A stretch of DNA of 64,000 nucleotides from the NCBI GenBank assembly GCA_951406725.2, contig OX597829.1:48174001-48238000 (forward strand), read 5' to 3'. The position numbers and the translations under genes were made by a program. The stretch is from Octopus vulgaris. Its lineage: Eukaryota. The notes beneath the pieces were generated by a model. The model had not been told where the DNA came from and searched no databases. It saw only the letters and a list, made by a program, of their open reading frames with translations. Of this stretch, positions 1 through 64,000 are shown piece by piece (the first letter of the stretch is position 1; the number at the start of each line of letters is the position of its first letter).

Positions 1-754
1 TATGTAAGTGAAGACTGGATCTGGTGGGTGCTGCAGAAGAAACCTTCATAGGTTCAACAGAGGGAAAGATGATTGTAGTAATGTATTGTGAAGTAGTATC
101 TGTCAGGCTCCCAGCTATGGGTTAATTCACATTTTAGGGCTTGCCTACCTATGCATATTCTATGGAAGAAATCTTCATGGTTCAACAGAATGAAAGATCA
201 TAATCATCTTCATAATTTAATGTCCTTTTCCATGCTAGCATGGGTTGGATGATTTATTGGAGAATGAATGAAGAAACAATATAGGGTAAAAAGGACTTTG
301 TTTTGTTTTTGCCAGGAACAAGGCAACAACTCTTGAGTGGTACCATAATAAAATGCACCCCTGTGCACTTTGTATAGTTGAAGAATTAAGTGGAGATAAA
401 ATGGAGTTGAAAGGAGTTTTTTATCTTGTTTTGTTGGGTGGGGGTCATCGCAACTTCTTTAGTGTTGGTGCTACAGAAGCCAAATAAAAACGAGGCAAAA
501 TATACTAGCAAGATGTGGATCTCCAATTCCTCCTAAGGGAGCAGTGTTTCTTAATAAGGACCTGTGTTTTCAGATGGGGATGATGTTTCCAGCCAATTCT
601 AGCATGAGAGAATGATGATAATGAGGAAGAGAAGGTGGAGAGAAGTGTTTTGCATCATTACACTTAATGTTCTGAATCTTTGGTAAGCTTATGCAATTAC
701 TGTAGCCCCTACAGCACACAGCAATGTGACATTTTCCCTTCAGTTTGTCCCAAG

Positions 755-1060
755 CTGGCAGAATCGTTGGCGAACCAGACCCCAATCTGATCTGGCAGAG
801 TTTCTATAGCTGGATGCCCTTCCTAACGCCAACCACTCCAAGAGTGTAGTGGGTGCTTTTACATGCCACCGGCACGAGGGCCAGTCAGGTGGTACTGGCA
901 ATGGCCATGCTCAAATGGTGCTTTTTATATGCCACCTGCACAGGAGCCAGTCCAGCAGCACTGGCAACGACCTCACTTGAATGTCTTTTCACGTGCCACC
1001 AGCACAAGTGCTAGAAAGGTGATGCAGGTAACAATCACACTTGTATGGTGTTTTTAACAT
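755..1060 (-). mobile_element. Family A repeat (probable RTE LINE 3' UTR), partial
   Basis: Core ctggatgcccttcctaacgccaaccac shared with ~20 copies in the window; internal ggtgcttt..gtgccac subrepeats. Confidence 0.8.
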
Positions 1061-1309
1061 GACATTGGCTTGGAGGCCAGCTTGTTGCTCTGGCCCCGAT
1101 CTCGCTCATATGGTTCTCTTGGCACTCCACTAAAGATGATTACAGCAATGCATTGTGAAGTTGTAGCAAGCAAGATGAGGCAAGTAAGAGATTTTGGTCA
1201 TCCACTGCATCCGTCTCCACCCCCAGCTGTCTTGATCTGGTCTTGCCATTGAATTGAAGATAGTCACAGATGAGAGAATGAGATTGATGGTGTGCAATTC
1301 CTCCTCACT

Positions 1310-1532
1310 TTAACCCTCTTGAGACACCCAGTCTGATTGATTAGCCCAAATGACACAAACTTTGAGGCTGATCCGTCAGCCCGATGAAACAAATGTTGTG
1401 AATTGGTTGGTTTTGAAGTGTAATATCTAATCAGAGATTGTTTTTCAGCTGATGAATCTCAATAGGAAAAAAAAAATTGGTGTTTTTGGCTACACAATAA
1501 AAAAACACTGTGCGTCTCCAAAAAAGTGTTAA
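1310..1532. mobile_element. piggyBac-like MITE, degenerate
   Basis: ttaa-ccctcttgagacac at left and gtgcgtctccaaaaaagtg-ttaa at right (imperfect TIR, TTAA at both ends). Confidence 0.4.
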
Positions 1533-1867
1533 ACAAAGTCACCACACAAGTCAACAGTCATCCTTAAGGATGAATCGGTTGGTCTTTGTCACTCTGAAAG
1601 ACAAACACTATCTTGGCACTGTCATGATTATGCAAATGAGTTGTGCCTGGCCCATTGAATAAACAACTTTCTGTTACTTCATTTCAGTGTCTTGTGAAGG
1701 ACCTATGTGTGAGTGCTGAAGAGCAGTAAACATAGTGAAACTAGGTATTGATGCAGGATTAAGTCCATTGCTGAAATCAGCAACAGTAGGATTTGAACTC
1801 AGAATGCCAAGTAAATACTGCAAAGCATCCTGTCCAAAGTTCTTGACTTTATCAATGCACCCATCAT

Positions 1868-2125
<258 letters not shown>

Positions 2126-4029
2126 TATGGAAGGAATGCTTTGTAACAGTGCTCACTGCATCCACCATTTTGCTGGTGATTCCCTTACGCATGTTGCAAC
2201 TCGTGCAACACCCTCCAGCCTAGTGGGGTCTATTTGGGTAGTCATTACCGGTGAGGGTTTTATAAGATCAGAGTACAAACCCTACCTCAACCACTTTTGG
2301 TTGCCTTTTTGCGAAATGCAGTGGAAGCGTTTAGTCTATTCTTTGACATGTTGGTCCCCACACAGCACTAGAGCAATGTAAAATGAAGTGTCTTGCTCAA
2401 GAACACAACATGCCACCTGGTCCAGGAATCGAACTCATGATCTGGTTGTAGTGGTTCAAGGTGTTTAAGAAGGTGTTGAGGTAAACAGATGTCATAGGCA
2501 TATGGATACCTTCGAAGTAAATAATTGAATGACATTGATTTATAGTTTAAATGATTTATTTACTGGACTTGCATTTGCTGTTGGCATACATGATTCTTCA
2601 CTACATGTATTTGTCATTAACTGCTACGAGTTGAGAGGAATAAAAACAGGGTTGTAACAAGGATGAAAGGTCTGTAACACTTGAGGGGTGCAGGTCTCAT
2701 CCCTTACATTAAATTATTGTCGAAGGAAAAGCCAAGATTTTGAATATCTTCAACAACATAGATATTTTAATTTTTCTGGATTCGCAATAATATATATATA
2801 TATATATATATATTTCCTTCAGGGCAAATCAGTAGCCATGGAGCTAGTCGCTGTGGTTAAATGGTATGAACCAAACCCTGTTTCGTTCCAGCGTAGTGTT
2901 GCTTCGCCATGTGGTGGCAGCTTGGTAGAGCTATGAAGGCGCGTCCATTCAATTTGGTGTCAGATTCGAGAGAGATTGATACATGGGAAGTTTTGCTGCT
3001 GGTAGTTCTCTGCACATGCACATGAGGGAACTTCCGGTGGCCTCCCGGAAGAAATCCACCTCTGTGCATGCGCGCTGAAGACTTCCAAAATGGTGTCACT
3101 ACAGGGTACATCTGTGGATGTGATGTGTTTGAACTGAATATGTTTTGTGTTTGTGTGTGCGTCGTTCATCTGAGAAAGTAGTAGGCTGTCTTGCGTGCCA
3201 ATCCTTTTCGTCCAGCCTTTCTCCGTCCTCTGTCTTTCTGACCCTCTCTCCACCTGTCCCTTTGCTGACCACAGTATTTACAACAGCCGTGGCAGCTAGA
3301 AGGACAGACATACTGCAGGAGAGATTGTGTCTAAACAGGTCAGCTCCTGTCCATTTGAACTTCGCCTGACATGGCTGAGGTGATAGGTCAATGGGAGATG
3401 ATTTATCATTTTTTGACAGGACAAAGAAAATTTCTTTTGCGCCTGTTGCTTCGCAGTGATTCAGACAAGCGAGAATCCTTAGCTTTGGTTTCGAATCTAA
3501 GCTTGGAGGAAAGAAGTGTTAGTTTTCACATGGTGATGGTGAGTGCAGCACCCTAACCACAGGGCCACATACCTTCATGAAGTGATACTTTATCAACTTT
3601 GGAATGATAAAAGACAATGGCATCCTTTGCAGGATTTGAACTTAGAAGCTCAAATGAATACTGCGAAGCATTTCATCCACTGCTCTAATAATGACTCAAC
3701 AAATTTGTCATCTAATCATAGAATTAGTAAAAATAGGACACATTGGATAGTGTAGTCCTAGATATACAGTTTGCTTAAAAAAAGAAAAGAAAAAAGGTCT
3801 TGGCTTGAAAACTTGATTGGTCGTATATATTTTTGCTTTTAATTGTTTCAGTCTTTGGACTGCAGGCATGCTGGGGCACCATCCTGAAGGGTTTAGACGA
3901 ACAGTTTGACCCTAGCACATTTTTCTAAGCATTGTCTCTCATTGCTGTCATGTGGTTGCCTTGTTTCTTTTCTCTAAGTATTTTAATGGACATTGTTCAG
4001 CTGAGCCTTCTCTGGTTCCTCCTTTAAGA

Positions 4030-4230
4030 ACTTATCAGTGATCAACTAGACTTGCATCCACTTCTCATCAGAGAAACATCCTAGGCATCATAAAGCCCTT
4101 TACAGTACCAGTTTCTTCTCTCGCACCTCTGAACTTTGGAATTCCCTTCCACAGTCTGGTTTTTCCTCTTCAATATGGCCTCCAGTCTTTTAAGTCTAAT
4201 GTACATCGTCACCTTTTGACTTCTGTCTAG
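4030..4230 (+). mobile_element. CR1/L2/Jockey-group LINE ORF2 C-terminal fragment
   Basis: Translates to LYSTSFFSRTSELWNSLP..LQSFKSNVHRHL, the typical FFxRTxxxWNxLP motif. Confidence 0.7.
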
Positions 4231-4582
4231 TGTCTATTTTATTCTAGTAGCTCTTACATTTTCAGTATGCTTTAAAAAAAAAAAGCATGGCACTTGTTCT
4301 GTCAGTCTCCTTTGCCAAAATGCTATGTTACAAGGACATAAACACACCAACACTGTTTGCCAGGCAGTGTTGGAGGACAACACAGACACAAAGAAACACA
4401 CACACACAGATATGTATATATGAACCCAGGTAAAAAAAGTCACAGGGGTTTTGTCGGGTGGTTTTGGGTGGGGGTTCCAAGAGGGTTTTGTCCGGGGAGT
4501 GCTTGTCTGGATCCCATAAATTAATTGTGACCTTTTTCTTGTGACTTTATTACCAGTCACCGTATATATATATATATATATA

Positions 4583-4940
4583 TCATCATCATCATTATCA
4601 TCGTTTAAACGTCTGTTTTCCATGCTGGCATGGGTTGGATGGTTCAACCAGGGTCTGAGAAGCCAAGAGGCTGCTCCAGGGTCCAGTCTGATCTGGCAGT
4701 GTTTCTACAGCTGGATGCCTTTCCTAATGCCAACCACTCTGTGAGTGTAGTGGGTGCCTTTTACATGCCACTGGTACAGGGGCCAGAGGAGGCTGGCAAA
4801 CGGCCATGATTGGTTGGTGCTTTTCATGTATCACCGACACGGAAGCCTGTCAGGTGGCGCTGGCATCAGCCACGTTTGGATGGGGCTTTTTTACGTGCCA
4901 CTGTATCATAACTACAATTTCCATTTGATTTTTATTTTGA
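4583..4940 (-). mobile_element. Family A repeat
   Basis: (CAT)n tail then gtttaaacgtc..catgctggcatgggttgga and the conserved core. Confidence 0.85.
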
Positions 4941-5364
4941 TGGACTTCTTCCAGTTTCCATTTAACAAGTCCACTCAGAAGACATTGGTCAGCCTGGTGC
5001 TATCATAGAAGGTACTTGCCAAAGGTGTGGTACAGAGAGACTGAATCTAAGACCATGTGGTTGCAAACCACACAGCCACGCCTACACCTGTGGAATCTGA
5101 AGAATCTATTGATGGCCCGTGTAAGGTAAAAATTAGTTCAGAGGGAAAAAGTTCTTAGAAATATTTGAAACATGAAATTCTTCACTTCCCATGGTAAGTG
5201 AACTTACTGAAAATCTTCCAGGAACTCTCTCCCATGATTATAATTTTTTTAGATCAAATCTTGAGCTATGTTTAAATAACTAGAATCATACGAAACTAAA
5301 CTTTGGTTCTTTCCCATTTCCTTATCAAAATTACGGAAGAAAAAATAGTTCTTTTCATATTATT

Positions 5365-5975
5365 CTTTTATTCTTTTACATGTTTCAGCCATTTGACTGT
5401 GGCCATGCTGGAGCACTGCCTTAAAGGGTTTTAGTTGAATAAATCATCCTCAGGAATTATTCTTTGTCAGCCTATTATTACTTATTCTATCAGTCTCTTT
5501 TGCCGAACTTTTAAGTTACAGGAACTTAAACACACCAATATTGATTGTTAAGTGATGCTGGGGGTGGGGGTGGGGGCATACATAAATATATATATATATA
5601 TATAGTCAATAAAAAAACACACAGAGAGAAAGAAAAACATAAACAAATGCTTGGACATGGCATAAGTAATGTATTAATAAGGTGCTCAGAGAGAGAAAAG
5701 AGTAGTTTTATGTTTCGAGCATAACTCTTCTTCAGAAACAAGAAGAAACAGGAAAGGTTCAAGACGAAGGGGGAAAGGAAAAAAATAATCGCCAACAATC
5801 ATATGTAGTTACAACGGGCTTCTTTCAGTTTCCATCTACCAAATCCACTCACAAGGCTTTGGTCAGCTTGAGGCTATAGTAGAAGACACTTGCTCAAGGT
5901 GCCACACAGTGGAACTGAACCTGGAACCATGTGGTTGGGAAGCTAGTTTCTTACTGCACAGCCATGCCTTCACCT
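5365..5975 (-). mobile_element. SINE family B with ~200-bp insertion (~5605-5812)
   Basis: Matches 12831-13250 on both sides of an insertion in its internal microsatellite. Confidence 0.8.
5705..5739 (-). ncRNA. Minimal type I hammerhead ribozyme motif, partly decayed
   Basis: Minus strand gttt-CTGAAGA-a-gagt-tat-gctc-GAAAC-ATA-aaac; helix I gttt/aaac; helix III ACAT, probably CpG-decayed ACGT. Confidence 0.6.
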
Positions 5976-6609
5976 AGATTAATCTTCAAAAAATTTAATT
6001 CAGTTTCTAAATGAACCTTATTTACCATTTACCAAAATCATAAACAGATGTGGAAAATGAACCCCATCTCAGTACCAGCCTACTCAATGACAAGTTGAAA
6101 TGTCTAGGAAACCTCCTTAAACCCTCTATGGAGTATTCAAAAGCAGATAAGAGTTTCAATGTAAATTCCTGGCACCAGAAGTTGCAAACACTGCTATAGA
6201 ATATAATTTACAAAAAAACAAATGGACAGTAACATAAAATGAGGTTAAAAGAAAAAAAAACCTTATAACAAAAATAACATGCATAAACTCAATTTTCATT
6301 ACACATCGTATAAAAGAATACTAGTTCCTCCCTCTAAGTTTCATTTCTCATGATTAAAACAAAGAAGAATTTTAAATTTAGAAACAAAATAGGTTATCAT
6401 AACCTATTTCATTGCAAAAATGTGCAACAGGTAAATTAGGTAAAGGGACATTACTCCTGTTCTTTGCAGTTACTATTAGATCTGAGAGATCGATGGCTTT
6501 AATGTATTTCTAGAATTTGTTATTTCTTTAAGCTCCTGAGAAAAAACAAAAAAACTAAGAATATTAGTATATCCCCAAGTACTGAACAAATCACGCTATT
6601 TTTTTTTAT

Positions 6610-7015
6610 TTTTTAACTTGTTTCAGTCATTAGACCGCGGCCATGCTGGGGCACCGTCTTGAAAATATTTTAGTTGGATGAATCGACTCCAGGACTTTAT
6701 TATTATTATTATTATTATTATTTTAATTCTGGTAATTATTCTATTGGTCTGTGTTTTTCTGAACCGTTAAGTTACGAGGACGTTAACACACAAACACCGG
6801 TTGTCAAGCGGTGGTGGTGGTGGGAGAACAGCGGCACACACACGGACACACACACAAATGATGGGTGTCTTTCAGTTTTTGTCTGTCAAAGCCACACACA
6901 AGGCTTTGGTTGACCCAAGGTTGTAGTAGAAAGTACTTGCCTAAGATGCTACACAATGGGATTGAACCTGAAACCACGCAGTTGGAAAGCAAGCTTCTTA
7001 CCACTTAGCATGCCT
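6610..7015 (-). mobile_element. SINE family B, diverged
   Basis: Similar to other B copies over its length. Confidence 0.75.
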
Positions 7016-7164
7016 TTTTTTTTCTTCTTGTTACTGAGCCCTAATACTCATAGGGTTGTTTACCTGATTTCCGTGACATGTAAGCGAATGTAATCTTCAA
7101 GACATCTTGAACCTTGTAACAGGCCAACATCCCTTTGAATGGCCCTCAGGTTTATTGCCGGGTT

Positions 7165-7830
7165 CATCATCATCACCATAGTTTAACGTCCTTTTTCCAT
7201 GCTGGCATGGGTTGGACGGTTAGACTGGGAACTGGCAAGCCAAAAAGCTACACCAGGCTGCAATCTGATCTGGCAATGTTTCTACAGCTGGATGCCCTTC
7301 CTAATGCCAACCACTCTGAGACTAGTGGATGCTTTCACATGTCACTGGCACGCCGGGTGAAATGCTTTGCGGTATTTCGTCTGCCGTTACGTTGTGAGTT
7401 CAAATTCCGCCGAGGTCGACTTTACCCTTCATCCTTTTGGGGTCGATAAATTAAGTACCAGTTACGCACTGGGGTTGATGTAATCGACTTAATACCTATG
7501 TCTGTCGTTGTTTGTCCCCTCTCTGTTTAGCCCCTTGTGGGTAATAAAGAAATAGGTATTAAGTCTGCCGCTATGTTCTGAGTTCAAATTCCGCCGAGGT
7601 CAACTTTGCCTTTCATCCTTTCGGGGGTCGATTAAATAAGTACCAGTTACAACACTGGGGTCGATATAATCGACTTAATCCGTTTGTCTGTCCTTGTTTG
7701 TCCTCTCTGAGTTTAGCCCCTTATGGGTAGTAAAGAAATAGGTATCGGCCATGTTCGGATGGTGCTTTTTATGTGCTACCAGCACAGGAGTCAGTCAGGG
7801 TGGGGGGTGAGGCTGGCATCAACGACATTC
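7165..7830. mobile_element. Family A repeat (minus) interrupted by two tandem SINE C units (~7345-7745, plus)
   Basis: A sequence stops at ~7350 and resumes at ~7745; two gagttcaaattccgccgaggtc..taaagaaatag units lie between. Confidence 0.8.
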
Positions 7831-8139
7831 GGATAGTTTATATGCTAAAGGATTAAGGGTTAGCCCTTTTATTCCTTTTGAATGTTGAGCCTCATGGATG
7901 TAAGGTGGCTGAGTTCCTTTCGAGCATTATATAATTAGGAGTAGGTATATATCTCCTCTGTAGCAAGACAATTATACTTATACCTCTATCATATTTTCCA
8001 CCCACTTTCATGTACCACCCCCGCATAGAATAAGGAGCTTTTTCCTTTTCCTTTTCCTTATTCTGTTTTTTTTTTCCGTCCTGCCAAGTTACGTGGCAAC
8101 CCCATGAATTAACATGAAAAAAGCAAAAAAAAAGCACCC

Positions 8140-8520
8140 AGTGTACACTGTAATGTTTTTGGCATTAGAATGCCCTTCCTGGATTGGCCATGGTTTCTAC
8201 GCCTTAGAAACCATTCCAAAGCTGACACAGGATCTTGGTATAGCCCTGAAGCTTGTTGGATCCTGTCACACCAACTAACCCATTGCAACATGAAAAACAG
8301 ACATCATCATCATCAACAACAGCAGCAGCAGCAAGGTTTAATGTTTGTTCTACATGCTGGCATTGGTTGGATGGTTTGACATGAACTGGCCAGCCTAGGA
8401 GCTGTCCAGATTCAATTTATCCATTTTGGTATGGTTTCTATGGCTAGATGCCCTTCCTAATGCCAACCAATTTTACAGGGTGTACTGAGTGCTTTATACA
8501 CGTCACCTGAATGGGTGTGG
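8140..8520. mobile_element. Two degenerate family A copies, tail to tail
   Basis: Plus copy ends near the CAT/CAG tract at ~8305, where the minus copy begins. Confidence 0.55.
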
Positions 8521-8619
8521 CTATGCAGTGCAGCATGAGTGCATTTTTTGCAGTTCCAGCAGAACTGTATTCCGTGTGGCACTGGTATGAGTGCATTTTA
8601 GTGACGATGAATTCCAAAT

Positions 8620-9330
8620 GAACAAATTGACCCTTGTACTTACTTTTAAGCGTGTCAGGCTCTTTTGCTGAACTGTTAAGTTATGGGGAAGCAAAACCAA
8701 CACATGTCAGGGGTGTTGAAAAAAAACATGGAAACAAAGATACACACATGCACATGTACATGCGCACATACACACACATAACCATGCACATACACAAAAC
8801 ATACATACACACATACACGAACACACAAGCACATACACACATACACGCTCTCTCGCACACGAACACACACACCTACACAACACACTCACACATACACACA
8901 CACACAAATATACACATACACAAACACATACACAAACACACACACAAATATACCCATACACAAACACACACACAAACACATACAGACACAATCACACACA
9001 CATATACACACACACATACATGAACACACAAACACACACACGCACACACACGTGCACACACACACACGTGCACACACACACACGTGCACACACACACACA
9101 CGTGCACACACACGTGCACACACACACACACACACAAAACACATACATACACATAAGATGGGTTTCTTCCAGTCTCTGGCTAGCAAATTCACTCACAAGG
9201 CAGAAGTCAATTGGTCAGCCCAAGGCTTAAGTTGAAAACATTTGCCCAAGGTGCCATACTGTGGGACCAAACGTGAAATCACATGGTTGAAGCACACACA
9301 CACACACACACACACAGACATGCCTGTGCC
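8620..9330 (-). mobile_element. SINE family B with internal CA-rich tract expanded to ~400 bp
   Basis: B halves flank the CA tract at 8745-9150. Confidence 0.65.
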
Positions 9331-9914
9331 TATTTTTCAAAATACTACTCTGAATTAAGCTTTTAAAACCCATGCACTTGATGCAACCCATACCAAATTA
9401 CTCATATTTAAATTTAAATCATTATAAAAAAATCTGATATCAGAAATGGTATCATAATATTTTATTCAGCTGATGCCTGTGTAATCTACACCAATGTATC
9501 AAGTTACAGATATTTTATTAAATTTATCAAACCCCTTCAAAATCTTGATTAGCATAGTAAGAAATAAAAAAAACAAACAAACAACAGCCCCTTGGGCTTT
9601 CTTTTCGTTAGATATGTAATCACTAAAAGCACTGAAGTTTCTTTAATTAAGCTTTAAACAAAATAAAATAAGGACGAAGCTTTTTTACTCAGACGTAGAA
9701 CATCTGGTCTGTGATATCAATGAAAATCTAAAGTCTTGAGTTCTTAGTTTTATCTACCAAACCAAAGAACCAAAAACCAGCAGATGTCTGAAGAAATACT
9801 CTCTCAGACTAAATACATGGTCGTAATCGTTTTAATGTCCACTTTTCCATGTTTCTCTAGGTTACAATGGAACTCATTGAGATAGGTTTTCTAATGTTGG
9901 ATGCTCTTCTGGTT

Positions 9915-10160
9915 GGCATCATCATCATCATCGTTTAACATCCGTTCTCCATGCTAGCATGGGTTGGACGGTTCGACCGGGGATCTGGGAAGCCAGGAGG
10001 CTGCATCAGGCTCCAGTCTGATTTGGCAGTGTTTCTACAGCTGGATGCCTTTCCTAACGCCAACCACTCCGTGAGTGTAGTGGGTGCTTTTTACGTGCCA
10101 CCTGCACAGGTGCCAGGCGAGGCTGGCAACGGCCACGGTCGGATTGGTGTATTTTATGGG
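9915..10160 (-). mobile_element. Family A repeat
   Basis: (CAT)n tail plus conserved core. Confidence 0.85.
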
Positions 10161-10288
10161 CACTGAAACAATACGAAAGCACAAAATAAATAATTATTCA
10201 AAATTCTGATTACCTCTTTTTTCCTCTGTCTGTATGTCTATTTGTCTCTCTCACTCTCTCTCCGTCCGTCCGTCTTTCCATCCATCCG

Positions 10289-10470
<182 letters not shown>

Positions 10471-10775
10471 CCTATTGATCATTTTTTTCATTTTTCTTTT
10501 CTTTTTTTTACGATTCCTTTTGATCGAAAACCTACCCCTATCTTTTTTTTTTTTCACCCCAAATAGAAAAGCTCTACTTTGTAATTTGTCACCTCTGTGT
10601 TCAGCCCTGTGTGGTTAATAAAGAAACATATCTATCTATCAATTTATTCTTTTACTCGCTTCAGTCATTTGACAACGGCCATGCTGGAGCACCACCTTTA
10701 GTCAAGCAAATCAACCCCAGGACTTATTCTTTGTAAGCCTAGTACTTATTCTATCATTCCCATTTGCTGTGTGAG

Positions 10776-10823
10776 GGACTCTGAAGAACATTAATATAAG
10801 TGTGAAATCACAATGATCTGGTT
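10776..10823 (+). ncRNA. Hammerhead-like motif with weak helix I
   Basis: CTGAAGA-acatt-aatata-agtgt-GAAA-tca-caa-tga-TC: core and helices II and III intact, AUC triplet; helix I (ggact/tggtt) pairs poorly. Confidence 0.4.
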
Positions 10824-11009
10824 ATTCTTAAGTGCTGAGGGAACTTACCTCCCTTGTCAATCGTTAAGATAAGGTACTTCTTTTGGCTATAAGTCGTTTT
10901 AACACTTATTTCTAGCAATACTGGTGCTCATTAGTGCCCTCAGTCATTCTAGTGACTTATATATTTCTGCCTTTCAGCTGCAAATTTGCAAACAGGAAAC
11001 CCTTATTAT

Positions 11010-11517
<508 letters not shown>

Positions 11518-11707
11518 TAATCCCCTTACTTTCTTCATAGTTCTCATCTTTCACATTCTTCTCTCCACTCCTTTCATTATTTTAAAAAAAAAGTTTCTTA
11601 GTGAATGCTAAACAGCCAGAAAGGAAAATATTTAAGACATAACATAGTTTACATTTTGAAAAATATGTTGATTTTTCAGTCTTTATATGTGTCTGTGTGT
11701 GTGCACA

Positions 11708-11739
<32 letters not shown>

Positions 11740-11740
<1 letters not shown>

Positions 11741-12032
11741 GGAGGCGCAATGGCCCAGTGGTTAGGGCAGCAGACTCGCGGTTTTGATTCCCAGACCCGG
11801 CGTTGTGAGTGTTTATTGAGCGAAAACACCTAAAGCTCCATGAGGCTCCGGCAGGGGGGTGGGTGGCGATCCCTGCTGTACTCTTTCGCCACAACTTTCT
11901 CTCACTCTTTCTTCTGTTGGCCTGCTTGCTTAGCCAGCGAGGTGGCATCATTTGAAAGCTAAAACTATGCCAAGCGCATTGTGACCAGCGATGTGTAGCA
12001 ACATCTGATAGCCTGCTCGGTCACAGTGATTG

Positions 12033-12035
<3 letters not shown>
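11740..12035 (+). mobile_element. SINE family D (tRNA-derived head) in (TA)n
   Basis: A-box tggcccagtgg and B-box-like ggttttgattccc; matches 43291-43592. Confidence 0.85.
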
Positions 12036-12074
<39 letters not shown>

Positions 12075-12076
<2 letters not shown>

Positions 12077-12300
12077 TCATCATCATTGATGTCTGCTCTC
12101 CATGCTGGCATGGGTCAGACGTTTTGACAGGAGCTGATGAGCTGGAGAACTGCACCAGGATCCTGTCTGATTTGGCATGGTTTTCTACAGCTTGATGCCC
12201 TTCCTAACACCAACCACCTCATAGTGTGTAGTGGTGCTTTTATGTGCCACCAGCATTGGTGCCATTTACATGGCGCCAGCATCGACTACGACGATTCACA
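12075..12300 (-). mobile_element. Family A repeat, diverged
   Basis: Conserved core and CAT tail. Confidence 0.7.
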
Positions 12301-12304
12301 GATG

Positions 12305-12508
12305 CCATATGACTGTGGCCATGCTGGAACATTGCCTTTAGTCAAAGAAATAGGCCCCAGGACTTATTCTTTGTAAGCCTAGTACTTATTCTCTCAGTCG
12401 TTTTGCTGAACTGCTAAGTTACAGGGATGTAAACACACCAACACCAGTTGTCAAGTGATGGTGGTGGGATTAACAGACACAACACACAAGTATACACACA
12501 CACGCATG

Positions 12509-12539
<31 letters not shown>

Positions 12540-12730
12540 GCGCACAGACACACATACATATATACCACAGACTTCTTTCAGTTTCTGTCTGCCAAATCCA
12601 TTCACAAGGGTTTGGTCGGCTCAAGGCTATAGTAGAAGACACTCGCCCAAGGTGCCACACAGTGGGACTGATCCCAGATCCTTGTGGTTGGGAAGCCAGC
12701 TTCTTACCATGCAGCCATGCTTACACCTAT
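12305..12730 (-). mobile_element. SINE family B
   Basis: Reverse complement of 12831-13250, diverged. Confidence 0.8.
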
Positions 12731-12752
12731 ACACACACACACACACACACAC

Positions 12753-12828
<76 letters not shown>

Positions 12829-12830
12829 CT

Positions 12831-13250
12831 AGGCGCAGGAGTGGCTGTGTGGTAAGTAGCTTGCTAACCAACCACATGGTTCCGGGTTCAGTCCCACTGC
12901 GTGGCATCTTGGGCAAGTGTCTTCTGCTATAGCCCCGGGCCAACCAATGCCTTGTGAGTGGATTTGGTAGACGGAAACTGAAAGAAGCCTGTCGTATATA
13001 TGTATATATATGTATATGTATGTGCGTGTATGTTTGTGTGTCTGTGTTTGTCCCCCTAGCATTGCTTGACAACCGATGCTGGTGTGTTTACGTCCCCGTC
13101 ACTTAGCGGTTCGGCGAAAGAGATCGATAGAATAAGTACTGGGCTTACAAAAGAATAAGTCCCGGGGTCGAATTGCTCGACTAAAGGCGGTGCTCCAGCA
13201 TGGCCGCAGTCAAATGACTGAAACATGTAAAAGTGTAAAAGAGTAACAAA
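12831..13250 (+). mobile_element. SINE family B, full length (tRNA-like head, CORE-like ttgggcaagt, internal microsatellite, TAAAAGAG-type tail)
   Basis: A-box tggctgtgtgg, B-box ggttcagtccc; more than 10 similar copies in the window. Confidence 0.9.
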
Positions 13251-13507
13251 AGAGATGGAGAGAAAATGGAATTTGTGAGATTCTCTATTAATCACAACAA
13301 TTGTTTCACTCCATCTTGCATTTGTCCCTCATGGGTGAGATTCTGGGCAGCTGGTTATAGTAGATCCTTTGGCGCAGATGTGTCTAGTCAGGTGACTTTT
13401 CAAAAGGTACCTCACTCAATAAAATAAACTCAGTTTTGTTTGGTTCGATTATAAGGTATTTGATTATTTACCTGTAGCTCGTTACATACAGAATTTTATA
13501 TATATAC

Positions 13508-13908
13508 TCTTTTACTTGTTTCAGTCATTTGACTGCGGACATGCTGGAGCACCGCCTTTAATCGAGCAACTCGACCCCGGGACTTATTCTTTTGTAAGCC
13601 CAGTACTTATTCTATCGGTCTCTTTTGCCAAACCGCTAAGTTACGGGGGACATAAACACACCAGCATCGGTTGTCAAACAATGCTAGGGGGACAAACACA
13701 GACACACAAACATACTCGCACATACATATATATATACATATATACGACAGGCTTCTTTCAGTTTCCGTCAACCAAATCCACTCACAAGGATTTGGTCGGC
13801 CCGAGGCTATAGCAGAAGACACTTGCCCAAGATGCCACGCAGTGGGACTGAACCCGGAATCATGTGGTTGGTAAACAAGCTACTTACCACACAGCCACTC
13901 CTGCGCCT
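13508..13908 (-). mobile_element. SINE family B, full length
   Basis: Close reverse complement of 12831-13250. Confidence 0.9.
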
Positions 13909-14805
13909 ATATATCGATAAATATATCATTAATGTTTGTTTTTATGTTCAGTTGCGACAAAACCACTGACTTACCAACTTTGTCACCAGGACATTCAACA
14001 GCATTGTGGCAACCTCCTTCTTCATCGCCACCATCATGTCTTTTTCAACATTGTCAACATCATCTTTCTACTTACACAGCTCAGCAAGCATTTCACCCAG
14101 GTTCCAACAGTTCACTACTCATGAATTATTTCACTATGGATCAACGGCGACTATACAACCTGCATGAACTCCTGTACAAGTGACCCAGGTAGCAGCATTA
14201 CAGCTACGATTTCACGTACGATATGTACCAGTGACTGGCTCAGCATCATGGCCACACATTCTTGATACAGTATTTCAACCACCATGTACGACTGACTACG
14301 AACTGGTATCATCATCTTTCTTGTGTCTATGAACTTATTTCTCACTTCGATGGCTTATAGATGCTTTCACTTTCTTCTTATCACCAACCTTAAATGTACT
14401 TAACACATGTACATACATCTATGCTTATACACACAAAGACATTATGTTCTCATGACGGCCTGTCTATTATTCTGTATATATGACGCAAACACAGACACCA
14501 GGTTAACATATCAATAACTGTTCTCTTAATTATTCTTACACGTTTGTGTCTCTTTCCATCTGGCATTTATGTGTTCCATTCAATTTCTCTCTATTGTAAC
14601 GGCTGTATGGTATGGTACAAACAAGCCATTCTCATCACCTTGCATCGCATGGTCCCTTACAATTTATTATTCTTAAACAAATTTATTATTCTTAAACAAG
14701 AAAATTATTGACAGTTGCAGCCAGTTAAGCCAGGCAGTCTAATGATGACTTCAAAGTTACTGTCAATACTATTCTCATTTAAAGATAACAAATATCAATA
14801 AATAT

Positions 14806-15205
14806 AGGCGCAGGAGTAGCTGTGTGGTAAGTAGCTTGCTAACCAACCACATGGTTCCGGGTTCAGTCCCACTGTGTGGCATCTTGGGCAAGTGTCTTCT
14901 GCTATAGCTCCGGGCCGACCAATGCCTTGTGGATTTGGTAGACGGAAACTGAAAGAAGCCCGTCGTATATATGTATATATATATGTGTGTGTGTTTGTGT
15001 GTGTGTGTGTTTGTCCCCCTAGCATTGCTTGACAACCGATGCTGGTGTGTTTACGTCCCTGTCACTTAGCAGTTCGACAAAAGAGACCGATAGAATAAGT
15101 ACTGGACTTACAAAGAATAAGTCCCGGGGTCAAGTTGCTCAACTAAAGGCGGTGCTCCAGCATGGCCGCAGTCAAATGACTGAAACAAGTAAAAGAGTAA
15201 AAGAG
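14806..15205 (+). mobile_element. SINE family B, full length
   Basis: Closely matches 12831-13250. Confidence 0.9.
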
Positions 15206-15714
15206 AAAAAGAGTATATCAATACTATATCAATAAAACTTTGGAATAGACTTATCAAAGCAATGAGGAAGTTTTATCACAGAGCAAAGAATGATTGCTTT
15301 GTAGTAGAGACATGGTTATCATTCGACCGATTAGGCTTAAATACCCAGATTTTGACTCATTATGCTGGTTTTCTGCAAGTGTTCACATGACTGGGTCATG
15401 TGATGGTTTACACATTGACCAAGTCCATTTATGGAGATTGGATGCTTTAAGTTAGCCAATCAGATCACTTGCCAGACCAGCAAAGCACAGCAAAATGTGT
15501 TGGTTCACTGGAACCCCACCACATCTATAAATAAAGAATTTCCTGTAAGCTAGTGGCAAAACCCTTCAGTTACCATACTTCTGTTGAAATACACAGACTT
15601 TGTTTCTATTAATTTTGAAAATAAGGAAGAAATTAGTAAAATATCTTTGTCCTTATTAAGCTGGTGTTTGGAAAATAATTTCTCATGAAATTTTAATGGA
15701 AAAAGTTGGCAGCT

Positions 15715-16140
15715 GACTTGGCAGACAACCATAAAATTATTAACCATCTTACTAACAATAACTCTGAGCACCTTTTCAAATTTCACCTGTCTAACACCCG
15801 TGGACATGTTTACAAAGTCAGGAAACAGCACAGCTCCCATGACTTTTGGAAACATTTTTTTCATGCTAAGAGTTGCTGAAGCACGGAACAAACTGCCAGC
15901 ATCAGTTGTTAGTTGTGGGAGCACTGCATCCTTCAAAACTTCCATGCTTCCTGAGATTCGCCAACACTACACCTGATTTTCTCCCCTCCATACACACACA
16001 AGCATGTATCTGACACATCATACACTGTTCGCTTTCCAGACATTTATACATTACTGCATATACTTTATACACACTTTTGACAAGTTGTAGTGCACCTGAG
16101 CACTGTATACAATAATTTTATTATTATTATTATATTATAT
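15715..16140 (+). mobile_element. CR1-clade LINE 3' end
   Basis: Translates to LFKFHLSNTRGHVYKVRKQHSSHDFWKHFFMLRVAEARNKLPASVV (TRGHxxK..FFxxRV..NxLP); (TTA)n tail; second copy at 21395. Confidence 0.85.
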
Positions 16141-16143
16141 TAG

Positions 16144-16480
16144 TGAAGGCGCATGGCTCAGTGGTTAGAGCATCGAGCTTACGATCGTGAGGTTGTGATT
16201 TCGAATCCTGGACTGGGCTGCATGTTGTGTTCTTGAGCAAGACGCTTTATTTCACGTTGCTCCAGTTCACTCAGCTGTAGAAATGAGTTGCGACATCACA
16301 GGTGCCAAGCTGTATCGGCCCCTTTGCCTTTCCCTTGGATAACATCAGTGGTGTGAAGAGGGGAGGCCGGTATGCATGGGTGACTGCTGGTCTTCCATAA
16401 ACAACCTTGCCCAGACTTGTGCCTTAGAGATAAACTTTCTAGATGCACTCACATGGCCATTCATGATCGAAGGGGGTCTC
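16144..16480 (+). mobile_element. SINE family E (tRNA-derived)
   Basis: A-box tggctcagtggttagagc and B-box ttcgaatcc; matches 30937 and 25712. Confidence 0.85.
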
Positions 16481-16514
16481 AGAATTATTATATCCTTATT
16501 TTAAATTTAGATCA

Positions 16515-16920
16515 CTTTAACCCTTTTGTTGCCATGTTTCTATTGAAATACTCTGGTTTTGTTCCTCCTAATTTTCAAAATAATAAAAAAAAACTTTAAA
16601 AATTAGCTTTGTTATTATTATCAAACTAGAATTTGAAACATATATTAACACAAAACTTTGATAGAAGGTTTTAATTTAGATCTCTTTAACCTTTTAGATA
16701 TTATATTTCTGCTGAAATACTCTAGTCTTGTTTCAATTAATTTTGGAAATAGCAAGAATTTAGTAAAATAATCATGTCATGATTAAACTGGTGTTTAGAA
16801 TACAAATTAGCATGTAATTTTCATGGAAAGCTGTAATTTTCATCACTTTATAACAGGAAGCTTACATCATAAAACCAGGGGTGGTCTTAGGCGGATTGTT
16901 AGCGTCAAAATGGCTAAGCG
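16515..16920. mobile_element. piggyBac-like MITE remnants (two partial units)
   Basis: ttaaccctttt start; unit repeated from ~16686; related to 47710. Confidence 0.45.
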
Positions 16921-17584
16921 ACAAGCATCCTAGAAAATTAGTTAATTAGTTTCAGATTATTTTCCAGGACAGATTCTTTAAAGAATTATTTTACATTAAT
17001 TCTAGTTTTGTTTCAATTGTCACATTCTTTGGCATATTTCTGTATACTAACACCAATTTTTTTTCTTTTCATATCATTTAAAAATATTTTATATTTGCAT
17101 TTTCCCTCTTTTTTTGTTTTCTTTTAAAGTGATTTTAATTATCTCTAATTCACATTTAGACAATTTTTTGATATCTTTTTATTATATATTTTTATTATAT
17201 ATTTTATTATATATTATATATATTTTATTTTAATATATTATAATATATATATATATAATATATATATATTATAATATATTATAATATATATATATATATA
17301 TTATATATTATATATATTTTATTATATATTATATATTTTATTATATATTTTTATTATATATTTTTATGAGAAAATAATCAAATGAAATAAATAAGTGAAT
17401 TTGCTCATTTCAGTTTAGATTTCATGACAATCCTCACCTATAGTCATGAATGAGGGTAACAACCTGTGGCAGCACAAGCAGCCAGCGCCATATTAGATAA
17501 GGTCTCATGGCAGCCATTGCTATCTCCAAGACTACCTACCTACCTACCCAATTATCTATCTATCTATCTATCTACCTACCTACC

Positions 17585-17805
17585 ATCATAATCATCATTG
17601 TTTAACGTCTGCTTTCCATGCTAGCATGGGTTGGACGATTTGACTGAGGACTGGCGAACTAGATGGCTGCACCAGACTCCAATCTTGATTTGGCAGAGTT
17701 TCTACAGCTGGATGCCCTTGATAACGCCAACCACTCCAAGAGTGTAGTGGGTGCTTTTACATGCCACTGGCACAAGGGCCACTCAGGCGGCACTGGCGAC
17801 AGCCA

Positions 17806-17808
<3 letters not shown>
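17585..17808 (-). mobile_element. Family A repeat
   Basis: Conserved core. Confidence 0.85.
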
Positions 17809-17862
<54 letters not shown>

Positions 17863-17891
17863 ATTGAAAAGCAGCAAAGATATCACAAAAA

Positions 17892-17929
17892 GTGTTACTC
17901 AGAGTTTCACGTTCCTGTTCGTCGGACAG
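17892..17929 (-). ncRNA. Minimal type I hammerhead motif (55752 family), variant
   Basis: ctgt-CCGACGA-aca-ggaa-cgt-GAAAC-tctga-GTA-acac; U4>C and one mismatch each in helices I and II. Confidence 0.65.
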
Positions 17930-17971
17930 TTTTGTTTAGAATGAAACAAAAATAAGGTTATAAGCAAACAT

Positions 17972-18380
17972 ATAGGAGTGGCTGTGTGGAAAGTAGTTTG
18001 TTTACCAACCACATGGTTCCGGGTTCAGTCCCACTGCGTGGCACTTTGGGCAAGTGTGTCTTCTACTATAGCCTCGGGCTGACCAAAGCCTTGTGATTGG
18101 ATTTGGTAGACGGAAACTGAAAGAAACCCGTCGTATATATATATATATATGTATGCGTGTGTGTGTTTGTGTGTCTGTGTTTGTCCCCCTAGCATTGCTT
18201 GACAACCGATGCTGGTGTGTTTACGTCCCCGTTACATAGCGGTTCGGCAAAAGAGACCGATAGAATAATTACTGGGCTTACAAAAGAATAAGTGCCGGGG
18301 TCGAGTTGCTTGACTAAAGGCGGTGCTCCAGCATGGCCGCAGTCAAATGACTGACACAAGTAAAAGAGAGTAAAAGAGTA
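17972..18380 (+). mobile_element. SINE family B
   Basis: Near full-length match. Confidence 0.9.
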
Positions 18381-18749
18381 AATCAATTAATGCATTAAAA
18401 GTTATATCCATTTAAAAAGATTTTCACATTGGATTACAAATACATTTAGCAGCATATGCACATACCTACCTACCTACCTACCTACCTGGAGCATTATAAC
18501 CAGAGCTCTTTTGATTTATGAATTGTCAGGCAGAAGCAGAAAGATGGAAAAAACTCCTTGGTTTCAGGAAAATCAAAACAAAACCTTAGGAATTCTGTAA
18601 TAAAAATATTCCCCAGCCTAATATTTAGGTGAAGGCTTTCAGAGTTATGTCCCTTGGTGTAGTATAAAAAAACCCCGTTAAGTAAAATGGTGTAATAAGG
18701 TAAGATGGAGTGTGTCGGTGTGTTCCAGTTATACAGATGTATATGAGGG

Positions 18750-19320
18750 AGAAGAGGAGAGAGGGAGTAAGAAGAAGACTTAGAAGAGAAGGAGTAAGAA
18801 GAAGAGATAACAGAGAGAGGGAGTAAGAGAAAGAGATAACTGAGAGAGAGAGAGAGAGAGAGAGAGAAAGGGAGTAAGAAAAAGAGATAAAGAGAGAGAG
18901 AGAGAGAGGGAGTAAGAAGACATAAAAAGAGAGAAAGGGAGTAAGAAGAAGACATAAAAGAGAAGGAGTAAGAAGAAGTGATAAAAAGAAGAAAGAGAGG
19001 AAGTAAAAAGAGATAAGAAAAGAGGGAGAGGGAGTAAGAAGAAGATATAAAGGAGAAAGAGAGAGAGAGAGATTAAGAAGAAGAGATAACAAAGAGAGAG
19101 AAAGGGAGTAAAAATAAGAAATAAAAAGAAGAGAGAGGAAGTAAGAAGATATAAAAGAGAGAGAGAGAGAGAGGGAGTAAGAAGAGATAAAGAGAGAGAA
19201 AGGGAGTAAGAAGAAGAGATAAAAAGAAGAAAGAGAGGAAGTAAAAAGAGATAAGAAAAGAGGGAGAGAGAGAGGGAGTAAGAAGAAGATATAAAGGAGA
19301 AAGAGAGAGAGAGGGAGAGG
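18750..19320. repeat. Purine-rich minisatellite (GGAGTAAGAAGAAGA-based)
   Basis: Repeated ggagtaagaagaaga..ataa units separated by (GA)n. Confidence 0.9.
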
Positions 19321-19519
19321 TAGGTAGAGTCTGTTTTATAGGCACACCTGTATGATTCTTCCTAAATGTCACAATGTTGGTTTCAATATTATATAGTTTC
19401 AAATCAAAATTCTTACAAAACAAATTCAAGGTTTGTAGATGTGGAAGATGCTTCCTGGTTTTATATTGATTCTTCCTTTGCGGAAGAAGCTCGTTTCTAA
19501 CAAACATACAAAGCCACAT

Positions 19520-20358
<839 letters not shown>

Positions 20359-20890
20359 TGGGTAGGTAGGTAGATAAATATGTTGGTAGCTAAACAGCTA
20401 GAAAGATAAATAGGTAGAAAGATTAGATTAGATATCTAGAGAGATAAATATTATCCAATGTGTGATTTGAGGGAGAAATTTTACAGCCATTTGTAAAATG
20501 GTGTCATTAATCTTTTCTGCTATAATTTTTATCAAGAGACCCATACAGAAAACATATTCCTATAGTCTAAGTGATAAATATATTTTTATATATAATAGTG
20601 AGATTTTCAGATTTTGCTGCTCCGCATCATATATTTTTGTACCGGAAGGCCCCACCCCGCAATTACCTCTCCCAGGTCTTGATGGCTTTGGATTGTCATT
20701 GAGGGTTCTGTAACTATGCTTTTTCTCTACATAGGGCAATTGATCCCACAGAAACCTGTTTTAGCTTCAGGTTTCCCCTATTCTTTCCCAGAAAATAATT
20801 TAGCTTTGTTTAGTATAATTGACAATGTGATTAATGCTATTACAAATAAGGTAAGAGAGATCTGTCCCCTTCAACGAAACCTCAATACTG

Positions 20891-21123
20891 AAGGCAGCGA
20901 GCTGGCAGAAATGTTAGCACGCCGGGCGAAATGCTTAATGGTATTTCGCCTGCCTCTACGTTCTGAGTTCAAATTCTGCTGAAGTCGACTTTGCCTTTCA
21001 TCCTTTCGGGGTCGATAAATTAAGTACCAGTTACACACTGGGATCGATGTAATTGACTTAATCTGTTTGTCTGTTCCTGTTTGTCTCTTCTGTGTGTAGC
21101 CCCCTGTGGGCAGTAAAGAAATA
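20891..21123 (+). mobile_element. SINE family C
   Basis: ggcagcgagctggcagaa..gagttcaaattc..gcctttcatcctttcggggtcgataaattaagtaccag. Confidence 0.85.
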
Positions 21124-21394
21124 TTAAACCTGTTTTAGCTTCAGGTTTCCCCTATTTATTGTGATTTTATAATTATTATTATATTTCTGCTTAAATCCCT
21201 TCATTTTATCTATTACCTTTATGATTTTACCTTTCATTTGTTGCCCAAGTGGCAAAGGCACCAAGCTCACAGAATCATTTGCAGAATCGGACAAAATGTT
21301 TTGCACCATTTCTCCTGCTTTTTTTTTCCTTTACCTTTTTACATTTTGTGTAAAAAAAACAACTTCTGAGGTCAGCTTTTCCTTTCATCTTTTC

Positions 21395-21700
21395 ACACAG
21401 CTCCCATGAATTTCAAAAACATTTTTTCACACTCAGAGTTGCTGAAGCATGGAACAAACTACCTGCATCAGTTGTTAGTTGCTGAGACATTGCATCCTTT
21501 AAAACCTCCACCCTTCCTGAAATTCACCAACACTATACCTGTTATCCACCTCCCTTCCATACGTATGCACACATATATATCATAACTCATACACTATTCA
21601 CTTTCCTGACTTTTGTATTTAATTCTATGTACTGTAAATACACCTTTGATGAGTTGTAGTGCACCTGAGCACTGTACACAATAATTACATTATTACTATA
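21395..21700 (+). mobile_element. CR1-clade LINE 3' end, second copy
   Basis: Homologous to ~15830-16130 (FFTLRVAEAWNKLPASVV). Confidence 0.8.
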
Positions 21701-21989
21701 GTTGATAGAATAGAGTAACCAGTCAAGTACTAGGATCGATTGTAACCAACAAGGCTTCCCACCATAAATTTCAGGCTTTGTGCTCATAGTAGGGTTGATA
21801 AAATAAGTACCAGTCAAACACTGGGGTCAATGATATCAACTTAACCCTGTTCTCCTAAAATCACTGGCCTTGTGCCAAAATTTAACATCATTATTATCGT
21901 TGTCATGATGATGATGATGATCATCATCATCATTGCCTTCGTGTAATTAGGTTTGTATATTTATTTATTTATTTATTGAAAGCACTTGG

Positions 21990-22295
21990 TGACTCTGTCA
22001 GTGCAGGTGCCACTTAAAAGCATCCGATCCACACTGTAAAGTGGTTGGTGTTCAGAAGGGCATCCGGCTGTAAAAACCTTGCATAACTAACCTCGCCTGT
22101 GCTTGTGCCACATTATAAGCACTCAGTCCACTCTACTAAGTGGTTGGTGTTAGGAAGGGCGTCCAACTTAAAAATCCTGCCAAAACAGTCATAGAAGTCT
22201 GGTGCAGGTTTCTTCCTGGCTGGCTCTTGTGAAACTGTCCCACTCATGCTAACATAGAAGTCGGATGTTAAATGATGATGATGATGATGATGATA
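21990..22295 (+). mobile_element. Family A repeat with duplicated core
   Basis: Two ggttggtgtt..gaagggc cores and a (GAT)n tail. Confidence 0.7.
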
Positions 22296-22384
22296 ATGAG
22301 ATTAGGTTAGGGTAGTCCACATCACTCCTTAAGGAGCCTAGAGTCAGTTTCCTTGGTTTCACTATTTTACTCTTGTTCTGGTCT

Positions 22385-22695
22385 AACAACCCTTCATGTT
22401 TGTTTTTTTTCCAGTTTCCTTGTATGTCTCCGCTGTCCTGTTTTTGTTCCCAGCTTTGACCCTCCATAAATCCAAAATATTATTTTGGTATTTATGGGAG
22501 CAACTGCCTTCGAAGACTCATATTGTCATTCAATACTCGAAATGAGGAGTAGATCGACAGCCGGCAACTGATGAAGGGTCGTTCTTTGTGTTACTTGCCC
22601 TGTTTGCCATTTGTTTCTCTCGTCATTTGCGTATTCAACTCATTTGTTTTCGTATTTCATGTTGTTTACTGTTTGTGATGTCCTGTACCCATATA

Positions 22696-22700
<5 letters not shown>
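22385..22700 (+). repeat. Unclassified dispersed repeat ending at (TA)n
   Basis: 22446-22690 is homologous to 37894-38137. Confidence 0.8.
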
Positions 22701-22733
<33 letters not shown>

Positions 22734-22775
22734 GCATATATATTATATATATATATATACATATATATAATATGC

Positions 22776-22809
<34 letters not shown>

Positions 22810-22815
22810 ATATGC

Positions 22816-23115
<300 letters not shown>

Positions 23116-23339
23116 CCCATTTGGTTATTTATTCATAACCTTTTGCTGTACGATGGGATGGGACAGAAAGGAATGAAGGAGGATGGACAGAAGAGAGAGA
23201 AACGATAATGTAACAACAATAAATAAATAAATAATAAATAAATTAATTAAATAATAAATAAATAAATAAAATAATAAATAAATAAATTAAATAATAAATA
23301 AATAAATAAAATAAGTATTCCTTTTTCCTTTTCCTTTTA

Positions 23340-23740
23340 TTCCTTTTACTTGTTTCAGTCATTTGACTGCGGCCATGCTGGAGCACCGCCTTTAATCGAG
23401 CAAATCAACCCCGGGACTTATTCTTTTGTAAGCCCAGTACTTATTCTATCGGTCTCTTTTGCCGAACCGCTAAGTGACGGGGACGTAAACACACCAGCAT
23501 CGGTTGTCAAGCAATGCTAGGGGGACAAACACACAAACATATACACACACACACATATATATATATACATATATACGACAGGCTTCTTTCAGTTTCCGTC
23601 TACCAAATCCACTCACAAGGCTTTGGTCGGCCCGGGTCTATAGCAGAAGACACTTGCCCAAGATGCCACGCAGTGAGACTGAACCTGGAACCATGTGGTT
23701 GGTTAGCAAGCTACTTACCACACAGCCACTCCTGCGCCTA
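23340..23740 (-). mobile_element. SINE family B, full length
   Basis: Closely matches other B copies. Confidence 0.9.
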
Positions 23741-24229
23741 TGAAATAATTAAATAAGATAAGTATAATGAAATAAGTATAATGAAATAAGATAAAAAATA
23801 AATAAAAAGCACGCAGAAGTAAAGCTTGGTACATTACTAAAATCAGTATTAGTTCCTCAGAAGCAAAGGTCATTTCCGGTGTTTTTGAAGTGCTATTGTC
23901 ACATTTTTCATAATATTGTATAAATAGTTTGGTCACACAAAGTTTTTTCTCACTCTCTTCCTCTCTCTCGGTCTCTCGGTCTATTTGTACTGGACACTAC
24001 TTATACAAAATAATAATTGTTAGCGCTGTGACTAAAGTTATTCCATCCATTTTTGTTGTTGTTGTTGTTGTTGCCTTTTTCTTTTTGTGAAGAATATTTT
24101 TTTTCTATTTTTTAAAAAATTAGTAAAAGAATGATTGCACTGAAGGGGAAATTTTAGCTTCTTTAAACGAGAGGTCAAGGAACTGCTCTGAATATTCTTT
24201 CTTCCTCTATAACTTGAATCTTCAAGTGT

Positions 24230-24600
24230 GTGTTTGAGAGTGTGTGTATGAGCATGCTTGCATATGTGTATCTGTGTGTGTATCTGTGTGTGTGTGTATG
24301 TATGTGTGTGTGTGTGTGTGTGCATGTTTGTATGTGCATATATGAGCATGCTTGCATGTGTGTGTGTGTGTGCATGCGCATTTGTGTGTATATGTGTGTG
24401 TGAGTATGCTTGCATATGTATGTGTGTGTGCACGTGAATTTGTGTGTATGTGTGTGTGCATGGTCAAATGTGTGTGTGCACATGAATGTGCATTTGTGTG
24501 TGTGTGTGCATGCACATGCATTTGTGTGTGTGTATGCACACAGGCATTTGTGTGTGTATGTGTGGGTGTGTGTGTGTGTGGGCATCTGTGTGTGTGTGTG
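24230..24600. repeat. Degenerate (TG)n tract
   Basis: Directly visible. Confidence 0.9.
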
Positions 24601-24824
24601 ATTGTTCTCAAGTGGTTTTGATCAAATATCTACATAGGTATTGGCTTGGCTGTATGGTAAGATGTTTGCTTCCCAGCCATATTGTTTCAGGTTCAGTCCC
24701 ACTGTATGGTACCTTAAGCTGGTTTTCTTCTACTATTAGCCCCAGGTTGACCAAACTCTTGTGAGGGGATTTAGTAGGCAGAAACTAAAAGAAGCTTGCT
24801 TTGTTTTATGCATGTATATATGTA

Positions 24825-24889
<65 letters not shown>

Positions 24890-25047
24890 TGTATGTATGT
24901 GTGTATGGTGACACATAAAAGGCACCTATTACACTCTTTGAGTGGTTGGTGTTAGGAAGAGCATTCAGCCATAAAAACCATGCTAGCATGGAAAGCAGAC
25001 ATTAAATGCTGCTGTTGCTGCTGCTGCTGCTGATGATGATGATGATG

Positions 25048-25088
<41 letters not shown>

Positions 25089-25711
25089 TATATATATATT
25101 TGTGTGTGTGTTTATGTATGTCATGTTGTTTTTGATTTTCACCTCCCCCATCAAAATTATGAGAATGAGGGTAGGAAGAGAACTTGTTAGAAATATGAAA
25201 TATGGGACACATTCTTGAAAGCAGTTCTAGAAGAACAAGAAAAAAGAAAAAAAAAAGTACTGGATTACTGGTATATGGAGGAAGGACAGTTATCTTTTGA
25301 TTGGAGATTTATTCAATCAGGTTTGACTTGGAGATATCGGAAACCAGAAAAAAAAATGCACGTCTCCTCCACATTGCTGTGGCCTCCTCATCCTTTTCCA
25401 TTCCAGCTGCCACCAGGACTGTGCCTCCCCCTCACTTTTCACCTAATGACACCATCCTTGCCTCTACAGCCACATTCACTTGTCCATCTCCACACGCTGA
25501 CATGCTTCGGGAGCTCACTTCCTGTTGTTACTGGTGTTGTCCCGGGAATGTCGTTGCTCCAGCTTGTGCCTTCTGTGCTTGCTTGTTTGCTGGGTTTTTT
25601 TTTTATAATTTTTATTTTATTTTATTTATTTATTTATTTATTTATTTATTTTTTTTACAAATTTTGTAAATAGAATTATCAGCCAACAGAATATATTGAT
25701 TAAAAAGGTTA

Positions 25712-26052
25712 AAAGGGTAAAGACACCCTTCGGTCATGAATGACCACGGGATTGCATCTAGAAAGTTCCCTCCAAGGCACAAATCAAGGCAAGGGTGTCT
25801 ATGGAAGACCAGCAGTTGCCCATGCATGCCAGCCTCCCTCCTCTCCACGTCACTAATGTTATCCAAGAGAAAAGCAAAGGGGCCAATACAACTTGGCATC
25901 AGTGATGTTGCAACTCATTTCTACAGCTGAGTGAACTGGAGTAACATGAAATAAAGGGTCTTGCTCAAGAACACAACATGCGGCCTGGTCTGTGAATCAA
26001 ACTCACTACCTCATGATTGTGAACCCAATGCTCTAACCACTCAGCCGTGCAC
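25712..26052 (-). mobile_element. SINE family E
   Basis: Reverse complement of 16144-16480. Confidence 0.8.
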
Positions 26053-26157
26053 ATTGATTATAGAAAGTAGTCTAATATTAGGGTATATAAACATCCCATT
26101 TTTTTTCTATTACAGGGTTAACATGCCCTAATACTAGCCTATTTTCTATAGTCAATA
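26053..26157. repeat. Imperfect inverted repeat, ~34-bp arms
   Basis: attgattatagaaagtagtctaatattagggtat versus atgccctaatactagcctattttctatagtcaat. Confidence 0.75.
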
Positions 26158-26388
26158 TATTGGGAAGGCTAATAAATCTACATACAAAATTTCCTTCACC
26201 ACTGTTGGCTAATTTATGCAGAATTCACAAACATTTACATACCTACATTATTATCTTTTTTGTTTTCTCTCTCCCTCCTGATCACTCCCTCTCCTTGATC
26301 ACTCTCTCTCCCTCTCTTGCTGGGTAACCATGTATCACCTTTACAGCAGTACACCTGTTTCTGCCCTCATTCTTGTTAATTCTCACCC

Positions 26389-26515
<127 letters not shown>

Positions 26516-26659
26516 TGGGTAACCATGTACCACCTCTACGGCAAGACACACATTTCTGTCTCTCTGCCTCTCTGTCACATTCTAACCTTTTATCATCTGA
26601 CACAAGATGACCTCCTCAAATGACCCGACCCTCCTCATGCTTCCTTGTCTTGCAAGTTA

Positions 26660-26857
26660 TTTCCTGACCCAGCCTATGCTGGTGCCACATAAAAAGCACT
26701 GAGTCCACTCTGCAGGGTGGTTGGTGTCAGGAAGAGCATCCAGCTGTAAAATCCCTGCCAAAACAGACACAGAAATCAGGTGCAGTCTTCTACATGGCCA
26801 GCCCTCAGTCAAACTGTCCAACCCATGCCAGCATGGAAAGCAGATGTTAAACAATGG

Positions 26858-26930
<73 letters not shown>
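26660..26930 (+). mobile_element. Family A repeat
   Basis: Core plus long (GAT)n tail. Confidence 0.8.
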
Positions 26931-26931
<1 letters not shown>

Positions 26932-27349
26932 TTTTGCCCTTGTGGAAAAAAAAAAACACCACCACCACTACCACTACCACCACCACCACTACCATCATCA
27001 TCATTATCATCATTATTGAAGATGGAGAATTAGGGGATCTCTCAACATGCCTGTCTGTCTGCTGGCCTGCTTCTGCTTCTTTGTCTTTCTCTCTGGCCAT
27101 TCCTCCTTCCTTCCCTCCCTCCCTCCCTCCCTCCCTCCCTCCATCCATCCATCCATCCATCCTACTATTTTCCTTGTTTGTCTGTTAAAAGTACTTTTAG
27201 GACAACACTACTACAAATTGGAAGTGATGTGGGAGGGGGGGGGGGCGGTGGTGGCGGTGGCGCCTCTCAGACTCCCCCTCCCCAACCACTATCCTATTAG
27301 TTGAATCTGGAATGTCGTAGGATCCCAATGCTGAAGTGGGTTTAAAGTA

Positions 27350-27780
27350 CTGCTACCACCACCACCACCACCACCACCGCCACCACCACCGCCTTAAAGT
27401 ACTGCTACCACCACCACCACCACCACCACCGCCACCACCACCGCCTTAAACCACCACCACCACCACCACCACCACCACCACCACCACCACCACCACCACC
27501 ACTACCACCACCACCGCCGCCACCACCGCCTTCATCACCATCACCATCACCAAAACCACTACCACCACCACCACCACCACTACGACCTTCAACATTTTCA
27601 ACACCACCACCACCACTATCACTATCATCATCATCATCATCATCATCATAATCATCATCACTATAATCTCCACCAGCATTAGCATCACCACTAATACCAC
27701 CACCGCAAAACACCACCACCACCACCACCACCACCACCACCATTACTCTTACCACCACCAACCATCCCCACCACCAGCAC
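27350..27780. repeat. (ACC)n/(ATC)n compound microsatellite
   Basis: Directly visible; ttaaagtactgct block duplicated. Confidence 0.9.
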
Positions 27781-28529
27781 AACACACTGAATTTGTTCTC
27801 TCTCTCTACAAAATTTAACCTTAGGCTGCCTCAAGCCGTAATCCCATCTCTTCCCATCTTTCCGCCAGTGGCGGTGCGCCCGCCCCCCCACCCCCACCAC
27901 CAATACCGATGAACATTGTTCTCACCCCCACCACCAATACCGGTGAACACTGTTCTCACCGCCACCACCAATACCAGTATACCCAGTTCTCACCATCTAC
28001 ACCGGATACGCCTTACTCATCTACACCGGGTACGCCCTACTCCCTCCTCCCCCCACTACCCCTTCTCCTCATATGCTTTCACTGTGAAAAGACAAGCTGC
28101 TAGCGCCATAGCTCATCAACTGCCCTGCTAGCGCCATAGCTCATCAACTGCCCACCGATCTTACGCTTCCTCCTGACACTGCCTCATTCCGACCATCCCC
28201 TTTAGTACCCTCCCGCCTCGTAATATCCTACGTTTTTATTTCTTAGGAACCTACACCAACCCTTCCTGCCATCGTTCCTCCTTACCCCAACCTTCCCACT
28301 GGTTGCTCCCCTATATTACCCGCCTCAACTGGACCCCCCCTCCCCAACTCAACTCTAGAATATCTGTATTTCTTTCCTCTACCTAATTACGTTACTCAGT
28401 GACGATAAATGCTGTGACTACAAAGACCCGGGCTGCTTTCTGCAGCAATTCCACATACCCCCTACCCATTCTAAGTACCCCGGATCCCCAAAGTACCCTG
28501 GATCCCCAAAGTACCCCGGACCTCGTTGC

Positions 28530-28793
28530 CCCCGTGCCGCTGACACGTTAAAATGCTCGAACCGATCGTGACGATGCCGGACCCTCCGGCCCCTGTGCAG
28601 GTGGCACGTAAAAAGCACCCAATCCACTCACGGAGTGGTTGGCGTTAGGAAGGGCATCCAGCCGTAGAAACTCTGCCAGATTCAGACTGGAGCCTGGTGC
28701 GGCCCCTGGCTTCCCAGACCCGGTCAAACCGTCCAACCCGTGCTAGCGCGGAAAGCGGACGTTAAACGATGATGATGATGATGATGATGATGA
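28530..28793 (+). mobile_element. Family A repeat, CpG-rich copy
   Basis: Conserved core and (GAT)n tail. Confidence 0.9.
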
Positions 28794-29049
28794 TTGAATT
28801 GTTCTTATCCTGTAAACATACACCAGGTATGACAGACAACACCAAATATTGTTCTTGATTGCCATAAGAAGGCATGCAACCTGCTGACAGCCAGGGCCTC
28901 CATGGGAAAGAGAAATTCTGCAAGATGCAAGCAAGCATGGCTGTGTTGTTGAGAATTTGAAAGGCACATTTTGCAACCATGCGGTTTTGGGGTCAGCCCT
29001 TCTCTGTAACACCACCTTGGCAAGCAGGTAGAGTTAGGGAAGTGGAATA

Positions 29050-29195
<146 letters not shown>

Positions 29196-29439
29196 CATAG
29201 TGCATGGTGTGAGATAATTTGGTGGACGAGGTGGTGTGCAGAATGGCTAATGTGACATGTGGGTGTGGAGAAGAATGTTAATGGATGAAGAATTGCTAAT
29301 TAATGAAATGGTTCTGGGGGTAGCAAGAAAGGAAAAATGGTATCAAGAATTGGGGGGAGGGAACTGTAATGGGGGAGATGTAGGAGGAGGGGAATGATTG
29401 ATTGAGGTTCCTATATATGTATATTAAATATACATATCG

Positions 29440-29786
29440 TCGTCGTAGTCATCATCATCATCATCATCGTTTAACGTCCGTTGTCCATGCTGGCATGGGT
29501 TGGACGGTTTGACTGAACTGGCATGCTGGATGGCTGCATCAGACTCCAATCTGATTTGGTATGGTTTTCTATGGCTGAATGCCCTTCCTAATGCCAACCA
29601 CTCTGAGAGTGTAATGGGTGCTTTTATGTGCCACCAGCATGGGTGCCATTTGTATGACACTAGGGTGCTTTTATGTGCCACTGGCACGGGTGCCAATTTG
29701 CATGATACAGGTATCTACCATGACTGCAATTTTGCTCAGCTTGATGTGTCTTCGTCTCAGGCATGAGATAATGCCAAAGGTCTCAG

Positions 29787-29790
<4 letters not shown>
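29440..29790 (-). mobile_element. Family A repeat running into an RTE ORF C-terminus
   Basis: Minus strand ~29745-29790 reads D*DLWHYLMPETKT, similar to the RTE end at ~58370. Confidence 0.7.
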
Positions 29791-29835
<45 letters not shown>

Positions 29836-29849
29836 CATATATATATAAA

Positions 29850-30604
29850 CTAGCAGTATCGCCCGGCGTTGCTCGGGTTTGTAAGGGAAATAACTATATA
29901 AGCATTTTTAGAGAGTTATAGCCAAAAAATAGCAAAAAAATGCATTAAAAATGGGAAAAAAATGATTTTTTAAATCGTTGACTCATCGTAGACATTTTTA
30001 GAGAGTTACTTCCCTTATATAATAGCGAAAAAATGCATTAAAATGGAAAAAAATGATGGTAAATGTTTTTTAAAATCTTAGACTAATCGTAGACGCACGC
30101 TAATACCCAGAAGGGCTTGATATGAATCACGACTATAAGATACCCGGTTACACTGCACCGCAAAATGTGGGAGTAGTTAGGAATCTAAACCGTAGGAGAC
30201 AGACACACAACTTCACTTTTATATATAAACTAGCAGTATCGCCCGGCGTTGCTCGGGTTTGTAAGGGAAATAACTATAAAGCATTTTTAGATAGTTATAG
30301 CCAAAATATGGGGGAAAAATGATGGTAAATTTTTTTTGAGAGTTAAAAAGGTGGAGTTGCGTCCCCTAGACAGTCTGTTGTTTGTGTTTCTGATTATCGA
30401 CCCCATGTCGAATTTATCGATTTTTTTCAGAACTGGGGGAACTTTTCAAAATTTTCGCTGCGTTAGTTTTGAATTATGACATTGGGCTATGTGTGTGTCA
30501 AGTTTCATCAGAATCGGTTGAAAGCCGTGGTCAGGGTGAGGGTACAAGCAAACAGACACACAGAAACACGCACAGACAAACTGCCGTTTATATATAGAGA
30601 GAGA
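29850..30604 (-). mobile_element. Two adjacent non-autonomous Helitron-like elements (29850-30227 and 30230-30604)
   Basis: Each ends on the minus strand in a subterminal hairpin (plus strand cccggcgttgctcggg) then CTAG followed by T; 5' TC preceded by A at ~30604. Confidence 0.75.
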
Positions 30605-30717
30605 TATATATATATATGTACACACTCACACACAAATATACAATATATATATATTAGAATATGAATTAAAAGCAGCCCAAGGGATATATACAATACTGAA
30701 CACACATACACAAGGTA

Positions 30718-30812
30718 TGTGTTTTGCTAGTTCATGGATAGGTTGCGTTTACAAGAGAATATATTCTCTTATGCCTTTAAGCACAGCCTATCCATGAACT
30801 AGCAAAAACACA
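30718..30812. repeat. Inverted repeat, ~29-bp arms with internal hairpin
   Basis: atgtgttttgctagttcatggataggttg versus cagcctatccatgaactagcaaaaacacat; spacer holds aagagaatatattctctt. Confidence 0.85.
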
Positions 30813-30936
30813 TATACATAGAACACACACACACATACATGTACACATGTACACACACACATGCATACACACACACACACACACAGGTATATTTAAATAT
30901 ACATACAATATATATGCATGCAGTGCTTCCAGGATG

Positions 30937-31272
30937 TGAAGGCGCATGGCTCAGTGGTTAGAGCGTCGAGCTTGTGATCGTGAGGTTGTGAGTTTGAATC
31001 CCTGACCGGGCTGCGTGTTGTGTTCTTGAGAAAGACACTTTATTTCACATTGCTCCAGTTCACTCAGCTGTAGAAATGAATTGCAAGGTCACTGGTTCCA
31101 AGCTGTATCGGCCCCTTTGCCTTTCCCTTGGATAACACTGGTGGCATGGAAAGAGGAGGCCAGTATGCATGGGCAACTGCTAGTCTTCCATAAACGACCT
31201 TGCCCAGACTTGTGCCTGGGAGGGTAACTTTCTAGGTGCCATCCCATGGTCAGTCATAACCGATGGGGGTCC
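30937..31272 (+). mobile_element. SINE family E
   Basis: Full-length match to 16144. Confidence 0.85.
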
Positions 31273-31279
31273 CAGCAGT

Positions 31280-32270
31280 CAGCTTCCAGGATTCAATTTT
31301 ACTGTGATTGGGGGTCTTCTTGAGAACTCTGTTTTGCCAGATATCCCAGTCTTTTGTTATTTCATCTTTGAGGTTTAGGGTCCTGAGGTCAGCCTTCGCC
31401 ACTTCATCCCATGTCCTCCTGAGTTTCCCTGATCTCCAAGCTTCAACCATGTTCAAAGACTAGTACTTCTTTATACATATACATCATATACTTCTTCATC
31501 ATAGGTGCAGGAGTGGCTGTGTGGTAAGTAGCTTGCTAACCAACCACATGGTTCCGGGTTCAGTCCCACTGCGTGGCATCTTGGGCAAGTGTCTTCTGCT
31601 ATAGCCCCGGGCCCGACCAATGCCTTGTGAGTGGATTTGGTAGACGGAAACTGAAAGAAGCCTGTCGTATATATGTATATATGTATATATATGTCGGTGG
31701 CACATATCACCCACTACACTCTCGGAGTGGTTGGCGTTATCCAGCTGTAGAAACACTGCCATCTGACTGGCCTGGTGCAGCCTATATAGCATGGAAAGCG
31801 GACGTATGATGATGATGATGATGATATATATGTGTGTGTGTATGTGTGTGTATTTGTGAGTCTGTGTTTGTCCCCCTAACATTGCACGACAACCGATGCT
31901 GGTGTGTTTATCTCCCCGTTACTTAGCGGTTCGGCAAAAAGAGACCGATAGAATAAGTACTGGGCTTACAAAAGAATAAGTCCCGGGGTCGAGTTGCTCG
32001 ATTAAAGGCGGTGCTCCAGCATGGCCGCAGTCAAATGACTGAAACAAGTAGTAAAGAGTGTATGTGTCTGTACTAGTACAGTCTTTTTTCTTGTATACTA
32101 TATCGGATTCCTTTTATGCCCTGTCTTTTTCTCAGCACAGTTATTCTACGACATTCAAGCACTCTTACATTGCGCATCCAACAGAGTATGCTCATTTCAT
32201 TTCTTTCCAATCTTCTCATGTCCTCTGTGTTCAAGACCCACATCTCACTATCAAACAGCATTGCCTGTCT
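31280..32270 (-). mobile_element. RTE-clade LINE fragment split by SINE B (31502-32057), which contains a family A piece (31693-31825)
   Basis: AMLFDSEMWVLNTEDMRRLERNEMSILCWM and RSGKLRRTWDEVAKADL..DIWQ are RTE C-terminal motifs. Confidence 0.8.
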
Positions 32271-32455
32271 TGTTAACAAGTTACTTGGAAACCCCACCAG
32301 TGCTGTGGGCACAAAGAAACCATCTAGTATATAGACTGTCACGTTTTTGGTTTTTAGTAAGAGCATCCAACCATAGAAAACATTCAAAAACTAATATTGG
32401 AGTTCAATGCCACTCAGGAGCTTGTTGGATCCTTTAAAACTTTCCTGCTCATGAT

Positions 32456-33129
32456 AAAATGGAAAAAGGGACATTAAATAATAATAATGATGATGATGAT
32501 GATATGTATATATAAGTTCAAATAAAGGTTACAAACCTCATTAAGGGATGATAAAATCTAATGAAAATACTGGTTAATTACCTATTTAAAAAGTGTTAAA
32601 TATTACAATTGGTTAATTACCTATTTAAAAAGTGTTAAATATTACAATGTCCAACTAAAATGGAAAAAGGGACATTAAATAATAATAATGATGATGATGA
32701 TATGTATATATAAGTTTAAATAAAGGTTACAAACCTCATTAAGGGATGATAAATCTAGTGAAAATACTGGTTAATTACCTATTTAAAAGTGTTAAATATT
32801 ACAATGTCCAACTAAAATGGAAAAAGGACATTAAATAATAATAATGATGATGATGATATGTATATATAAGTTTAAATAAAGGTTACAAACCTCATTAAGG
32901 GATGATAAAATCTAATGAAAATACTGGTTAATTACCTATTTAAAAAGTGTTAAATATTACAATGTCCAACTAAAATGGAAAAAGGACATTAAATAATAAT
33001 AATGATGATGATGATATGTATATATAAGTTCAAATAAAGGTTACAAACCTCATTAAGGGATGATAAAATCCAATGAAAATACTGGTTAATTACCTATTTA
33101 AAAAGTGTTAAATATTACAATATCCAACT
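32456..33129. repeat. Tandem repeat, four units of ~158 bp
   Basis: Units start at 32456, 32657, 32814 and 32972; the first has an extra ~38-bp duplication. Confidence 0.95.
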
Positions 33130-33869
33130 GCAAGGTAACTAGATAATCCATGGTTTATATATATTTAAAGAAGATGAATTTTGAAATATATAAGAAGTAT
33201 AAAAAAAGCCACATTTATGGGACAACCCAATAGAATATGGATTTCAGTTTTTACAGCTATGTGTTCTTAATATGTGTCTTTGGAAGCATAATCATTCTGT
33301 TACAGGATTTTTAACAATTTAAACAAGAAATTCAAATTTTTCGGTTCCTGCTGATATTCTGGTATAAATATTTTTGTAAATATATTTTCTGTTGCTCTCT
33401 CATTAATCTTTTATTTTTTCCTCTCCCTGTAGTATAAATAACAGAAAAGTAATTCTAAAAAAATTATCTTTAAGCAGGAGTGACTTCCCTTGAATGTATT
33501 CTTCTCACACACACACACACACACACTCTCTCTCTCTCTCTCTTGTTCTGTCTCTCTGTCTCTCTCTCTTTCTTTCTCTCTCACTTTCTCTCTCTCTCTT
33601 TTTTCTCTCTCTCTTTTTCTCTCTGTCTCAAACTGTGTGTTTGTGTGTGTCTGTGTGTGTACATGCGTGCATGTGTGTACATGTGTCTGTATGTATGATA
33701 TATATATATATATATATATATATTTGTATATATTCACACACACATATACACATGTACATGCACACACACACATTCCCACACATACACACATAAATATACA
33801 TACATACATGTTTATATGTATGTATGTAATGAACGTATATACACTTCACAAATATATATATATATAAGG

Positions 33870-34437
33870 CAAGGAAGAAAATGGAAAAGATATTCAATTG
33901 ACAAACATCAGCAAGATCTATTTATTAATTACAATCATAGAAATAAATAAATAAATACAATTCTACTCTTAGAGCTGTTTCTACTTTGGGGGTTCAGCAT
34001 GCCAAAGTTGACACATCGTACAAAAATTATACAAAATTTGAACCCAAAGCTTCATCAGAGAGTCCATAACTTCATACAAAAATTATACAAAAATTGAACC
34101 CAAAGCTTCATCAGAGAGTCCATAATGGTAAGAATTAAAATAGCAAAAAGTAAAATAGTAAAAAAAATAGTAAAAACGTGACGTCCAAGGTTATATCCAG
34201 AGGTTGTGAGATCACACCTTATTTCAATTTTTGATGGGGGGAGATAGTAAAGATAAATGTATAATTTTTGTATGATGTGTTGACTTTGGCATGCTGGACC
34301 CCCAAAGCAGAAACACCTGTAAGAGTAGAGTTGTATTCATTTATTTATATATTTATTTATTTATTCCTATGATTATAATTAATAAATAGATCTTGCTGAT
34401 GTTTGTCAATCGAATATCTTCTCCATTTTCTTCCTTG
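33870..34437. mobile_element. Penelope-like terminal-repeat remnant with inverted arms (33870-34033 and 34258-34437) and a partial direct duplication
   Basis: ~165-180-bp inverted arms; tandem partial copy at ~34072-34126; contains a hammerhead motif. Confidence 0.6.
33965..34063 (-). ncRNA. Type I hammerhead ribozyme motif with long helix II
   Basis: actct-CTGATGA-a-gctttggg...cccaaagt-a-GAAAC-agct-CTA-agagt; perfect 5-bp helix I; sister arm reads GAAAC-acct-GTA-agagt, giving a consensus palindrome ACAGCTGT. Confidence 0.7.
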
Positions 34438-34654
34438 ATTTATATAAATTCTGAATAAACTTTTGTTTTCCTTCTACACATACCTATTATTCAATTGCAC
34501 TATTATTGCCTTGCAACAGTAAGCATTTGGATATAAATAGGTATCCCTTTTGTGGCGTTAAACCAAGTTGAGAAGGAATTAAAAAGATTGGAAAACATGG
34601 AGATAATTGCAAAAGTAGACTACTCTGAGTGAGCAGCTCCTACGGTATATATAT

Positions 34655-34881
34655 ATTTCTTTACTACCCACAAGGGGCTAAACACAGAGGGGACAAACGA
34701 GGACAGACAAACGGATTAAGTCGATTATATCGACCCCAGTGTGTAACTGGTTTTTAATTTATCGACCCCGAAAGGATGAAAGGCAAAGTCGACCCCGGCG
34801 GAATTTGAACTCAGAAAGTAACGGCAGACGAAATACGGCTACGCATTTCGCCCGGCGTGCTAACATTTCTGCCAGCTCGCC
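34655..34881 (-). mobile_element. SINE C inserted in Gypsy RT
   Basis: TSD cggtatatata at 34643-34653 and 34881-34891; RT reading continues across it (AAPTVY/IKKKN). Confidence 0.9.
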
Positions 34882-35257
34882 GGTATATATAAAAAAGAAG
34901 AACAACGAAATAAGAGTATGTGTGGACTTCTCAACTGGTCTTAATGGTTGTTTAAAAAAATTACAATTATCCGCTTCCAAACCCAGAAGAAATATTTGCT
35001 AAGTGCAATGGTGGGAAAAATTTTTCCAAGCTGGATTTCTTAGAGGCCTACCTCCAATTACTGTCAGATGAAGAATGTGCTAAAGTATTAACAATCAATA
35101 CTCATAAAGGTCTGTACCATTTCAAAAGACTGCCATTTGGGGTTAAGGTCGCACCAGCAATATTTCAGCAAGTGGTGGATACTATGCTAGCAGATTGTGA
35201 GTTCACAGTTCCATACTTGGATGACATATTGATCAAAAGTGAATCAAGGGACCAACA

Positions 35258-35535
35258 GGAAACTACCACCTGCATCATCTCTTGTGAAAGGTAGGAGAGT
35301 CCAGTTTGCTGGACATTGTTGTAGAGCTGAAAAAGAGGTAATTTCTACTCTTCTCCTCTGGAAGCCATCTACTCGCAATACCAGAGGGCGCACACTCTCC
35401 TACCCTGATGTAATCTCCAAGGATACAGGCATCTAGCAACAGGACCTCCGTAATGCTATGATGGACTGTGAAGTCTGGCGTAGCATGGTAAATTCCATTG
35501 TCTCGACCACGGTCGAACAATGATGATGATGATGA
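35258..35535 (+). mobile_element. RTE-like LINE 3' fragment inserted in Gypsy RT
   Basis: RRVQFAGHCCRAEKEVISTLLLWKP..RGR..MMDCEVWRSMV with a (TGA)n tail; splits pol at DQH/IEHIEE. Confidence 0.85.
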
Positions 35536-36565
35536 TATTGAACACATAGAAGAGGTTTTCAAACAAATAAGCAATTATGGGTTTAAGGTAAGTGAGCATA
35601 AACGTGAATTTTTTTTAACAAAAATAAAGTACTCAGGACAGGTGATTGATAAAAATGGACAAAAACCAGACCCTTCTGGGATCAACACAATAAAAAAATG
35701 CCTGCTTCCACTAACAAAACAACACTACAAGCATTTTTAGGTCAAGTAAGTTATTACCAGTTGTACATACCCAAAACGTATGAGCTAAGAGCTCCGTTGA
35801 ACAAGTTGCTAAAGAAGGATTTGAAATGGAATTGGACAAACTAATGTCAGAAAGCATTTGAGGAATTAAAAAAGCAGTTAACATCAGAGTTATCATTAAC
35901 TCATTTTGACCCAAACCTGAAAATAATTGTGGCATCGGATGCCTGTGAATATGGTATAGGAGCTGTGATATTGCATAAATTTAATGATTGTAAAATCAAA
36001 GCTATTGCACATGCATTGAGAGTTCTATTACCAGCAGAAAGAAACTACAGCCAGATTGAAAAAGAAGCATTGTCATTAATCTTCGCAGTAAAAAAAATTC
36101 CATAAATTCTTACATGGGAGGAAGTTTACACTACAAACGGATCACCAACCGTTATTGTCTATTTTTGGTTCGAAAAGGGTATCCCCATGCACTCAGCAAA
36201 CCGCTTACAGCATTGGAGGATTACTATGTTGAACTACGATTTCCAGATGGAGTTTTTGGTATCAATGAAAATGGGACACGCTGACAGGTTGGCTAGACTA
36301 ATTCCAAAATATGAGGAACCTTTTGAAGACATGGTGATTGCATTGTTAAAACTAGAAATAGAACTGAAAAACATTTTGAGTAATGTAGTATAGGATTTGC
36401 CGGTAACACTGAAACAAATTAAATTGGAATCAGGAAAAGATAGGTTCATAAACGAGATTTAAAAAATGTTGAGTAACATGAAATATATAAATGAGCAAGA
36501 TGCTGGTTCAAAGCACTATTCAGTATGTGATGAGGTATTATTATATGCACAAGGACTAGTAATAA

Positions 36566-37627
36566 GTGCTGCATTACAGAGTATTAAAAGACTTCCATGT
36601 AGGACATCCGAGGATTGTCCGGCTGAAGAGCCTCATGATGGGTTACGTTTTTTTGCCAAATATGGACAAGCAAATTGAGAGACTGGTAAAACAGTGTAGG
36701 GGATGCGCTATGGCAGCAAAGGTGCGCCCAGTGCAGATTCAAGTGTGGCCAAAAACGGATTCGGCATGGTCTAGACTGCATGTGGATTTTGCAGGACCAA
36801 TAAATGACTCTCATTATATCATTGTGGTGGATAGCTATTCCAAATGGTCTGATGTGTGTAAATGTTCAAGGCCAACCACAAGTGTGACGATTGACTTCTT
36901 GGAAGAATTATTTGCTCGTTATGGGGTGCCAGATATGAGCATGTCAGATAATGGTACACAATTCACAGCAAAGGAGTTTGAAAGATTCTGTAAGTCGGTT
37001 CAGATGAAGCAAGTGTTAACTCCACCATACCATCCAAGGTCAAATGGATTAGCGGAAAGATTTGTCAACACATTCAAGAGAGCCTTAAGGAAGACCAGAT
37101 GGGAAATCCTTGAAGATACAAATATGATAAAGTTTTTGCAGGTGTATAGAATAACACTGAATCCAAATGCAGAGTCGGGTAGGTCACCCACAGATTTGAT
37201 GTTTTCCAGAAAAATTTGTTCTATCTTTGATAAATTGTTGCTGAGTAGGAAACAGAAAATAGAAAATTCGGAAAGAAGAATGAAATTTTTTAACATGGGT
37301 GAGGAAGTGTATTTTCAAATATATAGAAATGGAAAACAGGACTGGGAACAAGGAAGTATAGTTAGATGTCTAGGTAACGTGATGTACATGGTAAAAGGAC
37401 CAAAATATGAACACAGAAGGCATTTAAACCAATTTTTAAAAAAATATACCAAAAACTTAGAGAGGCGAGAGGAACCAATGGATTTATGGTATGATTTGTT
37501 TGAGGTCCCAGAACCACAAGCAGAAGCAGAACCGACACATAAGTCAAACAGGAAGAGAAAACCTACAAAAATGATGGAAATTAATGCTAAGAGAAAAAGA
37601 TATGCTAGTTTCTCACCGAGGAAATAA
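36566..37627 (+). CDS. Gypsy integrase domain, open 353-codon remnant of pol
   Basis: HxxH..CxxC zinc finger; D (LHVDFAGP), D (SDNGTQF), E (SNGLAERFV). Confidence 0.85.
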   Translation: MLHYRVLKDFHVGHPRIVRLKSLMMGYVFLPNMDKQIERLVKQCRGCAMAAKVRPVQIQVWPKTDSAWSRLHVDFAGPINDSHYIIVVDSYSKWSDVCKCSRPTTSVTIDFLEELFARYGVPDMSMSDNGTQFTAKEFERFCKSVQMKQVLTPPYHPRSNGLAERFVNTFKRALRKTRWEILEDTNMIKFLQVYRITLNPNAESGRSPTDLMFSRKICSIFDKLLLSRKQKIENSERRMKFFNMGEEVYFQIYRNGKQDWEQGSIVRCLGNVMYMVKGPKYEHRRHLNQFLKKYTKNLERREEPMDLWYDLFEVPEPQAEAEPTHKSNRKRKPTKMMEINAKRKRYASFSPRK

Positions 37628-37664
37628 AATTGATAAATTCGGGTTTAGAAACAAAAAACATCTT

Positions 37665-37893
37665 AAAAGGGGGAGGTGTTGTGTGGACGCCCCAGATGAT
37701 AAGTAGGCTAGTCCAATACATATGAATAGTGGACATGATAGCTAGTTGTAGAAGTATCGTATAGAGCGAGCCGGAGCTGTCGGTAGACTAGATGCTGAGT
37801 TCTGTTAATTTGAGATGTCAGAAGCGAGAGTTTGGTAGTTGAATAGAGGTACATTATTGGCAAAGGCACACCATCCAAACGTGTGATATAACA
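37665..37893 (+). repeat. Polypurine tract (37665-37676) and 3' LTR (37677-37893)
   Basis: aaaagggggagg immediately followed by TGTT...AACA; the host repeat starts right after. Confidence 0.8.
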
Positions 37894-38137
37894 GTTCCCA
37901 ACTTTGACCCTCCATAAATCCCAAATTTTATTTTGGTACTTATGGGAGCAACTGTCTTCGAAGACTCATATTGTCGTTGATTGTACAAAATGGGGAGGAG
38001 ATAGGCGGCTGACAACTGATGAAGGGTCGTTCTTTGTATTACTTGTCTTGTTTTCCATTTTTTCCCTCATTATTTACGTATTTAACTCATTTGTTTTTGT
38101 ATTTTATGTTGTTTACTGTTGGTGACATCCTGTGCCC
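37894..38137 (+). repeat. Second copy of the 22446 repeat (probable Gypsy insertion target)
   Basis: gttcccaactttgaccctccataaatc..aactgatgaagggtcgttctttg is shared. Confidence 0.8.
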
Positions 38138-38334
38138 ACACACACACACACACACACATAAATATATATTATATTTGAAATTTTATACTTATATCTCTTT
38201 GTCTATTTACCTTTACTGTATATTTTGTATAATGCCTTTACTGATATGTAATGGTGTAATAAAGTATTGATTGGGTATCATCTGATAGTTGATGTTTTAT
38301 TGATTTAAGTATGTTTCTCCATTTTCTAATTTTG

Positions 38335-38371
<37 letters not shown>

Positions 38372-38476
38372 TCTATTATATATATATACATATATATATA
38401 CATTCATATATATATTATTTATATTATATATATATACATACATACATACACACACAAATGTATGTATATATATAAA

Positions 38477-38509
<33 letters not shown>

Positions 38510-38511
<2 letters not shown>

Positions 38512-38760
38512 CATCATCATCATTTAAAATCTGTGTTCCATGCTAGTATGGCTGGGATGGTTCCACAAGAGCCATCCAGGCCAAAGCCTGCACCAAACTT
38601 CTGTGACTGTTTTGGCAGGATTTTTACAGCTGGATGCCCTTCCTAACACCAACCACTCAGCAGAGTGGACTTAGTACTTTTTCCATGGCACAAGCACAAG
38701 AGGGGTCAGTTATGATGGCAAGGTTTTTTTACAGCTGAATGCCCTTCCAAACACCAGCCT
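38510..38760 (-). mobile_element. Family A repeat, diverged
   Basis: Core present twice. Confidence 0.7.
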
Positions 38761-39039
38761 CATTATGCAAAGGCAGAATAAGACAGAGAGAGATGTATAC
38801 GTTTCTATGTATGTGTTGATGTATAAACTTGGTTGACCTGTCCTAAATAATGAAACCCCCAGGAAAATGGTAAAAAAAAAAGAAGAAAAAAGCAACCTTA
38901 CATTTTTGGAACATAAACAAAAAGAAATTGAAACAAAAAATATTTCTTGTGAATACAACAGACATTATAGAGACAGAGTCATAATGTTAACTGAGACATA
39001 GATCTGTGAGTCATAGGGAGACAGTAATATCCGGCTCCA

Positions 39040-39293
39040 TACACACACACACATGCATGAATGTATGTGTGTGTAAGTGTGTGTGTGTGTGTATGTATAT
39101 ATAAATCTATTTATATATATATAAAAATATATATATATATATTATAAAATCTATTTATATATGTATGTGTATATATATATATCTTTATATATATATTTCT
39201 ATGTATATTTCTGTTTCTATGTGTGTGTGTATAGAAACATACATACATACATATATATATGTATGTATGTATGTATGTACACACACACACATA

Positions 39294-39329
<36 letters not shown>

Positions 39330-39348
39330 TGTATGTATGTATGTATGT

Positions 39349-39393
<45 letters not shown>

Positions 39394-39540
39394 TATGATA
39401 TATATATATATATATCTTTATATATATATTTCTATATATATATATTTCTATGTATATTTCTGTTTCTATGTGTGTGTGTATAAATCTGTTTATATTATAT
39501 ATATATGTATGTATGTATGTATGTATGCATGTATGTACGC

Positions 39541-39620
<80 letters not shown>

Positions 39621-39687
39621 CTTTATATATATGTTTCTATCTATGTATGTGTGTATGTGTGTGAGTATATATATATGTATATATGTG

Positions 39688-39747
<60 letters not shown>

Positions 39748-39795
39748 CATACATACATACATACATACATACATACATACATACATACATACATA
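39040..39795. repeat. Compound TA/TATG/GAT/TACA microsatellites with a local duplication
   Basis: Directly visible; tttctatgtatatttctgtttctatgtgtg occurs twice. Confidence 0.9.
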
Positions 39796-40103
39796 CGCAT
39801 AAGCAAAGTAGTCTTTTATCAGAATACTTTTGTTGATGTCAAACAGTACCAACAGCTTGGACCATCAAAGCCTGGTTAATTGGATAAACAAAATATAAAT
39901 AAAAACAAAGAGACAATCGAGGAACAAAAGGATGGAAAAACAAAAAGAGGAAAATAAAAACACAAGAAAATACAAATAAAAAGGATCCCCTGTAGTAAAA
40001 ACAACAATAAGAACTTATGTTTCTCTGTATTTGTGAATAGTTAAGTGGGTTGGCTCGATGTGTTCTTACAAAATATGATAATGGTGATGTTGGTGGTGGT
40101 ATC

Positions 40104-40715
40104 AGCGGCGAGCTGGCAGAATCGTTAGCACGCCGGGCGAAATGCATAGCAGTATTTCATCTGCTGTTATGTTCTGAGTTCAAATTCCCCCGAGGTCGAC
40201 TTTGCCTTTCATCCTTTCGGAGTCGATTAAATAAGTACCAGTTACGCACTGGGGTCGATGTAATCGACTTAACCCGTTTTGTCTGTCCTCGTTTGTCCCC
40301 TCAGTGTTTAGCCCCTTGTGGGTAGTAAAGAAATAGGTATTTCGTCTGTCGTTAGGTTCTGAGTTCAAATTCCGCCGAGGTCGACTTTGCCTTTCATCCC
40401 TTTCGGGGTCGATTAAATTAAGTACCAGTTACGCACTGGGGTCGACGTAATCGACTTAATACCTATGTCTGTCCTCGTTTGTCCTCTCTGTGTTTAGCCC
40501 CTTGTGGGTAATAAAGAAATAGAAATAGGTATTTCGTTTGCCTTTACGTTCTGAGTTCAAATTCTGCTGAGTTCGACTTTGCCTTTCATCCTTTTGGGGG
40601 TTGATTAAATAAGTACCAGTTTCGCACTGGGTCGATGTAATCGACTTAATCCGTTTGTCTGTCCTCGTTTGTCCCCTCTGTGTTTAGCCCCTTGTGGGTA
40701 GTAAAGAAATAGGTA
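40104..40715 (+). mobile_element. SINE C tandem trimer
   Basis: One head followed by three ~190-bp body units, each ending taaagaaatag. Confidence 0.9.
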
Positions 40716-40788
40716 TCATGTATGTGTATGTGTGTATGCATGTATTTATGGGTAAGTGTGTGCATACAGACACTTACAAGTATATACA

Positions 40789-40835
<47 letters not shown>

Positions 40836-40844
40836 ACTATTATG

Positions 40845-41090
40845 ACCATTGTCATTTAACATTTGCCTTCTGTGCTGGCCTGGGTCGGATGGTTTGACAG
40901 GAACTGGCCAGGCAGGAGCCTGCTCCAGACTTCTGTGTCTGTTTTGGCATAGTTTTTACAGCTGGATGCTCTTCCTAACACCAACCACCTAGCAGAATGG
41001 ACAGAATGCTTTTTATGTGGCACAAGTGCAGGCGAGGTCACATCTGGGATGGTTTTTACTGCTGGATGCCCTTCCTAACACCAACCTCCC
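40845..41090 (-). mobile_element. Family A repeat, diverged
   Basis: Core present twice. Confidence 0.7.
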
Positions 41091-41268
41091 ATCTGTCCAA
41101 CCATCTGTTCATTTGTCTGTCCAGTTGTCCATCCATTTATCCATCCGTATATTATATGCACAATATAAAACCTAAAAGGAACAATTTAATCATCACTAAT
41201 TGTGACTGGGGGTGTTGAATAGTATCCATATTGTTAGAAATAAGAGTTAAAACCCTTAAAGCAGCATG

Positions 41269-41301
<33 letters not shown>

Positions 41302-41304
41302 CTA

Positions 41305-41510
41305 TATCTGTAAATGTAATATGTGACAATTATTCAGTAACCATGATAAAACTCCGAGTTTTGGATGCCGAGGTGGAAATCCACGTCGCCATCTCTTCAG
41401 TTATCCGGCCATTGGATAAGAGATGGCGGCGTGGATTTCCACCTCGGCATCCAAAACTCGGAGTTTTATCATGGCTACTGAATAATTGTCACATATTACA
41501 TTTACAGATA
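41305..41510. repeat. Near-perfect palindrome, 93-bp arms and 20-bp spacer
   Basis: 41305-41397 versus 41418-41510, 2 mismatches by eye. Confidence 0.95.
41345..41405 (-). ncRNA. Type I hammerhead-like motif, G12>A
   Basis: gataa-CTGAAGA-gatg...catc-c-AAAAC-tcgga-GTT-ttatc; perfect helix I, long helix II, helix III ACTC-G-GAGT. Confidence 0.55.
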
Positions 41511-41564
41511 AATTCTTCTATTTACATAGTATCAAGGTCTCTTTCATTCTTTTGTTGTCTTACC

Positions 41565-41601
<37 letters not shown>

Positions 41602-42008
41602 AATTAAAATTCAGTAAATGGAGAAGTACCATTAATATGATTTAATTTAATATTACTATTCACAAAAAAAAAATATTAGGTAATGAACCAGTAATTCATT
41701 GGATAATTTTATCCATTAAGGAGGCTAATTTAACCTCTGTTTAAATAAATAAATATATAGGGACTCCCATTGGCCAAAAAAAAAAAAAAAAAAGAAAAAA
41801 CGAAATTCTACCACAACCACTACGACTGCCCCAACTCGCACTACTACTACAACCACCGTGGTCACTGTTGCTACGGCCACAGTGAGAGAATTATAATAAT
41901 GGAGATGGGGCGAATTACGATTTCTCAGATCCTTAAACAGTCACTCACGCTGACAGTGATATGTCTTAGGGAAGGAAAAGTTTATAAAAAGATCTCTTTC
42001 TCTGCGAG

Positions 42009-42309
42009 CAGATCTAATTCTGATTCGCCAAAAGATTGATGACGTGTTACCTCAGTGGTCAAGCTATTGTCACCCTGCTTGGTCGGTTTCCTCACACGAT
42101 ACAGCTATGGGTCAGACCCGATTCTGATTCGTCAAAACATTGATGACGTCTTTCTTCCGCGGTCAAACTACTCGTTCTGCTGGACTAGCCACCTAACAGG
42201 ATACAGTCATGGGTCAGATCTAATTTCGATTCGTCAAAAAAATGATGACGTGTTTCTTCCGTGGCCAAACTGTCGTTCCGCTTGGTTGGTTTCCTAACAG
42301 GATACAGTT
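42009..42309. repeat. Diverged tandem repeat, three units of ~102 bp
   Basis: Units start at ~42009, 42113 and 42215; each has gattcg..aaaa..tgatgacgt..gatacag. Confidence 0.85.
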
Positions 42310-42534
42310 AGGAGTCTTTTCACTATATTCGTTGAGGCTGGGTTTTGATTGGTTTGGAACTATATGACATCAGTGAACAGTGCAAGTGACCACAGCTTAG
42401 CTGAGCTGATATAAATCCAACAATCACAAAATTTACCAAAATTATGCGAGCAGACACCGACCAAAAATCATTACTGTTGCTCCCATTGGAACACAAGGTA
42501 AAATCTATAATGAACTCCTCGCCTTTTCAAGAAC

Positions 42535-42768
42535 ATGAATTTTTTATATTTGACTCTATTGAATGTATGTCACAATTATGAACTATTACATCATACTCTT
42601 TAAACATATAGCATGGACTCTCTTTATTATATATGAATTTTTTATATTTGACTCTATTGAATATTATATATGAATTTTTTATATTTGACTCTATTGAATA
42701 TATGTCACAATTATGAACTATTACATCATACTCTTTAAACATATAGCATGGACTCTCTTTATTATATA
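42535..42768. repeat. Tandem duplication of ~97 bp with a partial middle copy
   Basis: atgaattttttatatttgactctattgaat starts three times. Confidence 0.9.
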
Positions 42769-42864
42769 TAAAAAAACTTTTTGATAAGGTTCGTCATTTC
42801 AAGAACTGAAACATGTTAAATTAAAATTTGTCTAATATAGCAGCATTTTCAAACTTCATTTTTT

Positions 42865-42926
<62 letters not shown>

Positions 42927-42944
42927 GTAGATTTATATTTATAT

Positions 42945-43227
42945 ATCATCATCATCATCATCATCGTTTAGCGTCCGTTTTCCATGCTAGCATGGGTTGG
43001 ACGGTTCAACTGGGGTCTGGGGAGCCCGAAGGCTGCACCAGGCCAGTCAGATCTGGCAGTGTTTCTACAGCTGGATGCCCTTCCTAACGCCAACCACTCC
43101 GAGAGTGTAGTGGGTGATTTTATGTGCCACCGACACAGGTGCCAGACGAGGCTGGCGAACGGCCACGCTCGGATGGTGTTTTTATGTGCCACGGACACAG
43201 GTGCCAGACGAGGCTGGCAGACGGCCA

Positions 43228-43230
<3 letters not shown>
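42945..43230 (-). mobile_element. Family A repeat with duplicated internal unit
   Basis: gacacaggtgccagacgaggctggc occurs twice. Confidence 0.9.
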
Positions 43231-43288
<58 letters not shown>

Positions 43289-43290
43289 AC

Positions 43291-43592
43291 GTGGAGGCGA
43301 AATGGCCCAGTGGTTAGGGCAGTGAACTTGTGGTTGTAGGATTGCGGTTTTGATTCCCAGACCGGGCGTTGTGAGTGTTTATTGAGTGAAAACACCTAAA
43401 GCTCCACGAGGCTCCGGCAGTTTTTGGTGGCGATACCTGATGTACTCTTTCACCACAACTTTCCCCCACTCTTGCTTCTGTTGGCCTGCTCGCTTAGCCA
43501 GCGGGGTGGCATCATTTGAAGGCTAAACAATGCGATGTGCATTGTGACTAGCAATGTGTAGCAACATCTGATAGCCTGGTCGGTCATGGTGA
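43291..43592 (+). mobile_element. SINE family D
   Basis: Matches 11740-12035. Confidence 0.85.
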
Positions 43593-43670
43593 TATATATA
43601 TATATATATACACACACACAATGACAGTGGAGATAACCACATATGAGTAAAGATGAAAAACCACTAGACT

Positions 43671-43716
43671 ACACTAGACTGGTTTCCTCCTTTAATCACA
43701 AACTCGTTAGCAGTGT
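43671..43716 (-). ncRNA. Decayed type I hammerhead-like motif
   Basis: acactg-CTAACGA-...-GAAAC-ca-GTC-tagtgt; 6-bp helix I, G5>A, helix III ACCAGT (probably ACCGGT), weak helix II. Confidence 0.45.
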
Positions 43717-44069
43717 CAATCCTCATTACTCAGATGGTTCAGCTAAAGACCTCTCTCACTATATATATTTACGCTACAAATTTATGGCTGATATAGCAAA
43801 ATGATAACGCACATACAAAAACTTAATATAAGCAGCTACACGAGGCATTACAAGACTAATAACCTGGGGTAGAACTCAGTATATGTATGTTTCAGAACGA
43901 AGTGTTAGCCGAGCAGAGAACAGTAATAAGAAAGGGAGATAACAAAGAATAAATTATTATTCTGTGAACTTCTTATAAGTATCTGTATTGAATTTTTCAT
44001 TGTTGATGCCATTCTTTTTTAGGACAAAAAATGTAATTCTTTACCAAATAAAGTGAACTTCACATTGAA

Positions 44070-44150
44070 GGCTCTGATGAAGCTATAAGATGTTATTCAG
44101 GTATTCAACTATGAGTCCACTGCTTCTTATAGAAGAAACAGTTGTAAGCT
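44070..44150 (+). ncRNA. Type I hammerhead ribozyme motif with long helix II
   Basis: ggct-CTGATGA-ag-ctataaga...tcttatag-aa-GAAAC-agtt-GTA-agct; same architecture as 33965. Confidence 0.65.
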
Positions 44151-44227
44151 AATGAAGGTTCATAAGATAATTATTTATTCCTTTGTTACCTCTCTTTCTT
44201 AAATATGTGTGTGTATGTATATATTGT

Positions 44228-44880
44228 TGTGCTTGTGTACTGACATTGCTTCTCTACTCATGTGAGACATGGCTCTGTACAAACGTCAGGTAAGGGTCCT
44301 TGAACGTTTTCATCAGAGATGTCTCAGACACATTCTCAATGTTGGCTGGACCTCAAAAATTCCAGACACACAGATCCTGAGGACAGCTGATATCTTGAGT
44401 ATTGAGGCGGTGGTGCACAAGCTCCGGTTGCGTTGAACTGGACACCTTATTAGAATGGAGGATAGAAGGATTCCTAAGCAGTTGCTCTATGGAGAACTTG
44501 TGAATGGAAGGAGACTCTGGCAGAAACCAAGGCTGCGATTTAAGGACTGCGTTAAAGGTCTTTGATATGCAGGACACTGACTGGGAGAACAATGCCTGTC
44601 ATCGCCACAGATGGAGGAAGCAGGTTAAGGAGGGGATTGACACTTTTGAGAGAGCACGTATCCAGCATGAAGAACTTAAGCGTGCTGCGCGAAAGCGCAC
44701 GGCTCGTATAGTGAATGGGGAAAGCTTGGTCTGCAATGTTTGCAGTCATGTATGCTTGTCAAGAACAAGGCTCATTAGCCACCATCGGATCCGCAAATGC
44801 AAAATATAAGTTAGTCCTAAAGTGCATAATGTTCCTGAAGGTCGGCAATGGTCTTCCTCGCACACGAGTGGACGGCCATC
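44228..44880 (+). mobile_element. RTE (BovB-like) LINE 3' fragment
   Basis: LLYSCETW..LERFHQRCLRHIL..RLR*TGHLIRMEDRRIPKQLLYGEL..KPRLRFKD, with terminal CxxC..H zinc-finger-like motif. Confidence 0.9.
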
Positions 44881-44884
44881 ATTG

Positions 44885-45260
44885 TTGTGGTTACAACAAT
44901 GAGGGTTCCAGTTGATCAGATCAATGGAACAACCTGCTCATGAAATTAACATGCAAGTGGCTGAGCACTCCACAGACACATGTACCCCTTAATGTAGTTC
45001 TCAGAGAGATTCAGCATGACACACAGTGTGACAAGGCTGGCCCTTTGAAAAACAGCAGAAACAGGAAGAAAGAGCGAGAGAAAGTTGTGGTGAAAGAATG
45101 CAGCAGAGTTCGCCACCAGCCCCTGCTGGAGCTTTGTGGAGCTTTGTGAACTTTAGGTGTTTTTGCTCAATAAACACTCACAACGACTGGTCTGAGAATG
45201 AAAACCACGATCCTATGACTACAAGTCTGTTGCCCTAACCACTGGGCCATTGCACCTCCA
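44885..45260 (-). mobile_element. SINE with a family D head and a different 3' part
   Basis: Minus strand ggaggtgcaatggcccagtggttagggcag head at ~45260. Confidence 0.7.
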
Positions 45261-45286
45261 CTATATATATATATATATATATATAT

Positions 45287-46096
45287 ATGGAGGTTATGAC
45301 AGGTAATGGGGTCATTGAGACCCATGGATATGTTAGTATAAAGCTCCGTGATGATAGTAACATTGATCATCAAAGCAGTTTATCATGGATGAATAGCAGG
45401 ATTATTACTTCCCACTTTGAAGGGTATGCGTTTGCAATCCAGGAACAGGAAATATCAACCAAGTACCTGATGCACAAAAGGGATAGAGATGCAGGTAAAG
45501 CCATAAAGTATGACAACCGATGCAGACTTTGTGGAATTCACACTGAATATATATCACCCACATCATAGGCAGCTGTTCAAAAGTGTCATCACGGTATTAT
45601 CTAGGGATGAGACATGATGTTGTAGCTAGAACACTATAATGAAATCTGTCAGAAGGATAATCCTGAAGATAAAGAAATAAAAACCCATAGTATGGTAGAA
45701 GCCATAGCCACTCATAATAAAAAGGAATACTGGTGGAATGTTCCAGTGAAGACCTCGGTAAAATGTAAGCACAACAGACCTGATAATGATTGAGAAAAGA
45801 AACTGTGCACAGTTGTGGAAATTAGCTGCCCAGTGGATGTTAACTGAAGATCAGTGAAAAAGAGATCGTCTGTGCTGAATTATTGAGAAATCTGCAGTTA
45901 CTCTATCCAGATTACAAGTTCAGGTTTATACCTGTAATTATTGGAGCCTTGGGATATGTAACACACTGCCTAAATACCAATCTTGAGTAATTAGGCATCT
46001 CAAAACCAGAAAGGAGAAAGTTAATTTGAAGACTACAAATCCAATCCATCACTGGAACTGTAAAAATCTGTAAAATGTTCCAGAGGTTTATCATTT
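45287..46096 (+). mobile_element. R4/Dong-like non-LTR retrotransposon, C-terminal coding part (3' UTR probably to ~47578)
   Basis: HG motif, AIQEQ, CRLC..HIxxxC knuckle, RHD, NRPD..VEISCP restriction-like endonuclease, IPVIIGALG; frameshifted. Confidence 0.85.
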
Positions 46097-46169
46097 AAAT
46101 ATATATGAGCATTTCTAGATATGTAACTATATGCATGAGAATAAATACATAAAACATACAAATCTGCAC

Positions 46170-46181
46170 ATATACATACAT

Positions 46182-46216
<35 letters not shown>

Positions 46217-46344
46217 TACATACATACATACATACATACATACATACATACATACATACATACATACATACATACATACATACATACATACATACATACA
46301 TACATACATACATACATACATACATACATACATACATACATACA

Positions 46345-46378
<34 letters not shown>

Positions 46379-46704
46379 CATACATACATACATAAATACA
46401 TACATACATACATACATACATACATACATACATACATACATACATACATACATACATACATACATACATACATACATACATACATACATACATACATACA
46501 TACATACATACATACATACATACGTACGTACATACATACATACATACATACATACATACACACATACATACATACATACATACATACATACATACATACA
46601 TACATACATACATACATGCATACATACATTCATACATACATACATACATACATACATACATACATACATACATACATACATACATACATACACACATACA
46701 TACA

Positions 46705-46735
<31 letters not shown>

Positions 46736-47428
46736 CATACATACATACATACATACATACATACATACGTACGTACGTACATACATACGTACATACATAC
46801 ATACATACATACATACATACATACATACATACATACATACATACATACATACATACATACATACATACATACATAAATACATACATACATACATACATAC
46901 ATACATACATACATACATACATACATACATACATACATACATACATACATACATACATACATACATACGTACATACATACATACATACATACATACATAC
47001 ATACATACATACATACATACATACATACATACACACATACATACATTCATACATACATGCATACATACATACATACATACATACATACATACATACATAC
47101 ATACATACGTACGTACGTACATACATACGTACATACATACATACATACATACATACATACACATGCATACATACATACATACGTACATACATTCATACAT
47201 ACATACATACATACATACATACATACATACATACATACATACGTACGTATGTACATACATACATACACATACATACATACATACATACATACGTACATAC
47301 ATTCATACATACATACATACACACATACATACGTACGTATATACATACGTACATACATACATACATACGTACGTATGTACATACATACATACATACATAC
47401 ATACATAATACATACATACATACGTAGA

Positions 47429-47460
<32 letters not shown>

Positions 47461-47465
47461 CATAC
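46170..47465. repeat. ~1.3-kb (TACA)n array with TACG/TAAA/TTCA variants
   Basis: Directly visible. Confidence 0.97.
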
Positions 47466-47709
47466 AAACAAGAATACCCTGTTGTTGATGTTGAAATTCC
47501 AATGAAGGCGCCTTGAATCTAGGTTAGAAACCGATTCTTTCTCTACTGGCAAGAAATCTTGAAATAAAACTAAATAATGACATGCATACATGCATGCCTA
47601 AGAAGAGATAAAGGAGGGATGGGCATGAGATCAGTGCAGACAGCCTTTGAATGCTGCATATTCTTTCTCAAGCACCACTTGCTAAAGAACAGCAGCAAAA
47701 ATAAATGCA

Positions 47710-47935
47710 TTAACCCTTTTGTTACCAACCCAGTTGAAACCGGCTCTGGCTCTGAGTACAAATGTCTTGTTTTCATAAGTTTTGAATTAAAACCTTCCAC
47801 CAAACCTTAGTCACAATTTATGTTCCTAACACTAGCTTAATGATAACAAAGTTATTTTACTAAATTCTTAGTTATATTTAAAACTAATTGAAAGAAACAC
47901 AGAGCATCTCAAAATATATACAATAACGAAATGTG
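47710..47935. mobile_element. piggyBac-like MITE
   Basis: ttaacccttttgttacc start; related to 16515; right end degenerate. Confidence 0.45.
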
Positions 47936-48459
47936 AAGAGAACATTAAGCTACATTTCAGCAGCAAATTCCTCATGAACAATTCTCTTCCTGATGACCCC
48001 TAAAACAGCCTCAAATCAGTGGGACTAACATACCTCAAAGAAAACCTGGAAGTGAAATGCTCAGTATACAAGAAAAATAAGAAAGCCTATGCAGGGATAT
48101 GTTTCCCCAAAATTTGAACAAGACAGTCATATTGGCTTTAAATTTTGGCTTTAGGCCAGCATGTTTTGGATAGTGGTAAGTCAATTACAATAACTAGTAC
48201 TTATTTTATTGACCTTGAAAGGGACGAAAGACAAAGTCAACCATGGTGGAATTTGAACTTAGAATGCACAGATGGACAAAATGCTGCCAATCATTTTTCT
48301 CAGCGTGATAATGATTCTGCCAGCTCACTGCCTTAAAGACAGTAATATTGGACGTGAAGCGAAGCCTCTCTTGGACTTGAGACTGCTACATGACATAACA
48401 TCATGTTTCAAAGGCTATGCATTTACATTTTCAGAAAAAGAGATTGTTACTAAAATACC

Positions 48460-48831
48460 TATTTCTTTACTACCCAGAGAGGACAAACAAGGACAGACAA
48501 ACGGATAAGTCGATTATATCAACCCAGTGTGTAACTGGTACTTATTTAATCGACCTCGAAAGGATGAAAGGCAAAGTCGACCTTGGTGGAATTTGAACTC
48601 AGAACGTAGCGGTAGACGAAATACCGCAAAGCATTTCGCCTGGCGTGCTAACGTTTCTGCCAGCTCGCTGCCTTTTTACTTACGACAGGCTTCTTTCAGT
48701 TTCCGTCTACCAAATCCACTGACAAGGCTTTGGTCGGCCCGAGGCTATAGTTGAAGACACTTGCCATGCAGTGGGACTGAACCTAGAACCATGTGGTTGG
48801 TAAGGAAGCTACTTACCACACAGCCACTCCA
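48460..48831 (-). mobile_element. Composite SINE insertion (B head plus C) with TSD
   Basis: Flanked by tactaaaatacctatt on both sides (~48447 and ~48832). Confidence 0.8.
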
Positions 48832-49442
48832 TACTAAAATACCTATTAATCTAAAGATAAAATGAAGTTCTTGGAGCTCCAGGCTGCAACTGTAAATGCA
48901 GATTATGTCATGTTTCTGAGGAAGACATCACACATGTGATTAACAGCTACCCCGAAATATTGTCAAGGTACTAACTACTTTATGGGACATGGCATTGCAA
49001 AAACAATATACAATGCCATCGAGGGTGGGGTGGAGTGGAGTGGAGACTGTCCTTGAATAAATATAGAGAATACCCTTGTTATTGAATACATACACAAACA
49101 TCAACACCACATTCCTATCAAACCATCTGTCAAGTGTAAGTTTAACAGGCCAGATATTGTTGTTTGGGACACACACACACACACACGAACATGTAACATC
49201 ATAGAATAGGGGTTCAGCTGTCCTGCTAATGTGAATGTCTCTTTGAAAATCAAAAGGAAAGAGAATAAGTATGGGCAACTGCTTCGAAACCTCAAGATTC
49301 TATATCCATATTTTAAATTCACATTTATTCCAATAATAATTGGTGCACTTGGTTTTGTAAGAAAAAAAAAATGCCTGACTGACAGTCTGAAAAAGCTTGG
49401 ATTTTCAGGAAAAGATATGAACATAACAAACACAATCTAGGG

Positions 49443-49967
49443 CAGTGGTTCCCAACCTTTGGATCTTTTCGGTTTGAACGGCAGTTTTTAAAAATAATTT
49501 CCACGTAACTAAACAACTAAACACTTTTAAACTTTGTATACTGGTAGAATGTGTTTATAAAACATCTTTTTCTCTTGGCTTTATTGAGAAAATTCTATAG
49601 TTTGTAAGATATTTGTTGTTTTTTTCCCTTCAATTTCTGCAATTTCAACCAATCAATGACGTCTATTGGGGTGAAAACATTCTGTGCCGTATGAATATGT
49701 CCCTCATTTAAGAAACGGATTGGGTTTATTTACATTTCTGAAGAAAAGAGATATCCTTCCCCCACCCCCACCCCTAACCCTAAAACAGATTGAAATGCAA
49801 TAGATTGAAACTAGGGTCATAATTATGAGTGACAATTTCATGACACCGCTAGAAAAAACTGCCGTTCAAACCGAAAAGATCCCAACCTTTTCACTACCAA
49901 GGGCCCCTTTTATTTCAATGAGTTTTATTACAGACCCCTTTTAATATGCTTATCCTTATGTATATAT

Positions 49968-49998
<31 letters not shown>

Positions 49999-50090
49999 AT
50001 ATATATGAAATTTTGAATTTAGTCCACAGACCCCCAATACTACCTTTGCAGACCACCAGGGATCTGCGGACCACAGGTTGGGAATCACTG
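49443..50090. mobile_element. hAT (Charlie-like) MITE
   Basis: TIR cagtggttcccaacc/ggttgggaatcactg; 8-bp TSD atctaggg. Confidence 0.9.
49461..49882. mobile_element. Merlin-like MITE nested in the hAT MITE
   Basis: 24-bp TIR ggatcttttcggtttgaacggcag; 8-bp TSD caaccttt. Confidence 0.85.
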
Positions 50091-50239
50091 ATCTAGGGGA
50101 ACATTAAAAATATGCAAGACTTTTCTTAAGCTTAAAATGTGATGTTTTTGTCGCATCATCATCGCCGTCGCCACCGCCACTGTGGGAGTCGATAAATTAA
50201 GTACCAGTGAAACACTGGGGTTGAACGTGATCGATTTGT

Positions 50240-50652
50240 GGATCTTTTCGGTTTGAACGGCAGTTTTTTCTAGCGGTGTCATATGAAATTGTCACCCATA
50301 ATTATGACCCTAGTATCGATCTATTGCATTTCAATCTGTTTTAGGGTTAGGGTGAGGGGTATGTGTATCTTTTTTCTCTTCAGAAATGTAAATAAACCCA
50401 ATCTGTTTCTTTAACGGGGGACATATTCATTCGGCACAGAATGTTTTCACCTCAATAGACGTCATTGATTGGTTGAAATTGCAGAAATTGAATAAAAAAC
50501 AACAACAAATATCTTACAAACTATAGAATTTTCTCAATAAAGCCAAGAGAAAAAGATGTTTTATAAACACATTCTACCAGTATACGAAGTTTAACAGTGT
50601 TTAGTTACGTGGAAATTATTTAAAAAAACTGCCGTTCAAACAGAAAAGATTC
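50240..50652. mobile_element. Merlin-like MITE in opposite orientation, inside a SINE C-like 3' part
   Basis: Same TIR; TSD cgatttgt/cgattagt. Confidence 0.85.
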
Positions 50653-50729
50653 CGATTAGTCCCTTCCCCAAAAATTTCAGGCCTTGTGCCTTTAGTAGAA
50701 AGTATTATTGTCGTCGTTGTTGCTTCCAT

Positions 50730-52478
50730 ACTGGGAAAATGCACAGGTAGCTGGAGTTCCGTAAGTGTTTCACGAATCGTTTCGGCAGTTTAATATTTTT
50801 CATTCCGTCTAATTATATATTTTCTATTGGAACCTTATTTTGCTAAGATTGTCTTTTTATCCCGGTGGTGGTAAGATTTCTGTGCAGTTTATTACATCCA
50901 CTTTTTTGGAACACGACGGAAGAATGATCGACGGAGGAACAAAGTGGTCCGAGCGGCGTTCTGTTGACCCAGTTTCTATTCCCGAAAGTAGCGACGGCTC
51001 GGAGTTAAAATTCATTTATCGATACAAAGAAATACAATTACGTCTCGTTGCTATGACTGCAGAAAGGAAAAAAAAACCCTGCAAAGATACAAGTCGCGGC
51101 AACGACGATATCAACAACAACAGTAACGACAATGAGAACAGCAACAGAAGTGGTGGCGCAATGGCCCAATGGTTAGGGCAGCGGACTCGCGGCTGGAGGA
51201 TCGCGGTTTCGATTCCCAGACCGGGCGTTGTGTGTGTTTATTGAGCGAAAGCACCTAAAGCTCTACGATGCTCCGGCATGGGGTGGTGGCGACCCCTGTT
51301 GTACTCTTTCGCTCCAACTTTCTCTCACTCTTTCTTCCTGTTTCTTGTCACCGACTTCCTACACAAGCGCTGAGCTTGGATGCGCATTCATCCATCCGTC
51401 GATGCTCTCGAGGACCACGTTTCGGACTTCTCCCATTTTGTGAGCTCTGGGACGAAGACCGTTCGCTCAACAACAACACAAATAGCAGAAATAGCACAAA
51501 TAGTATCAACAATATCAGAAACCCGAAATGTTTCGTCTGTGGAAATACGAATCACTTGAAAGCCTTTTGCTCCACGGGGAAAGCACGAAGTTCTTCACCG
51601 TTGCTACTAACTCCTCAAGTTGTGCACTCTACAGCTAATTCTCATCTACCTCTTATAGGGCGATTAGTAAAGGCATTATGACTGACGATTATTAAAGGCA
51701 TCGTGACATCATGACGGTGAGAATAGCCCTTGAGGCGAAACATGAAGGATGTGTTGTCAGAGCTAAGGCCCGTGCGCTAAAACTGAAGCCGTTTGATGGT
51801 CCTGAACAGAGGAAACATGGCAGCAACAAAACTATGATTGGATCTTTGACAGATCGGGACTGGTACCTGCTACACGGTTCTGAACAGATGTCTGTGACTT
51901 TCCTGCTGCATTTGGAGCAACTGTTTTGGAGAGGGCTATGGGTTGACGACGGGAGCGGACTTTCGTTCATACCTGGACGGCCTGTTGCGGTTCTCGCTAG
52001 TGAACACAAGGTTCTGCGAAAAGCTGATAACGGTCACTAAAATAAGGGCGGTAATGAGTATTCCGAGTGTTTGGTAGCTGAGGTGTGGTGATACTGTTGA
52101 AGAAGGACGCCAACAATGGGGACATACTAGGGAATTTTCGGCCCATAACTCTGCTAAACAATTTAAGATTTTGGTTATGGTGTTAGCGAAAAGGTTGGTG
52201 CTTTTCGCTGGTAGTTTAGTCGGAGAAGCACAGATGTGCACAATCCTAAACAGGTCTATTTGAGACAAGCTCCACCTTATGCAATACAGCATAGAGACTA
52301 AAGCTGGGACTAAAACTGGCTTCGGTAGTGCCCCGATCAATTTGGATCAGTCAAAAGCATTCGATATGGTCAACCAACACTACTTGGAAGCCGTCTTAAA
52401 AACAGTTGGTTTCGGACCTGTTTTCAGAGGCTGGATCGCTGCAATGCATATCGGCAACTGCTCGGTGTGTCAAAAGAA
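50730..52478 (+). mobile_element. Tx1/L1-clade LINE remnant, internally deleted; SINE D head at ~51151-51345
   Basis: ORF1-type CFVCGNTNHLKAFC knuckle; EGCVVRAKAR linker; RT NFRPITLLN..KIL..LAKRL and LDQSKAFD; 5' boundary uncertain. Confidence 0.8.
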
Positions 52479-52479
52479 G

Positions 52480-53296
52480 CAGCATATGTGCTGCTTCTTT
52501 TAGTTTTCGTATTTTCCAGTAGTGTTCTCTGTCTATTATTTTAACTTCATCCCTCAGGGGGAGGTGGTCTCCATTTTTCCATACATGATCAGCTATACAC
52601 GATTTATCAATATCTCCCCGTGTCACAGCTTTGCGATGTTCCTCTACCCTTATGTTGAGGGGGCGGCATGTTTCACCTTTGTATAATCTATCACAGCTGC
52701 ATGGGATGGAGTACAAGCAGTTCTTGACCATATTCTCTTCTATTGGTGATTTTACTCGGAGATATTTGCGTACTTTTGAATACTGTCCTGATGTCATATG
52801 AGTCGCATATCGTTTGTATCTTTTCGGAGAGGTCTTTCACATAGGGTGGACAGTTTATCAGTTTCATCCTCCCCTTTCTTCATAATTGGAGTGGAGAGTA
52901 TGCTTTTGGGGTAGTTGTTGCTTAATAGATTGTTACTGAGCTTGATCATTTCTTGGTGGTGGGTATCACAATCACTACTTATATTCATAGCTCGATGTTT
53001 TAGGCATTGAGCAATCCCTGTCTTTACACTATATGGATGGTGGGAGTTGAAGTTAAGGCATCGTCCAGTGAAGGTCAGATTGTGGTATATGGATGTCCCG
53101 AATCCATACTTGGTGCATGTTATTAATACGTCCAGGAATGCTAGCTGATTGTGTTTTTCTTTTTTCCATTGTGAATAGTATGGATGGTTTTATTGAGTTC
53201 ACATGATTAAAAAGCACTTGGACATCTTCCTGGTGGGGCCAGAGTATGGATCAACACCACTAAAACCAACCCTATGCTGATGACACCTTTATACTC
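52480..53296 (-). mobile_element. Penelope-like element fragment (RT C-terminus plus GIY-YIG endonuclease) with an inverted 5' piece
   Basis: WPH..FTME..LAFLDVLI..LNFNSHHP, then LYSIPCSCDRLYKGETCRPLNIRVEEH..IADH..RKLKEA; YADDTFIL lies on the plus strand in 53248-53296. Confidence 0.9.
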
Positions 53297-53328
53297 TTTA
53301 CTTTTTACTTTCCTACAATATAATTAAT

Positions 53329-53741
53329 GGATCTTTTCGGTTTGAACGGCAGTTTTTAAAAATAATTTCCACGTAACTAAACACTTTTAAACTTCGTATA
53401 CTGGTAAAATGTGTTTATAAAACATCTTTTTCTCTTGGCTTCATTGAGAAAATTCTATAGTTTGTAAGATATTTGTTGTTTTTTTATTCAATTTCTGCAA
53501 TTTTAACCAATCAATGACGTCTATTGAGGTGAAAACATTCTGTGCGTATGAATATGTCCCTCGTTTAAGAAACAGATTGGGTTTATTGACATTTCTGAAG
53601 AAAAAAAATACTCTTCCTACACCCCTAACCCTAACCCTAAAACAGATTGAAATGCAATAGATCGATACTAGGGTCATAATTATGGGTGACAATTTCATAT
53701 GACACCGCTAGAAAAAACTGCCGTTCAAACCGAAAAGATCC
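53329..53741. mobile_element. Merlin-like MITE
   Basis: Same TIR; perfect TSD taattaat. Confidence 0.9.
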
Positions 53742-54299
53742 TAATTAATTACTGTATCCTATACACTGTGTCCTTGCATATTAGGTGAGTATTTCAGAAG
53801 TATTTTCACCTTTTAAACAAAAACTGTCTAACACGTTCATATATGTTTTTCAATTGAAGCACTGTGAATCGTTCTGGAAATTTATTGTTTTAATAACAAG
53901 TTTTAAAATATGGATAATCGCACGAGGGACGCAGTACGAGAACGGTTGCGCGAGGAACAGCAGCAGCAAGAAATAAAGAATCAAAATCGCACGAGGTTGA
54001 GACAGCGAAGGAACGAAATAAGCCAAGAGGAGAGGGAGCATATACAATGGCATAGGAGGAGGGAAAGAGGAAATCAGCAGAGGATAGAACAAAAAATGAG
54101 CCAGGACCCAAGAGAAGTGTACTTTGGAAAATAAGAGAGATAGAGATCAACGGAATCGAGAACACATGAGTCAAGAGCAAAGGCAGCTGTACTTAGAAAA
54201 TATGAGTAACAGAGTTGGATCTCTCTCGGCCTACCAGCAAACCACAAAATCGCACCAGCCAGCATCACCACCACCATCTCCACCACCTCCAAGCCCATC

Positions 54300-54300
54300 A

Positions 54301-54335
<35 letters not shown>

Positions 54336-54562
54336 TTATTTGTGTCTGTGTTTGTCACCTGCCCATCGTCATCATTGCTTGACAACCATGTTGATGTGCT
54401 TGATTGCCTGTAACTTAACTTAGCTGTTCAGCAAAAGCGACTGATAGAATAAGCACCAGGCTTACAGGGAATAAGTCCAGGGATCAATTTCTTCGACTAA
54501 AGGGTGGTGCTCCAGCATGGTCACCGTCAAATGACTGAAACAAGTAAAGGAATAAAAGAATA
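54300..54562 (+). mobile_element. SINE B 3' part
   Basis: Matches the B tail. Confidence 0.75.
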
Positions 54563-54907
54563 GGATCTTTTCCTTTTGAACGGCAGACAATTTCTAGTTA
54601 ACTAAACACTTTAAAACTTCGTATACTGGTAGAATGTATCAAAATAAAACATTTTTTTCACTTGGCTTTCTTGAGAAAGTTGTAATTTGTTCGTTTAACG
54701 TAGTTTAATTTTTCGAATTCTAACCAATCCTATGCTCTCTTTTGAGCTTGGATTTTCAGACGAAATATCTTACAAACTATAGAATTTTCTCAATAAAACC
54801 AAGAGAAAATGATGTTTTATAAACACATTCTACCAGTATACGAAGTTTAAAACTTTTTAGTTACCTAGAAATTATGTTACAAACTGCCGTTCAAAAGGAA
54901 AAGATCC
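54563..54907. mobile_element. Merlin-like MITE, second subfamily
   Basis: TIR ggatcttttccttttgaacggcag; TSD aaagaata/aaagatta. Confidence 0.85.
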
Positions 54908-55129
54908 AAAGATTATGAGAAAAACGTTCCGTACCACCAAACCAAAAAGATTCTTTGAGTCTGTACGATGTATTTTAAGGCTAAATAGTAATTCTGTTTA
55001 CGTTTGCGTAACTGAGATATTTTGGTTGGATCATATAGTTATCGGTTTTACAATTCTCTCTATATTTTGTAACTGCTACAATATACTTTTCTACTATAGG
55101 GATAAGTTCTGAAATTTTTGGCGGGGGAG

Positions 55130-55297
55130 GGGGATCAGTCGATTAGATCGACCTCAGTACGCAACTGGTACTAAATTTATCGAAAGGATGAAAGGCGAAG
55201 TCGACCTCGGCGGAGTCTGAATTCAGAACGTAAAGATAGACGAAATACCTCTAAGCATTTCGCCCTGCGTGCTAACGTTTCTGCCAGCTCGCTGCCT
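55130..55297 (-). mobile_element. SINE family C
   Basis: Reverse complement of the C head and body. Confidence 0.8.
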
Positions 55298-55443
55298 TAA
55301 ACTGTCACGATATATAAACATTTCTCATGTCATCAGCACACAATTTACAGATGCTTACATTTTTTATACTTTCCGTGAATTTTTCACGGGTCCATATATA
55401 TATATATATACTTTATTTAAAGCAGCAGAAAATTCAACAAAAC

Positions 55444-55481
55444 CTGTTACTCTGAGTTTCACGTTCCCGTTCGTCGGACAG
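55444..55481 (-). ncRNA. Minimal type I hammerhead motif, U4>C variant
   Basis: ctgt-CCGACGA-acg-ggaa-cgt-GAAAC-tcaga-GTA-acag. Confidence 0.75.
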
Positions 55482-55751
55482 TTTATATATATATATATAA
55501 GATTAATCAGCCGAAATTGCGAGGATGATCCGGTTCTTGACTGAAGATTGAAGGCTTCGAATGTCCCGTCCGTGTTTTTTGTATCGTCTTCTAAATGTTT
55601 TACGTTCTTGTCCCAGTTTATATTTTTCTACATATAATATATATATATTGGAGTAAACACATAAATGTGAAACAAGGTGGGAAAAAGAGTACTCAAATAC
55701 CAGAGGTAGAGTAATATGCTTTATTTAAAAGCAGCAGAAATTTAACAAAAG

Positions 55752-55789
55752 CTGTTACTCGGAGTTTCACGTTGCCGTTCGTCAGACAG
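55752..55789 (-). ncRNA. Minimal type I hammerhead ribozyme, canonical core
   Basis: ctgt-CTGACGA-acg-gcaa-cgt-GAAAC-tccga-GTA-acag; all core nucleotides, GNRA loop II, predicted cut between 55756 and 55755. Confidence 0.85.
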
Positions 55790-55811
55790 TTTTTAAATAA
55801 AGAATATATAC

Positions 55812-55854
<43 letters not shown>

Positions 55855-55867
55855 TATATATATGTCT

Positions 55868-55938
<71 letters not shown>

Positions 55939-56102
55939 TTAGAAAAATTGAGGTAATCAGATCAGATGGTTCATATTTGAAAACCCACTAGAATGGGAGC
56001 AAGCGCTAATCCGAATGATATGATATATATGTAAAAAATGTAATATATAAATAAATATCTACAAATATGAACCATCTGATCTGATTACCTCAATTTTTCT
56101 AA
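55939..56102. repeat. Perfect 41-bp inverted repeat within (TA)n
   Basis: 55939-55979 versus 56062-56102. Confidence 0.9.
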
Positions 56103-56126
56103 TATATATATATATATACACATATA

Positions 56127-56165
<39 letters not shown>

Positions 56166-56344
56166 AGAGCACTGTGTAAGCATAGGGACTGAATAACACA
56201 CACACGCTTTCACACCCTGCCACTGCTCTTTCACTCTCTCTTTCTCATACAATTTGTCTCTTAGGCACTCTCTCTCTCTCTCTTTATCTCTCTAACATAT
56301 TCACCCTCACACACTCGCATGTTGACAACACACCCCTGTAGCAA

Positions 56345-56403
56345 GGAACTACTGCTACTACTACTACAACTACCACCACCACCACCACCGCCGCCGTCGT
56401 CGG

Positions 56404-56440
<37 letters not shown>

Positions 56441-56955
56441 GCTACCACAACCGCCGCTACCACCACCACTAACACCACCACCACCAATGCCACCAATGTC
56501 ACCACTACCAATGCCACCACCACCGCCGCCGCCGCCGCCGTCGTCGGTACTACTACTACTACTGCTGCTACCACAACCGCCGCTACCACCACCACTAACA
56601 CCACCACCACCAATGCCACCAATGTCACCACTACCAATGCCACCACCACCGCCGCCGCCGCCGCCGTCGTCGGTACTACTACTACTACTACTACTACTAC
56701 TGCTGCTACCACAACCGCCGCTACCACCACCACTAACACCACCACCACCAATGCCACCAATGTCACCACTACCAATGCCACCACCACCGCCGCCGCCGCC
56801 GCCGTCGTCGGTACTACTACTACTACTGCCACCACAACCGCCGCTACCACCAATGTCACCACCACCACCAACAATGCCGCTACCCCCACACCACCACCGC
56901 CGCCGCCGTCGGTACTACTACTACTACTACTGCTACTGCTGCTACTGCTGCTGTT
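56345..56955. repeat. Higher-order trinucleotide minisatellite, ~120-bp unit, about 4.5 copies
   Basis: ccgccgtc(gtc)ggtactact anchor recurs five times. Confidence 0.92.
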
Positions 56956-57509
56956 GCTGATGTCATAGATCTTGTGTCTTGTGTCCAGAAGCAATTTAGA
57001 AAAGTAAAAAAAACCAAGAAACAAACAAACAAAAGAAAGAATGAAAACACAAGAAAAAATTTTAAAAAAACATAAAAAAAACAAATAAAAACACAACCAG
57101 CAGCAACAACATCATCATCATCATCATCAACAACAACAACAACAACAGCAGCAGCAGCAGTAGCAGCAGCAGCAGCAAAAAGAAAGTACTGCAAGATAGT
57201 TGAGCACTTGTAACCTTTAAAGTTCAAATGTCCAGGGAAACACTTTCTGACATACCCACCCAAATACTGTCAATGACACTAACCCCGCCTCCCCACCACA
57301 CACATGCATATACACACACCCATCTCCACTCGTGTGTAAAACGATCATATGGAGTCCGTGTGTGTGTGTATGCATTGGCATGCAAAGTGCAAACACAGAG
57401 GCTATCGCCTTTCCTGCTCCTACACAATATTTCTTTTATCGTTTTGTGCCGCATTGGATAGTTCTTGTTTACTACGATCTTTTGGGTTCTTTGGAAGGTT
57501 TTGTTGTGC

Positions 57510-59262
57510 ATCATTATCATCATCATCATCATCATCATCACCACCACCACCATCATCATCATCGTTTAACGTCCGTTTTCCATGCTGGCATGGGTTGGAC
57601 AGTTTGACTGAGGACTAGCAAGCCAGAAGGCTGCACAACGCTCTAATCTGATCTGGCGAGGTTTCTACAGCTGGATGCCCTTCCTAACGTCAACCACTCC
57701 AAGAGTGTAGTGGGTGATTTTTATGTGCCACCGGCACGGGAGCCAGTCAGGCGGCACTGGCATCGGCCACGTTTGGATGGTGCTTTTTACATGCTACCAG
57801 CACAGGAACCAGTCTGGGGAGTGGGGGTGGGCTGGCATCGACCATGTTCAGATGGTGCTTTTTATGTGTCACCAGCATGAAGAGCCAGTCAAGTGGCACT
57901 GGCAATGACCAACGCATGAATATTGCTTATTGCATGCCACCAGCATGGGAGCCAGTCAGGCGGCACTGGCATCGGCCACGTTTGGATGGTGCTTTTTACA
58001 TGCTACCAGCACAGGAACCAGTCTGGGGAGTGGGGCTGGTATCGACCATGTTTGGATGGTGCTTTTTATGTCAAGTGGCACTGGTAATGACCCACGCATG
58101 AATATTGCTTATTGCATGCCACCAGCACAGGAGCCAGTCTGGTGGCACTGGCATCAGCCACAACTACAATTTCCATTTGATTTCAATGTGATTGAGATTC
58201 TGATTGTGGTTTTGAGTTTGATTTTCGATTTTACTTGACTCAATATGTCTCCTCAAGCATGACGTGTTGCCTGACAATTCAAAGGTACTTTTTTAAATGG
58301 GCTGGTTATACGACACTGGTATAGGCTATGGCTGTGATCTCACTTTAATTGCCAAGTCTTCTCAATCACAGCATATCTCCAGAGGTCTCGGTCTTTCATC
58401 ATTGCTTCTGTGAGGCCCAACATTCAAAGATCATGCTTCACCACCTCATCCGATGTCTTCATGGGTCTCCCTCTTCCACGGGTTCCTTCCTCTGTTAGGG
58501 AGTGAAACTTCTTCACACAAAACATGACCTTACCAGCACATTCATCTCTCTTGCATACCACATCTGATGCTTCTTATGTCTAACATTTCTCTCAGGGCGC
58601 TTACACTCTGCCGTGTGTGCACACTGACATTACACATCTAGTGGATCATACTAGCTTAATTTCTTTCGAGCCTACATATGTTCTCAACAGTCATGGCTCA
58701 TGTTTCTCTGCCATGTAGCATGGCAGTATGCACACACATGCATCATACAGTCTACCCTTCATTCTGAGCGAGAGGCCCTTTGTCACCAGTAGAGGTAGGA
58801 GCTTTCTGAACTTTGCCCAGGCTATTCTTATTCTAGTGGCGACATTCTCTGAGCATCCACCCCCACTACTGACTTGGTCACCTATCAACTACTTCTAGTT
58901 TCTCCCCCTGGCATGTGATAGAAGCTGTTTTCTGCACATTTTCAGTGTTTATTGCCCCTCTGCATCTGTTACACACAAACTATCTTCCCAGTTAACCTTC
59001 TTTTGATATTGCTGCACCTTTTATGTGTCCATAGCTAATACTGGGTACATCTTAGAGAGGTTCTACCTACACCTTTTCTACAGATCAAGCAGGGCCATCT
59101 ACCTGAGGGGTTTGTGATTTGTTCGCCTTCCTACTTAATAGGACTTTGGTTTTTGCAACACTCTAAGGCCCTCGATTCTAAACCTTATTTCCACACCTGA
59201 AATTTCTTCTCTAGTTCTGGTAGTGATTCAGCTATGAGACCAAGCTCATCAGCATAGAAGAG
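57510..59262 (-). mobile_element. RTE-clade LINE, 5'-truncated: RT remnant (~59262-58370) continuous with a family A 3' UTR and (GAT)n tail
   Basis: YADE.., GGGCSENVATRIRIAWAKFRKLLPLL..KGRLYDACV, RGRPMKTSDEV; the UTR contains a duplication of ~180 bp. Confidence 0.85.
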
Positions 59263-59349
59263 CTTGTCTTAGATAAATAGCTCAGTTCTCCAATTCTTGG
59301 ATACAAAGGAAGCAGTTTGAACACCTCTGTTGCATCATGACTATGACAC

Positions 59350-59797
59350 CAGGGCCAGGTTAAAACCCATAGAGGCCCTAAGCACTTAAAAGGTTTTGGT
59401 GCCCTCAAGTATAAGTAAATTGTTCAAAATGTAAACAAAAATAATTCAAAATATAAACAATAATAAACCATAAAATTAATTTTTATTTTTCAAAACGAAA
59501 CAAAATTCGCAGTAAGATGGAAAATGATGTTTATTTTTGTAAGCTTCCATTTTATTTATATTTGAAAAGGTTCCTCCTTGTTTTTTTTTTGTTAATTGGA
59601 AAGTGTTCAATGACATCATTAAAATTAATTTTACATAAAACTTCTTCTATACTTAGTAGAGATAAAGTATTATGAATATTATTTTAGCAAGTTTAAAGTG
59701 ATTTCTTTTGTGCTGTAAACTATTCACCATTTCACCCCCTCCTTTCCTTGAGGCCCCAAGCACATGCTTATTTTGCTTAATGGTTAATCCAGTGCTG
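59350..59797. mobile_element. hAT-like MITE
   Basis: Degenerate TIR cagggccaggtt/aatccagtgctg; 8-bp TSD tatgacac/catgacac. Confidence 0.7.
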
Positions 59798-60264
59798 CAT
59801 GACACTCTCACAGTGTAGCATAACCAATTCTGAAAGAAGAGAGAGAGAGAGGGTGAGAGAAGGAGAGAGAAGAATTGATGCAGTGCTTGACAGGATTTCA
59901 TCCATTGACCCTATCTCTCCAACCGATTCCTGTCCTTGAGAGATGTATGGCAAATTTGCCTTTGGTGGAATTTGAATTCAAAATGCAAACACCCCAAAAT
60001 TAAGTATCTGTTACTTAAAACTAACTGATCAGCAAAGACTGATTTGACCCTTTAGTATTTAAACTGACCATATCCAGTCCAAACATTCAACCTGTTTTAT
60101 GCAAAATTGGCCAGATCCTACCTCTCAGACCTACCCAGCAATGTCATTCTAAAAATATACAATCACATCATCAAAATATCAAAGCTCTGAGATAATTCCT
60201 GATTAATTCAAAACAATGTAAATAAATAAGCATTACATTTGACAGAGTAATGATGATGATGATG

Positions 60265-60570
60265 ATCATGATCATCATCATCATCATTGTTTAACATCCA
60301 TCTTCTATACTAGCATGGGTGGGATGATTCCACAAGAGGTTGAAGCCTGCACCAGCTTCTGTGACTGTTTTGACAGGATTTTTACAGCTGGATGCCCTTC
60401 CTAACATCAACCACTCAGTAGAGTGGACTTAGTGTTTTTATGTGGTACAAGCACAGACAGGGTTAGTTTTGTCTCTGTTTTTACAGCTGGATGCCCTTCC
60501 AAATGCCAACCACTGGCAGTGTGGACTGGATGCTTTTTAAGTGGCACCTGCACTGACAGGGTCACCAAGA
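60265..60570 (-). mobile_element. Family A repeat, diverged
   Basis: Core present twice. Confidence 0.7.
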
Positions 60571-61085
60571 AGATAATAAGCATTGGAGTATGTGATCTTG
60601 TATTAGATGATGAAAGGTTATAGTGAGACTGAGAAAGAGAAACAGGTGTCTTGCTGCAGTGGAGGTACAAACTGGAGAGAGAGAGAGAAAGATCTAGATT
60701 GAAGACAGAAAGAGGTGTGCTACAACAAAGAAAATACAGGGTTACCTAACCTGAGGGAAGTGCAGGAGAAGAAGAGAGAAAGTGGGAGACTGCAGGATAG
60801 AGATGGTGGCAAAATGCCAGGGCATACTCACAAGGAACAGGGATCAGAATATAAATGGGATGGTTGAGTAAAGGAAGAGATAGATATAGATGATGGCAAG
60901 TGCCAGGGAATACCCTTGAGGATCAAAATGCCATAACATATGTAACAGGATATTGTGAAGGGAGTGTGATTAAAGAGTGTGGACATGGGGAGTGAGTGGC
61001 AAAAGACCAGGATATGTATAGTATTGGGGTGGGGGCTACTAATCCCCTGATTTATTTGAAAACTGTATACATCTAATGTACACTT

Positions 61086-61287
61086 TAACCCTTTAGCACT
61101 TGAAACAGTCATATCCGACCCAAACATTCTACTTGTTTTATTATCTTCAAACTGGCCGGATCTGGCCTTTCACACCTAGCCTACAATTTCATCATAAAAA
61201 CACAGAATCAGATCATTGAAATCTCAAAAACAATGTGAATTAATAAGCTTTATATTTGACAGAGAAATCTGAATGCTGAAGAATTAA
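61086..61287. mobile_element. piggyBac-like MITE (related copies at ~60046-60250 and ~61300-61754)
   Basis: ttaaccctttagca..tgctgaagaattaa; internal sequence shared among copies. Confidence 0.55.
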
Positions 61288-61427
61288 ACAACATTGAATG
61301 TTTGTTGCACATTTTACTCTGTCAAATCTAATCCTTATCTATTCACATTGTTTTGAATTAATTATGCATTATTTCATAGCTTTGAAATTTTAATGATGTA
61401 ATTGTTTATTTTTAGAATGACATTGTC

Positions 61428-61668
61428 AGGTAAAAAGCACCATCCGATCGTGGCTGTTTGCCAGCCTCATCTGGCACCTGTGCAGGTGGCACGTAAAAAG
61501 CACCCACTACACTCATGGAGTGGTTGGCGTTAGGAAGGGCATCCAGCCGTAGAAACACTGCCAGATCAGATTGGAGCCTGGTGCAGCCTTCTGGCTTCCC
61601 AGACCTCAGTTAAACCGTCCAACTCATGCTAGCATGGAAAACGGACGTTAAACGATGATGATGATGAT
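61428..61668 (+). mobile_element. Family A repeat inserted in a MITE
   Basis: Conserved core and (GAT)n tail. Confidence 0.9.
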
Positions 61669-62209
61669 GTGAGATGACAAAGCCAGCCAGTTTTGACAGG
61701 AAATATGTAGAAGATTTTGGCCAGATATGACTGGTTTAAGTGCTAAAGGTTTAAAGTGTACATCTCATGTGCAGTCTTGGAAAAAAAACCATGAGGTTAT
61801 TATTTCTGCATTAACCCTTTAGCATCGTATAATAATTCTGCTTGTCATTTTGTTACTTAACCCGTCAGTAATGCTTCACATGATTAGAGAAAAAGATGGA
61901 GAGAGAAAAAGGGGGAGAGAGAAGTGTTCATGACATGATGTAGAAGGAATGTAATTGTAATGCTTTCATGTCAGTAGAAGGGAAAGAGAGGAGAAAGAAA
62001 AAGGAGAGAGAAAAAGACAGAGAGAGAAAGAGAAAAAGAGAGAAGTGTCTATGATGTGAGGTAGAGGAACGTAATAATTGTGATGTTCTGATGGTAAGGT
62101 TAAAGAAAGGCAGAGAGAGGGAGGGGAGAGAGAGAGAGAGAGATGAAGGTGGTGGTGGTGGTGGTGATTGAATAGTGAACAGTGTATTTTTTAAAAATTG
62201 AACCAAGTT

Positions 62210-62604
62210 TTTCTACATCACCTATCACTTTAGACATGCACATAAGTGCATAAGTGCAATTCCGTGAAATATCCACGCATATTTACGTGGCAGATATGTG
62301 CAATTCAACTAAAAGTTGTATCATAAATATGAGTTTTTTGTTTATGGAAAAAATGGAAAAATAAGAGTGAATATTTATTTTATGAGTGCTGTGTATTAAG
62401 TCTGTAAAACTGTGCATAAAGTATAATAAAGTGTATATATAAAAATGCATTAAATTATCATCGTATTCCAGAGTAGCAGATGAGCCAGTATCTTTCCATA
62501 CAGACACAACACAGGCTTCGCTTTCAGGCTTTTTGGACAAAGTTTTCAGAAATAACCCAAAAGCTTTACCATTAATTCTGTGAAATATTCACAGGTCTCC
62601 CTAG
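62210..62604 (+). mobile_element. Possible non-autonomous Helitron
   Basis: Hairpin ctgtgaaatattcacag, then CTAG and T; 5' end uncertain. Confidence 0.4.
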
Positions 62605-63686
62605 TTCAGATTATTTTGTCAAATTTAATGCTTATTTTTTCATATAGTTTTGAATAAATCATGCATTATCTCAAAGCTTTGAGATTTTGATGATGTGATT
62701 TCTGTATTAATCCTTTAGCTTTCAGATTCCCTTTGGTGGAATTGTTATCCATCTATTTGTGATTTGTTTAGTGTAGCCATCCTCTTTATCTTGTGCATAG
62801 ATACACACTGCTGCATATTACAAAGTTGAAGGAAAATTTCTTAATCAGTGCCAGCCAAGCCTCCAAAAAATCAGACATAATTTGTTATGTCACTGTCGGA
62901 GCTCAACGCCACCATGTGGACAATATTGAAGGAAGAAACACTCTAAAACTGAATAACTATTCATAGACTGTTCGAACATTTATTCTGTTCACATTTTACA
63001 ATATGCAGTAACAGAAACAAGTGTTACATGTTATTTATACGGTATACACCTTCTTCTGGATTTGTGACCTTATAATGAGTAGCTCAAACATTTCTTTTGT
63101 TCACTTAGGGCACTGTCATACCATACCTCTGAATGCTATATATTTCTATGCTGTCAAGCAAACCTTGATTTAATGCCATCATCATTTCCTCTTATAATAA
63201 ATTACAATGTTCTATTAAGCCTTCTGAACCTTGTGTTTTATTTGCATTACAAGGTGTTATAAAAAGTCAGTTGTTATTTTAGTACCTATTCACTAAAAAT
63301 TGATGACGCCAATGCTGACTGAACTCTCTGAAATATGATGCTTATTTATTCACATTTGAATTAATCATGCATTATCTCATAGCTTTGAAATTTTGATGAT
63401 GTGGATTAGTTAGCTGTGGAAAGACATTGCTGGGTAGGGCTGAAATTACTAAATACTTTAAACTGCCTGAATATCCCTGGGTCAGAGAAATATCTAAGTG
63501 CAGAAATTGCCAAGAGAGTCAGCTGTGCAAGGATTCCAAAGCTTTGGTGAGGCTCCATGTCATTTGCAGTTTTGATGGATGGTCATTGGACCACTTGTTG
63601 AAGTTCACCTGATTACGTATATTACGCCATGATAAACCGTTAGCGCCTACACACATTTTTTTCTCTCCTTGTTTCTTTTCTGTGTA

Positions 63687-63724
63687 TCTTTCTGTCGAAG
63701 AGCGTAGGCTCGAAACGTAAAAGA
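63687..63724 (+). ncRNA. Minimal type I hammerhead-like motif, A6>U variant
   Basis: tcttt-CTGTCGA-a-gagc-gtag-gctc-GAAAC-GTA-aaaga; perfect helices I and II; palindromic ACGT helix III. Confidence 0.6.
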
Positions 63725-63960
63725 CTTTTTCTATTTTTATTCCTGAGCGCTATACTAATACATTTGTTTGTTTGTACTCCACCTGCCTTCGTCTTTTGTT
63801 TATTTTCGTAAACTTTCCCCATTAGGTATATTAGTCAGGTGTGATTATCATGAAAGGACACTTGTCTCTTTTGCGGAACCACAAAGTTACAGGGATGTAA
63901 ACAAACTAACACTGGTTGTCAAGTGGTGTAATGTAGAACAAACACAGAAACACACATACA

Positions 63961-64000
<40 letters not shown>

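Follow-up and report, generated by a model that had tools for sequence, protein, structure and literature searches.

Two hammerhead ribozyme motifs of 38 nt lie on the same strand, 308 nt apart, in the 64,000-nt stretch of Octopus vulgaris DNA analysed here (the window), and the question arises, do they bound a unit of their own, such as a circle, or have they come to lie side by side by other means? We find that both motifs, judged by their sequence, are right-hand ends (pseudo-LTRs) of a high-copy Hydra-clade Penelope-like element (PLE), very probably brought this close by separate insertions. The hammerhead pair itself is ordinary transposon debris; following it up brought to light a young PLE family of the Hydra clade whose 727-aa frames are intact.

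Re-reading the window confirmed the two motifs at 55752-55789 and 55444-55481, as well as the cut sites given in an earlier note; the predicted scissile bonds are 55756/55755 in hammerhead 1 and 55448/55447 in hammerhead 2 (Table 1). Both are minimal hammerheads of type I whose helix III, ACTC-N-GAGT, is palindromic. Read along the minus strand, hammerhead 1 (55789-55752) consists of helix I CTGT, core CTGACGA, helix II ACG-GCAA-CGT, GAA, ACTC-C-GAGT, A17 and ACAG, and hammerhead 2 (55481-55444) has the core CCGACGA, the loop GGAA and N=A. Copy 1 carries the minimal type I core CUGANGA...GAAA...UH, from which copy 2 departs by U4>C. This change and the GGAA loop had been named as what sets copy 2 apart; both are present, but N and the base after helix I differ too, and an alignment of the copies over about 80 nt has 3 gap columns and 7 mismatches, one of which falls on the truncated first base. 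Similarly, the 4 bp of helix I described earlier do pair as CTGT/ACAG, yet in copies that are not truncated the helix can continue beyond a 1-nt bulge and reach about 12-13 bp. Helix II of the pair closes with A-U in place of the usual G10.1-C11.1. AATAAA does follow each motif on the minus strand, at 55725-55720 and 55417-55412, and in other copies the AATAAAG end of the copy 1 type precedes either (TA)n or a tail. A pattern spanning both copies matched the window three times (the pair and 17892-17929) and none of 100 shuffles, and the hammerhead motif in the window is not due to chance; an Rfam scan of the window at gathering scores returned no hits. The values C, A and T of N occur in the family of the pair, but the G at 41345, which the earlier note had placed with them, is that of a different hammerhead family. 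This second family, at 41325-41500, forms an inverted pair with a long helix II and N=G, in which A takes the place of G12 in each arm; another locus (L031) holds a relative whose GAAA is intact.

Table 1. Features of the hammerhead pair and of related copies; plain numbers are positions in the window.
Feature	Position	Strand	Remarks
Hammerhead 1, minimal type I	55752..55789	-	U4, GCAA loop II, N=C; N=C subfamily
Hammerhead 2	55444..55481	-	U4>C, GGAA loop II, N=A; N=A subfamily; truncated immediately 5' of helix I
Remainder of pseudo-LTR, copy 1	55719..55751	-	extended helix I 3' strand and AATAAAG end
Optional tail (~70 nt)	55650..55718	-	start of the element's own 5' UTR
(TA)n linker	55632..55649	unstranded	
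Repeat B, independent, high-copy, TA-flanked	55499..55631	unstranded	unclassified; outside the hammerhead element
(TA)n linker	55485..55498	unstranded	
Remainder of pseudo-LTR, copy 2	55411..55443	-	AATAAAG end, then (TA)n directly (tail-less type)
Short inverted remnant of pseudo-LTR end	55792..55805	+	ahead of hammerhead 1, beside (TA)n
Third copy of the pair's family, decayed	17854..17968	-	N=T; helices I and II both altered
Full-length copy of young subfamily (L179)	G000:C1:63047000-63053500		open 727-aa frame between two hammerheads
Inverted double of two full units, young subfamily (L180)	G000:C1:64213300-64223200		open 727-aa frame

The genome searched was the 2.8-Gb assembly in 227 contigs, with interval matches on C1-C30. 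A 32-base exact pattern of the window's subtype has 1,644 matches in it and its reversed control none, thus the hammerhead belongs to a dispersed repeat family. By hand count, N is T in 43, A in 33, C in 24 and G in none of 100 listed matches of this pattern; a younger subtype with a related core variant has 3,708 exact-match copies. The two hammerhead ends of the window are only 88.5% identical to one another, but the end of hammerhead 1 is 97.5% identical over 80 nt to seven other loci and that of hammerhead 2 is 100% identical over 78 nt to another (L046), and therefore they represent two different subfamilies. These values also bear on whether the host later put an accidental pair to use, to cut RNA or as a 3'-end element, in a transcript that overlaps it. 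Nearly all hammerhead positions are kept in both motifs and AATAAA follows each, as recruitment would have it. Yet a divergence of 0-2.5% from subfamily relatives is that of undisturbed young insertions, AATAAA is a feature of the family, and the ORF list holds no exon or ORF of a host gene nearby, a long intron being possible. We regard recruitment as extremely improbable.

What, then, lies between the two motifs? BLAST of the interval falls into two blocks, the hammerhead with about 100 nt and a repeat of about 135 nt, repeat B, with (TA)n flanks. Along the minus strand come, in turn, (TA)n, an inverted end remnant, hammerhead 1, AATAAAG, tail of about 70 nt, (TA)n, B, (TA)n, hammerhead 2, AATAAAG, (TA)n; the stretch 55819-55792, around the remnant, matches 55421-55394 in inverted orientation, and longer inverted copies occur in four loci (L002, L004, L037, L049). 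The tail sequence continues into the ORF's start in L117, L179 and L180. Repeat B, which with its extension gave 3,373 first-look candidates, is best described as a high-copy family of its own: the hammerhead element is within 1.5 kb of B in 2 of 29 and 1 of 19 loci selected by B, and B lies near the hammerhead in 4 of 30 selected by the latter. The 308-nt pair thus reads as a composite, two subfamily ends joined by (TA)n and an unrelated repeat. Copies of B (55499-55631, L160-L178) have a fixed end before (TA)n on the plus strand and a variable extension of up to about 900 nt on the other side. Two readings of B were rejected, one as a plus-strand hammerhead (CTGAAGA...GAA), which by eye has neither A15.1 nor helix I, the other as a GIY-YIG-like translation, for which longer copies gave no backing.

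The junction of B with the hammerhead was followed across the genome; these searches for junctions and twins cover the best 40 candidates and 100 listed matches, a range that rare 308-nt twins with diverged junctions may escape. A pattern for the junction matched three times, in the window, in L152, where there is no hammerhead, and in L153, where B is joined directly to a 5'-truncated hammerhead end without (TA)n and the spacing is 1,019 nt. Across the junction, all 39 other BLAST matches among the best 40 scored end at (TA)n. Three loci chosen by collinear BLAST (L002, L003 and L004) hold hammerhead, tail, (TA)n and B in the order of the window, with a nearly identical linker in L002, suggesting that the join of hammerhead and B may once have been copied as a unit; none of the three has a second hammerhead on the same strand. 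In four assembled contig sets, of unrecorded library type, the repeats are present and no listed piece spans the locus, an outcome that is neutral as to expression.

Did one PLE retrotransposition, switching templates among subfamily RNAs and B RNA, build the composite in a single step? The direct join in L153 and the make-up of hammerhead 1, whose N=C body carries U4 and GCAA as the youngest subfamily does, would suit such an event, and PLE insertions are known to be complex (PMC8557442). However, all three pieces end in their own standard (TA)n junction, like stand-alone copies, and hammerhead 1 is without the U7, A11.1 and N=A of the young subfamily, making a single step very unlikely in our estimation. 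On the preferred account, that of separate insertions, 5'-truncated copies and an unrelated repeat would each have inserted into one (TA)n tract. In its favour, uniform placement of 5,000-10,000 copies predicts 2-7 same-strand pairs within 400 nt per genome. Among 100 listed matches of the 1,644-copy pattern, all eight pairs closer than 5 kb are on opposite strands; 100 listed matches of a GGAA-loop pattern include one same-strand pair, 36 nt apart. The adjacent pairs in loci retrieved for copy comparison are 10 divergent, 2 convergent and 3 same-strand (94, 308 and 1,019 nt).

The earlier note had treated the interval as a possible unit, with a circle of about 308 nt. This part of it is not supported: the ends come from different subfamilies, the spacer is an independent repeat between (TA)n tracts, the junction in the form seen in the window recurs in none of the matches scored or listed, the fold of the monomer is no better than that of shuffled sequences, and the direct pair proper to the element has a spacing of 3.35 kb. 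A related proposal makes the interval the monomer of a non-LTR retrozyme, transcribed, cut by a double hammerhead, circularised and re-inserted by the PLE protein. Its 308 nt fall within the 150-450 bp range of retrozymes (PMC7229834), retrozymes are proposed to derive from PLE ends (bioRxiv 10.64898/2026.07.22.740005), the join of hammerhead and B recurs in three loci, and the 396-nt fold of the window pair favours cross-copy helix III, with pair probabilities of 0.44-0.75. A retrozyme locus is at odds, however, with a single unit plus second end where a tandem array of 150-450 bp monomers would be looked for, with terminal copies of different subfamilies, and with a (TA)n junction of a form unique to the window among the matches scored or listed. 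Nor is the monomer a stable, highly self-paired RNA (z -1.06; 19 of 100 shuffles match its fold), the double hammerhead in complete form stands about 13 kcal/mol higher than the ensemble of the full 396-nt transcript, contacts between loop I and loop II are not evident in the window pair, and 8 of 9 Xenopus dimers tested did not cleave (bioRxiv 10.64898/2026.07.22.740005). We therefore consider a retrozyme very unlikely, and the window locus at most raw material for the birth of one from PLE ends.

That a 1-nt helix III loop implies use as a dimer, as the earlier note argued, agrees with the published minimal hammerheads of PLEs, and cross-copy helix III forms in silico. Helices I and II are predicted to form, and helix III is palindromic. 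Given that none of six pairs shows a compensatory change within the family, support for the helices comes from invariance and from comparison with File S2 of PMC8557442. For isolated 47-nt pieces the active dimer lies 4.5 kcal/mol above the best two-strand fold in the window pair and 3.8 kcal/mol above it in the pair of a young element. By these fold energies cleavage of a dimer by the window pair is plausible in the test tube; such cleavage would not show function. For minimal PLE hammerheads, Cervera and de la Pena (2014, PMC4209133) report weak activity of dimers and none of monomers. The window copies have no ORF and are likely inert fossils; should a read-through transcript cover them, a weak double hammerhead, one half of it U4>C, might form.

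The parent element was reached from longer copies, whose upstream walk led to an endonuclease frame in all four loci picked for long upstream matches, and then to RT motifs; a hammerhead lies on the same strand within the 1.5-kb flank in 10 of 30 endonuclease-selected loci. The full element comprises a pseudo-LTR with hammerhead, a 5' UTR of about 125 nt, a 727-aa frame for RT and endonuclease, a 3' UTR of about 1.0 kb, a second pseudo-LTR with hammerhead, an optional tail and (TA)n. In the younger subtype, same-strand pairs closer than 5 kb among 100 listed matches are three, at 3,352, 3,362 and 3,365 nt. These 3.35-kb units sit in two of seven retrieved stretches, with two open 727-aa frames and one frameshift; the remaining five are inverted pairs of truncated copies. 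The natural same-strand hammerhead pair of the element is 3.35 kb apart and flanks the ORF. Its 5' and 3' terminal repeats are 99.2% identical over 246 nt, and the two full-length loci (L179 and L180) 98.2% identical to each other. According to PMC4209133, most minimal PLE hammerheads are found singly in truncated copies, in close pairs on opposite strands, or about 3 kb apart around an ORF, a picture that the copy arrangement of this family, as read from its sequences, matches.

Both full-length loci hold, between the pseudo-LTRs, a single frame with RT and, C-terminally, a GIY-YIG-type endonuclease, domains assigned by motif reading and Atlas neighbours. A Pfam search of the 727-aa frame found no domains; a sequence search against PDB gave no match below E 0.17. 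In the Atlas, the closest clusters hold proteins of 697-713 aa (score 0.98-0.99), and several further clusters carry GIY-YIG or RVT_1 on part of their members. The frame reads RLRWK (RRLRWKAFFFD), SDKT (NSDKTRNLY), DFYP, GAYDGAE and YRDD; in L180 it adds CNCKNESSC for the CxCx5C linker (CNFK in L179), CRLC for CxxC and CRH for CxH, and no CCHH motif is visible by eye. RWK, DKT, a CxCx5C linker, CxxC and CxH around E and N, and a lack of CCHH are Hydra-clade markers (Craig et al. 2021, PMC8557442). Insertion into (TA)n and a hammerhead in the terminal repeat are likewise Hydra-clade features found here; the unit of 3,352-3,365 nt falls outside the "generally under 3 kb" of the clade's description, a descriptive and not a diagnostic trait. 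From motifs, hammerhead and (TA)n targeting we assign the element to the Hydra clade, as a new family of a known kind of element with a known mechanism. We found no description of the family or of a U4>C PLE hammerhead in the text of the papers searched; Lunse et al. on dimeric PLE hammerheads (via review PMC6765202) may already list U4>C variants.

Other PLE remains belong elsewhere. The fragment at 52396-53189 (minus), a broken PLE of another clade with an RT thumb and a GIY-YIG-like frame by eye and no relevant Pfam hit, was rejected as parent, since tblastn with protein pieces of the family gave no match there at E<1. Remains of a PLE that lie upstream in L061 proved misleading, being common to no other locus; they are a broken PLE with a CxxxRCxxC linker (L061:7345-8362), unrelated to the hammerhead family, upstream of a 5'-truncated copy of the latter. 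At L181:5364-5999 (minus) lies an endonuclease frame that is 35% identical to that of the hammerhead family and comes from one more Hydra-like family. Within a microsatellite tract at 47162-47279 of the window, a 70% match to the 3' UTR of the hammerhead family may be low-complexity noise. The window further holds LTR-retroelement remains with RVT_1 and integrase (rve, H2C2) hits at 34956-37627 (plus), and short elements with inverted ends or palindromic structure at 53320-53750, 49454-49885, 50239-50658, 54563-54916 and 55912-56129, the first three being 92-94% alike. A repeat at 55132-55300, with several further copies in the window, resembles a tRNA-derived SINE.

How would the full element use its hammerheads? 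By analogy with published PLE work, the two would associate by their palindromic helix III, with 8 bp flanking a single mismatch (ACTC-A-GAGT in the full element), and cut after GUA, releasing a unit-length RNA of 3.35 kb that starts just before the 5' UTR. Reverse transcription would be primed at nicked (TA)n and have two start sites, giving the tailed end of copy 1 and the tail-less end of copy 2. For a lizard PLE two reverse-transcription start sites are reported, which the tailed and tail-less ends match, and its insertion in vitro did not require cleavage by the hammerhead (PMC11167929).

The earlier note called one hammerhead fully canonical, which is literally true of the core of copy 1, but this state is probably accidental. 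A pattern for the GGAA loop that leaves both core CpGs free has 1,553 matches, and a hand count of 100 listed gives 90 C4 and 10 T4, with 7 A5, 9 T7 and 2 A8. Genome-wide, single changes at one CpG are C4>T in 93 copies and G5>A in 62, a modest T excess (p 0.016). We read U4>C as the master state of the older subfamilies, so that U4 in copy 1 arose most simply, and probably, by CpG decay, a template switch being possible; its exact loop/N combination occurs four times in the genome, twice with C4 and twice with U4. As the state of the entire family, U4>C is ruled out by the larger U4 subfamily. In the young subfamily U4 stands in all 100 listed copies. In a tree of 40 tailed copies, short, midpoint-rooted and with unsettled bootstrap, the C4, N=A group encloses seven young rows (supports 99/95 and 100/99). 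Tails diverge by 2.3% in young rows against 6.6% in the N=T group, values for N=C and N=A being noisy from mis-delimited or deleted tails. Together the tree and tails suggest that the youngest subfamily returned to U4. U4>C lowers hammerhead activity in vitro, yet is tolerated in a viroid (PMC3088659). Tentatively, the older subfamilies may have reached more than 1,500 copies while their U4>C core was weakened; CUGAUGA would then have come back in the youngest, which has intact ORFs and at least 3,708 copies, and selection for ribozyme speed may have gone with its latest burst, a course of events that we hold possible but doubtful. The function of hammerheads in Hydra-type PLEs has been called unclear (Craig et al. 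2021, PMC8557442); with U4>C and U4 subfamilies in one family, cleavage rate can be compared directly with amplification history. Searches with a CUGANGA descriptor miss whole subfamilies, and CpG decay can lend a dead copy a canonical look.

Among known systems, the closest include Hydra hammerheads of a coral and a sea cucumber in File S2 of PMC8557442, with helix I ctgt/acag, helix III actc-N-gagt and A17. These families, Hydra-2_Amil and Hydra-2_Ajap, share with the octopus family both helices and the 1-nt loop, the cut after A17, a short helix II, a position near the 3' end, (TA)n targets and the RWK/DKT/CxCx5C protein motifs. The older octopus subfamilies differ in their core, CCGACGA, whereas all 26 Hydra rows of the file start ctga; helix II has only 2-3 bp, and the unit measures 3.35 kb with a 3' UTR of about 1 kb, against less than 3 kb for most families listed there. 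Hydra-1_Obim, an octopus element described there too (PMC8557442), is alike by eye in the clade motifs RMRWKAFFFD, SDKT, NPKCRLINPAK, DFYP, GAYD and YRDD and in (TA)n targeting; it is a different family, with helix I gagaaa, helix III acca-a-tggt, a 7-bp helix II and 2,507 bp. The metazoan non-LTR retrozymes (Cervera and de la Pena 2020, PMC7229834) resemble the window in a same-strand type I pair a few hundred nt apart and in low GC, but the window has no tandem array, its ends are not identical, its spacer is composite, its fold is not unusually stable and its hammerheads are minimal, not canonical. From the minimal PLE hammerheads of metazoans (PMC4209133) the octopus motifs differ in A-U instead of G-C at 10.1-11.1 and in the U4>C variant, which the available text of that paper does not mention. 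With them they share a dimer-requiring palindromic helix III, mostly single truncated copies, close pairs that are usually on opposite strands, direct pairs about 3 kb apart around the ORF, and low in vitro activity, predicted from sequence for the window pair.
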